From a bacterium (GTDB lineage: Bacteria > UBA8248), in assembly GCA_965261085.1 (NCBI GenBank), contig OZ253442.1:1312001-1376000 (forward strand): a stretch of 64,000 nucleotides of DNA, in the 5' to 3' direction. The translations under genes and the position numbers were made by a program. This document shows, piece after piece, positions 1 through 64,000 of this stretch. The notes under the pieces were generated by a model, which did no database searches, was not told where the DNA came from, and saw only the letters and a list, made by a program, of their open reading frames with translations. How positions within the stretch are numbered: position 1 is the stretch's first letter; each line of letters begins with the position of its first letter.

Positions 1-2
1 TT

Positions 3-182
3 GAGCATAAGTTTTCTCGCGTCTCCTGGCCCTCGGGCGAGAAGGGAGGGGAATCCCTTGCTTATTGGGGCAATAAACTGGAAATGCAAAACAAATATGG
101 AGCATGGGTTCCGTTCACGTATTGGTGCAGATATAACCCGACGACAAAGAGAAGCAAAGTTACACATCTGGCTCCCAGATAA
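3..182 (+). CDS. 3' end of a hypothetical protein (runs off window start), possible IS cargo
   Basis: Own translation of frame 3: EHKFSRVSWPSGEKGGESLAYWGNKLEMQNKYGAWVPFTYWCRYNPTTKRSKVTHLAPR*; more protein-like than the listed 1..330 ORF. Confidence 0.5.
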   Translation, partial: EHKFSRVSWPSGEKGGESLAYWGNKLEMQNKYGAWVPFTYWCRYNPTTKRSKVTHLAPR

Positions 183-251
183 TAAGTTTACTTTTCATTA
201 CAAGTTCTGCTACCATCCCCATGGTAAAGTTGCCCGTGGGAGGGAGGTTAC

Positions 252-431
252 ATGGACGAGGAAACCAGAGAAGAGTTCAGAAAAATACATGAGCGATTCG
301 ATGGGGTCGACGAAAAACTCGACGACATAGATAACAAGATGGATCATGGATTTAGAATTTTGCTCCCGGATGAACAATGGCCTCCAGACGCACATGATCT
401 CCAAAAAGCCGAAATCCGAAGAAAACTGTAA
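252..431 (+). CDS. Small hypothetical protein, 59 aa (MDEETREEFRKIHERFDGVDEKLDDIDNKMDHGF...)
   Basis: GGAGG RBS just upstream of ATG 252; TAA at 429-431; heptad-like acidic pattern. Confidence 0.5.
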   Translation: MDEETREEFRKIHERFDGVDEKLDDIDNKMDHGFRILLPDEQWPPDAHDLQKAEIRRKL

Positions 432-634
432 GGATTAGCCGATATGTTGCGCAGGCAATTTTTCCAATACGTTCTGTCGATATGCCTTCCTCGAATTATA
501 CGTTTTTTTCGAACCCGCAAAAGGCCGCGCCCAAGTATGCAGAAAATCCATCTGGAAATTCGAGGCATACAACTGTCCGGTAGCGGAGGGATCCTGAACT
601 GTCAATTAGTTGTCGCAAACAAAGGAGTGGTTAC

Positions 635-781
635 ATGACCGAAGAGAAGAAGCCCCGGGGCCGCCCCGTAGAAAAAACCATGCCACCCCCCATCCCCGAC
701 ACCCCGGAAAACATCGCCCGCGCATGTATGCAAGGCCCGCCGAAAAAAGAATGGGCTTTTTTGAAAAAATCCGCTAAATAA
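635..781 (+). CDS. 48-aa peptide (MTEEKKPRGRPVEKTMPPPIPDTPENIARACMQGPPKKEWAFLKKSAK) of the kind recalled near IS1595-like element ends
   Basis: AAGGAG RBS at 622-627; PIPDTPENIARA...GPPKK motif; stops 10 bp before the putative terminal repeat. Confidence 0.65.
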   Translation: MTEEKKPRGRPVEKTMPPPIPDTPENIARACMQGPPKKEWAFLKKSAK

Positions 782-812
782 GGTCGTTTGGGTAATTTCG
801 TATATAATTCCC

Positions 813-1208
813 CTCCGAATCCCTTTGCGGGAAATCCACTTTCAGTTCGCGCGAAGCTCCGGCCCCGGCGGGCAGAACGTGAACAAGGTGTCGAGCAAGG
901 CGGTGCTGCGCTGGAACATGGCCGCCTCGCCGAGCGCGCCCGATGACGTGAAGGAGAGGCTCCGCGCGCTCCACCCGCGCCGCGTGACGCGCGAGGGCGA
1001 GGTCGTCATCACGAGCAGCCGCTTTCGCGATCAGGGCCGAAACGTCGCCGATTGCCTGGAAAAACTGCGCGCCGCCCTCGCCGAAGTCTCTACGCCTCCC
1101 AAACCCAGACGCCCCACGCGCCCCACCCGCTCATCGGCCGAAAAACGCCTCCAGGAGAAACGCGAACGCGCCGATAAGAAGAGGAAGAGGGGGAAGGTGG
1201 AGGGGTGA
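813..1208 (+). CDS. arfB: Ribosome rescue peptidyl-tRNA hydrolase ArfB (YaeJ), 5' end apparently truncated
   Basis: SSGPGGQNVNK (GGQ) motif and basic C-terminal tail; frame reads LRIPLREIHF from 813 with no upstream ATG before an in-frame stop at 762; TTG 825 is a possible start. Confidence 0.9.
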   Translation, partial: LRIPLREIHFQFARSSGPGGQNVNKVSSKAVLRWNMAASPSAPDDVKERLRALHPRRVTREGEVVITSSRFRDQGRNVADCLEKLRAALAEVSTPPKPRRPTRPTRSSAEKRLQEKRERADKKRKRGKVEG

Positions 1209-1242
1209 CGCTTTTTGAAAGAAGGGTATGGAAATTTAAGTG

Positions 1243-2469
1243 TTACTCATTTTGGATTGATTCCCCTGCAAAGAGACGAACTATGAATCTTTCGCCTTCT
1301 TCTACAAGATAGGGATCGGTTCCGTTATGTTCTTTCATTCCACGAACGATTATACGGGGTACGCCCATCCCCATATGTTCCAGATACCCGTAGTCGCGCA
1401 TTATGTCTTTAAGGAGTTGATTTCTGGCAGCTCGGGTTCCGATTCGCATACGATCCGGTGTGATTCCATTTGGGAGTTTGCCAGGGGAGATTACCTCCAA
1501 TCGATCCTCATAAATTGCCAGTTCAATATCGGTGTCTGCCAGAAGGTAGTCCCTATGAATTAGGGCATTTACTACTGCCTCTCGAATGACCTTGGCTGGA
1601 TATGTTCTCTTTTCCACGCGACGCGTACCGTCTTCAAGGACGGCAGTCACAGGAGTGTTGCGTCTGACAAAATCTAGTGCCTGCTCGACTAACCCGGCTT
1701 CCAGAGTAGCACCGGTCTGATCTAAGAGTGGTGTCATCGGCCCGCGCAATGCCGCCCGTTCTTTAGTCGCATATTCTTTTTCCGTTCCCGGAAACACCGC
1801 CGCGTCGATGCCCGCTTGTGGCAGAAACCGGTTCGGTATTTTTCCGAAGAGCAGTATCCCTGAAAGGGTTACACCCTCTTCGACCATAATCTCCGTATTT
1901 ATCAGCAAGGACTCCCATCCCGCGCCTTCGTCATCTCCCGGAATATCCTGTTGGCGTATCCGGTTGAAGTAATCTTTCAGCCGACGGCGATCTAGATCAT
2001 CGACCGTTGCACCGGAAATCGGTCGCAGATCGGCGCGAAACGTGCCGCGTTGCTGAAATAGACGGCTTAATTCCTGTGGTGTCGGCTCCCGACTTTGCGA
2101 ACCTACCCGGATGTAATAAGTGTTCCTGTTGTTGTGCCACTGACTGTGCACGTCACCGCCGCGCGGCACTCGCACGATCGCCACGTCCTTACCCGGCTCC
2201 ACATCCTTGATCGTTTGAAAAAACGGAATGATGGCTGGTCTGATCTTGTCACGACATGCGTTCATAACCCACTCTTCCAGACGATCTCTCGTTAGCCCGG
2301 CAACGTTTCCATCATCATCCACGCCAAGCAGCACCATTCCGCCTTCTAAGTTCGAGAACGCGACAAGTTCTTTTGCCAAGTCATGGTTTTGCAAAACATC
2401 TAGTTTGAATTCGACGCCGGAATTTTCGCCGTTTGCGATTATTTCCAATAGTTCCGTCCGCGTTGTCAT
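1243..2469 (-). CDS. Schlafen/AlbA_2 domain fused to RecG C-terminal-like HATPase_c_4 domain
   Basis: ENSGVEFK and VAFSNLEGGMVLLGVDD (AlbA_2); REAVVNALIHRDY, ISPGKLP and RNQLL (HATPase_c_4). Confidence 0.85.
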   Translation of the reverse strand: MTTRTELLEIIANGENSGVEFKLDVLQNHDLAKELVAFSNLEGGMVLLGVDDDGNVAGLTRDRLEEWVMNACRDKIRPAIIPFFQTIKDVEPGKDVAIVRVPRGGDVHSQWHNNRNTYYIRVGSQSREPTPQELSRLFQQRGTFRADLRPISGATVDDLDRRRLKDYFNRIRQQDIPGDDEGAGWESLLINTEIMVEEGVTLSGILLFGKIPNRFLPQAGIDAAVFPGTEKEYATKERAALRGPMTPLLDQTGATLEAGLVEQALDFVRRNTPVTAVLEDGTRRVEKRTYPAKVIREAVVNALIHRDYLLADTDIELAIYEDRLEVISPGKLPNGITPDRMRIGTRAARNQLLKDIMRDYGYLEHMGMGVPRIIVRGMKEHNGTDPYLVEEGERFIVRLFAGESIQNE

Positions 2470-2472
2470 AGC

Positions 2473-5175
2473 TTAGAAACCATACTTGGAGCGACGCATC
2501 TCGAAGGCGTCTTTTCCACCTTCGAGTATTTCCTCGACCAACTCTCGTACTGGTTTAGAATCAATGGAACCCATATGTTCTGGAGCAATCCTGGCCTGTC
2601 CTACTTCCGCTTCGCCAGAAGCGGTAAGACCCAAGATGAGTTCCGCATCACCCAGTACGGGAATGTTCGCGTTATGTGTAGAGAAAACGAATTGTCGCCG
2701 TCGTTTTTCCTCCCTAATAATTGGCACGATGCCTTCGGTGATGAAGCGGTTGTCCAAGTCATCTTCGGGCTGATCTACTACAAGTGGGGCCTCGGCCTCA
2801 GATTCGAGCAGAAGGAGCAGAAGGATAGCTGTTGCTTTCTGCCCAGTAGAAAGCGCTTCTAGCGTTCGCCAATTAGCTTGCTCATTTTCCGCTGCCGTGT
2901 TGAGTTCGATTTTTGTTGTGGCTGGAAGTTCTAGCTCTTCGATTCTCATGAATAGGTCAAGACCACCTTGTGTAATCCGATCCGCCGCTCCTGAGGGGAA
3001 GCCATAATTCTCGATCAAGGATTCTTTACCTTCTCGGCATAGCTGCGTGAACTCCGGAAGGGATAGTTGATTCATCCTGCGAAGTCGTTCAAGAGCTGCA
3101 GCGAGATTGCCGCCAACTTCCTCCCGCAAAAGTTGTTCAAGTGGCTCGCGGTTTCCCGACATCGTGACTTCTACGCGCACTCGATTACATAGCTTTTTCG
3201 AAACTTTCCTAGCAGCCGCTTCAGTTTCACGGTATTCAGTAGCTTTAATGTCTTCCCACTCTGAGAGAAGCATGCGTCGATTCGACTCGTGAGTGGACAG
3301 ATCGCGCTTAAGTTTCTCTGTCCTATCATTTAGAGGGCGTAACTCCTCAATATCTTGACGTAGACGGATGAATTCTGAACCATCGATGTTTGATTTTTGA
3401 AGTTCTCGCAATAGCTTTTCGTAAGTTTCCTCAATAGTTCTACGCTGCTCGTTCCAACGCGATTTAGTATCCGCGATTGCTGAGTCGGTTTCGGACAACG
3501 CTTGCCCGAGTTGATCTGCAACTTCTTTGAGGCGTGTACTAAGTGTTTCGAGAATTTCCTCTATATTGTTTAAAATTCTCGCGTTTGGTAATCCTTCAAG
3601 CGCCTTTTGCGAGACGAAAGCCGTATCAATCGGAAGTTCATCGGCTAGTTCCCTATGAAGCACTCTCATCGGGGCTAACCGTTCTTCAACATTTGAGAAT
3701 AACCGATCTTCCCGAATTAGAAGACTTTTCTCCTTTAACTTCTCTTCCAATCCTGCTTCTTGGAATCGCTTTTGCATCTCTTCGAGACCGGGTAACGCCG
3801 CCAGCCGCTCCTCAAACCTTTTCATCTCTCGTTTTACGTCCACGATTCGGCTACGGGACTTCTCAAGCTCTAGTTGGACACTTGCCTTGCGCTCCAACAG
3901 AGACGAATCGCGATCTACGAATCGCTCCAGCAACAAAGTGAGTTTATCGGGACTTTTAGTAAGTTCGGAAATCTCATGCTGGCCGAATACTTCCACACCG
4001 GGCATCACGTCACGGGGCGAGAGCATCAGAATTTCACCACTCTCGTCTTTTACAGTGGGCGGATTCGGTACTGAACGTTCGACGGTATAGTGCCGTTCAG
4101 ACGGCTTGTGTGAACGTACTAATAGCGAAACTTTCGTCCCGGATTTCAGTACATGCTGTATTACTCCTTCATGAGTCTTGCGTGCATCTTCTCCTATTGG
4201 GTCAAGACCCAGCACATAGCGGATGCTTTCAACTATTGTTGATTTTCCCGTACCACGTCCGCCGATTAAGGTATTAAGATTACCATTGAAATGGACAGAG
4301 GTATCACGCAAAAATCCCTCTGTCTCCCATGTCATCGCCAGAAATTCGGCATGAAACTCCGGTTGCGAATCACTGTGCAGCCGCATACGGGACCCTGGGT
4401 CAAGGAACGCTTGGCGAAGTGCTTCGACGGAGACTTCTGACATCTTGATGAAGCAAGACGAACGTTCTTCTTGTAGGTCTTTGGGGTCATTCACATCCGA
4501 GGCATTTAAGATAGCTGGGGGATACGTTCGCTTGTGCTCGGCATTCTTGTTTTGAAGGATTGGCTTGATGTCCTCTGGGGCATCGCCAACTGGTCCGGGG
4601 AGCGCACAGGCAAGTAAATCTGGTGATGTCCAAACATTAACTCGTGTTTGTCCTGAGAGTTTTCTGAGCAGGCCACCGTCTGATGCTACATGTGCTGCGA
4701 TGCAAGCGGCTCCCCAACTCCTTGAATGTTCCAAAAGCTCAGTACAGTCCAACGTGCCTATTGGTGAGAGTTGGCTCGAATCATGAATGCCGCAATCCCC
4801 GATGAGCCTTTCTAGCTGATCATCTTTGTCGGGGTCGAAGAGGCAAAGAAAGTGAACACCGTCTTTCGTTACGGCTTCAAATCCGCTAAAAGCCCACAAA
4901 CTGGCTTCGCGAGCGGTGGCGATTAGGTTCCGAGAATCCGCTATGCGGTAATGGTCCGTGACGCCAATCACCTCGGTTTCTGTTTTAAGACAGGCCTCAA
5001 TGATTGCTTCGTTGTATTCGTCTTCGGACTGAAAAGGTGTCGATATATTATGCCTGATGAGATAAGCGAATGGGTTGACCTGCAAAGCGCAACGATAAAA
5101 CCGCGCACCATTCGGGAGAGCTAGTGCGGCTCGCATGGTTTCGGACTGGAATTGCTTGACTCCCTCCATAAACAC
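2473..5175 (-). CDS. PHP domain plus SMC/ABC-type ATPase with long coiled coil (TrlF/Ppl-like, putative antiphage)
   Basis: N-terminal VTDH, HFL, AAH, SD motifs; Walker A GGRGTGKS; signature LSTGQ; Walker B/D-loop VVDQPEDDLDN; H-loop STHN. Confidence 0.85.
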   Translation of the reverse strand: MFMEGVKQFQSETMRAALALPNGARFYRCALQVNPFAYLIRHNISTPFQSEDEYNEAIIEACLKTETEVIGVTDHYRIADSRNLIATAREASLWAFSGFEAVTKDGVHFLCLFDPDKDDQLERLIGDCGIHDSSQLSPIGTLDCTELLEHSRSWGAACIAAHVASDGGLLRKLSGQTRVNVWTSPDLLACALPGPVGDAPEDIKPILQNKNAEHKRTYPPAILNASDVNDPKDLQEERSSCFIKMSEVSVEALRQAFLDPGSRMRLHSDSQPEFHAEFLAMTWETEGFLRDTSVHFNGNLNTLIGGRGTGKSTIVESIRYVLGLDPIGEDARKTHEGVIQHVLKSGTKVSLLVRSHKPSERHYTVERSVPNPPTVKDESGEILMLSPRDVMPGVEVFGQHEISELTKSPDKLTLLLERFVDRDSSLLERKASVQLELEKSRSRIVDVKREMKRFEERLAALPGLEEMQKRFQEAGLEEKLKEKSLLIREDRLFSNVEERLAPMRVLHRELADELPIDTAFVSQKALEGLPNARILNNIEEILETLSTRLKEVADQLGQALSETDSAIADTKSRWNEQRRTIEETYEKLLRELQKSNIDGSEFIRLRQDIEELRPLNDRTEKLKRDLSTHESNRRMLLSEWEDIKATEYRETEAAARKVSKKLCNRVRVEVTMSGNREPLEQLLREEVGGNLAAALERLRRMNQLSLPEFTQLCREGKESLIENYGFPSGAADRITQGGLDLFMRIEELELPATTKIELNTAAENEQANWRTLEALSTGQKATAILLLLLLESEAEAPLVVDQPEDDLDNRFITEGIVPIIREEKRRRQFVFSTHNANIPVLGDAELILGLTASGEAEVGQARIAPEHMGSIDSKPVRELVEEILEGGKDAFEMRRSKYGF

Positions 5176-5400
5176 TTCACCTTTAGGTTTTATCTTGTTT
5201 CAATGGTTTAATGATATGCTTCTCGACGATATCCCTTCCCTCTCGTGTTTGATGATTCGTTTAACACACATCCGCGTTTTTTTCACTATAATGCACTATC
5301 CTAGGAACTCAACAGGCTCTTGGGTTTATTGTTGACTCTGGCAGAATTGATTTCCCTTCAGTGCAATCTCCACTCTTCCCTTATTATCTCCCCTTTCCTA

Positions 5401-5512
5401 ACGCTTAATAACGGGATTTGTTATTGAACTTTATGCGCTAAATGTTAACAGCGGGATTCGTTATTTTACTTTCGATGCTAAAAGCAAATAACGGTATTCG
5501 TTATTGTACTTT
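5401..5512. repeat. Three tandem 40-bp units, each with palindromic core AATAACG-N5-CGTTATT
   Basis: Cores at 5407, 5447 and 5487 (aataacgggatttgttatt, aacagcgggattcgttatt, aataacggtattcgttatt), each followed by NNACTTT. Confidence 0.85.
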
Positions 5513-5532
5513 GGTGAAGAAGGACATACCCC

Positions 5533-6414
5533 TCAATACCGCTCGGGCACGAAGGTCTGCTCGCCGATGGGGGGCCGCACGTAGGCTTGATCGGGCCGGC
5601 GCGGGGGGAGTTCGATGGGCGAGGGCGTCAAATCGTCATAGGGGATGAGGGAGAGCAGGTGGCTGATGCAGTTCAGCCGCGCGCGGCGCTTCGAATCCGC
5701 GTCCACCACGTACCAGGGGGCCTGCTTGATGTCGGTGTGGGCGAACATCTCGTCTTTCGCCTTTGAGTACTCCACCCAGCGGGTGCGCGATTCGAGGTCC
5801 ATCGGCGAGAGCTTCCAGCGCCGCGTGGGGTCTTCGATGCGCGCGTGAAAGCGGCGCTCCTGCTCCTCGTCGCTCACCGAGAACCAGTATTTGATCAGGA
5901 CTATCCCTGAGCGCGCGAGCATCCTCTCGAACGTGGGGCATGAGTGCAGGAACTCGCGGTAATCCTCATCCGTGCAAAAGCCCATCACCCGCTCCACGCC
6001 CGCGCGGTTGTACCAGGAGCGATCGAAGAGCGCCATCTCGCCCGCTGCGGGCAGGTGCGGTGCGTAGCGCTGGAAATACCACTGCGTCTGTTCGCGCTCG
6101 GTGGGCGCGGCCAGCGCCACCACGCGGCAGATGCGCGGGCTCAAGCTCTGCGTGATGCGCTTGATGACGCCGCCCTTGCCGGCCGCGTCTCGTCCCTCGA
6201 AGATGACGACGACTTTAAGGCCCTCCTTCCGTATCCACTCCTGGAGCTTTACGAGTTCTATCTGGAGCCTCGCGAGTTCGGCCTCATAGACCCTTTTGGT
6301 CAGCTTCTGGCGCGGGGCTTTTCTGGCGTCTCCCCCCCGGGTGTAGGCGGCGGCGCTCCCCTCTGCGCGCTCCGCTCCCCGGTGGTCTGTGCGGGGTTCG
6401 TTTGCTTTGCTCAT
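5533..6414 (-). CDS. ppk2: Polyphosphate kinase 2
   Basis: FEGRDAAGKGG, FDRSWYNRAGVERVMGFC, WKLSPMD; likely start MSKANEP at 6414. Confidence 0.95.
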   Translation of the reverse strand: MSKANEPRTDHRGAERAEGSAAAYTRGGDARKAPRQKLTKRVYEAELARLQIELVKLQEWIRKEGLKVVVIFEGRDAAGKGGVIKRITQSLSPRICRVVALAAPTEREQTQWYFQRYAPHLPAAGEMALFDRSWYNRAGVERVMGFCTDEDYREFLHSCPTFERMLARSGIVLIKYWFSVSDEEQERRFHARIEDPTRRWKLSPMDLESRTRWVEYSKAKDEMFAHTDIKQAPWYVVDADSKRRARLNCISHLLSLIPYDDLTPSPIELPPRRPDQAYVRPPIGEQTFVPERY

Positions 6415-7137
6415 GCCGGGTCGGTCCTCTTTTGTGTTGTTGGTCGTCTCGATTATGAACGCCTCGCGGGAGGCCGCGCAAGCAATAAAATAGGGGAGGC
6501 GTTGCGGCGGAGGTCTTTTCAGATGCCGCGCGGGGGGGGAGGTTGGCGAGGGCGAGGTGGACGGCGCGGGCAAGTACGTGCCGGCCATGATCGTCCTCTA
6601 CGTGGCCATCGCCCTCATCTTCACCCACGCATACTTCGCCGAGGTGAAGGCGGTGCGGAAAATAAAAGGAGCAGGTAAGCCAAAAGTGCTCGCCACGGTG
6701 AAGATCGAATTGGGCTCCTATTGACCCCTGGTCGAATATATTCTCGGTGCGTCGCTCCTTACGGAGCGGGGAGGTCCATCAACCCGGGAATTTTTCAGGC
6801 GCACAAAAATTGTGGTTTTTCGTCAAAATTTTTGTTATTATGACGTTGCGACACAGACGATGACCACAAGGCATAGGGAAGCGTAAAACTTCCCCTTGGA
6901 ACATCGACCGCAAGTGGATGGCGGGACACCTGCTTTTCAGGGCAATCCCGTACCACCATCCAGGAATATTGGACGTGAAATTGCCCGGAATGGGGAATGG
7001 TTCACCGGCTTTTCGAATCATTCCTGCTCCGGGTGTGGAACGAACGCAGGCGAGGATTGTGAAAGCGCCTGCGAAACATCACGAACGGCAACTGATTCTT
7101 TGGATTCAGTTCCCGATAACCAGAATGGGGACCAATC

Positions 7138-8301
7138 ATGACGGACGACACGAGGACGGGCGGTGCGAGAACCGACATATTCGACGGCGCCGATGGCGAC
7201 GACAATCTGGATGGCGGCGAAGGCGTCGACTTCCTCTTCGGCGGAAGCGGTGACGACACCCTCACCGGCGGCGGCGGGAGAGACTTCCTCCTGGGCGGGG
7301 GCGAAGTAGACACCATCTACGGCGGAACCGGAGATGACTGGATACGGGGCGGCAGCGGCGACGACACCATCGAGGGCGGCGAGGGCGACGACATCATCCT
7401 GGGCGACGCCGGGAACGACACCATCGACGCCGGCGCGGACGACGACACCATCATAGACGGAGGAGGCGACGACACCCTCACCGGCGGAACCGGCGAGGAC
7501 ACCTTCGCGTTCCTTCCGGGGCACGGTAGCGACACGATCACGGATTTCGACACCTCCGACGACCAGATAGACCTCTCCCAGTTCACCATGGCCATCACGT
7601 TCACACAGTTGCAAGCGAAGATGTCGACGGTCACGGATCCGAATGACGGCAACGTGGTAACGGGGGTGCAAATCGACCTCTCGGATTTCGGTGGGGGGAC
7701 GATCACGCTGGAGGGCATCACTGCCACCAGCGACCTGACCGCTGATATGTTCTGCCTGCCGGATTGCGACAGCCCGGTCGACGATCTTCTCGTGGAGAGT
7801 CCCGTCACGGGTGATGAGAACAGGAACTTTTATCTCGGCGGCACGGGCGATGGCACATTCACCACCCTGGGAGGCCATGACATCGTCTTCTCCGAAGAGG
7901 GTGATGACACCATCTACGGCGGTGAAGGCGAGGACTGGCTGGTCGGCGGCGAGGGGGCCGACACCATCGAGGGCGGCGCGGACGACGACCGGATCTATGG
8001 CGGCGAAGGCGCCGACACGATCACCGGCGGGACCGGGGACGACACGCTCACTGGCGGGGCCGGGGAGGACACATTCGTATTCAGCTCGGGTGATGGGAAC
8101 GACACGGTCACTGATTTCGAGAACGGGACGGACACTATCGATCTCTCCGCGATTACCGCCATCACCGGGTTTTCCGACCTGACGATCACACAAGAAGGCG
8201 ACGACACGAAGATCGACCTCGGCGAGAACGTGGGCGAGATCATACTCGAGGACTTCACTTCGACCAATCTGGATGCGACGGATTTCGACTTTTCGATGTG
8301 A
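7138..8301 (+). CDS. RTX/hemolysin-type calcium-binding repeat protein
   Basis: Many GGxGxD nonamers; two DT(I/V)TDF...IDLS modules; no Sec signal peptide; ends DFDFSM. Confidence 0.9.
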   Translation: MTDDTRTGGARTDIFDGADGDDNLDGGEGVDFLFGGSGDDTLTGGGGRDFLLGGGEVDTIYGGTGDDWIRGGSGDDTIEGGEGDDIILGDAGNDTIDAGADDDTIIDGGGDDTLTGGTGEDTFAFLPGHGSDTITDFDTSDDQIDLSQFTMAITFTQLQAKMSTVTDPNDGNVVTGVQIDLSDFGGGTITLEGITATSDLTADMFCLPDCDSPVDDLLVESPVTGDENRNFYLGGTGDGTFTTLGGHDIVFSEEGDDTIYGGEGEDWLVGGEGADTIEGGADDDRIYGGEGADTITGGTGDDTLTGGAGEDTFVFSSGDGNDTVTDFENGTDTIDLSAITAITGFSDLTITQEGDDTKIDLGENVGEIILEDFTSTNLDATDFDFSM

Positions 8302-8421
8302 CGCGCATCGTCGCTGTGGCCAACTGCGGCGGAGGCGTGAATCGGGTGCCTTCGGAATAGACAAAACCACCCATTACAGCACCCAAGAGGGAACTCGCAG
8401 ACGCTTCGCGCCTAATCCGCC

Positions 8422-9108
8422 TCAATCGTTTCCGAGTTGGCCGACCGCCTCCTTGACCGCCGCCTCCCGCTCGGACTGACGCGCAGCGGCGCCCTCCCGC
8501 ACGGCGGCCACCATCGCCGGGTCCGCTCGCTCCGGGCTGCCGGAATCGAACGGAGGGCGCGGGTCGTACTCCATGCCGAGTTGTATCTTGCGGGCGGCTT
8601 CGGCCCCCAAATGCTCTCCAGCCACCGTCAAGGCGAAATCGATGCCGGCCGTGACGCCGCCGCCGGTGATCACGTTGCCGTCGACGACCACGCGCTCGGC
8701 CACGGGCACGCAACCGAAGGCGGCCAGCATCGGCAGCGACATCCAGTGCGACGTCGCGCGCTTGCCATGCAGCAGTCCCGCGGCGCCCAGCACCAGCGAC
8801 CCCGTGCATACGGAGGTGACGTAGCGCGCCCCCGCAGCTTGGCGGCGCACGAAGTCCAGCGTCTCTTCATCGTTCAGCAGCGGGTTCATGCCCGCGCCGC
8901 CCGGTATGCAGATGAGGTCGAGTTGCGGGCTTTCGGCAAAAGTCGTGGTCGGCAATATCTGCATGCCGCCGCCGGCCTTGACGGGCTCCAGCGTCTTCCA
9001 GATGAGATGGACGTCGGTGTCCGGGAACTTGGTGAAGACCTCGTACGGACCTGTCATATCGAGTTGGGTGAGATTGGGGAAGAGAAGAAGGCCAATCTGG
9101 AATCGCAT
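8422..9108 (-). CDS. DJ-1/PfpI family protein (isonitrile hydratase-like)
   Basis: TQLDMTGP, SVCTG catalytic Cys, GGVTAGIDF, EYDPRPPFDSGSP. Confidence 0.9.
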   Translation of the reverse strand: MRFQIGLLLFPNLTQLDMTGPYEVFTKFPDTDVHLIWKTLEPVKAGGGMQILPTTTFAESPQLDLICIPGGAGMNPLLNDEETLDFVRRQAAGARYVTSVCTGSLVLGAAGLLHGKRATSHWMSLPMLAAFGCVPVAERVVVDGNVITGGGVTAGIDFALTVAGEHLGAEAARKIQLGMEYDPRPPFDSGSPERADPAMVAAVREGAAARQSEREAAVKEAVGQLGND

Positions 9109-9189
9109 GGCGAATCGGGCCCCTTTGTTATTGGATATGCAGGTAGGTTATGGGCGGCCTGCGTTTGTGTCAAGTTGTGGATCAGCCCC

Positions 9190-9233
9190 GACCGAGGAGG
9201 GAGGGGCTGCCAGACCGAGGAGGGAGGGGCTGC
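9190..9233. repeat. 21-bp direct repeat, two copies (gaccgaggagggaggggctgc)
   Basis: Identical copies at 9190-9210 and 9213-9233. Confidence 0.8.
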
Positions 9234-9274
9234 TGCGGATGAGCAACACCCCGGCTCGCAATTCCTCGCTCTCC

Positions 9275-9466
9275 GGGGTTGTTGAAAAAGACCCCTTTTT
9301 AGAGAGTAGAGGGGACACCCCTTTCGACTGGTAAAAGCATCCCCCCTGTCCCCCCTTGTCAGGGGGGTAAAGGCGATGCCCCCCGACGAGGGGGTGGAAG
9401 AAAAGCCCCCCTGACAAGGGGGGACAGGGGGGTTGCTCCCTTGACAAAGGCTTTTTCAACAACCCC
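9275..9466. mobile_element. MITE-like element, 192 bp, perfect 16-bp terminal inverted repeats
   Basis: GGGGTTGTTGAAAAAG (9275-9290) and CTTTTTCAACAACCCC (9451-9466); internal inverted C/G-run blocks; non-coding. Confidence 0.75.
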
Positions 9467-9544
9467 TCTTCGCCCGGAATTGACCCCCCATGCTATAATA
9501 TCTCTCGAACCGACATCCCCCGCTCTCCTGCATGAAGGCGTCCA

Positions 9545-10759
9545 TTGGCATACCTCTCCTTCGCGTGGAAAAACCGCCGGTTTCTCGCATTCGGCCTTTT
9601 GCTCACGTTTTTTTCGTTCTTCGGGCAGTCGTATTTCATCGCCGTGTTCAACAAGGACATCAGGAGCGCCTTCGCGCTCTCACACGGCGATTTCGGCCTC
9701 GCCTACGCCGTCGCCACCGTATCGAGCGCCATGTGCCTGATATGGATTGGCCGGATGATCGACAAGACGAGGCTCAAGATTTTCGCCATCTGCGTTTGCC
9801 TCGGGCTCATCGGCGCCTGCGCGGCGATGGCGGCGGCGCCCACCTTCTGGGCTCTGTTGTTCGCCTTGTTCGCCCTGCGCTTGACGGGCCAGGGATTGAT
9901 GGTCCACACCTCGGTGACGAGCATCGGCCGGCATTTCGCCGCTGAGCGCGGACGCGCCATCAGCATCATCTCGATGGGCGGACCCTCCGGGCAGGCGGTG
10001 ATGGCGCTCGTGGCGGTAGGCTTGAGCGCGTGGTTCTCCTGGCGGCACATCTGGCTGGTGATGGCGGCCTTCTCCGCCCTCGTGCTGATTCCCTCCGTCG
10101 TCTGGCTGCTTGCGGATCATCAAGACGAACATTTAGGGCGTAAGACGCGCGCGCAGGAGGCGTCCGCCTCCGGACCCAAAGGGGTGTGGGGAAGAAGGGA
10201 GGTGCTCAAGGACTTGCGCTTCTACTTCATCATGCCCGTTTCTCTCGCTCCCTCGTTCATCGCCACAGGATTTTTCTTTCACATGGGGCACCTGGTGGAG
10301 GCCAAGGGGTGGAGCCTCGCCTTTTTCACGGGCGCGTATACGCTCTACACGGTCGCCTCCATCGGCTTGACGCTGCTCACCGGCCCCGTCGTGGACCGCA
10401 TCGGCGCGGTTAGAATTCTCCCCTGGCATCTCGCGCCCATGTGCGTCGGGCTCCTGGCGCTCGGGAGTTCTGATCACTGGATCGTCGCCGTCATCTACAT
10501 GATCATGACGGGGGTCACCGTCGGCGTGCGCATCACCATAGGCGGGGCCATCTGGGCGGAAATCTACGGGGTGGAGAATTTAGGGGCCATCCGCTCGCTC
10601 GCCACCTCGTTCATAGTGCTGTCCACGGCGCTCTCGCCCGTCGTCATGGGCTGGCTGATCGACTACGGAGTGAGCGTGGAGGCTCTCGCGCTCATGTGCC
10701 TGGCCTACGCGGTGGCGGCGTCGGTATTGAGCGGGGTGTCTCTCAAGATGCGGCGTTAG
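9545..10759 (+). CDS. MFS transporter
   Basis: About 12 hydrophobic segments; GRMIDK and GPVVDRIG MFS loop motifs. Confidence 0.9.
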   Translation: MAYLSFAWKNRRFLAFGLLLTFFSFFGQSYFIAVFNKDIRSAFALSHGDFGLAYAVATVSSAMCLIWIGRMIDKTRLKIFAICVCLGLIGACAAMAAAPTFWALLFALFALRLTGQGLMVHTSVTSIGRHFAAERGRAISIISMGGPSGQAVMALVAVGLSAWFSWRHIWLVMAAFSALVLIPSVVWLLADHQDEHLGRKTRAQEASASGPKGVWGRREVLKDLRFYFIMPVSLAPSFIATGFFFHMGHLVEAKGWSLAFFTGAYTLYTVASIGLTLLTGPVVDRIGAVRILPWHLAPMCVGLLALGSSDHWIVAVIYMIMTGVTVGVRITIGGAIWAEIYGVENLGAIRSLATSFIVLSTALSPVVMGWLIDYGVSVEALALMCLAYAVAASVLSGVSLKMRR

Positions 10760-10829
10760 GGGGAAAGGTTTTGTTCTGCAAGGCAAAGGGAGGTTTCTTA
10801 TCGGGCGGACCCATCTCTTTTATCACGGA

Positions 10830-11099
10830 TCACTCGAACAGGTCCGAATGCGTGCCCGTTCGGATGAGAGTAACCGAGTCCTCGGCCTCATCCCAGATGA
10901 GGAGCCAGTCGGGTTCTATATGACATTCCCGGCAGGGTGACCATTCACCGGACAGGCGATGGAGTCTGTTTTGTTGATCGATCGGTTCGCCGGCGAGCAA
11001 TTTATCGACGATGCGCATGAGCTTTTCGATGTCTTTGCCGCGTTTTCTGGTTCTTCTGAGGTCTCTTTTGAACTGCGTGGTTGCGCGAAGTTCACGCAT
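10830..11099 (-). CDS. yafQ: Type II TA toxin, YafQ family mRNA interferase
   Basis: FKRDL, HRLSGEW, RECHIEPDWLLI, RTGTHSDLF. Confidence 0.9.
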   Translation of the reverse strand: MRELRATTQFKRDLRRTRKRGKDIEKLMRIVDKLLAGEPIDQQNRLHRLSGEWSPCRECHIEPDWLLIWDEAEDSVTLIRTGTHSDLFE

Positions 11100-11373
11100 C
11101 GTCGAGTTCGGCGATCAACTCCTCGACGCCGCCATACGTGCTTAATCCTTCCTCGGCGCGCGCCTGCCGAATAGCTTCGCGGGTCTCCTCGTTGGGGGTC
11201 GGTTGCGGTGGCAGACCATGATGCGAGACGAGCAACTCGTAGAACAAGGGAATCGCCTTATAGAACAGCGTGATCGCTTCGGTCGGCGACAGACCGAGCG
11301 CGGAGAAAATTTTTTCGGCCTCTTGCTTCAATTCGGGATCCATCGGCGTGCGGATCATTTCCGTGTTGTCCAT
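11092..11373 (-). CDS. dinJ: Type II TA antitoxin, RelB/DinJ family
   Basis: ELKQEAEKIFSALGLSPTEAI...GLP...PNEETREAI; GGAGG RBS before ATG 11373; overlaps toxin start. Confidence 0.85.
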   Translation of the reverse strand: MDNTEMIRTPMDPELKQEAEKIFSALGLSPTEAITLFYKAIPLFYELLVSHHGLPPQPTPNEETREAIRQARAEEGLSTYGGVEELIAELDDA

Positions 11374-11527
11374 GGCGCGCCTCCTTTCCTTAAAAATAAT
11401 CGCAATATTGGGGAAGGTCAACATACCATCAACCCGCTCATGCGTCGTTAGGAGTCAATTCCGACCGAGAAGAGGGGGCGTGCCTTTTGTAGGGGCGACT
11501 CTCCGTGGTCGTCCGTCCCCCTTCCCC

Positions 11528-11836
11528 TCAACGCCCCCGTCGTTTGGGAGGAGCGAAGCGTCGCCGCCAGCTCGCCGTCTGCGAGCGGGTGATGCGGTAG
11601 AGCATGTAGCCGCCCCCGGTCACCGAAACCAGGATGAGCGCGAAGCCTATCGTCATGGCTTTCTGAAACGGCGTGGCGCGCCTGTTTTTTTTATCCGTCA
11701 TGCCTGCTGTTTTCTGCGCAGCGGAGGTTTTCTCCGGCTGCGGCGTGACATCTGGCAGCCAGATGAAGGGAATCGCCACCATCCCCGCCACGAAGAGGAT
11801 GGGCAGTATAAGGCGCGTGAGATAAAGACGAAACAA
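11528..11836 (-). CDS. Small two-TM membrane protein, hypothetical
   Basis: Two hydrophobic segments; GGAGG upstream of TTG start. Confidence 0.5.
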   Translation of the reverse strand: MFRLYLTRLILPILFVAGMVAIPFIWLPDVTPQPEKTSAAQKTAGMTDKKNRRATPFQKAMTIGFALILVSVTGGGYMLYRITRSQTASWRRRFAPPKRRGR

Positions 11837-12135
11837 GTTGAATAAACCTCCCTGCCGGAGAACATCTATCTACGAGGCCCTCGCGAAATCATCGACCACG
11901 TCGAAGAACTCCGGTAAATCTCTCATTCGGAATATAAAGGGTGCTGTCGCGGGAATCCACCCTTCCGCCGCCGGCGCGCGGCCGCGTGGCGCGTTTCGGG
12001 CCTTGTGGGTTCGGGTGGTTTCCGTTTCGCCTGAAATGTGATGATATTCGTGTTGCGCCTGCGGTGCGCGGGCGAGCGCAATTCTTATGAATTTTCCTCT
12101 GTTTTTCATGATCCTGGCGAGGGAGGCGGCAACGG

Positions 12136-12891
12136 ATGAAACGGCCGAGAATCGGAATCACTTGTGACGTGGGCAAGAGAAATTTCCCCGAAGAACCGAA
12201 GGTGCGCCCGCGACACGTGCTCATGGACGCCTACGTGGAGTCCGTCCTCAAGGCGGGCGGAGCACCACTGCTTCTGCCCGCGGTGGAGGACGAGCAGGCG
12301 AGCGTCTCTTTGATCCTCGGCATCGACGGCCTCATCATCTCGGGCGGCGGACACGACCTCGACCCCATGCTCTACGGCGAGGCGCGCCTTCCAGAGTGCA
12401 GCCCCACGAACCCCAAGCGCGAGACGGCGGAGATGGCCGCCTGCCGGGGGGCGGTGTCGCGAGACATGCCCGTGCTCGGCATCTGCGGCGGCATGCAGGT
12501 CATCAACATCGTGGCGGGCGGCACGCTGTATCAGGACATCCCCTCCCAGGTGGAGGGCGCGCTCACGCACCGGCCCCGGAACACGGATGAGAACACCTAC
12601 ACGTTTCACGAGATAGAGATCGGCGAGTCCATCTTGGGAGAAATTCTGGGAGACGCCTCGGTGGTGAACAGCCACCACCACCAGAGCGCGCGCGAGGTGG
12701 GACCGGGCGTGCGGGTTTCGGCCAGAACGAAAGACGGCGTCATCGAGGCCATCGAATGCCCCTCGCATAATTTCGTCGTGGGCGTGCAGTGGCATCCCGA
12801 ATCGATGTCGGCCTACGGCTACGCCGACATGGACGGAGCGGCGCAGCTTTTCGCGCGCTTCGTCGATGAGGCCCGCGCCTACGGGGAATAA
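12136..12891 (+). CDS. Gamma-glutamyl-gamma-aminobutyrate hydrolase family (peptidase C26, PuuD-like)
   Basis: LGICGGMQ, VNSHHHQ, GVQWHPE class I amidotransferase triad. Confidence 0.9.
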   Translation: MKRPRIGITCDVGKRNFPEEPKVRPRHVLMDAYVESVLKAGGAPLLLPAVEDEQASVSLILGIDGLIISGGGHDLDPMLYGEARLPECSPTNPKRETAEMAACRGAVSRDMPVLGICGGMQVINIVAGGTLYQDIPSQVEGALTHRPRNTDENTYTFHEIEIGESILGEILGDASVVNSHHHQSAREVGPGVRVSARTKDGVIEAIECPSHNFVVGVQWHPESMSAYGYADMDGAAQLFARFVDEARAYGE

Positions 12892-12980
12892 GAAGCACCA
12901 GGCGAGGGTGATTCTCGTCGGGATTCCACTTTTCATCCGCCCATCATTCATCTTGCGTATGTGATAAGCCAAAGAGAAGT

Positions 12981-14513
12981 ATGAGAATGCGTATTCAGCC
13001 ACTGGAAATCGACGTACCCGAAGACGATCCGTTCAAAAACGATCTGCTCGGACGAGAAGAGACAGTCAAGGTTCTCACCCATATCGTCCGTTCCATCGAG
13101 GGGCCGTGCGTTCTGTCGGTCGATGCGGCATGGGGAGCCGGGAAAACCACGTTTCTCAATATCTGGGCGCAGCACCTCCGCAACGAGGGGTTTCCCGTCG
13201 TCGGGTTCAACGCTTGGGAGACGGACTTCTCCGAGGAGCCTTTCATCGCTCTTTCGACCGAATTGACGGTGGGTCTTAATCAAGAATGTGAAAAATGTGC
13301 GGATGACTCGCTAAAGGAGTCGCTAAAAAAGAAGGTTAATGATGTAAAGGGCAAAGCGAAGGAGGTCGCCCGATCACTCATTCCGGGAATCATTAAGGCT
13401 GCCGCCGCTGGCATTCCGTTAGTTGGAGGCGAATTGGGCCAAGCACTTGCTTCCTTGGCTGAAGAAAAGCTGAACGCATACGAGAAAGCGCGTATGTCGG
13501 TCAAGGATTTCAACCGCACCTTAGGGGAAATGGCGAAATCCTTATCAAAATCGAGAAAAGACCGTCCGCTGGTCATGGTGATTGACGAGTTGGACAGGTG
13601 CCGCCCTTCCTACGCCGTCGAGCTTCTTGAAGTCGCCAAACACATCTTCGCCGTGGAGCATGTCGTCTTCGTGCTGGGGGTCAATCGCTCCCAACTCGCG
13701 CATTCGGTCAAAGCGCTTTACGGGGTTGAGTTTGATGCCTTGGACTACCTAGGCCGTTTCTTTGATTTGGACTTCCGCCTCCCTGAGCCCGACCGATCTG
13801 CGTTTGTAGACTCGATGATGAAAGAAACAAGAATAAACCATTACCTGATAGAACGATGCAAAGGAATCGCTGCTTCGGAAAGAGACGAGATAGGTGGATC
13901 TCAAGAGCTGTTGCATGATTTCTTGGGAAAGATTGATCTCAGCCTTCGCGAGATTGGACAGGCTATCCACCGGCTGGGGCTAGTGTTCACATCTTTACCA
14001 AGAGACCAGTTGTTGTTTTCTGGAATGATGACAGTGATGTTCCTGCTTCGGACGAGCGACACCGATCTTTATTATCGGTTCATCGACGGCGAAGTTTCCG
14101 ATCTTGAAGTTGTGGATGCGGTGTTCAATCGCCCCGGAATCAAGACTCTTCGACACACGCCTGGAGGTCAGTTTTTTGAGCTTATGATCATCGTAGCTGC
14201 GGAGGAGAGACAGAGCGAATTGAATCAGAGTGAGCAGATATTTGAAAATTCGCGTTTGTTGGAACGATATCGTGCAGATTCTATTGGAGTGGAATCTTCT
14301 GATCAACAACACGCTAAGATAATGATTGCAAAAATTAATGCTTTCAGCCCAGGCCATACTGGCTATAGAGGGTTCAAACAGGCAGTTGAGCGGATTGAAT
14401 TGCTCTCAACCGTTCTTATAGAGCCGGAGCCGTCGCCTCTTAAATACAATGCAAGTCTGAGCAAAGCGACTGGATCGGTCAATACTCAAGCCTACCCCAA
14501 GGAACCCTCCTGA
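12981..14513 (+). CDS. KAP family P-loop NTPase
   Basis: AAWGAGKT, FNAWETD, IDELDRCRP, YLGRFFD. Confidence 0.9.
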   Translation: MRMRIQPLEIDVPEDDPFKNDLLGREETVKVLTHIVRSIEGPCVLSVDAAWGAGKTTFLNIWAQHLRNEGFPVVGFNAWETDFSEEPFIALSTELTVGLNQECEKCADDSLKESLKKKVNDVKGKAKEVARSLIPGIIKAAAAGIPLVGGELGQALASLAEEKLNAYEKARMSVKDFNRTLGEMAKSLSKSRKDRPLVMVIDELDRCRPSYAVELLEVAKHIFAVEHVVFVLGVNRSQLAHSVKALYGVEFDALDYLGRFFDLDFRLPEPDRSAFVDSMMKETRINHYLIERCKGIAASERDEIGGSQELLHDFLGKIDLSLREIGQAIHRLGLVFTSLPRDQLLFSGMMTVMFLLRTSDTDLYYRFIDGEVSDLEVVDAVFNRPGIKTLRHTPGGQFFELMIIVAAEERQSELNQSEQIFENSRLLERYRADSIGVESSDQQHAKIMIAKINAFSPGHTGYRGFKQAVERIELLSTVLIEPEPSPLKYNASLSKATGSVNTQAYPKEPS

Positions 14514-16741
14514 TGGACAAGCGACTCGACCCCTACCGCTTCGACGTGGGCCGCGCCCGCGTGGAGCCTGAAACCCCCATCGTGGCGGGGGCGTTCTTTA
14601 CCAGGAAGATCATCTTCACCGCCGGAACCTACGGGGTGGACGAGGGCGCGCAGATACTCGTGTGCAAGCGTCTCTCGAGCGACATGGAGATCCCCCAGTT
14701 CGCGGACCCTGCGGCGTCGGGCTACGTGAGCGTCTCCTGCTCGAACTTAAGCGTCGGCCTCACGCTTTCTTATCAGGAACAAGGCTATCTCGATGATTGG
14801 CGCTCCGGCGTCGCCATCAAGGTGGCCAAGGGTTTTTTATGCCAAGGCGATGAGGTAACGCTCGTTCTGGGCGATACCTGCGGCGGCGGACCGGGCATCC
14901 GCGCGCAGACGTTCCCCGAATCCCGCCACACGTACAAGATCGTCGTGGACACCTTCAACCGCAAGCATTTCTACGAGTTGGAGCATGACCCCGAAATCCG
15001 CGTGGTGGGCGGCGCGCCCGAAACCTGGCATCTGGCCTGTTCGCAAACGCCAAAGCTCGGGGAGGAGTTCTCCGCCATCGTGCGCGGCGTGGATAGCTGG
15101 GGGAACCCGGCGGAGGAATTTACCGGCGAGGTGTCCGTCCGCAAGAGTCGCTCCAACTGGCGCGAGGAGGATGAGGCGCCCGGACGGGTGACGTTTTCCT
15201 TTGGTGACGGCGGTGTAAAGCGCGTCGGCGGCGCGCGGTTGACGGGCGAGGGGCCCTATCGCCTGCGTTTAGAGGACCCGGCGGGGCTGATATCTTTGAG
15301 TCCGCCGATTCTGCCCAAGGCTTCTGATGATCCCTATTCGCTCTTCTGGGGGGACATCCACGGCCAGACGCGCTCGACAGTCGGCACGGGCACGGTGGAA
15401 GAGTATTTCCGCTTCGCGCGCGATAAGGCGGGGGTGGACGTCGCCGCGTGGCAGGGCAACGATTTCCGCGTCCGCAAGGAAGACTGGGCGGAGGTCGTGC
15501 GCGAGTGTAAGGCGTTCAACGAGCCGGGCCGCTTCGTCACGCTTTTGGGCTATGAGTGGTCGGGCACGCGCGCAGGCGGCGGCGATTACAACATCTACTA
15601 CGCGGGCGATGAGGGGACCATCCACAGAAGCTCCCATGCGGGCGTGGACGATTTATCCGACGCTCATGAGGACAGGTTCCCCATCTCGGCCCTCTGGGAG
15701 ACCTTCCGGGGAAGAAAGGACGTGATGAGCGTCGCCCACGTGGGCGGACGGGCGTGCAATCTTGATTTTTTTGACCCCGAATTCGTTCACTTGACGGAAA
15801 TCCACTCCCATCACGGCACCTTCGAGTGGTTCGCCGAGGAAGTGCTCGCGCGCGGTTTCACGGTCGGCTTCATCGGCGGGAGCGACGATCACACGGGCCG
15901 CCAGGGGCTGGTCTACCCGAACCGCCGCTCGAACAACGTCGTCACCTTCGACGTCAAAGGCGGCTTGATGGGCCTTTATGCGCGCGAACTCACGCGCGAG
16001 GCCGTCTGGGAGGCGATGCGCGCGCGGAGAACCTACGCCACGAACGGGGAGCGGATTTATCTCAAAACCTCGTGCGGGGAAGCCTTGATGGGCGAGGCGG
16101 TGGAAGCCGAAGGCTCGCCCACGATTAAGGTCGAGGTCCACGGCACAGCGCCCTTGCTGGACGTGGAGCTAAAGCGCGGTATTAAAACCATCCACCGCCA
16201 TCCGGTGAACGCAGGCTCAGAGGCTGCGGGCCGCTCGCGCCGAATCCGCGTGCAGTGGAGCGGGGTGACGCAAAAAAGCGGGCGCGACAAGAAGGTCGAA
16301 TGGCGCGGCGGAATCGCGCTCGATAAGGGCGCCATGCTCGCCCACACGCCCTATGCGCTCAATCAGTACGACGACGCGATCACCCGTGTATCGAACAAGC
16401 TGCTCCGCTTCACGACCGCCACTTCGGGGGATCCCGACGGCGTGCTCATCTACGTGGATGCCCCCGCCGACGCTGTTCTCTCTTTTTTCAGCAATGTGAA
16501 GAGTTTCACGCTGCCACTCGGTGAGATTTCAACCGAGCCGACCATCATCGAAGCCGGCGGCGTGAACATCCAGATTCTCGTCGCAGAAGTCGCGCCGACG
16601 CTTAAACACTGGAGCGCGCGCTTTCAGTTCACCGACGAGGCCGCCTCCCCCGACGCCGTCAACCCCTACTGGGTGCGCGTCCTGCAAGTCGACGGCGGCC
16701 AGGCCTGGTCGAGTCCGATATATGTGAGGTGTAAGAGGTGA
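14513..16741 (+). CDS. DUF3604-like PHP-fold metallohydrolase
   Basis: WGDIHGQT, GYEWS, GGSDDH, RRTYATNG, AWSSPI. Confidence 0.8.
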   Translation: MDKRLDPYRFDVGRARVEPETPIVAGAFFTRKIIFTAGTYGVDEGAQILVCKRLSSDMEIPQFADPAASGYVSVSCSNLSVGLTLSYQEQGYLDDWRSGVAIKVAKGFLCQGDEVTLVLGDTCGGGPGIRAQTFPESRHTYKIVVDTFNRKHFYELEHDPEIRVVGGAPETWHLACSQTPKLGEEFSAIVRGVDSWGNPAEEFTGEVSVRKSRSNWREEDEAPGRVTFSFGDGGVKRVGGARLTGEGPYRLRLEDPAGLISLSPPILPKASDDPYSLFWGDIHGQTRSTVGTGTVEEYFRFARDKAGVDVAAWQGNDFRVRKEDWAEVVRECKAFNEPGRFVTLLGYEWSGTRAGGGDYNIYYAGDEGTIHRSSHAGVDDLSDAHEDRFPISALWETFRGRKDVMSVAHVGGRACNLDFFDPEFVHLTEIHSHHGTFEWFAEEVLARGFTVGFIGGSDDHTGRQGLVYPNRRSNNVVTFDVKGGLMGLYARELTREAVWEAMRARRTYATNGERIYLKTSCGEALMGEAVEAEGSPTIKVEVHGTAPLLDVELKRGIKTIHRHPVNAGSEAAGRSRRIRVQWSGVTQKSGRDKKVEWRGGIALDKGAMLAHTPYALNQYDDAITRVSNKLLRFTTATSGDPDGVLIYVDAPADAVLSFFSNVKSFTLPLGEISTEPTIIEAGGVNIQILVAEVAPTLKHWSARFQFTDEAASPDAVNPYWVRVLQVDGGQAWSSPIYVRCKR

Positions 16742-16751
16742 GGAGAACGAG

Positions 16752-18230
16752 GTGAGAGGATTTTTCGGCAAGCGGATTCTGGCGGTTCTCGTCGCGGCGT
16801 TGGCGTTGGGTTTTTTGGCGCAAACGGGGGTGTCCTTCGCTCAAGCGGTGGCGGAGAAGGGGGTGGTGAAGGAGGCTGTCCCGGCGAAGGTGGGGAAGGG
16901 GGCGGGTCAGGAAGCCAAGTCTGCTGCTGCACCTCCTAAACCAGCGATTCCTCCCGCCACGGAAGTCGAAATTCAGCGCCGCTTCAATGAGTTGAAAGGT
17001 GAACTGCTGGATAAGAGCGAAAAGGATGCGGCCACTCTTATCGAACTCAGGCGTGAAGTGTTGGATGACTGGGCGAGCACTGTCACGTGGTGGCTGACCG
17101 GTATCGCCGTATTTCTTGTCATTGGTGGTTTTATCGGAATTAAGATTTTCCGTGACATCGTAAACGATGCGCGCGAAAGTGCGAAGGAGGCCTCTCGAAT
17201 CGTAACCGATGCGCGAGAGAGTGCGAAGGCGGCCAAGCAAATTGTCGAAGCAATGGAGAAGAATCGGGAAAGAGCTGAAGATATACTTGGGCAACTAGCG
17301 ATCATTCTTTCTTCACCAGAGAATGACCTTTCCTCTCAGGAGGATGACAGCAGAGAGCAAACGGTTGAAGTCCAAGAACAGGGCAGTAAAAATGAAATCA
17401 TTGAAGCGTGGCGGAACATCGCGAAGGTCGCTGAAGGAAGCGATAATGATCTTGCTGCTAGAGCTTGGTTTTCGATTGGTTATTTGCTTGGACAACAGGA
17501 AAAGTACCAAGAAGCGATTGTCGCCTGTAACGAAGCTATCCGTCTGAAACCGGACTTAGCTAGAGCCTATAACAACCGAGGCATTGCGAAGCGGCGCATG
17601 GGCCAATATGAAGATGCCATTGCCGATTTTGACGAGGCGATTCGCCTGGACTCAAATTATGCTAGAGCCTATAACAACCGAGGCAGTGCGAAGCGGCAAC
17701 TGAACCAATATGAAGATGCCATTGAGGATTTCAATGAGGCTATCCGTCTGAAGCCGGACTATGCCTTTGCCTATAACAACCGAGGTAATGCGAAGCGGCA
17801 ACTGAACCAATATGAAGATGCCATTGAGGATTTCAATGAGGCTATCCGTCTGAAACCGGACTTGGCTAGAGCCTATAACAACCGAGGCAGTGCGAAGCGG
17901 CGATTGAACCAATATGAAGATGCCATTGCCGATTTTGACGAGGCTATCCGTCTGAAACCGGACTTGGCTAGAGCCTATAACAACCGAGGCAGTGCGAAGC
18001 GGCAACTGAACCAATATGAAGATGCCATTGCCGATTTTGACGAGGCGATTCGCCTTGATTCAGATTACGCTAGAGCCTACTACAACCGGGGCCTTGCGCA
18101 TCTGGCACTAGGTGACCAAGAAGCGGCGCGGTCGGACTTCGAAAAAGCGCGAGATTTAGCGCACGCGGCAAGTAATGAAACCCTCGTAACGCGGACGGAG
18201 CAAAAGTTACAAGAACTAGACGAACAATAA
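16752..18230 (+). CDS. Membrane-anchored tetratricopeptide repeat protein
   Basis: Signal peptide, TM segment (WWLTGIAVFLVIGGFIGI), about 7 TPRs (AYNNRG...YEDAI.DF.EAIRL). Confidence 0.9.
   Translation: MRGFFGKRILAVLVAALALGFLAQTGVSFAQAVAEKGVVKEAVPAKVGKGAGQEAKSAAAPPKPAIPPATEVEIQRRFNELKGELLDKSEKDAATLIELRREVLDDWASTVTWWLTGIAVFLVIGGFIGIKIFRDIVNDARESAKEASRIVTDARESAKAAKQIVEAMEKNRERAEDILGQLAIILSSPENDLSSQEDDSREQTVEVQEQGSKNEIIEAWRNIAKVAEGSDNDLAARAWFSIGYLLGQQEKYQEAIVACNEAIRLKPDLARAYNNRGIAKRRMGQYEDAIADFDEAIRLDSNYARAYNNRGSAKRQLNQYEDAIEDFNEAIRLKPDYAFAYNNRGNAKRQLNQYEDAIEDFNEAIRLKPDLARAYNNRGSAKRRLNQYEDAIADFDEAIRLKPDLARAYNNRGSAKRQLNQYEDAIADFDEAIRLDSDYARAYYNRGLAHLALGDQEAARSDFEKARDLAHAASNETLVTRTEQKLQELDEQ
17520..18092 (+). 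repeat. Near-identical 102-bp tandem repeats encoding TPRs
   Basis: gctagagcctataacaaccgaggc-type block recurs at 17559, 17661, 17763, 17865, 17967 and 18069. Confidence 0.9.
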
Positions 18231-18339
18231 GACACATAAAACCACATAACAGAATACGCCCCATCAATCCCCCTTTCTCTGCAAGGGTAAATTCCCCTTT
18301 CTTCGGGAAGCCCGACGGCAAGACGAGTCAAGGCGAGAA

Positions 18340-18560
18340 TCACTCCCCCCTTAAGGGTCAATCCCGATTGAAGAATGAGGGATTGTCGCAGAAGCCGAGC
18401 GTTGTGTGCGAGAGTTGATGCGGTGGGGGGTATGATTCTAAAATAAAATCTCCCCCCACCGGTTCACTTGCGGGCTATGCCCTTAGTTCACCGACTCCCC
18501 CTCAAGGGGGGAATGAATCCCTCTCTCATCGGTCAGAATTGGCCCTCAAGGGGGGAGTGA
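18340..18560. mobile_element. MITE/REP-like palindromic element with about 45-bp imperfect terminal IRs
   Basis: tcactccccccttaagggtcaatcccgattgaagaatgagggatt versus the reverse complement of 18516-18560; internal ggtggggg/ccccccacc IR and a second ctccccctcaaggggg motif. Confidence 0.7.
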
Positions 18561-18630
18561 ATACGTACCCCCTCACCTTTATCGTCTTGCTGCAAAAAAC
18601 CCCCAACCAAAATTCACGCTCCTCAACATG

Positions 18631-18660
18631 AAACCCCTTCCGGGGGTGAGCCGGAAGGGA
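18631..18660 (-). terminator. Possible terminator hairpin downstream of the small secreted protein
   Basis: cccttccgg-N7-ccggaaggg; only a short U tract. Confidence 0.4.
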
Positions 18661-18745
18661 CCGGAGCGGTGCGGCGGGATGTTCAGGCGGAAGAAACCCT
18701 CTTCCTAGGAGGGATGCGCGGGTTCGATTTCCGCTCCTGTACCCA

Positions 18746-18991
18746 CTATTTGTTTTTCACGGGTTTTGCCGTTTTTTCCAAGTGCTTGTGCGGGTCGCAG
18801 TTCGCGGGGCCGCACGAGGTGGGGTAGCAAACCAGGCGGTCCCCTAGTTTGCCGCAGGTGATGTTTTCGAGACAAACCTTCGCTTTTTCGCACCCTTTGT
18901 GCTCGTTCTTGATGTCGTGCGCGAACCCGGGGTTTGCGACCCCGAACGCCATTCCCGTTGCAACCAATGCGGCGAACAGAATCTTTCTCAT
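18746..18991 (-). CDS. Small secreted six-cysteine protein
   Basis: Signal peptide MRKILFAALVATGMAFGVANPGFA; AAGGA RBS; six Cys in a 57-aa mature part. Confidence 0.7.
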   Translation of the reverse strand: MRKILFAALVATGMAFGVANPGFAHDIKNEHKGCEKAKVCLENITCGKLGDRLVCYPTSCGPANCDPHKHLEKTAKPVKNK

Positions 18992-19341
18992 CGTTGATTC
19001 CTTTTTTCGGCGGCGATGCTGTCCGATTGTAGAATTGCGTTGCTGAACGTCCCGCTCGGTTGGTTTTCCGCTCCCTCCTTATGACTAAATATAGGCCTTG
19101 CGCAGCGAAAGCGCCAAGTTTTTTTTCGGGGAAAAGAAGGCGCAAGGCTCCCGGCGGCATTCGCTGCGTATGAACACGATTTCCAATTCACTCCCCCCCT
19201 TTCCAGTCAACCCCCTCCCTCCTCACTCGGCAGCCCTTCCTTCTTCAGTCAGGGCTGACCTCCCGTCCCTTTTGACCTCACGCACCCCTCTCTGTACACT
19301 CGCGCGTTTGTTCGTTCATGGTTCATCAAGGAGCTTAAGAC

Positions 19342-20391
19342 GTGAAAATCGGGATCATCGGCTTGGCCGCCGCAGGCAAGACGACGCTGTTCAATGCGTT
19401 GACGGGCGGTGCGGCATCGACGGGGGGATACGGCGCGGTGCGGGTGAACATAGGTGCTGCGCACGTGGCGGACGCGCGGGTGGACGCGCTGAGCGCGGTT
19501 TTTAGCCCGAAGAAGACGACCTACGCGGCGGTAAACTTCGTGGATGCGGGCGTGGGCGACGGGGGCGCGGCGAAGAACGCGGAGGCGATTCCGCAGGCGC
19601 TGGAAGGGGCGGATGCGCTCCTGGTGGTGGTGCGCGCCTTCGAAGACGCAGGGGTTCCGCATCCCAAGGAGAGCATCGACCCCGCGCGCGATCTGGCCGA
19701 CGTGCGCATCGATTTGCTCCTGCGCGACTTGTCAGTGGTCGAACGCCGCCGGGAGCGTCTGGAAAAACTGGTGCGCGTCAAGAAAGACCCCGCCGAGGCG
19801 GCGGAGTTCGCGCTGCTTACGAAGATTCAGGAGACGCTGGAAGAGGGCCGCCCGGTCCGCGCGCTCAAGCTGGGTGAAGAAGAAATGCGCATTATTAAAG
19901 GGTTCGGCTTTTTATCCGCCAAGCCGCTGCTCGTGGTGGTGAACGTGGGCGAGGAGCAGTTGGGGGACGCTTTCGGTGAACTGGACGGCGAAACCCCCGT
20001 CGCCCTCGCCGCGCGGTTGGAGGAAGAACTCGCGCAATTGCCCGGTGAAGAGCAAGCGGAGTTTCTCGCGGATTACGACCTTAAATCCTCAGCCCTGGAT
20101 AGAGTCGTTCAGGCGTCATTCGCGCTACTCAATCTCAGGTGTTTCTTCACCGTGAGCGGGGATGAGGTTCGCGCCTGGCCGGTTCGCGCGGGCGCCATCG
20201 CCCTCCACGCGGCGGGGACGATTCATACTGACTTGGAGCGCGGCTTCATTCGCGCCGAGGTGGTCTCCTACACCGACTTCATGGCCGCGGGTTCGCTCTC
20301 TGCGGCGCGGGATAGGGGAACGCTCAGGTTGGAAGGCAAGGACTACGTCGTGAAGGACGGCGACATCTTCCACGTGCGCTTTAACGTGTGA
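19342..20391 (+). CDS. ychF: YchF-family (Obg-related) ATPase, divergent G1/G3 motifs
   Basis: GLAAAGKTTLFNALT; DEVRAW; AAGTIHTDLERGFIRAEV; LRLEGKDYVVKDGDI..RFNV. Confidence 0.8.
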   Translation: MKIGIIGLAAAGKTTLFNALTGGAASTGGYGAVRVNIGAAHVADARVDALSAVFSPKKTTYAAVNFVDAGVGDGGAAKNAEAIPQALEGADALLVVVRAFEDAGVPHPKESIDPARDLADVRIDLLLRDLSVVERRRERLEKLVRVKKDPAEAAEFALLTKIQETLEEGRPVRALKLGEEEMRIIKGFGFLSAKPLLVVVNVGEEQLGDAFGELDGETPVALAARLEEELAQLPGEEQAEFLADYDLKSSALDRVVQASFALLNLRCFFTVSGDEVRAWPVRAGAIALHAAGTIHTDLERGFIRAEVVSYTDFMAAGSLSAARDRGTLRLEGKDYVVKDGDIFHVRFNV

Positions 20392-20394
20392 TTT

Positions 20395-21486
20395 TCAGGC
20401 TCCCCCGACCGCCGCGAGGATTCTTTCTCTGGCCTCCCGGTGCGCCGCGCAGCCGATAACTTCGAGCATTTCCGCTCGCCAGTTCGGGCGGCAGTAGCTT
20501 TCCTTTAGTCTGCGTATCCGATCCGATGAGGCCTCCTCCTGTTCCGGGGGGAGGTCGCCATCTCCGATTGCCCGCGCGATGGCGTCGACCGCGCGTTCCT
20601 GTGCGTCTTCTGCATGACAGATGAGGGCGACGTCCGCCCCTGCGAGGATGCTCTGAAGAGCGGCCTCTGCGGGGTTGTCTATTGCCCCCATGTCCAGATC
20701 GTCGGTGATCGCGACGCCTCTGAATCCGAGTTCCCCGCGCAGAATGTTTTGAAGAAAAACGGGGGAGAGGCTCGCGGGCGCAGCCTCGTCTATTTTCTCG
20801 AAAACGGCGTGGGCCACCATGACGCAGGCGGGAGGTGCGCGGCGGATGAGGTGCTGAAAGGGCGTAAGCTCGCGCGCTCTCAGGTCTTCTAGCGTGAGGC
20901 GGGAGGTCGGTAGCTCTTTGTGGGGGTCGGGGGCCATCTCCCCGATGCCGGGGAAATGCTTGGCGCACGCGGCCACGCCCGCCTTCTGAAGTCCGGCGGT
21001 TGCGGCCTCGCCCATGCTTGTGACGACCTCTGGAGTTGTTCCATATGCGCGGTCGCCGATGACGGCGCACTCGGGGTTCGTCAAGATGTCCACGGCGGGT
21101 GCGAAGTTCACGTTCACGCCGACGGCCTCTAGCTCCGCTCCGGTGATTTGGGCGGCTTCCCTGGCGAGGGCGGGATCCCCAAAGTCGCCAAAATCCCGCG
21201 CCGCCGGGAATATCGTGAAGTCAGGGGACAGCCTGCTCACGCGCCCGCCCTCCTGGTCGATGCCCACAAGCAGGGGAGCTTCGAGCGGAGAGGCGAGGGC
21301 GGCAGCTTGTAAGGAAGCGATGAGGGCCGCCGTCTGCGCGGCCGACTCGATGTTTCGCTTGAACAGGATGACGCCGCCGATTCTGCCCGCGCGGACGCGC
21401 TCTATGAGCGAGGCCGGGGCCGCTACACCCTCGAAGCTTGCCATCAGGTGCTGACCCGCCCTGGCCTCGGGGGTCGCAGCGTCCAT
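20395..21486 (-). CDS. nagZ: Beta-N-acetylhexosaminidase (GH3)
   Basis: DQEGGRVSRL, KHFPG.G....DPH, TDDLDM. Confidence 0.9.
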   Translation of the reverse strand: MDAATPEARAGQHLMASFEGVAAPASLIERVRAGRIGGVILFKRNIESAAQTAALIASLQAAALASPLEAPLLVGIDQEGGRVSRLSPDFTIFPAARDFGDFGDPALAREAAQITGAELEAVGVNVNFAPAVDILTNPECAVIGDRAYGTTPEVVTSMGEAATAGLQKAGVAACAKHFPGIGEMAPDPHKELPTSRLTLEDLRARELTPFQHLIRRAPPACVMVAHAVFEKIDEAAPASLSPVFLQNILRGELGFRGVAITDDLDMGAIDNPAEAALQSILAGADVALICHAEDAQERAVDAIARAIGDGDLPPEQEEASSDRIRRLKESYCRPNWRAEMLEVIGCAAHREARERILAAVGGA

Positions 21487-21495
21487 GCGCGCGCC

Positions 21496-22188
21496 TTAGC
21501 CTTCCCGCATCCGCGCGATGACGAAAGACTCCGCCATCGGGAGGCCGGCTTGGCGGCCCGCGTTTTCGAGGCGTTGGCGCGTGCGTTTTTCGAACGCTAC
21601 TGGGTTTTTGATCTGACACTTGTGCGCGCACACTGCGCGGACTTTCGTATCGAAGGTTTTTGAGATGTCCACGAAGAAATTCGGTTCGCGCGTGTTGAGG
21701 TAGAGGAGGTTGTTCGTGTGGTGCGCCTTGATGCCTGCGTAGGTGAGTTCGGGCAGAAAATGGTGATCCCGCGCATAGACCACCGCCTTGAACGTGGCGT
21801 GGCCGATGGCCTGGTGGTCGGGGTGCTGGTAGTGGGTGCGCCACGGGTCGTGGGTGAGGATGGTGTCGGGCTTGAAATGCCGGATCAGGAAGGCTATCTG
21901 GTTCCTGAACGCGCGCGTGTCCTCGAGCTCCCCGTCGCGGTGGCGCAGGAAGATGGTCTCCTTGACGCCGAGTATGCGGGAGGCTTCGAGTTGTTCCGCC
22001 TCGCGTATCTTGGCCAAGTCGAAGGGGCTGATGTCGTCTTTCGTGCCCTTGTCCCCGTTCGTGCAGACGACCGTGCGCACGGTGGCGCCCTCGGACGTCC
22101 AGCGGGAGATGCTTCCCCCCGAGGATAGTTCCGCATCGTCGGGGTGGGCGACGATGACCAGTATTTCCCGAAATTCGTTACGATCCAA
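21496..22188 (-). CDS. PIG-L family deacetylase (MshB/BshB-like)
   Basis: AHPDDAE, TNGDKG, HPDH; likely TTG start at 22188. Confidence 0.9.
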   Translation of the reverse strand: MDRNEFREILVIVAHPDDAELSSGGSISRWTSEGATVRTVVCTNGDKGTKDDISPFDLAKIREAEQLEASRILGVKETIFLRHRDGELEDTRAFRNQIAFLIRHFKPDTILTHDPWRTHYQHPDHQAIGHATFKAVVYARDHHFLPELTYAGIKAHHTNNLLYLNTREPNFFVDISKTFDTKVRAVCAHKCQIKNPVAFEKRTRQRLENAGRQAGLPMAESFVIARMREG

Positions 22189-22214
22189 AGCTGATTTCCT
22201 TCTGGTTGATGGGA

Positions 22215-23513
22215 TTATGGAGTGTGGGATGATGAGAGCGCGGCCGTATCCCGCAGGCGCGCCCATATATCGAGTTCCGCCTCCGCTATGCGCCTCCAGG
22301 CGAAAGATTCCGCCCATGCGAGGGCTTGGCAGTCCGGGTTTTCATGGCCGCTCTCAAGCATTTCGAGCATCTTCTCCGCATAGGCGTTGATGTCGCCGTC
22401 CGCGATAAGACAACCGCTCACGTCCTCGCCTACCGCCTGTGAGACGCCGCCCACGTCGAAGGCGAGCGTGGGCAGTCCACACGCGGCCGCCTCGACGGTG
22501 GTGAGACCGAAGCTCTCGTAGCGAGAGGGCAGCGCGTAAAGATCGGCTGCGGAATAATAAAGAGGGAGCGCCTCCTGCGGCTTGGCTCCCAAAAAGATGA
22601 TGGCGTCCGCCACGCCGAGCCTCCGTGCGAGGGATTCCAGCCGCGCGACCTCGGCTCCCTGCGCGGGGGAGGCGAAATCCTCTGGATGATAGCTTTCACC
22701 GATTCTCACCGCGCCCTCTCTTATCTCGCCCCCGACGTGTAAGAGACGGGCATCCAGCCCCGGTCGTTCGCGGCGCATGACGGCGAAAGCCTCGATCAGG
22801 CGGTCGAGTCCCTTGACGCGCTCGATGCGGCCCACGCTCAGGACGTATGCGCCATAAGGCTCGAAGCCCAGGCGCGCGCGCGCCTCGGGCCTGGGATACG
22901 GACGGAAGGTGTCCAGGTCCACCCCGCAGGGGACCACATGAACTTCGCCTGCACCCAGTTTTTCACGCAGAGCGCGCGCCTCGGCGGGCGATGAGGCTAG
23001 AGCTGCATCCGCCGTCTGCGCGAGCCTCGGTTCGACGTTGAGCCGTACTTCCGACTCGCGCCTTGTGTCTGCGGGTAAGGCGTCGTTTTTGAGCGCGGCC
23101 AGGGTGTGGAAGCGAAGGGCGAGGGGAACGCCCCACGCTTCGGCCAACTTCTCGCCTGCGAGGCCGGAGAGCCAGTAATGCGCGGAAACGCCGTCGTAGC
23201 GGGTCTGGTCTTTTTCCGCGAACGCGAGAATCCCGCGAGCGAAGGCATCCACATGGGCGTATTGCGCATCCTTATCGAGTCTTTCCTTGGGGCCCGCCTC
23301 GATGCGGATGAAGCGGCAGCCCTCGGCCAGGGAAACTAGCTCTTCAAGAGCTTCCGATTCCAGGCGGGTGAATACGTCTACCCGGACGCCCAGGCTCGCG
23401 AGCGCTTTAGCGATTTCGCGCACATAGACGTTCATGCCGCCCGTGAGGTCGCCTCCCAGCGGGGCGAGCGGGTCGGTGTGCATCGCGATGATCGCCAAGC
23501 GGGCCGCCGTCAT
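22215..23513 (-). CDS. GT4 glycosyltransferase, MshA-like
   Basis: MHTDPL...GGMNVYV, HYWLSG, FHTLA, RYESFGL. Confidence 0.85.
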   Translation of the reverse strand: MTAARLAIIAMHTDPLAPLGGDLTGGMNVYVREIAKALASLGVRVDVFTRLESEALEELVSLAEGCRFIRIEAGPKERLDKDAQYAHVDAFARGILAFAEKDQTRYDGVSAHYWLSGLAGEKLAEAWGVPLALRFHTLAALKNDALPADTRRESEVRLNVEPRLAQTADAALASSPAEARALREKLGAGEVHVVPCGVDLDTFRPYPRPEARARLGFEPYGAYVLSVGRIERVKGLDRLIEAFAVMRRERPGLDARLLHVGGEIREGAVRIGESYHPEDFASPAQGAEVARLESLARRLGVADAIIFLGAKPQEALPLYYSAADLYALPSRYESFGLTTVEAAACGLPTLAFDVGGVSQAVGEDVSGCLIADGDINAYAEKMLEMLESGHENPDCQALAWAESFAWRRIAEAELDIWARLRDTAALSSSHTP

Positions 23514-24529
23514 CGGGCATTCCTCTTGATCTGCACGCGCATCACGCGTTCATCCTGCGCGCCGAAGCGGTATTTGTAGGCCTCATCGCCCCTTAGGAGA
23601 TCGAAGGAGGAACGCCCCGCCTGAATCGCTTCTTCCACGTTGTGGGCGAGCAGCACCAGCCCGCCGCTCAGTTCGTGCTCGACCGGGTCGAAGCCCGAGT
23701 TGTAGAGATAAATCCTGTCCGCATAATCGAAAGAGAGGTTGGCGGCGACGGGATGGCCGTCCACGCGCATGAAGCTCAGATCCAGATAGCCCAGCGCCAA
23801 CATCGCCCGGGTCACGTCTTGGAAAAAGGATCTTCTGTCGGCGTTCCAGAAATCCGCCTTTTCCTGTTGGCTCAGCGCGTGAAGGGTGATGAAATCTTCC
23901 AGATCGGCGGGGAGCGTCTCCGCCGATTCGGTTCGCTCATAGGCCAGTCCCGCCTCCATGTTGGCTTTTCGTATCTTTCGCCTCAGATCACGCTCGTCTC
24001 GGGGCGCGAGCATCCCGGTGTATTCATCCCACGAATCGGGCAGCGCGATGACGGGGCAGACCTCCTCTTCTGAAACCTCAGCGCCTCCTCCCGTCAACTC
24101 TTGGGTGGCCGCGATGGTGGGGGAGGTTTCGGGGATTCCCCGCAGGGAGAGTTCGCGCCAATCGGGCGCGTCCGCCTCATCAAGAGTGGCGAGAATCGCC
24201 CGCCAGCACCCGAGATGCGCCCCGTCTGCGGCGATGATGTCGAGGTAGTCTGAGAGATCATCCCCTCCCGTGAGCCGCAGCCGCCCGCCCCCGCTCAAGA
24301 CGAACGGCGCAACTCCTACGAGCGCGCCGTTCTCATCGCGCAGGGCGTAGAGATACAACTCGCCTGCACCGAAATTCCGCCACCACGCGGCATGCCAGGC
24401 GGGGTCGTAAAAGGGATGCGCGTGGGAGGAGCGGGCCATCAACGCGCGCCACTCGCTCTCTAAGTCTGAGAACGCCTCGGGCGACGTGAAGGCTTCTAAC
24501 TGCAACGAGGAGCATGAGCTTTGCGACAT
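23510..24529 (-). CDS. GNAT acetyltransferase (Acetyltransf_6, CelD/BcsL type)
   Basis: SDYLD, YNSGFD, FDLLRGDEAYKYRFG. Confidence 0.85.
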   Translation of the reverse strand: MSQSSCSSLQLEAFTSPEAFSDLESEWRALMARSSHAHPFYDPAWHAAWWRNFGAGELYLYALRDENGALVGVAPFVLSGGGRLRLTGGDDLSDYLDIIAADGAHLGCWRAILATLDEADAPDWRELSLRGIPETSPTIAATQELTGGGAEVSEEEVCPVIALPDSWDEYTGMLAPRDERDLRRKIRKANMEAGLAYERTESAETLPADLEDFITLHALSQQEKADFWNADRRSFFQDVTRAMLALGYLDLSFMRVDGHPVAANLSFDYADRIYLYNSGFDPVEHELSGGLVLLAHNVEEAIQAGRSSFDLLRGDEAYKYRFGAQDERVMRVQIKRNAR

Positions 24530-24580
24530 CGGGATTCCTTCGCATCCATCGCGTCCACGGACGCGAGTTGATTTTCTCCG

Positions 24581-25177
24581 CTACACGTATTGATCCAGCC
24601 CGACGAACGTGGCCGGGGAGTGGCCTGCCAGAGGTTCTGAGAGGCGCGAGCGGGTGAAGACGAGCAACCGGCTGAAGTAGAGCGTCTGAAACTGGATGAA
24701 GCCTGCCTTGTCCACGCCGCGCCTCGAGGGGGTATTCTTCGCCTCCACGAAGATGAGAGAACGCGTAAGGCCCAGCTTCTCTCCGTATTCGAGCGCGCGC
24801 TTCAGCACGGCGGGGTAGAGGTTCCTCCCCCGCCAGGGCTCCAGGGTGAAGGCGTCGTAGAGATAGATTTCCTTGGCCTCGGGCTTCACCGCCTGGTTGA
24901 TCTCCTCTACGCCCACCACGCCGCGCGTTCCCCAGATGTAGCTCACCGCCTTGCCGTTTTCGAGGGCGACGAAACACTTCTCGCCCCGCTCGAAACGCCT
25001 CGTCGTCAGGCTCTCGCCCTGAACCTCGGATATGAGGTGGCGATTCTCCGACGCGCCGTCGAGGATGATGTGCTCAACCTCGATTCTCGCCTCGCTCGGC
25101 GGTATTTCACTGGGATGCGGAAAATCGTAGAGACAAAGCTCCACCGACGTCAGGAATGTCGTTTTCAAGAAATCCAA
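24581..25177 (-). CDS. GNAT family acetyltransferase
   Basis: YDAFTLEPWRGRNL (motif A); N.PSRR...KAGF. Confidence 0.8.
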   Translation of the reverse strand: MDFLKTTFLTSVELCLYDFPHPSEIPPSEARIEVEHIILDGASENRHLISEVQGESLTTRRFERGEKCFVALENGKAVSYIWGTRGVVGVEEINQAVKPEAKEIYLYDAFTLEPWRGRNLYPAVLKRALEYGEKLGLTRSLIFVEAKNTPSRRGVDKAGFIQFQTLYFSRLLVFTRSRLSEPLAGHSPATFVGLDQYV

Positions 25178-25192
25178 AAGGGGATGACTCCT

Positions 25193-26215
25193 TTATTTGA
25201 GAAGCGCGTCGAGGAAGGGCTCGAGCGAAGCATGGAGACGGGCCAGATCCCTCCTATTTTCCAAATGCCCCTGAACCATTCTTGCGGTATGCGGAATGCT
25301 CACCAGGTAGCGATCCGCCCCGCGCACCGCCTTTTGATAGGCGAAAGTGCCGATGGCCTTCAAGTTTCGCTGTATGGCGGTCGCGCGCAGGGCGCATTCG
25401 TATTCTTCTTTATCCGAGAAATGCAGGTGGCCGCAAGTCTCCCAGTAGCTGTGGATGAGGTAGGCCCGCTCTTCGTCCTCGAACTCGACGTAGCTGTCGA
25501 ACGCCAAAGACGCCAGATCATACAGAGCCGGCCCCATGCGCGCGTCCTGAAAATCGATTGCGAATACTTCGTCATTCGAGACCATCAGGTTCCTGCTGTG
25601 GTAGTCGCGGTGCGTGAGGCGAAAGGGAATCCGGCAGATTTCCTTGCACAATTCGCGGAAGGCCGCATCCAGCGCGCGCTCATCGGTTTCCATCCCCAGG
25701 AGGCGCTCGAATGCGTATTTGCGCGTGTGGTGAAGCTCGTTCGTAAAAAATTCAGCGTCGAAGCGCCGCGTGAGCGCGAGCCTGCCGCTTTCGGGTGCGT
25801 TCGGAGCATTCTGCATGACGGCCATCGCCTCGATAGCGTCGGCATAAAACGGCTCCGCCCGTTTCCATCCGCCTCCGCGCCATACGTCTTCGATCGATTC
25901 ATCACCGCAGTCCTCTAAAAGGATGACGCCGGCTTCTTCATCCACCCCGAAAATTTCAGGCACTCTGACGTCGATTTCGGTGAAATGCCTTTGCACGTCG
26001 ATGAAGGGGAGCGTTTCTTTGGTGAAAGGCTCCGGCATGATCATGCCGATTGAACTTAGGCTAGCGCCGCCTGAGTGGGTGAGCCGCACGTAATCGCGCG
26101 TCGAGGCGTCGCCGGCAAGCGGGGTCAAGGACGTGACGCCGACGCCAAAATGCTCGCGCGCCAGGGTTTCCAGGCGCTCGTGCGCTTGCGTCCGCTCGGT
26201 GAGGCTCGCCTTCAT
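25193..26215 (-). CDS. Aminoglycoside phosphotransferase-like kinase, AmgK-like anomeric sugar kinase
   Basis: GDASTRDY.R, LEDCGD, HRDYHSRNLM, IDFQDARMGP, QRNLKAIGTF. Confidence 0.85.
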   Translation of the reverse strand: MKASLTERTQAHERLETLAREHFGVGVTSLTPLAGDASTRDYVRLTHSGGASLSSIGMIMPEPFTKETLPFIDVQRHFTEIDVRVPEIFGVDEEAGVILLEDCGDESIEDVWRGGGWKRAEPFYADAIEAMAVMQNAPNAPESGRLALTRRFDAEFFTNELHHTRKYAFERLLGMETDERALDAAFRELCKEICRIPFRLTHRDYHSRNLMVSNDEVFAIDFQDARMGPALYDLASLAFDSYVEFEDEERAYLIHSYWETCGHLHFSDKEEYECALRATAIQRNLKAIGTFAYQKAVRGADRYLVSIPHTARMVQGHLENRRDLARLHASLEPFLDALLK

Positions 26216-27063
26216 GCGGGACTCGGCTTGTTCTGTGAGGCGAGCGCCCCAATGGCGCGCGCCGATGCGGCGAGCGTCTTGGCGTAAGGTTCGTCTTTTC
26301 TCCTGAGCTCAAGAGTCAGCGTCCCCCGGTAGCCTTGGGTGTCGAGTGTCGTGAAAAAAGATGCCCACTCGAACGCGCCCTCGCCCGGTATCAGGTGCGC
26401 GTCGTTTCGCCCGTCGTTATCGTGTAAGTGCGTTGCGACACAAAGGGGCGCCAGCCGCTCGATAGCGCCCGGGGCGTTTTTCCCTTCGGTGATGAGGGCG
26501 TGGCCTGTGTCGATGCAGATTTTTACTCTCGGATGGTCGATGCGCTCGACGAACCCGGCCAAAGGCTCGGCGAGGCCCAAAGTTGAAGGTATGTTTTCGA
26601 CTGCGATGACGGAGTCGGTTTCCTCGGCCACGGGCAGGAGCAGCGCGATGCTCTCTTCTAACGCCTCGTAGGTGTCCCCATCCCCGGCTTTTCCCGGCGC
26701 GCTCGGATGGAGAATGGCGATCCGCGCGCCCAGAGGACGAAAAGCACGCAGGGCGTTCATCGCTTTCTCCAAGGCCGCCGCGCGCGCATCCGGCTCTTTG
26801 TCGGCGAGAGAGAGCCAGCGCCCTTTTCTCGCCTCGCTTAAATCCGCATAAAAAGGCGCATGAAAAGAGGGTGTTGTGAGGGAGAGGTCCTCCAGCCAGC
26901 CTTTGAGGGTTTTGAGCCTCGCGAAGTCGCCCACGTCGAAGTTGGGCGTCATCGCCCACAGTTCGATTTTCCGGAAACCGGTTTCGGCCGCCTCATTTAG
27001 ATGATCGAAGGAAAGCGGTTCATAGGCGAACAGATGCGCCGAGAGGGCTAGGTCGGGTGCCAA
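26212..27063 (-). CDS. Sugar phosphate isomerase/epimerase (xylose isomerase-like TIM barrel)
   Basis: AVEN, DTGH, HLHDN..DAHL.PGEG, LE. Confidence 0.85.
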   Translation of the reverse strand: MAPDLALSAHLFAYEPLSFDHLNEAAETGFRKIELWAMTPNFDVGDFARLKTLKGWLEDLSLTTPSFHAPFYADLSEARKGRWLSLADKEPDARAAALEKAMNALRAFRPLGARIAILHPSAPGKAGDGDTYEALEESIALLLPVAEETDSVIAVENIPSTLGLAEPLAGFVERIDHPRVKICIDTGHALITEGKNAPGAIERLAPLCVATHLHDNDGRNDAHLIPGEGAFEWASFFTTLDTQGYRGTLTLELRRKDEPYAKTLAASARAIGALASQNKPSPA

Positions 27064-27196
27064 GAGGTTTCCTTTTATGAGCGGGGGCGGTGAAACGCGC
27101 TTGATGGGGCGCGATTATACGCCTTGGGATGCGGGAGCGGCAATGAGAGGCCCGATTCGTGCGCCATTCGCCGGACGAAAAATCGTCTCGCACCTG

Positions 27197-27243
27197 TTGA
27201 CAAGGGGGCCGCTGGGCTAGTATTGGTCATACCATCTGACCAG
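27197..27243 (+). promoter_or_regulatory. Sigma70-like promoter with an overlapping FadR/GntR-type operator
   Basis: TTGACA at 27197; TAGTAT at 27218 (short 15-bp spacer); TGGTCATACCA and TGGTCA...TGACCA palindromes at 27224-27242. Confidence 0.55.
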
Positions 27244-27332
27244 AACTTCCGGTCTCGTAAAAAAAAAATAACAATCCCTGCGTGGTTTTCCCTCATCGCT
27301 CGGGATGGCTTGCGTCATCAGGAGGCGGTTCA

Positions 27333-28067
27333 TTGCTCAGGCCGGTGAGAAAAACGAGGCTCTACGAAGACGTGGTGGAGCAGATACAGCAACTCATCCG
27401 CAAGCGAAAACTCACGCCTGGCGACAGGCTGCCCTCGGAGCGCGAACTCGCGGCGACTCTCGCCATCGGGAGGCCTTCGGTGCGAGAGGCCCTGCGCGCG
27501 CTCGACACCACTGGCCTCATCGAGGTGAGGAGCGGCCAGGGCGCTTTTCTGCGCAACCTCTCGGTGGATCCCTATCTCGCCACGGTGCGCGAGAGCCTGG
27601 CGTTTTTGCTCGACGTGAAAGAAGACACCCTGCTCGAACTCTGGGAGGTGCGGCAGGGGCTGGAAGAGCAAATCGCGCGCCTGACGGCCGAGCGCAGAAC
27701 GGGAGAACAACTCGAACGGCTGAGGTCTCACACCGAGGAGATGCGTAAGCGCATCGAGAGGCCCGAAGCCTTCGTACGCGCGGGCGTCGCCTGGCACCGC
27801 GCCTTGTGCGAGGCGGCGGAGAACGCCGTTTTGAGAACGGTGTGGGAGGCCATTGCGGGTCTCATCGAAAAAAGCCAGCGCCGGATCATCGGCACGCCCG
27901 GCCAGCCGGACGAGGCCTTGCGCCAACACGAGAAGCTGCTTGCGGCCGTTGAGGCGGGCGAGCCGGAAGAAGCCGCGCTCGCCATGCGCGAGCACATGGC
28001 GGCCGAGGGCGCGCGCCTGAAAGAAGCGCTGGCCGTATCGCGAAACGGAGGGGCGCTGCGCGTTTGA
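27333..28067 (+). CDS. GntR/FadR family transcriptional regulator
   Basis: PGDRLPSERELA...RPSVREAL HTH plus FCD domain; AGGAGG before TTG 27333. Confidence 0.92.
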   Translation: MLRPVRKTRLYEDVVEQIQQLIRKRKLTPGDRLPSERELAATLAIGRPSVREALRALDTTGLIEVRSGQGAFLRNLSVDPYLATVRESLAFLLDVKEDTLLELWEVRQGLEEQIARLTAERRTGEQLERLRSHTEEMRKRIERPEAFVRAGVAWHRALCEAAENAVLRTVWEAIAGLIEKSQRRIIGTPGQPDEALRQHEKLLAAVEAGEPEEAALAMREHMAAEGARLKEALAVSRNGGALRV

Positions 28068-28152
28068 CGCGCTTTTTTGTTGTGATTGCGGGACGATTTT
28101 TGATGTCGTTTTATGAACGATTCACCCCCATTTTCGTATAGGAGGAATTTTC

Positions 28153-29502
28153 ATGGTGGAAGTGAGTAAACAAGGCATGCCGATGGACTTTTTGCAGAAA
28201 GAGCATTACCAGTCCCCCCGGCGTGTCTTCAGCCAGACGGGCAGTGATTGGCAGCGCCGCGTCGATTTCAACCAGATGAGAATCGACAGGCTCGACCGCG
28301 CCAAGGCGATGATGGAAAAGCACGACATGGACGCCATCATCATGTACAAGGGCGAGAACATCCGCTACACCGCGTCGGTCTTCCAGGGCAACTGGAAGAA
28401 CAACATCTTCATCCGCTACGCCGTGCTTTGCCGGGGCGCGGAAACGCCGGTGCTCTTCGAGACGGCCGGATCGGACTTTGAGTGCGCGCGCATCGACGCG
28501 CCCTGGCTCGAGGGCAACATCCGGCCCGCCATCACCTGGAAGTGGTCCGAAACCGCCGAGCAGATGATGGTGAACCGCATGGCGGATTCGGTGATCGACG
28601 TTCTCAAAGAGAACAACGTTCCGCTGAACGGGCGGATCGGCATCGACATCATGGACATGCAGGCCTACAGCGCCTTCACCGAGAAGGGCGTGAACCTGGT
28701 GAACGCATGGCCGGTGATGAGCGAGGCGCGCGTCATCAAGACGCCCGAGGAAATCGAGTGCCTGAAGATCAGCTCCGCCATCGGCGACACCTGCATGTGG
28801 AAGATCAGAAACGAGTGGCTCAAACCCGGCATCCGCGAGTGCGACCTCACCGCGTGGGTGAACAACCTGCTCTATGAAGAGGGCTTCGATTTCGTCTACG
28901 ACATCATCGTCGCCTCGGGCGGCAACACGAGCCCCTACCGCCGCTGGCACACCGACAAGATGATCCGCGACGGAGACCTGGTCGTCGTCGACATCAACGC
29001 CATCGGCCCGGGCGGTTATTTCGTGGACTACGTGCGCTGCTTCAAGTGCGGCGGCGGCTGGACGAAGAAGGAAAAAGAGCTTTACCGGGAGGTCTACGAC
29101 ACCATGTATGCGGGCATGAGCCAGCTCGTGCCGGGCAAGACTTCGAAAGACGTGGCCTCGGAGTTCCCCGTCTACGCCGATGACAAGTACGGCACGGTGA
29201 CGCTCCAGCAGTTCGCCCACTCCATCGGCCTGGACCTCTATGAGGGCATGTGGATCAGCCGCGCCTACAGCCTCGATTATCCGGTGGAGATCAAGGAGAA
29301 CATGTACTTCGCCATCGAGACGTTCGCAGGCCACCCGGGGCTTCCTCAGACGGTGCGTCTGGAAGAGAACGTGCTCGTCGGCCCCGACGGCCCCATCGTC
29401 TTCACGGGCTCCTCGCATTATGACGAGTGCATCGAGGATTCGCCCTACTTCGACTTCTCGGCGAAGTCGCGCGGCGAGCCTCGCTTCGAGCTGCCCGCGT
29501 AG
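28153..29502 (+). CDS. M24 family (Xaa-Pro peptidase fold) hydrolase/lyase
   Basis: ENIRY, RVIKTPEEI, metal ligands D..D, HSIG, E, EE. Confidence 0.85.
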   Translation: MVEVSKQGMPMDFLQKEHYQSPRRVFSQTGSDWQRRVDFNQMRIDRLDRAKAMMEKHDMDAIIMYKGENIRYTASVFQGNWKNNIFIRYAVLCRGAETPVLFETAGSDFECARIDAPWLEGNIRPAITWKWSETAEQMMVNRMADSVIDVLKENNVPLNGRIGIDIMDMQAYSAFTEKGVNLVNAWPVMSEARVIKTPEEIECLKISSAIGDTCMWKIRNEWLKPGIRECDLTAWVNNLLYEEGFDFVYDIIVASGGNTSPYRRWHTDKMIRDGDLVVVDINAIGPGGYFVDYVRCFKCGGGWTKKEKELYREVYDTMYAGMSQLVPGKTSKDVASEFPVYADDKYGTVTLQQFAHSIGLDLYEGMWISRAYSLDYPVEIKENMYFAIETFAGHPGLPQTVRLEENVLVGPDGPIVFTGSSHYDECIEDSPYFDFSAKSRGEPRFELPA

Positions 29503-29615
29503 CGGTTGTTGCTTCCCGTCCGTGTCCCCGCAGCCTGGGGCGCGGGCGGGAGCGTTTTCATATTCGTAATGCAGGGGAAATCGCCTCCCGAAAAGGCGAA
29601 TAGGAGAATCATGAG

Positions 29616-30836
29616 ATGAGCGAACCCTGGAATACCGATATGTGGTTCACCAGCCCGTGGAATTTCGAGGGCGAGGTGACCTCCAATATCAAGTTCGACC
29701 CCAATCCCAAGATCCACGACGTGACGCTCCGGGACGGAGAGCAGCAAGCGGGCGTCATGTTCAACAAGGACGAGAAGATCCGGATCGCCGAAGCCCTGGC
29801 CGAGACGGGCGTGCACCGCATCGAGGCCGGTATGCCTGTGGTTTCGCCGTCTGATGAGGCGGCTATCCGCGAGATCGTCAAGCGCCTGGAAGGCACGGAC
29901 ACCGAGGTGTTCAGCTTCGCGCGCTGCATGGCGGACGACGTGAAGCGCTCCGCCGACACGGGCGTGAAGGGCGTGGTCATGGAAGTGCCGAGTTCCACGC
30001 ACATGATCGAGCGCGCCTATAAGTGGGAGCTCGACAAAGCCATCGAGACCTCCGTCAAGGCAACGCAGGTGGCGAAGGAATGCGGCCTCTACACCGTGTT
30101 CTTCCCCATCGACTTCTCACGCGCCCCGCTGGACTGGGTGCTGGGCCTCCTCAAGAAGGTGGCGACCGAAGGCCACATGGACGCGCTGGCGATCGTCGAC
30201 ACGTTCGGCGTGCTGAGCCCGCACACCGTGCCCTACGTCATCAAGAAGATGCGCGAGGTCTTCCCGGACGAGCCTTTCGAGCCTCATTTTCACGACGACT
30301 ACGGAATGGGCGTGGCCAACACGCTGATGGCGATGGCCGAGGGCTGCCAGGTGGCGCAGACGTCGGTGAGCGGCATCGGCGAGCGCGCGGGCAACGCGGC
30401 GTATGAGGAACTGGCTCTGGCCATGCTGACCATGTACGACGTGGACATGGGTCTGAAGACCGAGAAATTCACCGAGGTCTCGAGGCTCGTGCAGGAGTGC
30501 GGGCGCATCAGCCTGGCGCCCAATCGCTGCGTCGTGGGCGATAACCTCTACGACATCGAGAGCGGCATCATCGTGAGCTGGCTCAAGAACTGCGAGAAGG
30601 ATTTCCCGACCGAGCTCGTGCCCTTCCGCGCCGGCCTCGTCGGCCAGAAAGAGCCCGAGCCCGTCATCGGCAAGGGCAGCGGCATCGATTCCATCAACCT
30701 CTTCCTGGAGCAGTTGGGCATCACGGCCTCAGAAGAAGAGAAGATGGCGCTCCTGATGGACGTGAAGGAAAAATCCCTGAGCCTCCATCGCCTCCTCACG
30801 ATGGACGAGTTCAAGGAGTTGGCGGGAGTAAAATAG
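29616..30836 (+). CDS. HMGL-like DRE-TIM metallolyase (LeuA/homocitrate synthase family)
   Basis: DVTLRDGEQ, HFHDDYG, GERAGNA. Confidence 0.85.
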   Translation: MSEPWNTDMWFTSPWNFEGEVTSNIKFDPNPKIHDVTLRDGEQQAGVMFNKDEKIRIAEALAETGVHRIEAGMPVVSPSDEAAIREIVKRLEGTDTEVFSFARCMADDVKRSADTGVKGVVMEVPSSTHMIERAYKWELDKAIETSVKATQVAKECGLYTVFFPIDFSRAPLDWVLGLLKKVATEGHMDALAIVDTFGVLSPHTVPYVIKKMREVFPDEPFEPHFHDDYGMGVANTLMAMAEGCQVAQTSVSGIGERAGNAAYEELALAMLTMYDVDMGLKTEKFTEVSRLVQECGRISLAPNRCVVGDNLYDIESGIIVSWLKNCEKDFPTELVPFRAGLVGQKEPEPVIGKGSGIDSINLFLEQLGITASEEEKMALLMDVKEKSLSLHRLLTMDEFKELAGVK

Positions 30837-30945
30837 TTTTCAGCCCGTTCCCGCGTAGGGGCGGATGAGCCAGGCGGCGCCGGTTCGCCGGCCGGACCCA
30901 GCGGCCTTGGTTCTCCGTCGCGACGAGCGGGTTGAAAATGAAATG

Positions 30946-30979
30946 AAAAGGGCGGCTCATTAGGGGCCGCCCTTTTTTT
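30946..30979 (+). terminator. Rho-independent terminator, possibly bidirectional
   Basis: AAAAGGGCGGC-N9-GCCGCCCTTTTTTT. Confidence 0.8.
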
Positions 30980-31109
30980 GCAAGTAAACCCGGCGGGACG
31001 AAGGAAGTTTCCTGGCCGGGCGGTGTTCTGCGCGATGGACTTGGAAGCTCTCCTTCTTTATTATCTCGGTATCACACAGATTTCGACTCCCCGCACCGGA
31101 GGACATCCC

Positions 31110-31832
31110 ATGACGGACTGGAAGAAGAAGATCGGCTTCATCGTTCCATCCTGGAACACGGTGATGGAGTACGAATGCCAACGCATGGCGCCTGAGGGCG
31201 TATCGGTTCATTTCACGCGCATCGCCCACACGGACGATGAGGAGGAAACCCTCCTGCACATGATAGAGGTGGTGCCGGAGCTGGCCGATCTGCTCGGCCA
31301 CGCGAGTCTGGACGCCATTTGCTTCGGCTGCACGGGCGGCAGCTTCGTGCGTCCGGGCATGGATGAGGACATCATCGGGGTCATCGAGGAGCGCACGGGC
31401 ATCCCGGCCACGACGACCTCCACCGCCCTGGTCGAGGCCATGCGTGAGATGGGCGTCGCCAAAGTGGCGCTCGCCTCGCCCTATCCCCAATGGCTGAACG
31501 ACAAGCTGGGTGTGTTTCTCGCGGATAAGGGAATCGAGGTGGTCGCCGAGAAGGGCCAGAACGTCGAGTGCCCCGCCTTCCTGCCGCCCGAAAACTCGGA
31601 AGCCCTGGCGCGCGAGGTGGATTGCGCGGAGGCGGACGGCATCTTCATCAGTTGCACGAACTTCCGCTCGCTCGAATCGGTCGATAAGCTCGAAGCCGCA
31701 CTCGGAAAACCCGTACTCACGAGCAACACCACGGCCATGTGGCACACGCTCAGGGTGGCGGGTTTCGAGGGCGATGCCGCAGGGGGCGGCGCGTTGATGC
31801 GCGAACACCTCGCATCCGCACGCCGCGTTTGA
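31110..31832 (+). CDS. Maleate cis-trans isomerase / Asp-Glu racemase family
   Basis: IVPSWNTVME, FGCTGGS and ISCTN (both catalytic Cys), KPVLTSN. Confidence 0.85.
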   Translation: MTDWKKKIGFIVPSWNTVMEYECQRMAPEGVSVHFTRIAHTDDEEETLLHMIEVVPELADLLGHASLDAICFGCTGGSFVRPGMDEDIIGVIEERTGIPATTTSTALVEAMREMGVAKVALASPYPQWLNDKLGVFLADKGIEVVAEKGQNVECPAFLPPENSEALAREVDCAEADGIFISCTNFRSLESVDKLEAALGKPVLTSNTTAMWHTLRVAGFEGDAAGGGALMREHLASARRV

Positions 31833-31839
31833 GCTTCAT

Positions 31840-33003
31840 ATGGGCGAGAGGAGCCGCCGCGGCCAGCAGTGGGTGACGGAGGAGTTCTACAAGGTTCACG
31901 ACGTCTACGCCTTCCGCTCGGTGATGTACGTGGAGTGGGGCTTCCGGCCCGCCGACGTGAGGAGGACCACCGAGCGCATCAAGACGCCCGGCTCCGTGCC
32001 CAAGGAGTGGGCGCGCACCGCCGCCCAGGAAGAAGCGCTCGCCAGAGAGGCCGAAGCGGCCGGCCACCGCGAATCGGCGGCCGAGTTCTATCACCGCGCC
32101 GCGCTTTATTACGGCCCCGCCTGCGGCGTCATCCACAAGAACACGCCCCAGAAGCTCGAACTCTACGCGAAGATGATCGCCTGCTACGAGAAGTTCATCG
32201 AGCTCTTCGATGAAGCCCCCGTGGAGCGCGTGGAGATTCCCTTTGAGAACGGAAAGACGATTCCGGGCATCCTGCAAACCGTGCCGGGGGTCGAAAACGC
32301 GCCCTGTGTCATCATCGTTCCGGGGATGGACACCATCAAGGAATTTCTGCCGAATCCCTATCACAACCATTTCAGGCGGCGCGGCCTCGCCACGCTCAGC
32401 ATCGACGGCCCCGGCCAGGGGGAGAGCAACACGCGCGAAACCTGGGTGACGCTCGATAACTTCGAGCGCGCAGGCTCTGCGGCGATTGATTTTCTCGAAT
32501 CACGCCCCGAGGTGGACGCCGATAAAATCGGCCTCTACGGCTGGAGCATGGGCAGCTACTGGGGACCGCGTGTGGCGGCGCACGACGCGCGCTTAAAAGC
32601 GTGCGTGGGCGCAATGGGCGTCTATCTCCAGAAAGACTCCATCTTCAAGCGCGGAAAGCCCGCCTACCGGGCGAACTACATGTATATGTCCGACACCTAT
32701 GACGAGGACGCCTTTGACGCCATGGCCGAGGAGATGACGCTGGAGCACATTGCGGGCGACATCAAGTGTCCCACCCTCCTGGCGATGGGCGAGTTCGACG
32801 AGCTTTGTCCCCTGGAAGACGCCGAGCGGCTCTTCGACCTTCTGGGCGGCCCCAAGGAGCTTTGGGTATATGAGAACGAAACCCACACGATGGGCGGACG
32901 CCTGCCCGATTTCTACCTCATGGTGGCCGACTGGCTGCGCGACGCCATAGAGGGCCGCTTAGGCCCCGACCACGCCGAACGCAGGTTCTTCGAGGCGCGG
33001 TGA
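31840..33003 (+). CDS. Alpha/beta hydrolase (2,6-dihydroxypseudooxynicotine hydrolase/FrsA-like)
   Basis: PGMDTIKE, DGPGQGE, GWSMG nucleophile elbow, GEFD, H. Confidence 0.8.
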   Translation: MGERSRRGQQWVTEEFYKVHDVYAFRSVMYVEWGFRPADVRRTTERIKTPGSVPKEWARTAAQEEALAREAEAAGHRESAAEFYHRAALYYGPACGVIHKNTPQKLELYAKMIACYEKFIELFDEAPVERVEIPFENGKTIPGILQTVPGVENAPCVIIVPGMDTIKEFLPNPYHNHFRRRGLATLSIDGPGQGESNTRETWVTLDNFERAGSAAIDFLESRPEVDADKIGLYGWSMGSYWGPRVAAHDARLKACVGAMGVYLQKDSIFKRGKPAYRANYMYMSDTYDEDAFDAMAEEMTLEHIAGDIKCPTLLAMGEFDELCPLEDAERLFDLLGGPKELWVYENETHTMGGRLPDFYLMVADWLRDAIEGRLGPDHAERRFFEAR

Positions 33004-33082
33004 GAGCGGTTTCTTTTCACGCCGTCACCCGGCCGGTGATCTACTGAAAACATCACGAGCTTTCCCCAAAAGGACTCAACCA

Positions 33083-33811
33083 ATGACCCTAAGAAATGTG
33101 GTGCAAGGCTCCGACACGAAGGCGGGCCGCGCGTTCGATTCCGTCATATTCGTCCTGATTATCTCCTCGATCATCGCGCTGACTTTCGAGACGTGGCCCG
33201 ACTTGTCACCGGCTGCGAAACGGGCGTTTCATATTTTCGAGGTGGTTACGGTCGTTCTGTTCACAATCGAGTACGTTCTTCGCATAGCGACTTCGCCCGA
33301 GAAGAGGCGTTACATCTTCAGCTTTCATGGCATCATCGACTTGGTCGTCATTCTCCCGTTTTATCTTTCCCTCGGATTCGGTTTTTTTGCTGGATTCGAT
33401 CTTCGCGCGGCCCGCGCTCTTCGGTTGTTTCGTATTTTCCGTATCTTGAAAATCGCACGCTACAACAGAGCAATGGCGAGATTTGGAAAGGCCATTTCGG
33501 AGGCCAAAGAAGAAGTGATGATCTTCCTTTTCGCCGCGATAATGCTTCTCTATCTTTCGGCAGTGGGCATCTATTATTTCGAACGCGAGGTTCAACCCGA
33601 AAAATTCGGCTCAATCGTCCATAGTTTGTGGTGGGCTCTTGCTACGCTCACGACGGTGGGCTACGGAGACGTGGTTCCCGTAACAATAGGAGGCAAGCTG
33701 TTTACGTTCGTCATTTTGATGTGCGGCCTGGGCGTCGTGGCCGTGCCGGCGGGGATTGTCTCGTCGGCGTTGTCAAGAGTTGTGAGAAATGAAGATCAGA
33801 ATGGGGAATGA
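33083..33811 (+). CDS. Voltage-gated potassium channel family ion transporter
   Basis: S4 RARALRLFRIFRILK; filter TTVGYGD. Confidence 0.92.
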   Translation: MTLRNVVQGSDTKAGRAFDSVIFVLIISSIIALTFETWPDLSPAAKRAFHIFEVVTVVLFTIEYVLRIATSPEKRRYIFSFHGIIDLVVILPFYLSLGFGFFAGFDLRAARALRLFRIFRILKIARYNRAMARFGKAISEAKEEVMIFLFAAIMLLYLSAVGIYYFEREVQPEKFGSIVHSLWWALATLTTVGYGDVVPVTIGGKLFTFVILMCGLGVVAVPAGIVSSALSRVVRNEDQNGE

Positions 33812-33940
33812 CTCTGCGGGGGTAGGGCTTTTGGTTATTGTCTCAAACGCGCTTTTCCTCATCGGCCCGATGCCGTATTCTAGGGCGGAAGCGATTCCCA
33901 TTTTCCCTGAAACGCACCTCATGTTCCGACGGAGAATTTC

Positions 33941-34969
33941 ATGAAAGCGGCTTTGCTTGAAAAAATAAGGGCTATGAGCGTGGGCGATCAGCCGGATCCC
34001 GGCCTTCCCGCCGACCATGTGCTGGTTCGCGTGGCCACCTCCGCCATCTGCGGCACGGACGTATCCATCTGGGCGGGGAAGATGCCCGCGCGCATCCCCC
34101 TCATCCCCGGCCATGAGTGCACGGGCACGGTGGAGCAGGTCGGCGAGAGCGTCACCCGCTTGAAGATAGGCGACCGGGTGGTGCTGAATCCTCTTTCCAG
34201 TTGCGGTTCTTGTTTCTACTGCGTGCGCGGGCTGACGAACATCTGCCTGAACGGCGGATTGAGAGGCCGCGAAGTGCCGGGCACTTTCGCCGAGTATATT
34301 GCCGTGCGCGAGACCGAAGCCTTCGCCTTTCCAGAGAACGTGAGTTTCGCCGCGGCGACGAACTTCGTGGGTCTTTACACGGTAGTCTACAGCCAGAGAA
34401 AAGCGCCCTATATTGCGGGCTCGCGCGTGGCCGTCCTGGGACAGGGCAGCAGCGGCCTGCTCCATACGCAGTTGGCGAAAGTCTCAGGCGCGGCGTCCGT
34501 GATCGCCGTGACGAGGAGCAAGTGGAAGCTCGAGGTGGCCCGGCAAATGGGTGCGGATGAAATCGTGCCGGCGGGCGAGGTGAACCCCGTGGAAGCCGTG
34601 CGTGAGTTGACCGACGGGCTCGGCGCCGACGTGGTGATCGAGACGGCCGGAGCCGCCCAGACCATGGTGCAGGCGTATGAGATGGTGCGGCCCGGCGGCG
34701 TCATCCTGCAATTCGGCATCGGGCCGGCTGCGGTCGACGGGGTGCCGGGCCAGGCCTATTACTTCAAGGATCTGACCGTCATCGGCTCGCGCGCAGGGCT
34801 CCCGGAGGATTTCGAGAGCGCCATCCGCCTGGTGGCGACCGGGCAAATCGACCTGGAACCCCTCGTCACCCACCACTTCGCGCTCGATGACATTCAGGCG
34901 GGCTTCGAATTCGTCGACTCAGGCGGGGACGGCGGCACGCTCCGGGCGGTGATCGAGATAGCGAATTGA
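33941..34969 (+). CDS. Zinc-dependent medium-chain alcohol dehydrogenase
   Basis: ICGTD, GHE, CGSCFYC...C, GQGSSG. Confidence 0.92.
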   Translation: MKAALLEKIRAMSVGDQPDPGLPADHVLVRVATSAICGTDVSIWAGKMPARIPLIPGHECTGTVEQVGESVTRLKIGDRVVLNPLSSCGSCFYCVRGLTNICLNGGLRGREVPGTFAEYIAVRETEAFAFPENVSFAAATNFVGLYTVVYSQRKAPYIAGSRVAVLGQGSSGLLHTQLAKVSGAASVIAVTRSKWKLEVARQMGADEIVPAGEVNPVEAVRELTDGLGADVVIETAGAAQTMVQAYEMVRPGGVILQFGIGPAAVDGVPGQAYYFKDLTVIGSRAGLPEDFESAIRLVATGQIDLEPLVTHHFALDDIQAGFEFVDSGGDGGTLRAVIEIAN

Positions 34970-35089
34970 TTTGTACGGGCGCGCATTTGTTTCCGCTGTC
35001 GATGATCGAGGCGCCTGGACGCGGTGCGCGCGGCGGCGAGGTGATTTCCGTCGCGCGCGGGCTTATCTGTAGAAAACAAGGAGGTCGTC

Positions 35090-35962
35090 ATGGCTCTTGA
35101 ACACCCATACATTCGCATCGCCAACATAACGCCCGAGAAGCTGGACGAAAAAGAGGGTTGGAACGTCTCCGATTTCCGGGTGGTCGTCAGCGGGAAGGAG
35201 GGTTCCTCCTCCATCATGTACCACGCCACCCTGGCCCCCGGGGATCGCCACCACAAGCACCGCTACGAGAACTGCCAGATGCAGTATTACGTCGTGAGCG
35301 GCCACGGCCTCGCGGGAGCGGGGGCGGATCGCGCCGAGGTGCACGCGGGCCACTTCCACCTGATCCCAAAAGGCGTGGAGCACTGGCTCGTGAACCTGGG
35401 CAGGCACGATCCCCTCGTCATCATCGGGTTCTACGACCGTGTTCCCCATTTCAAGGACACCGGCCACGTCTATCTCGGCGACGTGGGCGAGGCCGACCTC
35501 GCCGCCCCGCGCACGTTAAGCGCCGCCGCCCTGCAGCATCCCCTCGTGCACAACGACTCGGTTCCCCACGTCAAGGTGTCGAAAGAAGAAGGCTGGACGC
35601 AGGATTACTTCAACGAGCCGCTCAATCGCAGCAACGGGGCGGGTTCATGCTGGATGCAGGGCTACTTCGGCCCCCACACCGTGCACATGAAGCACCGCCA
35701 CAACAATTGCGAGGAGATATGCTATATCCTGAAGGGCCGCGGTTTGGCCGGAATCGGTAACGATCGGGGTGAAGTGTTCGCCGGGGACGTCAACTACATA
35801 CCCGCCGCCACGGAGCATTGGCTCGCGAACATCAGCGACAGCGAGGATCTCTCGGCCCCCGGCTGGTACATCGGCGTGGGCGGACTCGATGAGAGCGGCT
35901 TCGAGTATCTGGGTCCGGTGACAGATGAGGATTTGAAACAACGAACGGGCGCGATTGAATAG
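35090..35962 (+). CDS. Bicupin protein A
   Basis: Two cupin domains: HHKHRYENC...IPKGVEHW and HMKHRHNNCEE...IPAATEHW. Confidence 0.85.
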   Translation: MALEHPYIRIANITPEKLDEKEGWNVSDFRVVVSGKEGSSSIMYHATLAPGDRHHKHRYENCQMQYYVVSGHGLAGAGADRAEVHAGHFHLIPKGVEHWLVNLGRHDPLVIIGFYDRVPHFKDTGHVYLGDVGEADLAAPRTLSAAALQHPLVHNDSVPHVKVSKEEGWTQDYFNEPLNRSNGAGSCWMQGYFGPHTVHMKHRHNNCEEICYILKGRGLAGIGNDRGEVFAGDVNYIPAATEHWLANISDSEDLSAPGWYIGVGGLDESGFEYLGPVTDEDLKQRTGAIE

Positions 35963-36002
35963 CGCTTCCTGAAAGAGCAACCATTTTGTGAGGAACAGAC
36001 CG

Positions 36003-36860
36003 ATGGCGCTCCAATACCCCCTGGTTCATATAGACGATATCGCCCCCGAGAGGATGGAGGAAAAAGAGGGCTGGGCGATTTCCGAGTTTCGCCTGCCCAT
36101 CACCGGCGCGCACGGAAGCTCGACGACCGTCTTTCACTCCATCTTCCGGCCCGGCTCCACGCACGCGAAACACTTACACACCGAGTGTGAGGAAATCGCG
36201 GTCTACTTGAAGGGAAACGGCGTGGTCGGCCAGGGCGACCAACGCGCCGAGGTGCGCGAGGGCCACTGCCGCCTCATGCCCAAAGGCTCGACGCATTTCT
36301 TCTATAACGAGACGAAAGACGAGGAAGCGATGGTGGTCGGGTTTTATCTCGGTGCGCCGAGCGTCGCGGGCACGGGCTATCAATTTCGCGGCGACGTGAC
36401 CCAAGCGGACCTCGACATGCCGCGCGATGGGCTGACCGATGGCATCCTGGTTCATCTCGACGACGTGCCGCAACAGAACATGAACGAGGGGGAGGGATGG
36501 TCGATCACCGATTTCAGGCTTCCTCTCGGCAGGCGCAACGGCAGCGATACGACGCTTTTTCGCGCGCGTTTTTTCCCGGGCGCCGTGCACAAAAAGCACA
36601 GGCACGATAATTGCGAGGAAATCTACTACATCATCAGCGGCCACGGCCTGGCGGGCGCGGGCGCTGATCGCGTCGAGGTGCGCGGCGGTCATTTCCACTA
36701 CATCCCCAAAGGGGTGGAGCACTGGCTTCACAATCTGAGCGATACCGAACCCATCGAGGCGGTGGGTATCTACATCGGGAGCGGGAGCGTGGAGGAGACG
36801 GGCTACGTCTATATGGGAGACGTTACGGAAGAGGACATCAAGGAGCGGACCCCGCTCTAG
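36003..36860 (+). CDS. Bicupin protein B (paralogue of A)
   Basis: HAKHLHTECEE...MPKGSTHF and HKKHRHDNCEE...IPKGVEHW; start MALQYP parallels MALEHP of A. Confidence 0.85.
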   Translation: MALQYPLVHIDDIAPERMEEKEGWAISEFRLPITGAHGSSTTVFHSIFRPGSTHAKHLHTECEEIAVYLKGNGVVGQGDQRAEVREGHCRLMPKGSTHFFYNETKDEEAMVVGFYLGAPSVAGTGYQFRGDVTQADLDMPRDGLTDGILVHLDDVPQQNMNEGEGWSITDFRLPLGRRNGSDTTLFRARFFPGAVHKKHRHDNCEEIYYIISGHGLAGAGADRVEVRGGHFHYIPKGVEHWLHNLSDTEPIEAVGIYIGSGSVEETGYVYMGDVTEEDIKERTPL

Positions 36861-37009
36861 GGGCTCATCGGCGCTTTCAAGGCCCGGCGGAATATGGGAA
36901 TAGTTGCATCATGTATTTTATCTTTTGCCTTTTGCGCACGCCGTGGTATCCTTGAGGGGCATGGGGAATTGGCGCATATATACGAGACAAATCATTCGGG
37001 AGTAATGCC

Positions 37010-37558
37010 ATGAAGATAACCGAGGCGGCAGCCGGTAAAGTCAAGGAAATCATGGAGCAAAACGGCGGTGGTTTCGCCGGAATCCTGCTCAGTTTCGAGG
37101 GCGGCTACAAGCTCGACCTGGTGAAGGATGAGGATGTGGCCGAATACATCCGGGTAGAGAATTCCCTGCTGGGCGTTTTCGCCTCATCCGAGCACGTCGC
37201 CAGGGCGGAGAAGGCTCAAATCGAGTTCGTAACCGAAGGCCCTACGAGCGGGTTCAAGGTGACGCGCGAGATGTCGGATGGCGATGTGTCCCTCATCGAT
37301 CAGATTCAGGAGATTATCGACACGGAGATCAACCCGGCCGTCGCGTCCCACGGCGGCGTCATCAACCTGCTGGACGTGGAGGAAAAGCGTGTGTTCGTGC
37401 AGATGGGCGGAGGCTGCGCGGGTTGCGGCATGGCGGACGTGACGCTCAAATCAGGCGTCGAGGCGCGCCTGCAGCAACTAGACCCCGAGATTCAGGTGAT
37501 CGACACCACCGACCACGCATCGGGCTCGAACCCCTACTACGCGCCGACGAAAAAATAG
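37010..37558 (+). CDS. nfuA: Fe/S biogenesis protein NfuA
   Basis: Degenerate A-type N-domain plus INPAVASHGG, GGGCAGC, TDHASGSNPYY. Confidence 0.9.
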   Translation: MKITEAAAGKVKEIMEQNGGGFAGILLSFEGGYKLDLVKDEDVAEYIRVENSLLGVFASSEHVARAEKAQIEFVTEGPTSGFKVTREMSDGDVSLIDQIQEIIDTEINPAVASHGGVINLLDVEEKRVFVQMGGGCAGCGMADVTLKSGVEARLQQLDPEIQVIDTTDHASGSNPYYAPTKK

Positions 37559-37578
37559 TTTTAGTAAATAGCACGACG

Positions 37579-37608
37579 AAGGGCCGGCCGTTTGGCCGGC
37601 CTTTTTTT
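37579..37608 (+). terminator. Rho-independent terminator between convergent genes
   Basis: GGCCGGCC-gttt-GGCCGGCC followed by T7. Confidence 0.85.
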
Positions 37609-37611
37609 GTT

Positions 37612-38865
37612 CTATTCCCCGATATCGAAGCGGAGCTTCCCGTGCGCTAAGCGCAGAGCGGCTTCCACCTCTTCGGGCTTCTCTCCTTTGGCGAAGATAA
37701 ACCCCAGGTATCTCTCTCCCTCGGGCAGCGGCACGACGCGGCCGCCGATGTGGATGGATATGTCCAGGCTCACGATTCCGGGCACGGCGAGCGCGTCCTC
37801 CTTGCCCTCGACGCGCTTGAGCACCCCCGCTCCGGGTATGGGAATCATCATGACGCCAGAAGCCTTTTCCTCCCGCTCCACCGATGGCGGGGCCACGCCC
37901 AGGGCTTGGGAGAGAATGAGGTGTTCGAGCGAGGCGCCGCCGCCGAACTCGAGCGCGCCCGAGCATTTCCCGCCGATAGAGCGGCTAGCCACGTCGATCA
38001 CCCATATTCGGCCTTCCTCGTTGATTCTCAGTTCCGCGTGGAGTGGACCCTCGCGCAGGCGGATCGCCCGGGCCGCGCGAATGGTTTCTTCGCGGATTCT
38101 GGCTTGGCTTTCATCCGGTAGCCTCGAGGGCGTGACGTAGATGGTTTCCTCGAAAAAAGGACCCTCGAGGGGGTCGGGCTTGTCGAAGATGGCGAGAATG
38201 TGGACTTCCCCCCGCACGACGAGGCCTTCCACCGCCACCTCGACGCCCTCCAGGTAATCCTCCACCAGGATCATCCGCGCCTCCGGGCCGCCCCGGGCGA
38301 TGGTCTCGGGGTCTTCCAGTATCGCGCCGACCCGGCGGTAGGCCTCTGCGAACTCCGCCGGGTCGTTCGCTCGAATCACGCCCCGGCTTGCGGCCAGAAA
38401 GGTGGGCTTGAGCACGCAAGGGTAGCGGAGGCCTGCGGCGATTTTTTCCGGCTCTTCTTGTGCGGAGACCAGGCGAAAGGCGGGTGAGGGCAGGCCTTCT
38501 TCGGACAAGACTTTTCTGAGTTCATATTTGCTTCTCGTCGTGCGGGCGGCCTCCACGGGGTGGTAGGGCAAGCCCAGCGCTTCGGCGGCCATCGCGCCCA
38601 GGATGAGCGTGTCGTCATCCACCGGGGCGACCGCGTCGATGGGAAACTCTTTCGTGAACGCCTGTATGTGGGAGGCGCCCGCTTCGGGTTCGTTGTAATC
38701 GAGCGTGATGGAGCCGCCCGGGTTCAACTCGGCCAACAGGTCGGGCCTGTCGGTTCCCACCGTCAGGCGCAGTCCCATCTCCTGCGCCGCCGCCATATAG
38801 GCGGATGCCCGGTAGGTGGCCGTCGTCATCAGCAGGAGAACGCGCTCCCCTTCTTCAGGTGGCAT
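37612..38865 (-). CDS. ATP-grasp domain protein (L-amino acid ligase-like)
   Basis: YPCVLKP..LAASRGV, VEDYLEG.EVAVE, HAELR. Confidence 0.85.
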   Translation of the reverse strand: MPPEEGERVLLLMTTATYRASAYMAAAQEMGLRLTVGTDRPDLLAELNPGGSITLDYNEPEAGASHIQAFTKEFPIDAVAPVDDDTLILGAMAAEALGLPYHPVEAARTTRSKYELRKVLSEEGLPSPAFRLVSAQEEPEKIAAGLRYPCVLKPTFLAASRGVIRANDPAEFAEAYRRVGAILEDPETIARGGPEARMILVEDYLEGVEVAVEGLVVRGEVHILAIFDKPDPLEGPFFEETIYVTPSRLPDESQARIREETIRAARAIRLREGPLHAELRINEEGRIWVIDVASRSIGGKCSGALEFGGGASLEHLILSQALGVAPPSVEREEKASGVMMIPIPGAGVLKRVEGKEDALAVPGIVSLDISIHIGGRVVPLPEGERYLGFIFAKGEKPEEVEAALRLAHGKLRFDIGE

Positions 38866-39634
38866 ACCACCCGCCGTCCACCAGGAGCGATGTGCCGGTG
38901 ACGAGACTGCTCGCCTGTGAGGCCAGAAAGACGGCCGGGCCTACGAGTTCACTCATCTGCCCGAATCGGCCCATGGGCGTTCTGTCGCAGATGGCGTCGT
39001 AGATGAGTTTGTCTTCCTGGAGAGAGGCGGTGAGATCCGTTTCGATGTACGTGGGGCAGATGGCGTTCACCTGGATGTTCTCCTTCGCCCATTCGGAGGC
39101 GAAAACGCGGGTGAGGCCGATGACGCCGCTTTTGGAAGACGTGTAGGGCCCGTAGCACTGTTTGCGCGGGTTTCTGAACACCGACCAGCCCATGAGCGAG
39201 GAGATGTTGATCACCTTGCCGCCGCCCGCCTTTTTCATCTCCTCGCCCGCGCGCCTCGTGATGAAGAAGATGCTCTTTAAGTTCAGATCGAGCACCCTGT
39301 CCCAGTCCGCCTCGGTGATATCCCAAAGAGTTTTCCGCACGTTCGTGCCCGCGTTGTTCACCAGCACGGTGAGGCCGTCCAGCGCGGCGGCGGCTTCGAT
39401 CACCATGCGCTCGGCTGATTCCATATCGGTCACGTCGGTCTGGATGAGCGCGCATTTACGGCCCATGCCCTCGATGGCTTCTTTCGCCTCCTGGGCGGGG
39501 CTTAAGTCGATATCCGCGATGGCGACGTCTGCGCCTGCGGCGGCCAGGCCCTCGGCCAGCGTGCGTCCGATGCCGCGCGCAGCGCCCGTGACGAGCGCCT
39601 TGGCACCGCTCAGGTCGAATAGAGATTGGCTCAT
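38855..39634 (-). CDS. SDR oxidoreductase (KduD/gluconate 5-dehydrogenase-like)
   Basis: TGAARGIG, NNAG, YTSSK, VDGG. Confidence 0.9.
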   Translation of the reverse strand: MSQSLFDLSGAKALVTGAARGIGRTLAEGLAAAGADVAIADIDLSPAQEAKEAIEGMGRKCALIQTDVTDMESAERMVIEAAAALDGLTVLVNNAGTNVRKTLWDITEADWDRVLDLNLKSIFFITRRAGEEMKKAGGGKVINISSLMGWSVFRNPRKQCYGPYTSSKSGVIGLTRVFASEWAKENIQVNAICPTYIETDLTASLQEDKLIYDAICDRTPMGRFGQMSELVGPAVFLASQASSLVTGTSLLVDGGWYAT

Positions 39635-39824
39635 GTGTCGGTTCTCCTCTTCTTGGGGTGTCGGTTTTTCCCGATTCTCTCCGCCGGGGCGTTCCGGGTC
39701 AATGGGGGCCGGCCTTCTCGTTGGCCTTCATAAGAGAGTATGATAATCAATATGGAAATGTTTCTCTCCCCTTTGCGTTCTCGCATGAGAGTGGGTTCCG
39801 GTTCGCTTGGCGCAGGAGTGAACG

Positions 39825-41474
39825 ATGGTGAAAGCCGGGGATAACGGCGCGAAAAAAGAGCGTCCCATCCGCGAGGCTGCCTATAACTCGGGCAAGCCCG
39901 TGCCCGTGGTGTACGGGCCGGACGCGCCGGATGAGGCGTACCGCGATAAACTCGGCGCGCCTGGGGAATACCCCTACACGCGGGGCATCTACCCCACGAT
40001 GTACCGGGGTTCGCTCTGGACGATGCGCCAGTACGCGGGTTTTTCCACCTCGGCGGACACCAACGCGCGGTTTCATTTTCTGCTCGGAAACGGCCAGACG
40101 GGCCTCTCGATGGCTTATGATCTGCCCACCCAGCTTGGGCTCGACTCGGACGATGAGACGGCGCAGGACGACGTGGGACGCCTGGGCGTCGCCGTGGATA
40201 CCGTCGAGGACATGGCCGGTATTTTCGAGGGAATACCGCTGGAGCGGGTGAGCGTCTCGCACACCATCAACTCCACCGCCGCCATCATCCAGGCGTTCTG
40301 GCTCATCGCCGCCGAGCGCCAGGGAGTCGCGCTGGAGAAGCTGCGCGGCACGTTCCAGAACGACATGCTCAAGGAATACATCGGCCGGGGCACATGGATT
40401 TTCCCGCCCCGGCCCTCCATGCGTCTTGTGGCGGACATCATCGAGTACAACGCGAAGCACTGCCCGCGCGTGAACGCCATCAGCGTTTCCGCCACTCACA
40501 TCGCCGAGACCGGCGCCACCCTCGCGCAGGACGTCGCCTTTCCCATCCTGAACGCCCTGGCCTACATACGCGAACTCACCGGACGCGGCCTCCACGTGGA
40601 TGATTTCGTGCCCACCATGTCGTTTCACCTCTCCATCGGCGGAGGCGTAGGGCCCTTCAATCTGCTCGAATCCATCGGCAAGCTGCGTGCGGCGCGGCGC
40701 ATCTGGGCGCGCACGATGAAGGAGAAATACGGCGCGAAAAACCCGAAAACCATCCAGCTTAAGTTCTCGACCGGCAATTGCGGCAGTCGCATGGCGGCGC
40801 GCGAGCCGCTCAACAACATCGTGCGCCAGACGCTCTTCACCCTGGCCGCCGTGCTGGGCGGCACGCGCTCGGTCAATATGGCGTGCTTCGATGAGGCCTT
40901 TGAGATTCCCTCAGACGAGTCCATTCGCACGGCGCTCCGGATTCAGCAGGTGATAGCCCATGAGAGCGGCGTGGCCGACACCGTGGACCCGCTAGCGGGC
41001 AGCTTTGCGCTGGAAGCCGTGACCGATCAGGTGGAAGAGGAGATTCAGGCAATCGTGGATGATTACGAATCGCGCGGGGGAATCGTTCCCTTCATCGAGA
41101 GCGGCGAGATCCAGAGGCTGCTGGCGCGCCAGGCCTATGAGCATCAGCAGAAGATTGCGGCAGGCGAGCAGGTGTGGGTGGGCGTGAACAAGTTCACCTC
41201 AGAAGAGGAAGACCGCATGAGCGCGGGCGAGGGCCTCTACGAGATGGACGATTCGACCCTCGAGAAACAAAAGGCGCGGCTTGCGGAGGTGAAGGCCGCC
41301 CGCGATGCGGGAGAGGTGGCCGCGCAACTAGAACAACTGCAAAGAACGTGTGAGTCGAAAGAGAATCTGGTGCCTTGTTTAATGGAGGCAGCCCGCGCGC
41401 GCCTTACCGTGGGGGAGATGACGGAGGTGATGCGCGGTGTGTTCGGAAGCTATATGGAGCCTTCGGTGGTTTGA
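39825..41474 (+). CDS. B12-dependent acyl-CoA mutase, substrate-binding large subunit (methylmalonyl-CoA mutase family, divergent)
   Basis: GEYPYTRG, RQYAGF, DLPTQLGLDSD, QNDMLKEY, VDPLAGS, VGVNKF. Confidence 0.92.
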   Translation: MVKAGDNGAKKERPIREAAYNSGKPVPVVYGPDAPDEAYRDKLGAPGEYPYTRGIYPTMYRGSLWTMRQYAGFSTSADTNARFHFLLGNGQTGLSMAYDLPTQLGLDSDDETAQDDVGRLGVAVDTVEDMAGIFEGIPLERVSVSHTINSTAAIIQAFWLIAAERQGVALEKLRGTFQNDMLKEYIGRGTWIFPPRPSMRLVADIIEYNAKHCPRVNAISVSATHIAETGATLAQDVAFPILNALAYIRELTGRGLHVDDFVPTMSFHLSIGGGVGPFNLLESIGKLRAARRIWARTMKEKYGAKNPKTIQLKFSTGNCGSRMAAREPLNNIVRQTLFTLAAVLGGTRSVNMACFDEAFEIPSDESIRTALRIQQVIAHESGVADTVDPLAGSFALEAVTDQVEEEIQAIVDDYESRGGIVPFIESGEIQRLLARQAYEHQQKIAAGEQVWVGVNKFTSEEEDRMSAGEGLYEMDDSTLEKQKARLAEVKAARDAGEVAAQLEQLQRTCESKENLVPCLMEAARARLTVGEMTEVMRGVFGSYMEPSVV

Positions 41475-41887
41475 TGGCGAGAACTGAGAAGCGCATACGG
41501 GTGCTGATGGCGAAGCCGGGCCTCGATGGCCATGATCGGGGTGTGAAGGTAATCATCCACGCGCTCAGGGACGCCGGCATGGAGGTGATCTACTCGGGTC
41601 TGCGGCAGACGGATGCGCAGATAGTCGCCGTCGCGCTTCAGGAGAACGTGGACGTCATCGGCCTGAGCGTGCTCTCGGGCGCCTATATGGGGATTGCGCG
41701 CAGGCTCATGGCCAGATTGGCCGAAGAGGGCCTCGATGATTGCCTCGTCATCTTAGGCGGGAACATTCTCGAGCGTGACGTGGCGGAGCTCAAATCCTTA
41801 GGCGTCGCCGAAGTCTTCAACCACCATGCGGACATGGCCGAAATCGTCTCGTACATCAGGAATAATGTAGTAGCCGGCGCGGCCTAG
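41474..41887 (+). CDS. Acyl-CoA mutase cobalamin-binding small subunit
   Basis: KPGLDGHDRG (DxHxxG), GLSVLSGA, LGG; TGATG coupling with the large subunit. Confidence 0.92.
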   Translation: MARTEKRIRVLMAKPGLDGHDRGVKVIIHALRDAGMEVIYSGLRQTDAQIVAVALQENVDVIGLSVLSGAYMGIARRLMARLAEEGLDDCLVILGGNILERDVAELKSLGVAEVFNHHADMAEIVSYIRNNVVAGAA

Positions 41888-41903
41888 CGGCGGCGTATCT
41901 TTC

Positions 41904-43112
41904 GTGGGGGAATCAGTTTTGGAAAAGCCGCTGGAGGGCGTGCGCATACTCGATCTTTCCGCCCTGCTCGCAGGCCCGTACGGCAGCATGGTGCTGGCCG
42001 ATTTGGGTGCGGACGTCATCAAGATAGAAGTGCCGGGCCGGGGCGACCTCGTCCGCACGATGCCGCCGCACTACGTGGGGGAGACGAGCGCCTACTTCAT
42101 CGCCCTGAACAGGAACAAGCGGGGCATTTTTCTGAACTTAAAAGACGAGGAGGGCTACCGCGTCTTTTGTGAGATGGTGAAAAGCTCCGACGTCGTTTAT
42201 GACAATTACCGCCCCGGCGTACTGGAACGCCTGGGCGCGGACTATAAAACACTCAAAAAGGTGAATCCCCGAATCATCAGCGCCTCCGTCACGGGCTATG
42301 GACTCACGGGGCCTCAAAAGGACAAGCCCGCTCTCGACCTCATCATTCAGGGGCGCGGCGGCATCATGAGCTTCACCGGCGAGCCGGGCAGGCCGCCCGT
42401 GCGCCTGGGCGTGCCGATGGGGGACATGGGCGGGGGTCTGTTCGCCGCACACGGGATTCTGGCGGCCCTTTACAAGCGCGAGAAGACGGGCGTCGGCCAG
42501 AAGGTGGACGTCTCGCTCCTCGACAGCCAGCTCTATCTCGCAAGCTACCGTTCGCAATACTATCTGACGGCGGGCGACGTGGCCAAGCCGATGGGCACGG
42601 GCCACGCATCCGCCGTTCCCATCGGCGCGTATCAGTGTGGCGACGGGAAGTGGCTTGTGCTCGATGCGATTCTGGATCATTTCTTCCAGGGTCTTTGCGA
42701 CGCGCTGGGTCATCCCGAATGGAAGGACGACCCCAGGATGAAGGATCGCCCCACCCGCCTCGAGAATCGCGAATACGTGGATGCGAAACTCTCGGAAGTC
42801 TACAAGACGAACACGGCGGCGTACTGGATAGAGAAAATCGAGGCGCACGGCGTTCCCTGCGGGCCGATTCAGAGCATCGACGAGGCGCTCAACGATCCCC
42901 AAACGCGCGCCCGAGAGATGGTGGTGGAGATGACCCACCCCGAACTCGGCAAGATGCAGACGTTCAACACGCCCGTCAAGATGGAGGGTACGTGGGGGGC
43001 CACCCCTTCGCCGCCTCCCCTGATGGGCGAGCACACCGAAGAAGTGCTCAAGGAAGTGCTTGGTCTGGGCGATGAGGAAATCGAGCGGTTAAAAGAGCGC
43101 AAGGCGATATAA
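41904..43112 (+). CDS. Class III CoA transferase (CaiB/BaiF)
   Basis: LAGPYG...LADLGADVIKIE, NRNKR, NYRPG, catalytic Asp in PMGD, P.MGEHT. Confidence 0.93.
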   Translation: MGESVLEKPLEGVRILDLSALLAGPYGSMVLADLGADVIKIEVPGRGDLVRTMPPHYVGETSAYFIALNRNKRGIFLNLKDEEGYRVFCEMVKSSDVVYDNYRPGVLERLGADYKTLKKVNPRIISASVTGYGLTGPQKDKPALDLIIQGRGGIMSFTGEPGRPPVRLGVPMGDMGGGLFAAHGILAALYKREKTGVGQKVDVSLLDSQLYLASYRSQYYLTAGDVAKPMGTGHASAVPIGAYQCGDGKWLVLDAILDHFFQGLCDALGHPEWKDDPRMKDRPTRLENREYVDAKLSEVYKTNTAAYWIEKIEAHGVPCGPIQSIDEALNDPQTRAREMVVEMTHPELGKMQTFNTPVKMEGTWGATPSPPPLMGEHTEEVLKEVLGLGDEEIERLKERKAI

Positions 43113-43121
43113 GAGGCCGTC

Positions 43122-43910
43122 ATGTTTCATGACAAAAAGGCTTTCGTGTTCGACCTGGAAGGAGTTTTTTTCGCCGGAGACGAGGTGATGTCCGGCGGGG
43201 TGGAGTTGATGCGCGCCATCAAGCGGAGAAACCTCCCCCATCGCTTCATCACGAACATCAGCCGCAGCACGGCTGCGGAGATTCGCGCCCACATGGCGGG
43301 GATCGGCCTCGACCCGGGGGAGAACCTCATCGTGGCCGCGCTGGATCGGGTTGGTTCGTTTCTGAGGAAGAACTTTGGATCTGGCCGGGCGTACGTGCTG
43401 GGGACGGATTCGCTCAAGGGAGCGGTCGCATCGGGTGGTTTCGAGATAGTGGGCCTGGAGGAGGAAGATGCGGCCGACGTCGTCCTCGTTGGTCTAGACG
43501 AGGCTCTCACCTACCGGACGTTGAGCGCAGCCGCCCGGGCGGTCAGCCGGGGGGCGCACTTCGTCGCCATGAACCCCGACGTGCGCCTGCCGAGTGAGGA
43601 TGGTTCGTTCTCCCTCGGCGGGGGCGCAATCATGGCTTCGGTGCAGGCGGCGGCGGGCAGGGAGCCGGTTTTTTTTGGAAAGCCCGAGCCTTTTCTCTTT
43701 GAAGAAGCGCTTCATGAGTTGGGCGTGGAGGCGCGCCACGTCGTCATGGTGGGAGACAACCTAAGGACGGACATCGCGGGCGGCCAGAAAGTGGGCATGG
43801 CCACCGTGTGGGTGAACCGCTGGGGCGTGATAGCCGGGGACCCGGACGTGACGGCGGACCTGGAAGTGAAGACGCTTGATGAACTGATGCCGCATCTGCC
43901 GGGCGGTTGA
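43122..43910 (+). CDS. HAD-IIA family hydrolase (NagD-like)
   Basis: FDLEGV, ITN, NPD, GKP, GDNLRTDI. Confidence 0.88.
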   Translation: MFHDKKAFVFDLEGVFFAGDEVMSGGVELMRAIKRRNLPHRFITNISRSTAAEIRAHMAGIGLDPGENLIVAALDRVGSFLRKNFGSGRAYVLGTDSLKGAVASGGFEIVGLEEEDAADVVLVGLDEALTYRTLSAAARAVSRGAHFVAMNPDVRLPSEDGSFSLGGGAIMASVQAAAGREPVFFGKPEPFLFEEALHELGVEARHVVMVGDNLRTDIAGGQKVGMATVWVNRWGVIAGDPDVTADLEVKTLDELMPHLPGG

Positions 43911-43932
43911 GTCTCCGAAAAGAGAGGACGAT

Positions 43933-44688
43933 ATGGCGCTGGTCGAATATGAGGTGAGAGACAAGCTGGCCTGTATCACGCTGAACAGGCCGGAGAAGAT
44001 GAACGCGATCAATCACGAGATGAGCGAGCGCATCTTTTCGCTCTTCGACGAGATGGAACGCGACCCCGGCGTTTGGGGCTGTCTGATCACAGGCGAGGGA
44101 AAAGCGTTCTCGAGCGGGCATGACCTCACCGAGCCGCCGCCCGAGGATAGGGAGATCAAACCCGTCTCCGACCTCTATCAGGTCATCATGGAACTCTACA
44201 AGCCATGCTTTGCGGCGATCAACGGGTTTTGTCTGGCGGGAGGAGCGGGCATCGCGCTCTCCTGCGACGTGCGCGTCATGGCTGAAGATACGCAGCTCGG
44301 CTGGCCCCAGGTCGTGCGCGGCATCTCCTCCGTCAGCGGGCCGATTCTCCTGGCGAAGCTGCTGCCCTTCAACCTCGCGCACTACCATCTGTTCACCGGC
44401 GAGCCCATCAACGCGGAGACCGCGCTCAGGCTCGGCCTTGTGAACAAGTTGGCGCCAAAGGAAAACGTGTTGGAGGAGACGGAGAAGATCGCGCGTCAGG
44501 TACTGGCGAACGCGCCCCTGGCGGTGCGCGCCATCAAGGAGATTACCGTCCGCGCGCGCGACATGACGATGGAGGACGCCCTTCGCTTCGGCGACGTGAT
44601 CTTAAAGCGCCTACTTGAGACTGAAGATGCCGAGGAGGGCGTGCGCGCCTTCAAGGAGAAAAGAACGCCGCATTTTAAGGGGAAATAA
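43933..44688 (+). CDS. Crotonase-fold protein lacking both canonical catalytic glutamates
   Basis: LNRPEKMNA, FSSGHDL, AAINGFCLAGGAGIALSCD, GWPQV. Confidence 0.88.
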   Translation: MALVEYEVRDKLACITLNRPEKMNAINHEMSERIFSLFDEMERDPGVWGCLITGEGKAFSSGHDLTEPPPEDREIKPVSDLYQVIMELYKPCFAAINGFCLAGGAGIALSCDVRVMAEDTQLGWPQVVRGISSVSGPILLAKLLPFNLAHYHLFTGEPINAETALRLGLVNKLAPKENVLEETEKIARQVLANAPLAVRAIKEITVRARDMTMEDALRFGDVILKRLLETEDAEEGVRAFKEKRTPHFKGK

Positions 44689-44737
44689 AGATTATTCTAA
44701 TCCTTTGCTCCATCCTTCTAGCTGAAAGGAGGCGGCG

Positions 44738-45898
44738 GTGAGATTTGACCTCACGGACTCTCAACGAGAAATCCAGCAAAAAGCCCGCGAAATCGCCACG
44801 AACCTGATAGCGCCCAAGGCGGCGTTCTGGGACCAGACCGAGGAATATCCCTGGGAAAACGCCAAGATTCTGGCGGATGCCGGCTTCATGGGAATGAACG
44901 TCCCCAAGGAATTCGGCGGACCCGAGCGTCCGCTGATAGAGGCCGTCCTGGTGGTCGAGGAGATGGCCAAGGTCTGCGGCATCACGGGGCGCATCGTGGT
45001 GGACAGCAACATGGGCGTGGTGGGAGCAATCATCAAGTACGGGACCGAGGAGCAGAAGAAAAAGTATCTGCCGATGGTGCTCGCAGGGGACAAGCCCGCC
45101 ATCGTCATCACAGAGCCCGAGGCGGGAAGCGCCGCCACCGACATGACGACGAGGGCCGTGCTCGACGGCGATGAGTACATCCTGAACGGCAAGAAGAAGT
45201 GGATTACCGGCGCTGGCGTCTCCCGCATCAATCTCGTGTTCGCCCGCGTGGTGCACGGGGGGGATGAACAGGGAATCGGCGCCCTGATCGTGGAGTTGGG
45301 CGCGGAGGGCTTCCGTATAGGGGATCGCGCCTTCATGATGGGCTTGAGGGGAATCCCCGAGAGTGAGGAGATCTTTGAGAATTGCCGTGTGCCTCAGAAA
45401 AACTTGGTGACGGTGGGATTCGGGCGCCTGATGGCCGCTTATAACGCACAGCGGGTGGGAGCCGGCACGGTGGCTTTGGGGATTGCCGAGGGCGCCTTCG
45501 CCCAGGCGGTGGAATACGCCAAAAAGCGCCACCAGTTCGGCCGCCCGATATCGGAATTCCAGGGGCTTCAGTGGATTCTGGCGGATGCGCGCATTCAACT
45601 CGACGCCGCGCGGCTCCTGCTCCACCGGGCGGCGGTGCAGGAAGACCCCAAAACGGGATTTCCCGACATGCGCCTGGCCGCCATAGCCAAGACGTTTTCG
45701 GCTGAAGCCTCGATCAAGGTGACGAACGACGCGCTCCAGATTTTTGGGGCGGCGGGCTATTCACGCGATTTGCCGATTGAGCGCATGGCGCGTGACGTGC
45801 GTATGTTCACCATCGGCGGCGGCACCACCCAGGCGCAGAGGAACGTGATTGCGTCTGGCATTTTCGGGAGAAAATTCTCTCAGCGCAGGGGAGAGTGA
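44738..45898 (+). CDS. acdA: Acyl-CoA dehydrogenase fold, 3-sulfinopropionyl-CoA desulfinase (AcdA)-like
   Basis: EYPWEN, GRIVVDSNMG, LAGDKPAI, WITGAGVS, MGLRGIPE, LMAAYNAQRVGAG, RMFTIGGGT (no catalytic Glu); these match recalled Advenella/Variovorax desulfinase motifs. Confidence 0.75.
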   Translation: MRFDLTDSQREIQQKAREIATNLIAPKAAFWDQTEEYPWENAKILADAGFMGMNVPKEFGGPERPLIEAVLVVEEMAKVCGITGRIVVDSNMGVVGAIIKYGTEEQKKKYLPMVLAGDKPAIVITEPEAGSAATDMTTRAVLDGDEYILNGKKKWITGAGVSRINLVFARVVHGGDEQGIGALIVELGAEGFRIGDRAFMMGLRGIPESEEIFENCRVPQKNLVTVGFGRLMAAYNAQRVGAGTVALGIAEGAFAQAVEYAKKRHQFGRPISEFQGLQWILADARIQLDAARLLLHRAAVQEDPKTGFPDMRLAAIAKTFSAEASIKVTNDALQIFGAAGYSRDLPIERMARDVRMFTIGGGTTQAQRNVIASGIFGRKFSQRRGE

Positions 45899-46015
45899 AA
45901 AAACCCCGTTCAAAGGGTGGGCGTCTCACGAAGGCGGCCCGCGTCCGCTTGGCTTATTGGGGCTGGAATGTCCCCGGAGAGAGCAGATAAACCCTGGCCG
46001 TATTGCAAAGGAACC

Positions 46016-46360
46016 ATGATGGCTATCTTTACGCTGCAGGAAGCCCGTGCCCTGCTGCCGCAGGTCAAGGAAGTGACGCAGCATTACTTCGATGTCGTTG
46101 AGGAGATGCGCGAACAGCTGGAAACCCTTGATGAGTCGCGCGATGTCAAGCGCCTCGAAGGATTCATGAATGACGCTGTTGGCGAGTGGGTGAAGGCCGT
46201 CAGAAACCTCGGGGTGGAAGTCAAAGGCTTATGGCTGGCGGATTTCGATTCGGGAGACGGCTATTACTACTGCTGGAAACTCGGCGAGGTCGACATCGAA
46301 CATTTTCACCGCTACGAAACGGGGTTCGCCGGTCGCCGTCCCATTTCGTTGCTCGAGTAA
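46016..46360 (+). CDS. DUF2203 family protein
   Basis: FTLQEARALLP, GVEVKGLWLADF, YCWKLGE, H....GFAGRRPI. Confidence 0.85.
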   Translation: MMAIFTLQEARALLPQVKEVTQHYFDVVEEMREQLETLDESRDVKRLEGFMNDAVGEWVKAVRNLGVEVKGLWLADFDSGDGYYYCWKLGEVDIEHFHRYETGFAGRRPISLLE

Positions 46361-46501
46361 GACTCACGGCACCGTTCCGGTAATCATTCATCCAGGGTTC
46401 ATTTACCAATATCCATATTACCGCTACTCGCACACCTGGAAATTTCTTACGGACGAAGCATGCCCCAATCAGTGCGCGCCGTGCGGAGGAGGAGATGCGC
46501 C

Positions 46502-47722
46502 CTAGCCGTATTGCAGTATCATGCCCGTGATCCCGCATTCGATGCAGCCGGCCACCTCGATGCAGCGTGAATTCGCCGGCGGCATCACCACGCCGGTAAT
46601 GCCCTCCCTGTAGTATCGCTCGAACGGATAGCGTCGCGCGATGGAGCGGCCCCCCACGAGCCGCATCGCGTGCTGCACCACCTTGGCGCAGACCTCGCAT
46701 GAGATGTATTTGGACTGCATGACGGTTTTCACCGTGTTCTGGTTCGCCATGCCGTCTCCTTGTTCTTTCACGTGGCACGCCTCGTACAGGAGCATCCGCG
46801 CGGCTCTGATTTCGGAGCTCAACTCGCCGATGCTGGTCTGGTACATCTCGTTGTGGCTCAGCGGCTCGGGGTTGGGCGGGTACTGCGTTGTTTTCACATA
46901 CTCGACCAGGTGATTGTAGGCCCCTTCCGCGATGCCCAGATAAGCGGCGGCAAACCCGAGGTGGAACATGGTGATGTCGATTTTCCCCAGCGCGCCGATG
47001 AAGTTCTCACCCCCCAGGATGTCTTCATGCGGCACGAAGGTATCCTCGAAGATGATGTCGTCACTCGCCGTTCCCCGCATCGACATGGTGTCCCACACCA
47101 CTTTCACGGATGAGCCTCCGTAATCCTTGTGGAGCACGGCGGTCATGATGGCTTCCGCAGCGGTATTCTTCCCCTCGAGGAACCCGGTGGTGAAGTAATA
47201 ATCGGCATGTGCGCCTATCGAGGCGGAAATCTTCCTGCCGCTTAAGCGGTAGCCGCCCTCGACGGGAGAGAAGATGGTCTTGAGCGTCACCAGATGACGG
47301 AAGCTCATACCTCGTTCCGCCGTGACGGAGGAGAATAGCTTTCCGTTCTCGACGATGTCGGGTAGCACCCGTTTTTTCTGCTCCTCGTTCGCCAGGTCGA
47401 AGAAGAGGCTCACGCATGTCTGGTGCATATTCCAGGTGAGGGCGGTGGAGGCGCACGCCTTGCCCAGTTCTGCGAGCGCCATGTTGTAGGTGAGGGAATT
47501 CGCGCCCGAGCCTCCCCACTCTTCAGGGATGCACAGGGCGTTCAGGCCCGCGTCGGTGAGCAGTTTGTAGTTCTCGGTGGGGAAGCGGCCTTCGCGGTCG
47601 ATTTCAGCCGCCATCTCGGCCATCTGTGGCGTGAGGGCTTTGATTTTGTCGATGATCTGTTTGTCGTATTTCAGATCCATCAGCGTTTCGTATGACTCAC
47701 TCGCCGCGATTTTGGGACCCAT
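46502..47722 (-). CDS. Acyl-CoA dehydrogenase-fold flavoprotein (possibly monooxygenase-like)
   Basis: IDREGRFP, MHQ, WDTMSMRGTASDD, YLGIA, ERYYR; no C-terminal catalytic Glu. Confidence 0.8.
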   Translation of the reverse strand: MGPKIAASESYETLMDLKYDKQIIDKIKALTPQMAEMAAEIDREGRFPTENYKLLTDAGLNALCIPEEWGGSGANSLTYNMALAELGKACASTALTWNMHQTCVSLFFDLANEEQKKRVLPDIVENGKLFSSVTAERGMSFRHLVTLKTIFSPVEGGYRLSGRKISASIGAHADYYFTTGFLEGKNTAAEAIMTAVLHKDYGGSSVKVVWDTMSMRGTASDDIIFEDTFVPHEDILGGENFIGALGKIDITMFHLGFAAAYLGIAEGAYNHLVEYVKTTQYPPNPEPLSHNEMYQTSIGELSSEIRAARMLLYEACHVKEQGDGMANQNTVKTVMQSKYISCEVCAKVVQHAMRLVGGRSIARRYPFERYYREGITGVVMPPANSRCIEVAGCIECGITGMILQYG

Positions 47723-48098
47723 TTTTTTCCTCCTGTTCATCAAGGCGAAAAGCGCCTCGCCCTCGATCATCCAGACGGCTTCCTGCTAAAGGTCGAGCGA
47801 GAAGACATGCTCGACGCATCTCGTGTTCAACTCATTCCAATCTCCATTTTGGTTTTCTATTCTCGCATCGCTCCGCCGGCTCGATTTGCAAAGGCGGTCG
47901 CGCCACATGAGAAAAGGCGCAATTCCTCCGCCGGGGGATGATTGTCGATTCTATCAGACGCCCCCTTGAGTTTGACAGCGCTTCATGGAGGCATGTAATC
48001 TCCGCTGGGTTTTCCATACTTTAACCCATTGTGAAAATTCGTGCACCAGCCGCCCGGCGGTCCTGGTTTCGTTTCTCATGTTTTCTGGGAAGGTGTCC

Positions 48099-49100
48099 AT
48101 GGCTCCCCGCGTACTCGTCTCCACCACGCCATTCGGTGAGATAGACCCGAAGCCCATCGAAATGCTCGAAAGCGCAGGCGTGGAATACGTGCGCAACACT
48201 TTGGGCAAGCGTCCGAACGAGGATGAATTCGCCGAGATGATTTCCGGTGGCTTCGACGCCGTCATCGCGGGTCTCGAACCGTTCACCCCGAGAATATTGG
48301 ATTTGGCGAAGAGGCTGCGGTTCATATCGCGCGCCACGGTGGGTCTCGAGACGGTGGATTTGAACGCGGCGAGAGAGAGAAGCATTCTCGTTGCAAACAC
48401 CCCCGGAGCCAACTCGGAAGCCGTGGCGGAACTGACGCTGAGCCATCTGCTCTCACTCCTGCGCGGCGTGCATCACTCCCACAATGCGCTCTTGCGCGGG
48501 GAGTGGCTCCAGTATATGGGCCGCACGCTCGATGAGATTACGCTGGGCGTCATCGGCGTGGGGCGAATCGGTAAACGGGTGATACGCCACGTATCCGGTT
48601 TCGGGGCGAAGATCATCGCGAACGACCTGGCGCCCGATGCGGAATTTGGCGAGCGCTACGGCGTGGAATGGGCCGAAAAAGAAGAAATCTACCGCCGCGC
48701 CGACACCGTCTCCTTACACGTTCCCGCCACGCCGGCGACGATCCACATGATGGGTGAAGAGGAGATCGCGATGATGAAAAAAGGCGCGTTTCTCATCAAT
48801 ACGGCGCGCGGCGTCATCGTGGACGATGAGGCGCTGGCCCGCGCGTTGCGCTCGGGCCATCTGGGGGGCGCCGGGATCGACGTTTTCCCCGAAGAACCCT
48901 ACCGGGGAGCTCTCGCGGGAGCGCCCAACTGCATTCTCACCGCGCATCTAGGCGCGCGTGCGCGTTCCTCGCGCCTACAGATGGAACTGGACGCGACGGA
49001 GAACGTCTTGTGCTTTCTGGCGGGCAAGCCGATTCCGGGGCTCGTGCCGGATGAGGAATACGAGATGCAACGCATCATCACCGCCGACATGAACACGTAA
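48099..49100 (+). CDS. D-2-hydroxyacid/phosphoglycerate dehydrogenase family
   Basis: NTPGAN, GVGRIG, INTARG, DVFPEEP, TAHLG. Confidence 0.9.
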   Translation: MAPRVLVSTTPFGEIDPKPIEMLESAGVEYVRNTLGKRPNEDEFAEMISGGFDAVIAGLEPFTPRILDLAKRLRFISRATVGLETVDLNAARERSILVANTPGANSEAVAELTLSHLLSLLRGVHHSHNALLRGEWLQYMGRTLDEITLGVIGVGRIGKRVIRHVSGFGAKIIANDLAPDAEFGERYGVEWAEKEEIYRRADTVSLHVPATPATIHMMGEEEIAMMKKGAFLINTARGVIVDDEALARALRSGHLGGAGIDVFPEEPYRGALAGAPNCILTAHLGARARSSRLQMELDATENVLCFLAGKPIPGLVPDEEYEMQRIITADMNT

Positions 49101-49141
49101 ACCGGGGAGGGTGAGTTCCTCCCGATCAATGGAGTCATTCG

Positions 49142-49906
49142 ATGCCCAAGACACCTGATTATTTCGTGGACAAAACCATCATCGTCACCGGTGCTGCCAG
49201 CGGCATCGGCAAGGAGACCTCCCTCATATTCGGGCGTGAGGGAGCCAACGTCTTCTGCGCGGACCTGGACGAGGAAGGCGCCGCCGAGGTCGCCGAGCGC
49301 GTTACGGAGAACGGGGGCCGGGGCGTTCACATGAAGGTGGACGTCACCTCGCGCGAGGAGGCGTTCGCGATGACGAGGCGCGCCAAGGAGAGGTTCGGCC
49401 GGGTCGATTTTTCGCTCAATTCCGCAGGCGCTGCTCTTAGGCGTTCCGATTTTTTAGGAATAGAAGACGACCTGTGGGACCGGACGTTCGACTTGAACGT
49501 CAAGGGCGTTTTCTACTGCATGCAGGCCGCGATTCCCGAGATGCTCGAAAACGGCGGGGGCGTCATCGTCAACATCGGAAGCATGGCGCACAAGCGCGGG
49601 GGGCCGGGTCATTCGGTGCACTACGCGGCGGCCAAGGGAGCGGTGGTGACGATGAGCATGGGCGTGGGCCGCGAATATGCGGACAGGGGTATTCGGTGCA
49701 TGTCCATATCGCCGGGTCCCATCGACACGCCGTTTCACGACGTCTCCTCGGAGGCGCTTAAGGAGTCGATGCGGAGTCAGATACCGATGGGCCGCTTCGG
49801 CACGGCGGAGGAAATCGGAGAACTGGTGTTGTTCATGTGCTCGGATGCGTGTGCGTTCATGACGGCGGACACCGTGTACGTGAACGGCGGCGGGGGCTGG
49901 AAGTAG
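49142..49906 (+). CDS. SDR oxidoreductase
   Basis: TGAASGIG, YAAAK, VNGG. Confidence 0.9.
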   Translation: MPKTPDYFVDKTIIVTGAASGIGKETSLIFGREGANVFCADLDEEGAAEVAERVTENGGRGVHMKVDVTSREEAFAMTRRAKERFGRVDFSLNSAGAALRRSDFLGIEDDLWDRTFDLNVKGVFYCMQAAIPEMLENGGGVIVNIGSMAHKRGGPGHSVHYAAAKGAVVTMSMGVGREYADRGIRCMSISPGPIDTPFHDVSSEALKESMRSQIPMGRFGTAEEIGELVLFMCSDACAFMTADTVYVNGGGGWK

Positions 49907-49935
49907 CGCACGCCAACGAGGTCTTCTGGCTTCGT

Positions 49936-50160
49936 TCATCTTCTCGAAAAAAGATTCAGAAGCAGCGTCAGCACGATACTGATGACGATGCAGGTCACTA
50001 CAGGGAAAGAAAAACTCCAGTTCTTCCCGCGCAGGTGGATGTCGCCCGGCAGTTTCCCCAGAAACGGAATCTTGGGCGCCACGAGAAACACCACTCCCAA
50101 GACCATCAGGACAGCGCCGAGCAGAATCAGCGTTTTTCCAAAGCCGCCGAAAGGCTCCAT
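49936..50160 (-). CDS. DUF2905 small membrane protein
   Basis: GKLPGDI, FP..TCI.IS. Confidence 0.88.
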   Translation of the reverse strand: MEPFGGFGKTLILLGAVLMVLGVVFLVAPKIPFLGKLPGDIHLRGKNWSFSFPVVTCIVISIVLTLLLNLFSRR

Positions 50161-50175
50161 CTGCTTTATTCCCTT

Positions 50176-51240
50176 TTAAGCGGATGTATCGGTTTCCTCA
50201 TCTTTCACGCTGGCGTCCCAAAGCTCTCTCTGGACGCCTTTGGGTAGCGCGACGCCCAGATGCGCGTAGGTCGTCGAAGTCGCACGCCGCCCGCCGCGCG
50301 TTCTTTGCACGAAACCGGTACGCAGCAGGAAAGGCTCCACCATGTCCACGAGGGTGTCGGATTCCTCGTTCATGGTGGCGGCGATGGCCTCCACCCCCAC
50401 CGGACCGCCGCCGTATTGGTCGATTATCGTCCGGAGATATTTTCTGTCCAGCCCGTCCAGACCCAGCTCGTCCACACCCTCCATAGCGAGGGCCTCGCGC
50501 GTGGTGGAGAGGCCGATGGCGCCGTCGCCCCGCGCCTGGCTGAAATCGCGCGTCCAAAGCAGGAGCCGGTTCGCCGTCCGGGGCGTGCCCCGGCTTCTTC
50601 GGGCGAGTTCGCGCGCCGCCTCTTTTTCAATCGGCACGTCCAGGCGGGCCGCGCTTCGCAGGAGTATCTGCACGAGTTCTTCCTCGGAGTAGAAATCCAC
50701 GTGGTAGACGAGATAGAAGCGCTCTCTGAGAGCAGCGGTCAGGGCGCCGGGGCGCGTCGTGGCGCCCACGGCCGTGAATATCTTCAAGGGAAAATTGATG
50801 GTGCGGGCCATGGCTCCCCGGTCGACGACGAAATCCACGCGGTAGTCCTCCATCGCGGGGTAGAGGAATTCCTCCACGGCACTGGGCATCCGGTGAATCT
50901 CGTCGATGAACAGCACGTCGCCCTGTTGGAGGCCCGTGAGTATTCCCATGAGATCGGCCGGTCTCGAGAGGGAGGGGCCGGAGGATTTCACGAGGCGGGT
51001 CCCCATTTCTTCTGAGATGATGTGGGAGAGCGTGGTCTTCCCGAGACCCGGCGGCCCGTGGAACAGGATATGGCCCAGGGGTTCGTTTCTCCTCCGGGAG
51101 GCCTCGAGCGCAATCCGCAGCTTGGCCACGAGGTCGGTCTGGCCCACGTAGTCTTCGAGTATCGTGGGCCTGAGCGAGGTGAATGTTCTCTCCTCCGCCG
51201 GACTCGCCGCCTTCGCGCTCACGCGCCGCTCGATGACCAT
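50176..51240 (-). CDS. ruvB: Holliday junction branch migration helicase RuvB
   Basis: GPPGLGKTT, FIDEIHR, PAMED, GGPVG, EPFL. Confidence 0.97.
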   Translation of the reverse strand: MVIERRVSAKAASPAEERTFTSLRPTILEDYVGQTDLVAKLRIALEASRRRNEPLGHILFHGPPGLGKTTLSHIISEEMGTRLVKSSGPSLSRPADLMGILTGLQQGDVLFIDEIHRMPSAVEEFLYPAMEDYRVDFVVDRGAMARTINFPLKIFTAVGATTRPGALTAALRERFYLVYHVDFYSEEELVQILLRSAARLDVPIEKEAARELARRSRGTPRTANRLLLWTRDFSQARGDGAIGLSTTREALAMEGVDELGLDGLDRKYLRTIIDQYGGGPVGVEAIAATMNEESDTLVDMVEPFLLRTGFVQRTRGGRRATSTTYAHLGVALPKGVQRELWDASVKDEETDTSA

Positions 51241-51259
51241 GATTTCTCTCCCGTCCTCT

Positions 51260-51895
51260 CTATCGGCCCAGCCGGAACACTTCTTCCAGGATGGCCTCGG
51301 CCTCCGCGTCCGCCCCCAGCGAGGCGACGGCGCGCTCTATGAGATTCTCCGCCTCAGGCGTGCGGTAGCCCAACTGGCCCACCAGCACGGCCATGACGTC
51401 GCCGTGCAGGGGCGTTGCGTCTCGATGTTCGAGCGATGTGACCTCGATATCGCGCGCCAATTGAAGTTCTGCGATTTCTTCTCTGAGCGTTGAGATTACT
51501 AGTTCGGCCTTTTTCCTGCCGATGCCGGGCAGTTTGGTGAGCATGACGGTGTTCGCCGCCGCGATGGCTTCTGCGATCTGAAGGGGAGGGAGGCTCATCG
51601 CCCGCACCCCGCTTTTGGGGCTTATGCCGGGCACCTTGATGAAAGAGAGGAAAAACGCTCTTTCTTCCGCCGAGAGGAAACCCACCAAACGGGGCAAAAG
51701 CTGGCCCGTGGCCACGTTTCCCTCCAGGTAATGGTGTGTGTGGAGTTCCACTGCCTCGCGTGCGCCCATGAGGGCTTGAAGTTCATGCACCGCGTATCCA
51801 CCCACCTGTATCTCATACGCGATGCCGGCGGACGTCTTGAGGATGACGTGTTCGACCTGCACGTCGATGATCTCTCCTGAGATTTGGCGGATCAT
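51260..51895 (-). CDS. ruvA: Holliday junction branch migration protein RuvA
   Basis: MIRQISG start; HhH motifs VPGISPK and LPGIGRKKAE; lies between ruvC and ruvB. Confidence 0.93.
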   Translation of the reverse strand: MIRQISGEIIDVQVEHVILKTSAGIAYEIQVGGYAVHELQALMGAREAVELHTHHYLEGNVATGQLLPRLVGFLSAEERAFFLSFIKVPGISPKSGVRAMSLPPLQIAEAIAAANTVMLTKLPGIGRKKAELVISTLREEIAELQLARDIEVTSLEHRDATPLHGDVMAVLVGQLGYRTPEAENLIERAVASLGADAEAEAILEEVFRLGR

Positions 51896-52425
51896 GCGCT
51901 TCTCCCGACCGCCTGGGCGCGCCTCAGGTAGCTTCGGTCGATGTGGCAATACGCTGCGGCGATGGCGTCGGCCACGTCCGGGGGTTCGGGCAAATCGGCC
52001 AGTCCCATTCTTTGCTGGACCATGAGCTGCACCTGCGCCTTCGTGGCGCGTCCGGCGCCGACGAGCGACTTTTTGATCTCCGTGGCCGCATAGCTGACCA
52101 CTTCAACGCCCGCCTGAGACGCGGCGAGGAAGATCACACCCCGCGCGTGGCCCATGATGATGGAAGTGCGGGGGTGCTTGTAGTGGCTGTAGAGGTTTTC
52201 CACCGCCATGACGTGGGGTTCGTTCGTCTCTATGATGTAGGAGAGATCTTTGTGCAACTCGTAGAGACGCTTCTCGATGGGTTCGCTTGGGTCGTTTTTG
52301 AGCACGCCGCCATCCACCAGGCGCGGTTCGTGTTCGTTCCCATCGAGGCGCAAGACGGCATAGCCCGTCACGCCCAGACCGGGGTCGACGCCCAGAACGC
52401 GGAATGTGTTTTCAGGTTGCGGCAA
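51892..52425 (-). CDS. ruvC: Crossover junction endodeoxyribonuclease RuvC
   Basis: LGVDPG, AVE, GHARG, PPDVADA. Confidence 0.96.
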   Translation of the reverse strand: MPQPENTFRVLGVDPGLGVTGYAVLRLDGNEHEPRLVDGGVLKNDPSEPIEKRLYELHKDLSYIIETNEPHVMAVENLYSHYKHPRTSIIMGHARGVIFLAASQAGVEVVSYAATEIKKSLVGAGRATKAQVQLMVQQRMGLADLPEPPDVADAIAAAYCHIDRSYLRRAQAVGRSA

Positions 52426-52456
52426 AAGAAGACCCCACGGGCGGTGGGTTCAGCGT

Positions 52457-53206
52457 TTATGTGGATGCCTCCACCATCTGTTCTTCGGAAATGTCGAAAT
52501 TGGCATAGACGTTCTGCACGTCTTCGTTATCCTCGAGCGCTTCCATAAGGCGAAGCATCTGTTCCGCTTGCTTGCCTTCGAGCTTCACCGTTGATTTGGG
52601 CAGCATGGTGATTTCGGCGGATTCCGTCTGGATTTTGTTTTTCTCGAGCGCTTCGCGTACCGACTCGAACGCATCCGGCGAGGTATGGATTTCGAACAAG
52701 TCATCGGCGGGTTCCAGGTCCTCTGCCCCCGCTTCTAGTACCAGTTCCATGAGTGATTCCTCGTCGACGGCCTCTTGTGGAACCAGCAACAATCCCTTTT
52801 TTTCAAAATTCCACGCCACGGCGTTCGGCTCCGCCATGGAGCCGTTGTTCTTCGTTAATATATGGCGGACTTCCGCACCCGTGCGGTTGCGGTTGTCGGT
52901 GAGCACTGCGATGAGAATGGCCACGCCGTTGGGGCCGTAGCACTCATAGGCGTATTCCTCGTAATTCACTCCCTCTAGATCGCCAGTTCCCTTGGCGATG
53001 GCGCGCGCGATGTTGTCCTGGGGCATGTTGGCCCCTTTCGCCGTCTGTATCGCCGTGCGCAACCGGGGGTTGCCATCGGGGTCTCCCCCGCCGAGGCGGG
53101 CCGCGATGGTGATTTCCTTGATGAGCTTGGTGAAAATCTTACCACGCTTGGCGTCGAGCGCGCCTTTTTTCCGCTTGATGGTGCTCCACTTGGAATGACC
53201 GGACAT
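52457..53206 (-). CDS. yebC: YebC/PmpR family protein
   Basis: [29 protein letters not shown]. Confidence 0.96.
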
Positions 53207-53449
53207 GATTCGGGTGCTCCTGTGATTCTCCTGCGGTGGTGCTTATTTTCCCTGCACCCAATAGAGGTTCGTATTCACAACGTGTTCTGACTATAATTTC
53301 TAGCATGGGGGGCGGTGGGAGTAAAGACTTGGCCTGTCAGGTCCGGTCTCGAAATGCCCCGCGTGGACACTCAAGGGCCAAGGTGATATTTTTCCGCCAG
53401 ACATTTCCGAGGAGGATCGGTTCTGGATTCTCAAAAAACAGTATCTTCG

Positions 53450-54412
53450 ATGAATCCCGTCGAGCGGGGAGCCCGCACGCTACGGATTGAGGCCGAGGCG
53501 CTCTCCGGACTCATCGAGCGACTGGATGAAGGGTTTATCAAGGCGGTCGATATCGTTTTGGGATGTAAGGGCAAGGTGGCGGTCACCGGTATGGGGAAGA
53601 GCGGGCTGATCGGGCAGAAGATTTCCGCCACCCTCGCGAGTACGGGCACGCCGTCTTATTTTCTCCACCCCGCCGAGGGCGTTCACGGCGATTTGGGCAT
53701 GGTGACGAAAGACGACGTCATCGTCGCGCTGTCTTATAGCGGTGAAACCGACGAGGTTGTGCGCATCCTGCCCGTCTTCGCCCGCATGGGTACGCCGCTC
53801 ATCGCCATCACCGGCAGCGAGAACTCAACGCTCTGGCGCGCGGCGCAGGCCGTGTTGAACATTCACGTGAAAGAAGAAGCCTGCCCGATTCAACTCGCCC
53901 CCACGGCGAGCAGCACCGCCTCCCTGGCCATGGGCGATGCGCTCGCGATGGCCGTTCTGGAAGCAAGGGGGTTTCAGCCGGAGGATTTCGCGCGTTTTCA
54001 CCCTGGAGGTTCGCTGGGGAAAAAGCTCATTCGCGTGAAAGAGCTGATGGCCGTGGACGATGATATCCCGCAGGTGGACGAAGCGGCTCCCCTGGCGCAG
54101 GTCGTGCGCGAGATGAGCGCCAAGAGGCTGGGTATGACGTGCGTGATGAGCGCGGAGAATGAACTGTGCGGCGTCATCACGGACGGGGACTTGAGGCGCG
54201 CGCTGGAGAATACCGAAGAATTGCCCAATCTCAAGGCCGAGGATTTGATGACGCTCGCTCCTAAGACGATAGATGAAGACGAGATGGCAGCCGCGGCGAT
54301 TCAGTTGATGGAGACGAGCACTATCACGTCCCTGGCGGTCACCGCAGGCGCGGATAAGCGCCTGGCGGGCGTGCTGCACCTACACCATCTGTTGCGCGCT
54401 GGCGTGGTGTAG
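53450..54412 (+). CDS. kdsD: Arabinose 5-phosphate isomerase (SIS plus two CBS domains)
   Basis: GMGKSG, HPAEGVHGDLG, EACP..LAPT, FHPGGSLG. Confidence 0.93.
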   Translation: MNPVERGARTLRIEAEALSGLIERLDEGFIKAVDIVLGCKGKVAVTGMGKSGLIGQKISATLASTGTPSYFLHPAEGVHGDLGMVTKDDVIVALSYSGETDEVVRILPVFARMGTPLIAITGSENSTLWRAAQAVLNIHVKEEACPIQLAPTASSTASLAMGDALAMAVLEARGFQPEDFARFHPGGSLGKKLIRVKELMAVDDDIPQVDEAAPLAQVVREMSAKRLGMTCVMSAENELCGVITDGDLRRALENTEELPNLKAEDLMTLAPKTIDEDEMAAAAIQLMETSTITSLAVTAGADKRLAGVLHLHHLLRAGVV

Positions 54413-54479
54413 AGGTTTCCCCGCTCTTAAGCGTTCTGCGGATTTCTCCCGGCTTCAAGAGAGCGTCTCTCCGGCGCCC

Positions 54480-55223
54480 TTATTCCCACCCCGAAGGCCC
54501 GAAAATCAGAAGAGAAAGTGCTGCGGCTATCATCAGCCCCAAACCAACCGTGAAGCCCAGAGCGGGGGGGATGCGTCCGCGCAGCAGCCTTCCCAGCAAA
54601 AATCCGGCGACCGCTGGCAGAATCGATAAGGCGGAGCGCGCCGATTCAAAAGCCCCCAGCGCGCCCGAGCCGCTCAGCAGGGCCACCTGAACGCTCGCGA
54701 ACACCAGCGCGCTCGTATAGGTGAGCCGCATCATCCGGGCGCGGCCCGCACCCGTGCTGTCGAGATACATGATGCTCACGGGGCCGCCCGAGTACGAAAA
54801 ACCGCTCAGACCGCCTGCGAAAAAACCCGCCAGATAGGTGAAGAAGGTCTCATCGCGCATGTCGAGTTGTACTCTCTGGCGCGAGATGCTGTAGGCGGCG
54901 AACAACAGGACGAGGACGCCCACCGACCACTTGAGGAACGTGGGGGGGCTTGAGATGAGCGTCAGCGCGCCCACGGCGGCGCCCGCCGCGCCCGCGCCCA
55001 GAAAAGGCATGAGGCGTCTGAGTGATGGAGCGGGAACACCGCCTCCGATAGCGCGAATCGCCACCAGGATGAGGTTTGGGAGCGAGAGGGTGAGCACGGA
55101 ATCACGCACCCCGATGAGAGCGCCCAGCGCCGGGGTCGCCAACAGGCCGAAGTCGATTCCCGCGGCTCCCTCCAGCAGTCCTGCGGCGAAAATGAGAAGC
55201 GTGATATCCCAGGATGGCCACAT
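54480..55223 (-). CDS. Sulfite exporter TauE/SafE family
   Basis: G..G.DFGL..TP N-terminal pattern, GGP, about 8 TM segments. Confidence 0.7.
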   Translation of the reverse strand: MWPSWDITLLIFAAGLLEGAAGIDFGLLATPALGALIGVRDSVLTLSLPNLILVAIRAIGGGVPAPSLRRLMPFLGAGAAGAAVGALTLISSPPTFLKWSVGVLVLLFAAYSISRQRVQLDMRDETFFTYLAGFFAGGLSGFSYSGGPVSIMYLDSTGAGRARMMRLTYTSALVFASVQVALLSGSGALGAFESARSALSILPAVAGFLLGRLLRGRIPPALGFTVGLGLMIAAALSLLIFGPSGWE

Positions 55224-55241
55224 CGGTTTAGGGATATCCGC

Positions 55242-56240
55242 TTAGAGGTTCAACAGGGACTGAATGTTCTTGTGTGAGACGTTCTCGTATTCTTCCTGGC
55301 TCAATCCCGATTGCCGGAGCGTTTCGACCGCCTCGGTGTCCGTCATGTCATAGGGCAGGTCCGTGCCCAGCACGACCCGCTCGCTCCCCATGGTGTCCAC
55401 CAGGAAGCGGACGACGGGCGGATGAAACACCAGCATGTCCAGATAGAAGTTCGAGCGAAGATATTCCAGCGGTGAGCGCAATATTTTTTCGCACTCGGGC
55501 CGCACCTTCCAGCCATGCCCGAAACGGCCGATGAGGTAGGGCGCGGTTCCCCCGCCGTGTAAGAAGATGAAGGTGAGGTCCGGCAGCCTGTCGAAAAGGC
55601 CGGAGAAAATCAGGCGGCCGATGCAGTTCGCGCTCTCCGTGGGGAACCCGACGAGGTTGAACAGGTGGTATTCCTTCATCTGGTCTTTGCCCGCCGGGTT
55701 GGCCGGATGAACGATAATGGGTACGTTCAGACCTGAGGCAGCCTCGTAGAGGGGGTAAAAACTCTCATCATCGAGATAGCGGTCGTTCACGTTCGTGCTC
55801 AGAAACCCGCCCTTGAGCCCCAGCTTGTTGACGGAACGATCGAGTTCCTTCACCGAGAGGTCGACGTTCTGCGCGGGCAGGGAGGCCAGGCCATGAAATT
55901 TGGTCGGATGTTTTTCGATGATACTGGCGTAGGCGTCGTTCGCCGCCTGGCAGAGTTCCACCGCCAGACCGTCATCGGCCCAGTAGACGCCCGGGTTCGA
56001 TGAGAAGGATAGAATATTCATGTCCAGCTTCATCTCGGCCATGGTCTGGAGGCGTAGTTCGACGTTGGTGAAAGGCTCGATGGGCGGGTGCATCATGCCC
56101 TTGATGTCCACGACGCGCTCGCCTTCCGCGTTCGTCATGAGCCTCACGCCATAGCGCGGACCCTCTTTTTCCAGGATTTCAAAGTATTCGTCCGGGTATA
56201 TGTGGCAATGGGCGTCGATGTGCATTCTGGTCATCTCCAT
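55242..56240 (-). CDS. Amidohydrolase_2 family (ACMSD-like decarboxylase)
   Basis: DAHCH, VHP, HGGG..P, GTDLPY. Confidence 0.88.
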   Translation of the reverse strand: MEMTRMHIDAHCHIYPDEYFEILEKEGPRYGVRLMTNAEGERVVDIKGMMHPPIEPFTNVELRLQTMAEMKLDMNILSFSSNPGVYWADDGLAVELCQAANDAYASIIEKHPTKFHGLASLPAQNVDLSVKELDRSVNKLGLKGGFLSTNVNDRYLDDESFYPLYEAASGLNVPIIVHPANPAGKDQMKEYHLFNLVGFPTESANCIGRLIFSGLFDRLPDLTFIFLHGGGTAPYLIGRFGHGWKVRPECEKILRSPLEYLRSNFYLDMLVFHPPVVRFLVDTMGSERVVLGTDLPYDMTDTEAVETLRQSGLSQEEYENVSHKNIQSLLNL

Positions 56241-56378
56241 AAGCGAAAGGGCCGACCCGGATTGTTAGCACCCGTGGACGAGGGGTGTCAATGATGGAGC
56301 GGCTCTCGCCATGAAGCAGAGAAGGGGTCTGAGCGGTGGATTCTCAATATTCAAGACGTCAGCTGAGACCGAAGAAAC

Positions 56379-57131
56379 TCAGGGCTTGACGGCCCGGATG
56401 GTCGCGCTCGCGAGTTCGGGGGCGACGTAGGGCTTTCGGTTGATGATTTCCACGTCGACGAAACCCGCCTCGCGCAGCGCGGCGATATACGCGTCGTCTC
56501 GGATGGCGCCTGCGATGCACGCGCACCAATCCGCGATGGAGGTGGCGTCTCCGGCGGGTTCGGACACCTGGATGACGTCTGAAACCACGAAACGCCCGCC
56601 CCCGCGCAGGACGCGGAAAGATTCGCGGAACACGGCCGCCTTGTCCGGCGAGAGATTGATGACGCAGTTGCTGATAACGATGTCGACCGCCTCGTCCTCA
56701 ATCGGCATGTTCTCCATCTCGCCCTTTCTGAACGAGACGTTGTGAACGCCCAGGCTTTGCCTGTTTTTCTCGGCCTTCTCCAGCATGGCGTCCGTCATGT
56801 CCAGGCCGATGACGCTCCCGTGAGGTCCCACCTCCTTCGCGGCGAGAAAACAGTCCAGCCCCGCGCCCGAGCCCAAATCCAGCACCGTCTCGCCCGGTTT
56901 GGGATGCGCGTCCGCAATGGGGTTCCCGCATCCCGCGTTTGCGCTCAAGACATCAGCCGGAAGCTGCTCCACGTCCTCTTTCGCATAGCCGATGGTTTTT
57001 ATGTTCGCAGCGCCCATGGGCATCTCGGCGCCCGCCTCCCCGCAGCAGGAGACCTCCCCGGCGGCTACTTTCGCATACAGCTCACGAACCGCGCTTTTTA
57101 TCTCTCCCTCATTGTCACAACATCCTGTCAT
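56379..57131 (-). CDS. arsM: Arsenite S-adenosylmethionine methyltransferase
   Basis: GCGNP, LDLGSGAG.D, ISNCVINL, WCACIAGA; N-terminal CC pairs. Confidence 0.88.
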   Translation of the reverse strand: MTGCCDNEGEIKSAVRELYAKVAAGEVSCCGEAGAEMPMGAANIKTIGYAKEDVEQLPADVLSANAGCGNPIADAHPKPGETVLDLGSGAGLDCFLAAKEVGPHGSVIGLDMTDAMLEKAEKNRQSLGVHNVSFRKGEMENMPIEDEAVDIVISNCVINLSPDKAAVFRESFRVLRGGGRFVVSDVIQVSEPAGDATSIADWCACIAGAIRDDAYIAALREAGFVDVEIINRKPYVAPELASATIRAVKP

Positions 57132-57738
57132 GGATGGGAACTCCTCCTGCACGGCTTTAGGGTTACAGGAACAGACGCTTAGAACGCGGGTAGGATATCA
57201 AGGATGGGGTAAAGAGCAAAGCCCCCCGTCTTCCTGCGCAGAAGAGGGATAATCGCGTATAACCATATATATATCAATTGGATACGTTTTATTTTTTTAT
57301 CGAAAAACCCCGTCAATTTATCGATATTTTCAGGAATTCACGCCTTTTTGAAAAAACAGCATCCTATGGTATCGCACGGAGATCCTGCCGCACGCCCAAA
57401 CCCGCGCCATGACGGCGAATGCGGGCGAATGCGGAATCGCTCGCCTGCGTAGGGACGGTTGGCGAGCTGCCCCTGCAAAAAACGTCATTCCTCTCTCCCC
57501 GGTCGGGTCAAACCCTTCTCCTCGGGCGGGTTTAAGCCTCGAGGGGGAGGGGAAAGATCGGGAGCGTCGATGCGTCCGCGCGGCGGAGGGGATACGATAC
57601 GCGAGATTACAATGAGAACGAGGCGGTGTATAAAAGAGCCGGGCCGGCGGCTCGAAACGTGGGCCTGAGTTGCGGGAAAATCGCTTCCGTGCAAATTTGA
57701 ACCGGAACCGCCTCCTTTCCTCTTTCACGTGATAAGAC

Positions 57739-60471
57739 ATGACGGAAGAAAAAAAAGAAATCTATCTCATCGACGGCTCGGGCTACATGTTCCGGGCCTA
57801 TTACGCCATGATGCGCCAGCGTCTTTCGAACTCGAAGGGCGCGCCCACGGGCGCCACCCTGGCTTTCGCCAGAATGCTCCTGAACGTAATCCGCGACCGC
57901 GCGCCCGAGTACGTCGCCGTCGCCTTCGATCGCCCCGAGCCCACGTTCCGCCACGACCTCTACCCCGCCTACAAGGCGAACCGGGACGCCGCGCCGGAAG
58001 ACCTGGTCGAGCAGATCCCCTACATGCACCGCGTCATCGAGGTGTTGCGCATCCCGCTTCTCGTCCAGGCGGGGGCCGAGGCGGACGACATCATCGGCAC
58101 GCTGGCCGCGCGCGCGGAAGAGGAGGGCTACGAGGTCGTCCTGGTCACGGCCGATAAGGATTTCGCGCAGCTTGTCTCAGAAAACGTCCGCATCTGGGAC
58201 CCGATGAAGGACGAGGAGATGGGGCCGGCGGAAATCGAGGCCAAATGGGGCGTGCCGCCCGAAAAATTCGTGGATATCCAGGCGCTCATGGGAGATACGG
58301 CGGACAACATTCCGGGCGTGCCGGGCATCGGGGAGAAAACCGCCGTCGCCCTGATTCAGCAGTTCGGCGGGCTGGATGAGGTGCTCGCCTCCACGGATCA
58401 GATAAAACGCCCCAAACAGCGCCAGAGCATCGAGGAAAATGTGGAGTTGGCGAAACTCTCGCGGGAGCTTTGCACCATCAAGCGCGATCTGGTGCTCGAA
58501 GGAGACCTGGAGTCGTGCCGTCTGGGCGACGCCGATATCGAGGCGGGCAGAAAACTTTTCGTCGAGGAACTCGAATTCAAGAACGTCATCGAACTGCTTC
58601 CCGGCTACGGTGAATCCGGTGCGGCCGAGGATGCGCCCGAGGAAGCGGCCTCCCCATCCGAAGAAGGGGAGCGCGATTACCACGTCATCCGCACCTCTGA
58701 CGAACTCAAGTCGATGATTGGAGAGCTCGAAGGCGCGGGGCGCTTCGCGTTCGATCTGGAAACCACCTCGCTCAACCCCATGAAGGCGCGAATCGTGGGC
58801 TTTAGCTTCTCCGCCCGTGCGGGGCGCGCGTTCTACGTTCCCGTGGGGCATGAAACGATGGATTCCGGCCCCCAGCTTCTACTGGAGGACGTGCTCGCCG
58901 AGGTCTCTCCGCTGCTGGAATCGACTGAAATCGAAAAAATCGGACAGAACATCAAATACGACATCGCGGTGCTCAAAGAGGCCGGCCGAGAGGTTCGCGG
59001 CCCCTTGTTCGACACCATGCTCGCCTCCTATCTCCTGCTCTCGAGCCGCAGAAGCCACGGGATGGACCATCTGGCGCAGGAGTATTTCGGGGTGACGACC
59101 ATCAAATACGCCGACCTTTGCGGCAAGGGCGCCAAGCAGATTCCCTTCTCCCGCGTGCCCGTTGACGCAGCGGCCCCTTACGCCTGCGAGGATGCGGACA
59201 TCACGTATCGCCTGGCCGTGGAGATGGCCCCGCAGCTTAAAAACGACGGGCTGATGAACCTTTTCGAGGAAATGGAAGTTCCCCTCCTGCGCGTCCTGCT
59301 CGATATGGAGCGGGCGGGCATCCGGCTGGATCGGGAATTTTTACAGAACATGGGAAAAGAACTCGAATTGCGCCTCGAGCAGATGCGGGGCTACATCCAC
59401 GAAATGGCGGGTGAGGAGTTCAACATCAACTCCACCCAGCAGTTGCGCGTCATCCTGTTCGAAAAGCTGAACCTTCCGGTGTTCAGGAAAACGAAAACGG
59501 GTCCCTCCACCGACATCGACACGCTGGAGAGGCTCGCGCCCCAGCACCCCCTTCCCCAGGAGATTTTGAGTTTCAGACAGCTCTCCAAACTCAAGAACAC
59601 CTATGTGGACACCCTGCCCGAGTTGGTGAACCCGCAGACGGGCCGCATCCACGCGCGCTTCAACCAGACGGTCGCCGCCACGGGCCGGTTGAGTGGTTCG
59701 GACCCCAATTTGCAGAACATCCCCATCCGCACGGATCTGGGCCGCGAGATACGCCGGGCCTTCCTGCCCGAGGATGGGTGGAAGCTCCTATCGGCGGATT
59801 ACAGCCAGATCGAACTGCGGGTGCTGGCGCATTTCACGAACGACCCGGCCCTCGTCGACGCCTTCGGCAAGGGGGAGGACATTCACGCCACGACCGCCTC
59901 GGCCGTCTACGGCGTGGCCCTCGACGTGGTGAACTCCGAGATGCGCCGCGTCGCCAAGGCGGTGAATTTCGGTATCATCTACGGGCAGGGGGCCTTTGGC
60001 CTTTCCCAGACCATCGGCATCCCCCAGTCCGAGGCGCGCTCGTTCATCGACACCTATTTCGAGCGCTTCGCCGCCGTGCCCGCCTTCGTGGATGAGACCA
60101 TCGAGAAGGGCAGGGCGCACGGCTACGTTTCCACCATCATGGGGCGGCGCAGGTATCTGCCCGATCTGAACAGCAGGAACCGCAACGCGAAAAACGCCGC
60201 CGAGCGAACGGCGGTGAACTCCGTCATCCAGGGCAGCGCCGCCGACGTCATCAAGATCGCGATGATTGCCATCGCCGATCGCCTGAAGAGAGAAGAGAGA
60301 GAAGCGCGCATGCTCGTGCAGGTGCACGATGAGCTCTTGTTCGAGATACCGCCCGGAGAAATCGAAGAGGTGGCCGCCTTGGTCGCAGAGGAGATGCAGG
60401 GCGCGATGGACCTGCGCGTTCCGCTCGAGGTGGACGTGAGCACGGGAGATAACTGGGGCGAGTTGAAGTAG
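57739..60471 (+). CDS. polA: DNA polymerase I
   Basis: LIDGS 5'-3' exonuclease, FDLETT 3'-5' exonuclease, PNLQNIP, ADYSQIELR, QVHDEL. Confidence 0.98.
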   Translation: MTEEKKEIYLIDGSGYMFRAYYAMMRQRLSNSKGAPTGATLAFARMLLNVIRDRAPEYVAVAFDRPEPTFRHDLYPAYKANRDAAPEDLVEQIPYMHRVIEVLRIPLLVQAGAEADDIIGTLAARAEEEGYEVVLVTADKDFAQLVSENVRIWDPMKDEEMGPAEIEAKWGVPPEKFVDIQALMGDTADNIPGVPGIGEKTAVALIQQFGGLDEVLASTDQIKRPKQRQSIEENVELAKLSRELCTIKRDLVLEGDLESCRLGDADIEAGRKLFVEELEFKNVIELLPGYGESGAAEDAPEEAASPSEEGERDYHVIRTSDELKSMIGELEGAGRFAFDLETTSLNPMKARIVGFSFSARAGRAFYVPVGHETMDSGPQLLLEDVLAEVSPLLESTEIEKIGQNIKYDIAVLKEAGREVRGPLFDTMLASYLLLSSRRSHGMDHLAQEYFGVTTIKYADLCGKGAKQIPFSRVPVDAAAPYACEDADITYRLAVEMAPQLKNDGLMNLFEEMEVPLLRVLLDMERAGIRLDREFLQNMGKELELRLEQMRGYIHEMAGEEFNINSTQQLRVILFEKLNLPVFRKTKTGPSTDIDTLERLAPQHPLPQEILSFRQLSKLKNTYVDTLPELVNPQTGRIHARFNQTVAATGRLSGSDPNLQNIPIRTDLGREIRRAFLPEDGWKLLSADYSQIELRVLAHFTNDPALVDAFGKGEDIHATTASAVYGVALDVVNSEMRRVAKAVNFGIIYGQGAFGLSQTIGIPQSEARSFIDTYFERFAAVPAFVDETIEKGRAHGYVSTIMGRRRYLPDLNSRNRNAKNAAERTAVNSVIQGSAADVIKIAMIAIADRLKREEREARMLVQVHDELLFEIPPGEIEEVAALVAEEMQGAMDLRVPLEVDVSTGDNWGELK

Positions 60472-60627
60472 CCTTGGGCTTGGTCTGCGAACCGGGAATT
60501 TCATCGTCTGAAGAACACCCCGCACCTTGCGCACTCTAGCGCGCGCGCCATAGAATCGAGCGCGTCGGTCCCATCCGCCCGCAATGATGCTTGAGGGTCG
60601 AATTCACCGGGAGGCCCTTGCTTCGCC

Positions 60628-61293
60628 ATGTCCAATCTCTATGCGGTCGGCGACATTCACGGCCAGATCCACATGCTCGAAGCCCTGGTGGAGCGCGTAC
60701 ACTTCAAGGAAGAGGATGAAATCGTCTTTCTCGGTGATTCCATCGACAGGGGGCGGGATTCCAGGGCCGTGGTCGAGTTTTTGATCGGTTTCAAGCGCGA
60801 ATTTCCCAACACCGTTTTTTTACAGGGGAACCATGAGGACATGCTTTTGGATTATCTGGACGGAGGCGGGAACTATTATCCGGGCGTCTACCTCGTGAAC
60901 GGCGGTGACGCGACCCTTGAGAGCTATGACCCGGACGGGATGGGCGAGGTTCTGCTCCCACCCTCGCATCGGGAATTTTTCGATGGGCTTTTGTGGATTC
61001 ACGTAAGCCGTGGATTCATCTTCGTTCATGCGGGTCTGAGGCCGGGCGTTCCCATCGACCGCCAGGACCCGATGGATATGGTCTGGATACGAGAGGAATT
61101 TCTCGATGCCGAATATGATTTCGGCAAGCCCGTCGTATTCGGTCACACCCCGGGATGGGAGATAAAAAACAAACTCCCGTATTACCTGGGCATCGACACG
61201 CGCGCCGTAAGTGGCGGGTGTCTGACGTGCGTGCAACTCGCCGATGGCGAACTCGTGGACTGCCATCAGGTCTTTGTCCAGGAAGTCGAATGA
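60628..61293 (+). CDS. Metallophosphoesterase (PPP/ApaH-like Ser/Thr phosphatase family)
   Basis: GDIHG, GDSIDRG, GNHE, HAG, GHTP, IDT. Confidence 0.9.
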   Translation: MSNLYAVGDIHGQIHMLEALVERVHFKEEDEIVFLGDSIDRGRDSRAVVEFLIGFKREFPNTVFLQGNHEDMLLDYLDGGGNYYPGVYLVNGGDATLESYDPDGMGEVLLPPSHREFFDGLLWIHVSRGFIFVHAGLRPGVPIDRQDPMDMVWIREEFLDAEYDFGKPVVFGHTPGWEIKNKLPYYLGIDTRAVSGGCLTCVQLADGELVDCHQVFVQEVE

Positions 61294-61305
61294 GTTGAAT
61301 CCTTC

Positions 61306-63594
61306 GTGAGGCGAAAACCAGACACGATTCCAGGCGATAAGAAGATACGCGACCTGCTCGCCAAAGAGGACAGGCCCATGGCCGTGCGCGAACTCGTGCG
61401 CCTGCTCGAAGTTTCCGCCGCCGCGCGGCCTTCGTTCAGGAAACGCCTGCGCGCCATGGCGGAAGAAGGCGCTCTCACCCGCGTTCGCGGACGCTATTCG
61501 ACGCCGGGCTCTCTCTCCATATATCAGGGAATCTTCCGGGGGCACGGACAAGGCTACGGGTTCGTCGTGCCGAAGCAGACGGAGAATGAGGAAAACCCCC
61601 TCGACATCATGATCAAGAAAACACGCACGCGCGGCGCGATGGACGGCGATCTGGTTTCCGCCCGGGTGGAGAAGGTCGATGCGGGCGGGAGGCGCGAGGG
61701 CAGCGTGCTCGACGTGATGGAGCGCGCGCACGAAACCCTGGTGGGCAGGCTTTGCGTGGAAGGCCGAAGCGCGTGGGTGGAGCCCCAGGAAAATCGCATA
61801 CCGCATCTCGTGTTGCTCGAAGCGGGGAGCCGGGAGGGAGCCAGGCGCGGTGAATGGGTGGAGGTCGAGATAAGCCGCTATCCGACCCAGAGGGAACCGG
61901 CCAAAGGACGCATCCTGAAGTCGTTCGGCTATCCCGAAGATCCCGCCGCCGAGGGGCGGATGGTGCTCGCCAAGCACGGGATACATGAGGATTTCCCCGA
62001 AAAAGTTCTGGATGAGGAGGCGAGAATATACCCGCCGGGGGAGGATACTCCCTTCCCCGAGGGGGTGGAGGATTCGAGGGACCTGTGCGCGTTCAGCATC
62101 GATCCATTCGACGCCAGGGACCGCGACGACGCGGTTTCGATTGAAAAAATCAAAGGTGGCCGCCGCCTCGGCGTGCACATCGCCGACGTGGGCCATTACG
62201 TGAAGCCAGGCGGCGCGATCGATAAAGAAGCCCGCGACCGGGGGACGAGCGTGTACTTGCCGGATAGGGCGGTGCCCATGCTGCCGCCCCGCCTCACGGG
62301 CGAGGTGTGCTCTCTGGGCGAGGGAGCGGTGCGCCGCACCTTGAGCGTCTTCATCGATTTCGACCGGTACGGCAACCAGACGGGGATGCGGCCCACCTTC
62401 GCGCGGATTCGCTCGCGCGCCTCTTTGACCTATCGCGGCTCTGCCGCCGTTCTGGAAGGCGCTGAAATTTCTCAGGAAAACGAGATGGAGAGCGCTCGCG
62501 CGTTAGAGGGGCCGCTCCGGGAGTTATCGGCCCTTGCGGATAAGCTCCACGCGGGGCGCATGCGCCGGGGCAGTCTCGATTTCGATCTGCCCGAAGCCCA
62601 GGTTTTACTCGATGAGGAGGGAATGCCGGCAGGCGTTGAGCGTGCGCCCAGAACCTCGGCGCACCGGCTGATTGAAGAGTGCATGCTGGCGGCGAACCGG
62701 GCGGTGGCGGAATATCTTAGCCAGATGGGCGGAGCCTCGGTCTTCCGCGTCCACGACCCGCCCGCCGAGGACAACCTGGAGGGATTAAGGACGATTCTCT
62801 CCAAACTGGGTCTGAAAGCGCCCCGTCTGGAAGCGTTAAAGCGCCCCGGAGGGTTTCAGGAGGTATTCGACGCCGTAAGGGGTTCCGAGGTGGAGCGCTA
62901 CGTGAATTTCGCCACTTTAAGAAGCATGAAGCTCGCGCGCTATCAGGCCGCACCGGCTCTTCACTTCGGGCTTGGTTTCGAGCACTACACGCATTTCACC
63001 TCGCCTATCCGCCGCTACGCGGACCTGTGTGTTCACAGAAGGCTCCAAAGGCTCATGCGCGGTGATAAGCGTAAACCGCAGGCGAAACCGCTCGCCGCCC
63101 TTTGCCATGATATTTCCGAGAAAGACCGAGTGGCTGAGGCCGCCTCGCGCGAGATGGTGCATTTCATGAAGGCGCTCTTCATGCGCGATAAAATCGGCAA
63201 GCGCTTTCACGGCCACGTCTCGGGCGTCGCGAATTTCGGGATTTTTGTGGAGTTGGAGGACATTTTCGTGGAGGGCATGGCGCCGCTCGAATTCATGACG
63301 GATGACTATTACCGTTTCATTCCCGAGGAACACGCGGTTCTGGGCCGAAGGTCCGGCCGGCGGTTTCGCCTGGGAGACCCCGTCACCGTGCGGGTGGAAG
63401 GCGTGGATCTGGCGGCGCGTCGCGTCACCTTTCAGCTACAGGCGGGCGGTACGAGAGAGGTGGCCGGCGATGCGCCCGCCTCACGCCGTCTCGCCGGGCT
63501 CAGCGGTATGCGCCGCCCCGAGAGGAAGAAGCCCCCGACTCCCCGGCGTAAAAAAGGGGGAAAGCCTGCGCCCAAGCGGGGGCGCCGCCGCTGA
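61306..63594 (+). CDS. rnr: Ribonuclease R
   Basis: IDPFDARDRDDA, SVYLPDR, HFTSPIRRYAD, S1 domain, basic tail; upstream of smpB. Confidence 0.95.
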   Translation: MRRKPDTIPGDKKIRDLLAKEDRPMAVRELVRLLEVSAAARPSFRKRLRAMAEEGALTRVRGRYSTPGSLSIYQGIFRGHGQGYGFVVPKQTENEENPLDIMIKKTRTRGAMDGDLVSARVEKVDAGGRREGSVLDVMERAHETLVGRLCVEGRSAWVEPQENRIPHLVLLEAGSREGARRGEWVEVEISRYPTQREPAKGRILKSFGYPEDPAAEGRMVLAKHGIHEDFPEKVLDEEARIYPPGEDTPFPEGVEDSRDLCAFSIDPFDARDRDDAVSIEKIKGGRRLGVHIADVGHYVKPGGAIDKEARDRGTSVYLPDRAVPMLPPRLTGEVCSLGEGAVRRTLSVFIDFDRYGNQTGMRPTFARIRSRASLTYRGSAAVLEGAEISQENEMESARALEGPLRELSALADKLHAGRMRRGSLDFDLPEAQVLLDEEGMPAGVERAPRTSAHRLIEECMLAANRAVAEYLSQMGGASVFRVHDPPAEDNLEGLRTILSKLGLKAPRLEALKRPGGFQEVFDAVRGSEVERYVNFATLRSMKLARYQAAPALHFGLGFEHYTHFTSPIRRYADLCVHRRLQRLMRGDKRKPQAKPLAALCHDISEKDRVAEAASREMVHFMKALFMRDKIGKRFHGHVSGVANFGIFVELEDIFVEGMAPLEFMTDDYYRFIPEEHAVLGRRSGRRFRLGDPVTVRVEGVDLAARRVTFQLQAGGTREVAGDAPASRRLAGLSGMRRPERKKPPTPRRKKGGKPAPKRGRRR

Positions 63595-63757
63595 ACTACC
63601 CATATGGCTTGAACTCCTGATTCCCTACCTTCTGTTTCTTGATGAATTTTCCTTGTGGCGAAAAATCTTGTGAGGGGCTATATTGTTTCTTGATATGAGG
63701 GAGACGCGGGGAGCGATGCGCTCCTCTTTCTTTTTCTCGGGTTTCGTGAGGTTGACG

Positions 63758-64000
63758 ATGGCGGGCGGCATTAAAATCATCGCGGAGAACAGGCGCGCCC
63801 GCGCCGATTATGCGATCGATGAAACATACGAAGCGGGCCTCGTACTCACGGGCACGGAGGTGAAGGCGCTCCGCGAGGGGCGCGCGAATCTAAAGGAGAG
63901 CTACGGCGACATCTTCGGCGGCGAGGCCTGGCTGGTCGATTGCCACATCAGCCCCTACGGGCACGGCAACATTAACAACCACGAGCCCACGCGCCGGAGA
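63758..64000 (+). CDS. smpB: SsrA-binding protein SmpB (partial, runs off window end)
   Basis: Own translation: [45 protein letters not shown]...HISPY...NHEPTRRR. Confidence 0.95.

What the first reader, a model, noticed from the sequence alone, without database searches (positions are those of the whole stretch)
1243..5175. Two-gene PHP-ATPase plus Schlafen/AlbA_2-HATPase module: candidate antiphage system
Seen: a 900-aa PHP plus coiled-coil ABC/SMC ATPase gene followed after 3 bp by an AlbA_2-HATPase_c_4 gene, both visibly lower in GC than their flanks, between arfB and ppk2. Established: single-gene PHP-ATPase (Ppl) is antiphage, ABC-type ATPases act as sensors controlling nuclease effectors (PARIS, Lamassu, PrrC), and Schlafen domains can cleave tRNA. 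Inference: an ATPase sensor coupled to a Schlafen RNase effector, as a two-component variant.
Basis: partly seen in the sequence, partly recalled or inferred. Interest (0 to 1): 0.75.

Follow-up and report, generated by a model that had tools for sequence, protein, structure and literature searches.

The report
TrlF–TrlG pair: probable anti-phage cassette
These two neighbouring genes are a distant copy of a pair known from a bacterial temperature-limit locus, and their parts and surroundings suggest an untested anti-virus defence in which a DNA-sensing ATPase controls an enzyme that cuts tRNA.

Summary
Observation confirmed: a 900-aa PHP + Rad50/SMC-like ATPase gene, 3 nt, then a 408-aa Schlafen–GHKL gene, on a low-GC insert between arfB and ppk2. 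The pairing is real: the Schlafen gene directly follows the ATPase in 42 of 47 informative genome loci from many phyla, and in two further distant lineages. The pair often sits inside or beside type I/III restriction, Hma or BREX operons. It is not Ppl itself (160 bits, cut-off 1000) but TrlF family (509, cut-off 350). The pair is already in print twice: as TrlF–TrlG of the Photorhabdus 'Temperature Restriction Locus', where TrlG causes growth arrest, and as an unknown cassette inside RptR-controlled type I RM operons. I found no phage test of it. TrlR proves to be an RptR homologue, so that locus looks like a decayed restriction island. Best reading: an abortive-infection back-up module in which TrlF gates a TrlG tRNase (0.6). 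Against: TrlF often occurs alone, partners are swapped, no complex could be predicted, and the PHP metal site is remodelled in solo copies too.

The parts
2473..5175 (-). trlF-like gene, 900 aa: PHP domain, ABC ATPase head split by a long antiparallel coiled coil (start GTG 5175 or ATG 5169)
   Evidence: NF045780 TrlF family 508.7 bits, cut-off 350; AlphaFold model pLDDT 93.5; fold matches
4363..5106 (-). PHP domain (about residues 24-271) with a remodelled metal site: Q32/N34 where PHP enzymes have HxH, last His lost; H75, E100, H108, H162, D227 kept
   Evidence: Z 19.1 to EndoQ 5zb8; column counts over 104 sequences; canonical motif recalled
3910..4353 (-). ATPase N-lobe (about 275-422): Walker A K311, Q-loop Q399
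   Evidence: K311 in 104 of 104, Q399 in 100 of 104
2920..3909 (-). Coiled coil (about 423-662) and a helical insert (about 663-752)
   Evidence: DSSP on model
2476..2919 (-). ATPase C-lobe (about 753-900): signature LSTGQ, non-canonical Walker B DQPE, His switch H834
   Evidence: S776, G778, D801, Q802, E804, D808, H834 each in 104 of 104
1243..2469 (-). trlG-like gene, 408 aa: Schlafen RNase + GHKL ATPase ('Schlatpase'), no C-terminal HTH tail
   Evidence: Pfam; model pLDDT 88.8; best fold match DIP2311 3lmm E 1.8e-20, then human SLFN12/14/11
2086..2427 (-). Schlafen domain with catalytic E15-x4-E20-x-K22 and Schlafen box
   Evidence: E15 and K22 in 46 of 46, E/D20 in 46 of 46; motif defined in papers read
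1270..1602 (-). GHKL ATPase core with E297 and N301
   Evidence: 46 of 46 each; same E-x3-N spacing as E314/N318 of RzAgo; correspondence by motif, not by alignment to RzAgo
5398..5517 (.). Three 40-nt tandem repeats with a palindromic core, upstream of trlF inside the low-GC stretch; possible operator array, link to the module not shown
   Evidence: Family D2; 4 matches at 2 mismatches against 0.39 expected (pattern taken from the repeats, so inflated); not found upstream of homologues

Best explanation
A horizontally moving two-gene abortive-infection module that acts as a back-up layer to DNA-modification defences. SHOWN HERE: domain anatomy, intact catalytic motifs, fixed gene order with near-zero spacing, spread across phyla, frequent embedding in RM/Hma/BREX operons. 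SHOWN IN PRINT for relatives: TrlG is needed for a growth arrest (Photorhabdus); a Schlafen-GHKL module fused to Argonaute oligomerises on ATP and cuts tRNA; Ppl-type PHP-ATPases respond to DNA ends and NTP depletion. INFERRED: TrlF senses phage-made DNA ends, nucleotide depletion or anti-restriction proteins through its Rad50-like head; TrlG is the effector, stopping translation by tRNA cleavage once free to form its ATP-driven oligomer. I favour TrlF holding TrlG inactive and releasing it (PARIS-like; about 0.35 of the 0.6) over TrlF switching it on or mixed control (about 0.25).
For: Adjacency in 42 of 47 informative GTDB loci, gap -8 to +18 nt in the 41 measured. Same order in the pNDM/Yersinia/Pseudomonas lineage and in Burkholderia, at 25% or less TrlF identity. 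Of plasmid Schlafen hits fetched, 6 of 6 at 29.8% identity or more have trlF upstream; 0 of 6 at 24-28% do. The linked ones end within 9 residues of the GHKL fold; those six unlinked carry 67-97 extra residues. Pairwise distances of the two proteins correlate (r 0.79, 40 pairs, 0 of 5000 permutations); 14 of 37 tree splits are shared against 0.2 shuffled. 16 of 50 loci have RM, methylase or Hma genes within about 5.5 kb, 24 of 50 some plausible defence hit; embedded in type I RM, BREX pglX-pglZ and Hma (L019, L020, L021). TrlR is an RptR homologue (PDB 9r2z, E 2e-34) with an hsdM remnant behind it. In Photorhabdus 20 of 29 sequenced heat-tolerant isolates plus 2 more were altered in trlG and none in the larger trlF: TrlG is the toxic part, and TrlF is not a required activator of that toxicity.
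Against: No phage test of the pair was found. TrlF occurs without TrlG in 4 of 47 close loci and 10 of 12 more distant plasmid loci, so it can be kept alone. 12 of 23 well-supported TrlF splits conflict with the TrlG tree: partners are exchanged, which argues against a tightly co-evolved interface. trlF is broken beside an intact trlG in two loci (L074 frameshift near codon 160, L018 stop near codon 109), against a strict antitoxin role, although the ATPase part stays open in both. The PHP remodelling is shared by solo TrlFs, so it does not show a hand-over of effector function. Two stand-alone Schlafen-HisKinase genes gave no defence in E. coli; their listed neighbours include no Ppl, so this does not test the pair. 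Tail-less Schlafen-HisKinase is the commonest architecture anyway (34%). About half of the loci show no defence neighbour, the window has no RM operon nearby, and I have no matched background for enrichment.
Confidence: 0.6

Rival explanations
1. Two independent defence genes that travel together: TrlF is a self-sufficient Ppl-like nuclease-ATPase, TrlG an autonomous Schlafen-GHKL effector; they share a promoter and perhaps a trigger (NTP level) but do not control each other.
For: Solo TrlF in 10 of 12 distant plasmid loci and 4 of 47 close loci; five PHP ligands stay conserved; partner swaps; Schlafen-GHKL genes occur in many BREX loci on their own and make up 58.6% of prokaryotic Schlafen proteins; absence of trlF suppressors fits autonomy as well.
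Against: Fixed order and near-zero spacing in three deep TrlF lineages; every closer TrlG relative fetched had trlF upstream (6 of 6); no other neighbour recurs in more than 7 of 54 loci.
Confidence: 0.25
2. A stress- or temperature-triggered growth-arrest or addiction module with no role against phage, as the Photorhabdus authors proposed for the TRL.
For: It is the only measured phenotype of the pair: TrlG-dependent arrest at 36 C with induced transcription. Common on plasmids.
Against: Patchy spread over unrelated phyla and an archaeon, low GC against flanks in 31 of 38 loci, embedding in RM/BREX/Hma, and an RM repressor as its regulator fit defence cargo; heat arrest is readily explained as misfiring (inference).
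Confidence: 0.1
3. A DNA repair or recombination pair (database names RecN-like ATPase, RecG helicase).
For: Rad50/SMC-like fold with an EndoQ-like PHP domain; source names.
Against: ORF2 has no helicase domain; Rad50, SMC and RecN models score far below cut-off; sporadic mobile distribution; the TRL paper itself calls recG a misnomer.
Confidence: 0.05

Closest known systems
TrlF-TrlG of the Temperature Restriction Locus (Photorhabdus; bioRxiv 10.1101/2020.06.02.129163, PMC7554251)
   Same: Same gene order and domains (TrlG: Alba_2 + HATPase_c_4; TrlF family model passed). The window proteins are 24.8% and 29.8% identical to the Yersinia ruckeri plasmid pair that matches the paper's description.
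   Different: Distant lineage; no trlR homologue in the window; QxN in place of HxH in the PHP site. The paper mentions neither phage, Schlafen nor ATPase (0 occurrences each). The Photorhabdus proteins themselves were not available for alignment.
RptR-associated 'RNA-binding protein + AAA-like ATPase' cassette (PMC12255303)
   Same: Same pair: its supplement lists TrlF family proteins including WP_004722060.1, the TrlF of L073; noted between hsdS and hsdR in four genomes.
   Different: Called 'unknown function', domains not identified and not tested in the section read; the window copy stands outside an RM operon.
Ppl (single-gene PHP-ATPase)
   Same: Same architecture and length; best PADLOC hit, E 5.6e-34.
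   Different: 160 bits against cut-off 1000; altered PHP ligands; a second gene. Ppl is described as an ssDNA 3'-5' exonuclease licensed by NTP depletion and DNA ends (review passage; primary paper not read).
SLFN-pAgo / Schlatpase (bioRxiv 10.64898/2026.05.29.728809) and pSlfn1 (PMC13056530)
   Same: Same Schlafen-GHKL unit and motifs; PADLOC pAgo N-terminal match E 4e-14.
   Different: No fused sensor; the proposed regulator is a separate gene. The Argonaute paper reports no conserved partner for its own clade.
PARIS (AriA-AriB), PrrC/RloC, Lamassu
   Same: ABC ATPase sensor with a nuclease effector; PrrC and PARIS cut tRNA and back up restriction systems (passages; AriB release mechanism recalled).
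   Different: Effector is Schlafen-GHKL, not TOPRIM or HEPN; the ATPase carries its own PHP domain; matches to AriA and LmuB are weak and limited to ATPase motifs.

Membership tests
TrlF family (NF045780) | Score above curated cut-off over full length | tested here: met
   508.7 bits against 350, residues 22-899
TRL (trlR-trlF-trlG) | trlG-type Alba_2 + HATPase_c_4 gene directly behind trlF | tested here: met
   29.8% identity, E 4e-45, to the Y. ruckeri TrlG
TRL (trlR-trlF-trlG) | 79-aa trlR regulator upstream | tested here: not met
   No tblastn hit in the 64-kb window at E 0.1; the paper found all three genes only in a few genera
TRL (trlR-trlF-trlG) | Temperature-dependent growth arrest | not testable with these tools
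   Needs culture
Ppl | Score above NF042955 cut-off | tested here: not met
   160.1 against 1000
Ppl | PHP domain fused to Rad50-like ABC ATPase | tested here: met
Ppl | Active PHP exonuclease site | tested here: inconclusive
   Five ligands conserved, three canonical His replaced; no Ppl sequence was aligned
Ppl | Single-gene system | tested here: not met
   Partner gene in 42 of 47 close loci; solo copies exist in the wider family
Prokaryotic Schlafen RNase (Schlatpase / pSlfn1) | Ex4(E/D)xK motif, Schlafen box, GHKL E-x3-N | tested here: met
   folds of SLFN11/12/13/14 and DIP2311 recovered
Prokaryotic Schlafen RNase (Schlatpase / pSlfn1) | tRNA cleavage, ATP-driven oligomer | not testable with these tools
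   Shown only for other members
PARIS-like sensor-effector pair | ATPase binds and restrains the effector | not tested
Any PADLOC 2.0 system | Both genes match models of one system | tested here: not met
   ORF2 matches only Argonaute-linked N-terminal regions; library dates from 2023

The most novel reading that the evidence does not exclude
TrlF-TrlG is a widespread, untested two-component immune system in which a Ppl-like Rad50 sensor cages a Schlafen-GHKL tRNase and releases it when phage attacks or disables the surrounding RM, BREX or Hma system: a Schlafen counterpart of PrrC and PARIS, with the Schlafen regulator encoded in trans. The Photorhabdus 'temperature restriction' would then be heat-triggered autoimmunity of a decayed RptR-controlled restriction island rather than an adaptation to temperature.
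Probability: 0.35. Interest if true: 0.82.

Novelty: new variant of a known kind. Interest (0 to 1): 0.64.

Why it matters
Schlafen-GHKL proteins are the largest class of prokaryotic Schlafens, yet the two tested alone gave no defence and what controls them is open. A conserved partner ATPase gives a direct answer to test. The reading joins three separate papers (TRL, RptR, Schlatpase) and offers a mechanism for an unexplained growth-arrest phenotype. The pair is easy to reach: one lineage is in 38 of 5426 complete E. coli genomes and on IncC plasmids. The gene pair itself is not new, and ATPase-plus-tRNase defences are a known kind, which caps the score.

Tried and rejected
Fusion as evidence: P0357 (1354 aa) joins both proteins (49% identity to ORF2 at 952-1338), but the junction lacks the conserved TrlF C-terminal ending and reads like a frameshift, and the search for longer forms found no second case among 7998 candidates (weak evidence by the tool's own note); not counted. 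'Dead PHP hands function to Schlafen': rejected, solo TrlFs have the same site. One origin of the pairing: the deep branches are unresolved, no claim made. Promoter and terminator scan: 5 promoter-like sites against 4.0 expected, nothing usable. No flanking att-like repeats. Phage collection: 7 TrlF matches, best 26.6% identity, neighbours not examined. Shared contig lengths between the two homologue lists (14 values) are only a proxy and were not used as a count. Atlas search with homologue P0034 returned the TrlF/PHP-ATPase clusters only. The careful tree search did not finish; FastTree trees were used. My first guess that TrlF was named after a tRNA locus was wrong.
Full report
Observation. 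The window holds a 900-aa ORF at 2473-5175(-) and, 3 nt behind its stop, a 408-aa ORF at 1243-2469(-), between arfB and ppk2. Their GC is 0.49 and 0.51, GC3 0.46 and 0.50, against 0.65-0.67 and 0.83-0.85 for the flanks. The module is lower in GC than any same-sized stretch from 5600 onward (0.496 against a minimum of 0.560). This marks a foreign insert of roughly 1200-5500. No integrase or flanking repeat was seen.

ORF1. It passes the NCBIfam TrlF model (508.7 bits, cut-off 350) and fails the Ppl model (160, cut-off 1000). The AlphaFold model (pLDDT 93.5) shows a PHP barrel, best matched by the endonuclease EndoQ (Z 19.1, rmsd 3.5, 220 aligned), and a Rad50/SMC-type head with a coiled coil (5xei, Z 22.1, rmsd 6.0, 377 aligned). 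Walker A K311, signature S776/G778, D801-Q802-E804, D808 and H834 are invariant in 104 of 104 aligned relatives. In the PHP site H75, E100 and D227 are invariant and H108 and H162 nearly so, but the first HxH is Q32-x-N34 in 94 and 93 of 104 and the last His is lost (canonical motif recalled). The pocket is remodelled, not decayed, and solo TrlFs share it.

ORF2. It is a Schlafen (AlbA_2) plus GHKL protein, with E15, E/D20, K22, E297 and N301 in 46 of 46 relatives. Its model recovers DIP2311 and human Schlafens. This is the 'Schlatpase' unit, which in an Argonaute fusion tetramerises on ATP and cleaves tRNA (bioRxiv 10.64898/2026.05.29.728809; abstract and sections 5, 9, 10, 12 read).

Co-occurrence. 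One scan of GTDB genomes kept the best 80 of at least 710 matching stretches, giving 50 loci at 45-74% identity, so the counts hold for this clade only. The Schlafen gene starts directly behind the ATPase in 42 (gap -8 to +18 nt in 41; L015 is cut by the contig end; L050 is frameshifted), is interrupted by an insertion in 1, is absent in 4, and 3 end too early to tell. Hosts span Pseudomonadota, Nitrospirota, Acidobacteriota, Chloroflexota, Actinomycetota, an ANME archaeon and others, mixed on the tree. The pair is lower in GC than its flanks in 31 of 38 loci. No other neighbour recurs in more than 7 of 54 loci. Distances correlate (r 0.79) and 14 of 37 splits are shared against 0.2 by chance, but 12 of 23 well-supported splits conflict: co-inheritance with partner exchange, which is not proof of contact. 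On plasmids the picture is asymmetric. Of 1133 records with a TrlF match I fetched 12, at 26-35% identity: 2 have the partner, 10 do not. Of 189 records with an ORF2 match I fetched 12 by that hit: 6 of 6 at 29.8% or more have trlF upstream (one frameshifted), 0 of 6 at 24-28% do. The pairing thus appears in three deep TrlF lineages. The unlinked six carry a 67-97 residue tail that the linked ones lack, a hint only.

Context. PADLOC scans covered 310 of 353 neighbouring ORFs within about 5.5 kb, plus one. 16 of 50 loci have RM, methylase or Hma genes; 8 more have another plausible defence hit; I set aside generic hits (transporter-, kinase- and regulator-like). The pair lies inside Hma in L019, L020 and L021, inside type I RM on two IncC plasmids and between pglX and pglZ of BREX. 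There is no matched background. The window copy stands alone; the nearest candidates are a YafQ-DinJ-like pair at 10.8-11.4 kb and a KAP NTPase at 13-14.5 kb.

What is in print. The pair is TrlF-TrlG of the Photorhabdus Temperature Restriction Locus (abstract, passages and Discussion of bioRxiv 10.1101/2020.06.02.129163; term search of PMC7554251). There TrlG is needed for growth arrest at 36 C; 20 of 29 sequenced tolerant isolates and 2 more were altered in trlG, none in trlF; phage, Schlafen and ATPase are not mentioned. A Yersinia ruckeri plasmid locus matching the paper's description has TrlF and TrlG 24.8% and 29.8% identical to the window proteins. Its 79-aa TrlR matches the type I RM repressor RptR (PDB 9r2z, E 2e-34), is 91% identical to the gene before hsdM in L001, and is followed by an hsdM fragment. 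The RptR paper notes the same pair as a cassette of unknown function between hsdS and hsdR (PMC12255303, section 25 and supplement rows). I found no paper that tests the pair against phage or names TrlG a Schlafen (searches; the library lacks most subscription papers, bioRxiv supplements were closed, and PADLOC is the 2023 release, so a listing among newer candidates is possible). PMC13056530 (abstract, sections 6 and 12, extended legends part 1, supplement rows) tested two Schlafen-HisKinase genes alone without effect; its source table shows PplA near Schlafen genes in the 15 rows displayed. Ppl's mechanism is taken from passages of a review and two preprints, embedding logic from passages of bioRxiv 10.1101/2024.01.29.577857 and PMC12839542. 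Passages of three further papers did not describe this pair.

Mechanism. The effector role of TrlG follows from its intact RNase motif, the activity of relatives and the TrlG-dependent arrest. If TrlF were a required activator, loss of the larger gene should have relieved the arrest often; 0 of 20-22 is about 5e-11 under equal mutability, though the isolates are not all independent and gene lengths were borrowed from Yersinia. So TrlF either restrains TrlG or is irrelevant to its heat toxicity. The authors' argument that trlF loss is harmless rests on deleting the whole operon, which removes TrlG too (my inference). Restraint fits the rarity of close TrlG relatives without trlF; independence fits the many solo TrlFs, the partner swaps and two broken trlF genes beside intact trlG (L018, L074). 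I put a coupled defence module at 0.6, independent co-travelling defences at 0.25, non-defence arrest at 0.1 and repair at 0.05.

Verdict. A real, conserved and mobile pair: a distant member of TrlF-TrlG, working most likely as a Schlafen variant of the ATPase-gated tRNase back-up defences. The genes are known; the defence reading, the TrlR-RptR identity and the autoimmunity reading of the TRL are, as far as these searches reach, not in print. Interest 0.64.

Noticed in passing
window 5398-5517: Three 40-nt tandem repeats with a palindromic core in the spacer between ppk2 and trlF; not RptR-type sites and not seen upstream of homologues. Unexplained.
   Followed up: partly
window 12981-14513 (+): Low-GC (0.50) KAP P-loop NTPase matching PADLOC candidate PDC-S20 at E 2.8e-113; a second probable defence insert.
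   Followed up: partly
window 10830-11424 (-): RelB/DinJ-like antitoxin and YafQ-like toxin pair.
   Followed up: no
window 16752-18230 (+): Low-GC (0.515) TPR-repeat protein behind a DUF3604 gene.
   Followed up: no
window 7138-8301 (+): 387-aa protein made largely of RTX calcium-binding repeats.
   Followed up: no
window 1-800: Another low-GC stretch (about 0.46-0.49) at the window's left edge, before arfB; no Pfam hit for the ORF at 1-330.
   Followed up: no
L073:1679-2383 and L001:3872-4111: TrlR is an RptR homologue and an hsdM remnant lies between trlR and trlF in Y. ruckeri.
   Followed up: yes
L040:12640-14880: An insertion with a small and a 545-aa ORF, resembling an IS607-type element (recalled resemblance; no Pfam hit), separates trlF from a 5'-truncated trlG.
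   Followed up: partly
L053:9746-12034: TrlF with a largely deleted PHP domain and no trlG.
   Followed up: no
L062:4483-8969: In Halapricum, TrlF is followed by a DUF262 gene inside an Hma-like locus; TrlF may take other partners.
   Followed up: no
P0392: 854-aa protein fusing PLD and SNF2 domains to a GHKL part 53% identical to ORF2.
   Followed up: no

Follow-up and report, generated by a model that had tools for sequence, protein, structure and literature searches.

A divergent B12-dependent acyl-CoA mutase cassette next to an AcdA-like desulfinase candidate: probably two separately inherited modules

A bacterial DNA stretch of 64,000 nucleotides, hereafter the window, carries at 39825-45898 a gene block that raises the question of whether a B12-dependent acyl-CoA mutase and a putative acyl-CoA desulfinase serve one pathway. 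ORF calling and Pfam/NCBIfam profile searches confirmed the six tightly spaced, co-directional genes of the original prediction, all on the + strand and encoding, in order, the large and small mutase subunits (mutL, mutS), a class III CoA-transferase (CoAT), a HAD-IIA hydrolase, a crotonase-fold protein (ECH) and an acyl-CoA dehydrogenase (ACAD)-fold protein. The successive intergenic gaps are -1, 16, 9, 22 and 49 nt, and a consensus scan returned no + strand terminator-like site inside the block. A seventh co-directional gene, for a DUF2203 protein (45917..46360, +; PF09969, 85 bits), follows the ACAD gene. RNA-library contigs from two studies span the mutS/CoAT, HAD/ECH, ECH/AcdA and AcdA/DUF2203 junctions, which is a weak hint only, because DNA carry-over is possible. 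In the source genome the block is compact, and its genes are probably co-transcribed. Such packing is also the look of a single dedicated pathway, and in this respect it speaks against the two-module reading preferred below.

The ACAD-fold protein (44738..45898, +; 386 aa) is an AcdA-like candidate for a 3-sulfinopropionyl-CoA (3SP-CoA) desulfinase. Its best NCBIfam match is NF042439, the Acd/AcdA desulfinase family, with 552.3 bits, below the equivalog cut-off of 600, the next family scoring 347; its best PDB match is 5af7/5ahs (E 5e-129). The motifs that had been claimed for it, GRIVVDSN (residue 84), YNAQR (235) and FTIGGGT (357), are all present and align with their counterparts in 5af7 and in three PGAP-named desulfinases, to which the protein is 57%, 55% and 55% identical. 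We regard the equivalents of Arg84 and Gln246, together with the missing catalytic Glu of the YEG motif, as desulfinase hallmarks (5af7); here the Arg and the YNAQR Gln are present, and GGG stands in place of YEG. In a 22-row tree, which was the proposed phylogenetic check, the query and all five PGAP-named desulfinases fall in a 16-row clade (support 99/99), outside of which lie an IaaF-like enzyme, ordinary ACADs and one 45%-identical ACAD. Judged by its motifs and phylogeny, the protein belongs to the 3SP-CoA desulfinase clade (EC 3.13.1.4) and is a candidate desulfinase. No thiol dioxygenase gene was found in the window; CDO-like ORFs occur at distances of about 0.65 and 0.85 Mb.

The closest described system is the Acd/AcdA desulfinase with the transferase Act, a succinyl-CoA:3-sulfinopropionate CoA-transferase, from Advenella mimigardefordensis DPN7 (5af7/5ahs) and Variovorax paradoxus TBEA6. 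The locus protein shares with Acd/AcdA the ACAD fold, the Arg in GRIxV, the Gln in YNAQR, the absence of the catalytic Glu and the same supported clade, but differs in scoring under the 600-bit cut-off and in falling outside the sub-clade of named desulfinases (sub-clade support 100/99). The locus transferase, in turn, is not Act-like, being 37% identical to the Act-like transferases beside named acdA genes, and lies two genes apart from the ACAD. In having genes for a class III CoA-transferase and a crotonase-fold protein near the desulfinase, the locus resembles three plasmids and the V. paradoxus cluster, as far as the latter is covered by the available part of its description (PMC6370202).

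The crotonase-fold protein (43933..44688, +; PF00378, 173 bits) has Ile and Gln at the positions aligned to both hydratase glutamates of 5zai, and the same pair occurs in the orthologues of two related genomes (G010 and G020). Since both glutamates are absent, a simple enoyl-CoA hydratase is unlikely; the protein may instead be a decarboxylase or some other non-hydratase. The gene is accessory, and two relatives (G007 and G009) in which the desulfinase is present do not have it. The DUF2203 gene likewise forms part of a variable accessory block and was found, among the fetched relatives, in G010 only.

The mutase consists of a large subunit (39825..41474, +; 549 aa; PF01642, 580 bits; TIGR00641, 592 bits) and a B12-binding small subunit (41474..41887, +; about 137 aa; PF02310, 76 bits; TIGR00640, 133 bits). 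The small-subunit ORF spans 41375-41887, but translation most likely begins at position 41474, with an ATG that overlaps the stop codon of mutL (TGATG). In PDB alignments to 4r3u and 2xij, the large subunit retains Tyr89, Gln197, Arg207 and His244, which we take to be the substrate and catalytic residues of methylmalonyl-CoA mutase (MCM) in P. shermanii numbering, and its RQYAGF, GTFQND, IGRGTW and ATH segments line up with those of human MCM and E. coli ScpA. However, Tyr243, His328, Gln330 and Asn366, all retained in ScpA, human MCM and the canonical paralogue of the source genome, are replaced (Y243T, H328S, Q330G, N366A), and a five-residue insert (GGGVG) is present. The score against the MCM equivalog NF006944 is 514, compared with a cut-off of 876, and the signature is common to 119 of the 120 best database matches. 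In a 33-row tree the large subunit falls in a large and uncharacterised clade. Sister to this clade is an IaaG-like arylsuccinyl-CoA mutase (split support 100/98), whose placement is less sure owing to its long branch (0.83). By residues, profile score and trees, the enzyme is a member of a distinct clade and not a canonical methylmalonyl-CoA mutase, which bears out the divergence that had been predicted.

Because the carboxylate-binding Tyr89 and Arg207 and the catalytic His244 are retained, the substrate would be a carboxylated acyl-CoA, presumably succinyl-CoA, methylmalonyl-CoA or a close substituted analogue; the four differing pocket positions mean that it may not be methylmalonyl-CoA itself. 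Most likely the mutase handles ordinary carboxylic acids and not sulfur compounds. No MeaB/ArgK chaperone gene adjoins the mutase, either at the locus or in 80 metagenome loci; the source genome has two MeaB genes, both away from the locus, one of which adjoins an HCM-like paralogue. The four pocket changes, the IaaG-like sister and the missing MeaB/ArgK neighbour sit uneasily with the ordinary metabolic role preferred below.

Whether mutase and desulfinase belong together was approached through their distribution. Mutase orthologues (at least 70% identity) occur in 26 of the 61 relatives searched. In 17 of these, all of one genus (g1), the desulfinase lies on the same contig within 5 kb; in three it is on another contig, in one it is 2.9 Mb away (58% identity), and in the remaining five it was not found. 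Conversely, one relative (G009) has kept the HAD and desulfinase genes, with mutase and CoA-transferase absent. Downstream of the HAD gene, genus g1 carries AcdA, joined or not by ECH, DUF2203 and a second ACAD, whereas a single-contig relative (G001) has mutL-mutS-CoAT-HAD and then a DNA methylase, and two others (G029 and G033) have ruvB directly after HAD. The mutase cassette and the desulfinase block are, therefore, present or absent independently of each other.

What does travel with the mutase is the class III (CaiB/BaiF) CoA-transferase (41904..43112, +; PF02515, 443 bits; no NCBIfam equivalog reached), which is 72% identical to its partner in another genus of the same family and 50-55% identical to mutase-linked transferases of another phylum, where mutL-mutS-CoAT was found in six of eight loci. 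Among 70 metagenome loci of the mutase clade, a class III transferase is present in 34, and mutS directly follows the large subunit in 36, as it does in those relatives whose loci extend to this point. The HAD-IIA hydrolase (43122..43910, +; TIGR01460, 145 bits), in which Glu replaces the usual Asp+2 of motif I (D-L-E-G-V; kept in all six sequences compared, query included), follows the transferase in other genera of the family (G029, G033 and G024; 53-55% identity) and is missing from the mutase cassette at the eight loci of the other phylum. The transferase is a conserved partner of the mutase, and the conserved unit is mutase plus transferase, with HAD in this family.

These distributions bear most directly on the pathway originally proposed, in which the mutase would rearrange a sulfinate-bearing acyl-CoA, for example 2-sulfinopropionyl-CoA to 3SP-CoA, ahead of AcdA-like desulfination in an undescribed organosulfinate route. 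The retained acid-binding Tyr89 and Arg207 in an otherwise altered pocket and the tight linkage in 17 genomes of one genus are consistent with such a route, and the available part of PMC6370202 mentions a mutase in the 3SP-CoA context only as methylmalonyl-CoA mutase, downstream of propionyl-CoA. Against it, within the family each of the two enzymes is found without the other. Eight genomes of the other phylum contain the mutase clade with a best ACAD match of at most 43% identity, and none of them shows the pairing; nor do any of the 70 metagenome loci, where an AcdA-like neighbour was sought at 50% identity or more. Moreover, the neighbours in the metagenome loci encode proteins that work on carboxyl groups, namely carboxyl transferases, decarboxylases and epimerase-like proteins. 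A sulfinate mutase is, therefore, very unlikely: of the original prediction, the desulfinase-like ACAD and the divergent mutase stand, while the joint mutase-to-desulfinase pathway is not supported. Two of the refuting conditions set out with that prediction are touched, in that the pairing is not conserved and the mutase may simply dispose of propionyl-CoA.

A second alternative comes from indoleacetate degradation in Aromatoleum aromaticum, where the available part of PMC8360864 pairs a class III transferase (IaaL), a mutase (IaaGH, phenylsuccinyl-/benzylmalonyl-CoA mutase) and an ACAD with GGG replacing YEG (IaaF). By analogy, the locus transferase would activate a substituted succinate, the mutase would convert it to a substituted malonyl-CoA, and the ACAD, which likewise has GGG, would decarboxylate it oxidatively before the crotonase acts. 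The locus shares the split mutase and class III transferase, and the sister of the mutase clade is encoded in a cluster of an Archaeoglobaceae genome (L134) that appears from its gene content to be iaaFGH-like. This IaaG-like enzyme, about 48% identical to the locus mutase, also keeps Tyr89 and Arg207, with small residues in place of Gln330 and Asn366, but it keeps Tyr243 and lacks the five-residue insert. The locus has no IaaF-type ACAD: that of the archaeal cluster is only 36% identical to the locus protein, has neither the Arg nor the Gln of YNAQR, and lies outside the desulfinase clade. Furthermore, the PGAP-named M. loti desulfinase has FTIGGGT as well, the window contains no hydantoinase-like or other iaa genes, and the mutase is not consistently accompanied by the ACAD. 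An iaa-like route is, thus, barely plausible.

The neighbours of the clade mutases represent methylmalonyl-CoA-pathway chemistry. In the 70 metagenome loci, carboxyl transferase PF01039 and an epimerase-like Glyoxalase_4 protein were each found near the mutase in 17, a Cat1/ScpC-type CoA-transferase in 10, OAD_beta in six and an AMP-ligase in five; among all 80 fetched loci, proteins like E. coli ScpC occur in nine and ScpB-like ones in three. Clade relatives thereby resemble clusters of the methylmalonyl-CoA pathway and of the Na+-translocating methylmalonyl-CoA decarboxylase. The E. coli scpA-argK-scpB-scpC operon, which converts succinate to propionate, also combines a mutase, a CoA-transferase and a crotonase-fold protein; at the locus, by contrast, the transferase is of class III and not ScpC/Cat1, no ArgK/MeaB gene is present, the four pocket residues conserved in ScpA are replaced, and the crotonase is 27% identical to ScpB. 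In the mutase tree, the query's sub-clade is sister to sub-clades with carboxyl-transferase or epimerase neighbours. Neither gene was found in the window or among the neighbours of the query's own sub-clade, and the only PCC-beta-like carboxyl transferase found in the source genome lies in a Na+-decarboxylase-type cluster, observations that do not favour the reading adopted here.

This leaves the possibility of pure juxtaposition, in which a cassette with a new substrate specificity, for a substituted dicarboxylate other than methylmalonyl-CoA, would lie next to a metabolically unlinked desulfinase block that landed between HAD and ruvB. The variable region downstream of HAD, with ruvB, a DNA methylase or AcdA blocks, fits this view; the four substitutions, the insert and the IaaG-like sister point to a bulkier substrate, and in one mutase sub-clade the neighbours are limited to the transferase, a small protein, genes for a TAXI-TRAP transporter and a member of the ICL/PEP-mutase family. 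However, two other mutase sub-clades lie in classical methylmalonyl-CoA-pathway clusters, and the co-directional genes, short gaps and junction-spanning RNA-library contigs argue against a chance neighbourhood. In addition, two unrelated lineages have AcdA-like genes beside those for propionyl-CoA carboxylase or MCM: on an M. loti plasmid, propionyl-CoA carboxylase is encoded about 3.5 kb (beta) and 5.3 kb (alpha) upstream of a CoA-transferase-acdA pair, and in a Rokubacteria MAG an AcdA-like gene (56%) lies within 6 kb together with genes for a carboxyl transferase and a mutase of canonical signature. Juxtaposition alone is, on balance, unlikely, though it deserves serious consideration.

The reading preferred here, held as probable with considerable reserve, is that the locus comprises two separately inherited modules whose cooperation, if any, would be the ordinary link from propionyl-CoA to succinyl-CoA. 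Module 1 (39825-43910) is a conserved cassette of the split B12 acyl-CoA mutase with its class III CoA-transferase, joined by HAD-IIA in the source's family; the transferase would load or unload CoA. Module 2 (43933-46360) is an accessory block of one genus with the candidate AcdA-type desulfinase, the Glu-less crotonase and the DUF2203 protein. Because the neighbours of the clade mutases are methylmalonyl-CoA-pathway genes, disposal of propionyl-CoA is the simplest connection between mutase and desulfinase. The M. loti plasmid and the Rokubacteria MAG offer precedents for it, and in the available part of PMC6370202, Act depends on succinyl-CoA, and propionyl-CoA enters the methylmalonyl-CoA route. 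As to substrates and direction of flux, the desulfinase would hydrolyse 3-sulfinopropionyl-CoA to propionyl-CoA and sulfite, the propionyl-CoA would be carboxylated elsewhere, and the mutase would then form succinyl-CoA. Should the transferase be shared between the modules, this succinyl-CoA, or propionyl-CoA itself, may serve as the CoA donor that activates the incoming acid.

The seven genes at 39825-46360 are tightly spaced and co-directional on the + strand, as given by ORF calling, and are assigned by Pfam and NCBIfam to a mutase large subunit (mutL, 39825-41474), a B12-binding small subunit (mutS, 41474-41887), a class III CoA-transferase (41904-43112), an HAD-IIA hydrolase (43122-43910), a crotonase-fold protein (43933-44688), an ACAD-fold protein (44738-45898) and a DUF2203 protein (45917-46360). 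These calls agree with the coordinates and motifs on which the original prediction was built. For the small subunit, the most probable start codon is the ATG at 41474, which overlaps the stop codon of the large subunit. Most of the region is covered, and four gene junctions are bridged, by RNA-library contigs from two studies. These contigs are short and derive from strains that are related but not identical (93-99% alike); they record presence in RNA libraries and not a transcript and, given possible DNA carry-over, provide only a hint of co-expression. A consensus promoter and terminator scan, in which no terminator-like site was seen on the + strand of the block, returned fewer sites than shuffled controls and is not informative.

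Two of the accompanying proteins depart from the usual residues of their families. The HAD-IIA protein has D-L-E-G-V as motif I (D-x-E), with Glu in place of the usual second Asp, and this motif is kept in all six sequences compared, the query included, from three genera. In the crotonase-fold protein both hydratase glutamates are replaced, with Ile and Gln at the aligned positions, and since the replacement is conserved in two orthologues the protein is probably not an enoyl-CoA hydratase. An ScpB-type methylmalonyl-CoA decarboxylase was also considered, and the protein has only 27% identity to E. coli ScpB and reaches 131 with NF008506, for which the cut-off is 257. Upstream, 33941-39634 holds a Zn-dependent alcohol dehydrogenase, two 290-aa bicupins, a NifU-like gene and a divergent pair formed by an SDR and an L-amino-acid-ligase-like ATP-grasp protein; the synteny of these genes with the cassette is kept across the family, and they are retained in one relative (G009) despite the loss of the mutase.

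The ACAD-fold protein is probably a desulfinase, a sequence-based assignment made because it narrowly misses the curated score and has all the sequence features that could be checked. Its top NCBIfam model is NF042439, the 3-sulfinopropanoyl-CoA desulfinase equivalog, for which it scores 552 bits where 600 are required (next family, 347), and its nearest solved structure is the Advenella desulfinase (5af7/5ahs, E 5e-129). Identity to plasmid desulfinases named by the NCBI pipeline is 57% for Mesorhizobium loti and 55% for both Paraburkholderia phenoliruptrix and Diaphorobacter, and the GRIxV Arg and the YNAQR Gln are common to all four proteins. In the Advenella desulfinase, functional roles are assigned to Arg84 and Gln246. 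The GGG motif was considered as a sign of an IaaF-type enzyme and dropped, as FTIGGGT is also present in the M. loti desulfinase and the IaaF-like enzyme falls elsewhere in the tree. In that tree of 22 rows, one clade with support of 99/99 unites the query and its relatives with the five named desulfinases, whose own sub-clade does not include the query; the IaaF-like enzyme and ordinary ACADs lie outside the whole clade. Facing the block, on the - strand, lies another ACAD-fold gene (46502-47770), which accompanies the desulfinase in some relatives; it matches SfnB/DszC-type sulfur-acquisition flavoenzymes only weakly, its scores of 122 and 108 bits being far under the cut-offs.

The proposal that the mutase and the desulfinase form a conserved pair did not hold. 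Among 61 relatives, a mutase orthologue at at least 70% identity was found in 26 and the desulfinase (E <= 1e-100) in 22; in 17 genomes, which all belong to a single genus (g1), the two share a contig and are no more than 5 kb apart, and in three fragmented assemblies they are on separate contigs. Each module also occurs without the other. Using the window's desulfinase as query, none was found in five genomes that have the mutase (G001, G016, G024, G033 and G034), and G029 has its nearest desulfinase-like gene (58%) 2.9 Mb from the mutase. Conversely G009, which is 99% complete, has the HAD and desulfinase genes at the same locus without mutase or transferase. The constant unit in the fetched loci is mutL-mutS-CoA-transferase-HAD, followed directly by ruvB in G029 and G033 and by a DNA methylase in G001, which places the desulfinase block in a variable region. 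At the G001 locus (L100, 5889-8038), the methylase and a 375-aa ORF without an assigned function stand where the desulfinase block would be.

The mutase itself retains Tyr89, Gln197, Arg207 and His244 and carries four substitutions, Tyr243 to Thr, His328 to Ser, Gln330 to Gly and Asn366 to Ala, together with a five-residue insert; all four replaced residues are kept in E. coli ScpA, human MCM and the genome's own canonical paralogue. The signature is common to 119 of the 120 best database hits, and thus serves as a marker of a large clade. This clade is monophyletic in a 33-row tree (100/99), with canonical MCM, ICM-like and HCM-like rows across the split; its sister, on a long branch and with the split supported at 100/98, is the mutase of a cluster resembling the anaerobic indoleacetate degradation (iaa) genes in an Archaeoglobaceae genome. 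That cluster (L134, G380:C1:1995000-2014900) contains a 3-hydroxyacyl-CoA dehydrogenase, a thiolase, hydantoinase A/B, an ACAD with GGG, both mutase subunits and an AOR-family gene, a content which agrees with the description of the iaa operon in PMC8360864. The genome that holds the window has four acyl-CoA mutase large subunits, with loci L001-L003 outside the window: one of canonical MCM type, one HCM-like, in which Tyr89 and Arg207 are replaced by Ile and Gln and which has a MeaB gene alongside, and a further variant in which Tyr243, His328, Gln330 and Asn366 are replaced by Ala, Gly, Val and Cys and which is flanked by crotonase and AOR-family genes. No MeaB gene adjoins the mutase of the block, and a search of the literature on acyl-CoA mutase subfamilies and phenylsuccinyl-CoA mutase yielded no description of its clade.

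Outside the family, the cassette was followed into other lineages. A back-translated scan of genome contigs with the mutase was discarded: the 80 loci kept were all at most 51% identical and an aligned sample had the canonical signature, so that the scan, saturated by one family-wide pattern, taught nothing on the clade. It was replaced by genome searches and by a clade-specific DNA pattern on metagenome contigs. A clade member was found in 8 of the 301 genomes sampled from the phylum to which a Syntrophaceae MAG belongs; mutL-mutS-CoA-transferase was found in six of the eight loci, the HAD, crotonase and desulfinase genes in none, and the best match to the window's ACAD was at most 43% identical in every one of the eight genomes. 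The metagenome pattern gave 116 stretches, 80 of which yielded loci. The 70 loci whose mutase ORF shares at least 50% identity with the query enter the neighbour tallies, the other ten being left out; because many contigs end near the mutase, the counts of Pfam-named neighbour clusters are lower bounds. After the small subunit the commonest neighbour is a class III CoA-transferase (34 of 70), followed by carboxyl transferase and epimerase-like Glyoxalase_4 (17 each), Cat1/ScpC-type CoA-transferase (10), OAD_beta (6) and AMP-ligase (5). Across all 80 fetched loci, E. coli ScpC-like proteins occur in nine, ScpB-like in three and ArgK-like in none. These neighbour sets are those of the methylmalonyl-CoA pathway, i.e., succinate/propionate interconversion. 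A FastTree of the metagenome mutases places three sub-clades as sister to the family of the query, and carboxyl-transferase and epimerase neighbours occur in two of them. No AcdA-like neighbour at at least 50% identity was found in the 70 loci.

The window's transferase is 50-55% identical to the mutase-linked transferases of the Syntrophaceae-MAG phylum and only 37% identical to those directly upstream of three named acdA genes, which resemble Act, the succinyl-CoA:3-sulfinopropionate CoA-transferase. In this genome Act is best matched (44-45%) by a class III CoA-transferase at another locus (L261, 3904000-3915000), which also holds enolase-superfamily, HMGL-like, carboxyl transferase, OAD_gamma and OAD_beta genes and a GntR regulator, and resembles the gene set of a Na+-translocating acyl-CoA decarboxylase.

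The cassette would most likely act on a carboxylated acyl-CoA, namely succinyl-/methylmalonyl-CoA or a close analogue, and the desulfinase block would convert 3-sulfinopropionyl-CoA to propionyl-CoA and sulfite. If the modules cooperate, propionyl-CoA would be carried on to succinyl-CoA and the CoA thioester recycled for activation of the acid. Precedents for such an ordinary propionyl-CoA link are the succinyl-CoA-dependent Act and methylmalonyl-CoA route for propionyl-CoA named in passages of PMC6370202, the M. loti plasmid, where propionyl-CoA carboxylase genes lie beside the transferase-acdA pair, and a Rokubacteria MAG (L035, 2231-7980), where, within a span of 6 kb, an AcdA-like gene (56%, GGG, YNGQR) is followed by a carboxyl transferase and a mutase of canonical signature. 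In those passages of PMC6370202, the sole mutase named is methylmalonyl-CoA mutase, placed downstream of propionyl-CoA. A bolder reading along the lines of the original prediction would have the mutase of genus g1 recruited into an operon with an AcdA-type desulfinase and a crotonase lacking its glutamates, isomerising the sulfinate counterpart of succinyl-/methylmalonyl-CoA or else a branched sulfinoacyl-CoA; this would be a new route of organosulfinate degradation, and we consider it very improbable. A substrate other than methylmalonyl-CoA is compatible with the altered pocket, with the lack of a MeaB partner and with the sister being IaaG-like, and a specificity of the whole clade hitherto undescribed for acyl-CoA mutases is the less far-reaching and the likelier of the two readings, a tentative reading that falls somewhat short of an even chance.

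The probable desulfinase adds a new member to an enzyme family already known, which it extends to a little-studied lineage, near-identical proteins carrying the source labels 'Nitrospinae' or 'Tectomicrobia' bacterium. The mutase is the more interesting part, as it belongs to a widespread and apparently unstudied clade of B12 acyl-CoA mutases, often embedded in the methylmalonyl-CoA-pathway clusters of anaerobes, which would represent either a second, structurally different solution to methylmalonyl-CoA isomerisation or else a new substrate class.
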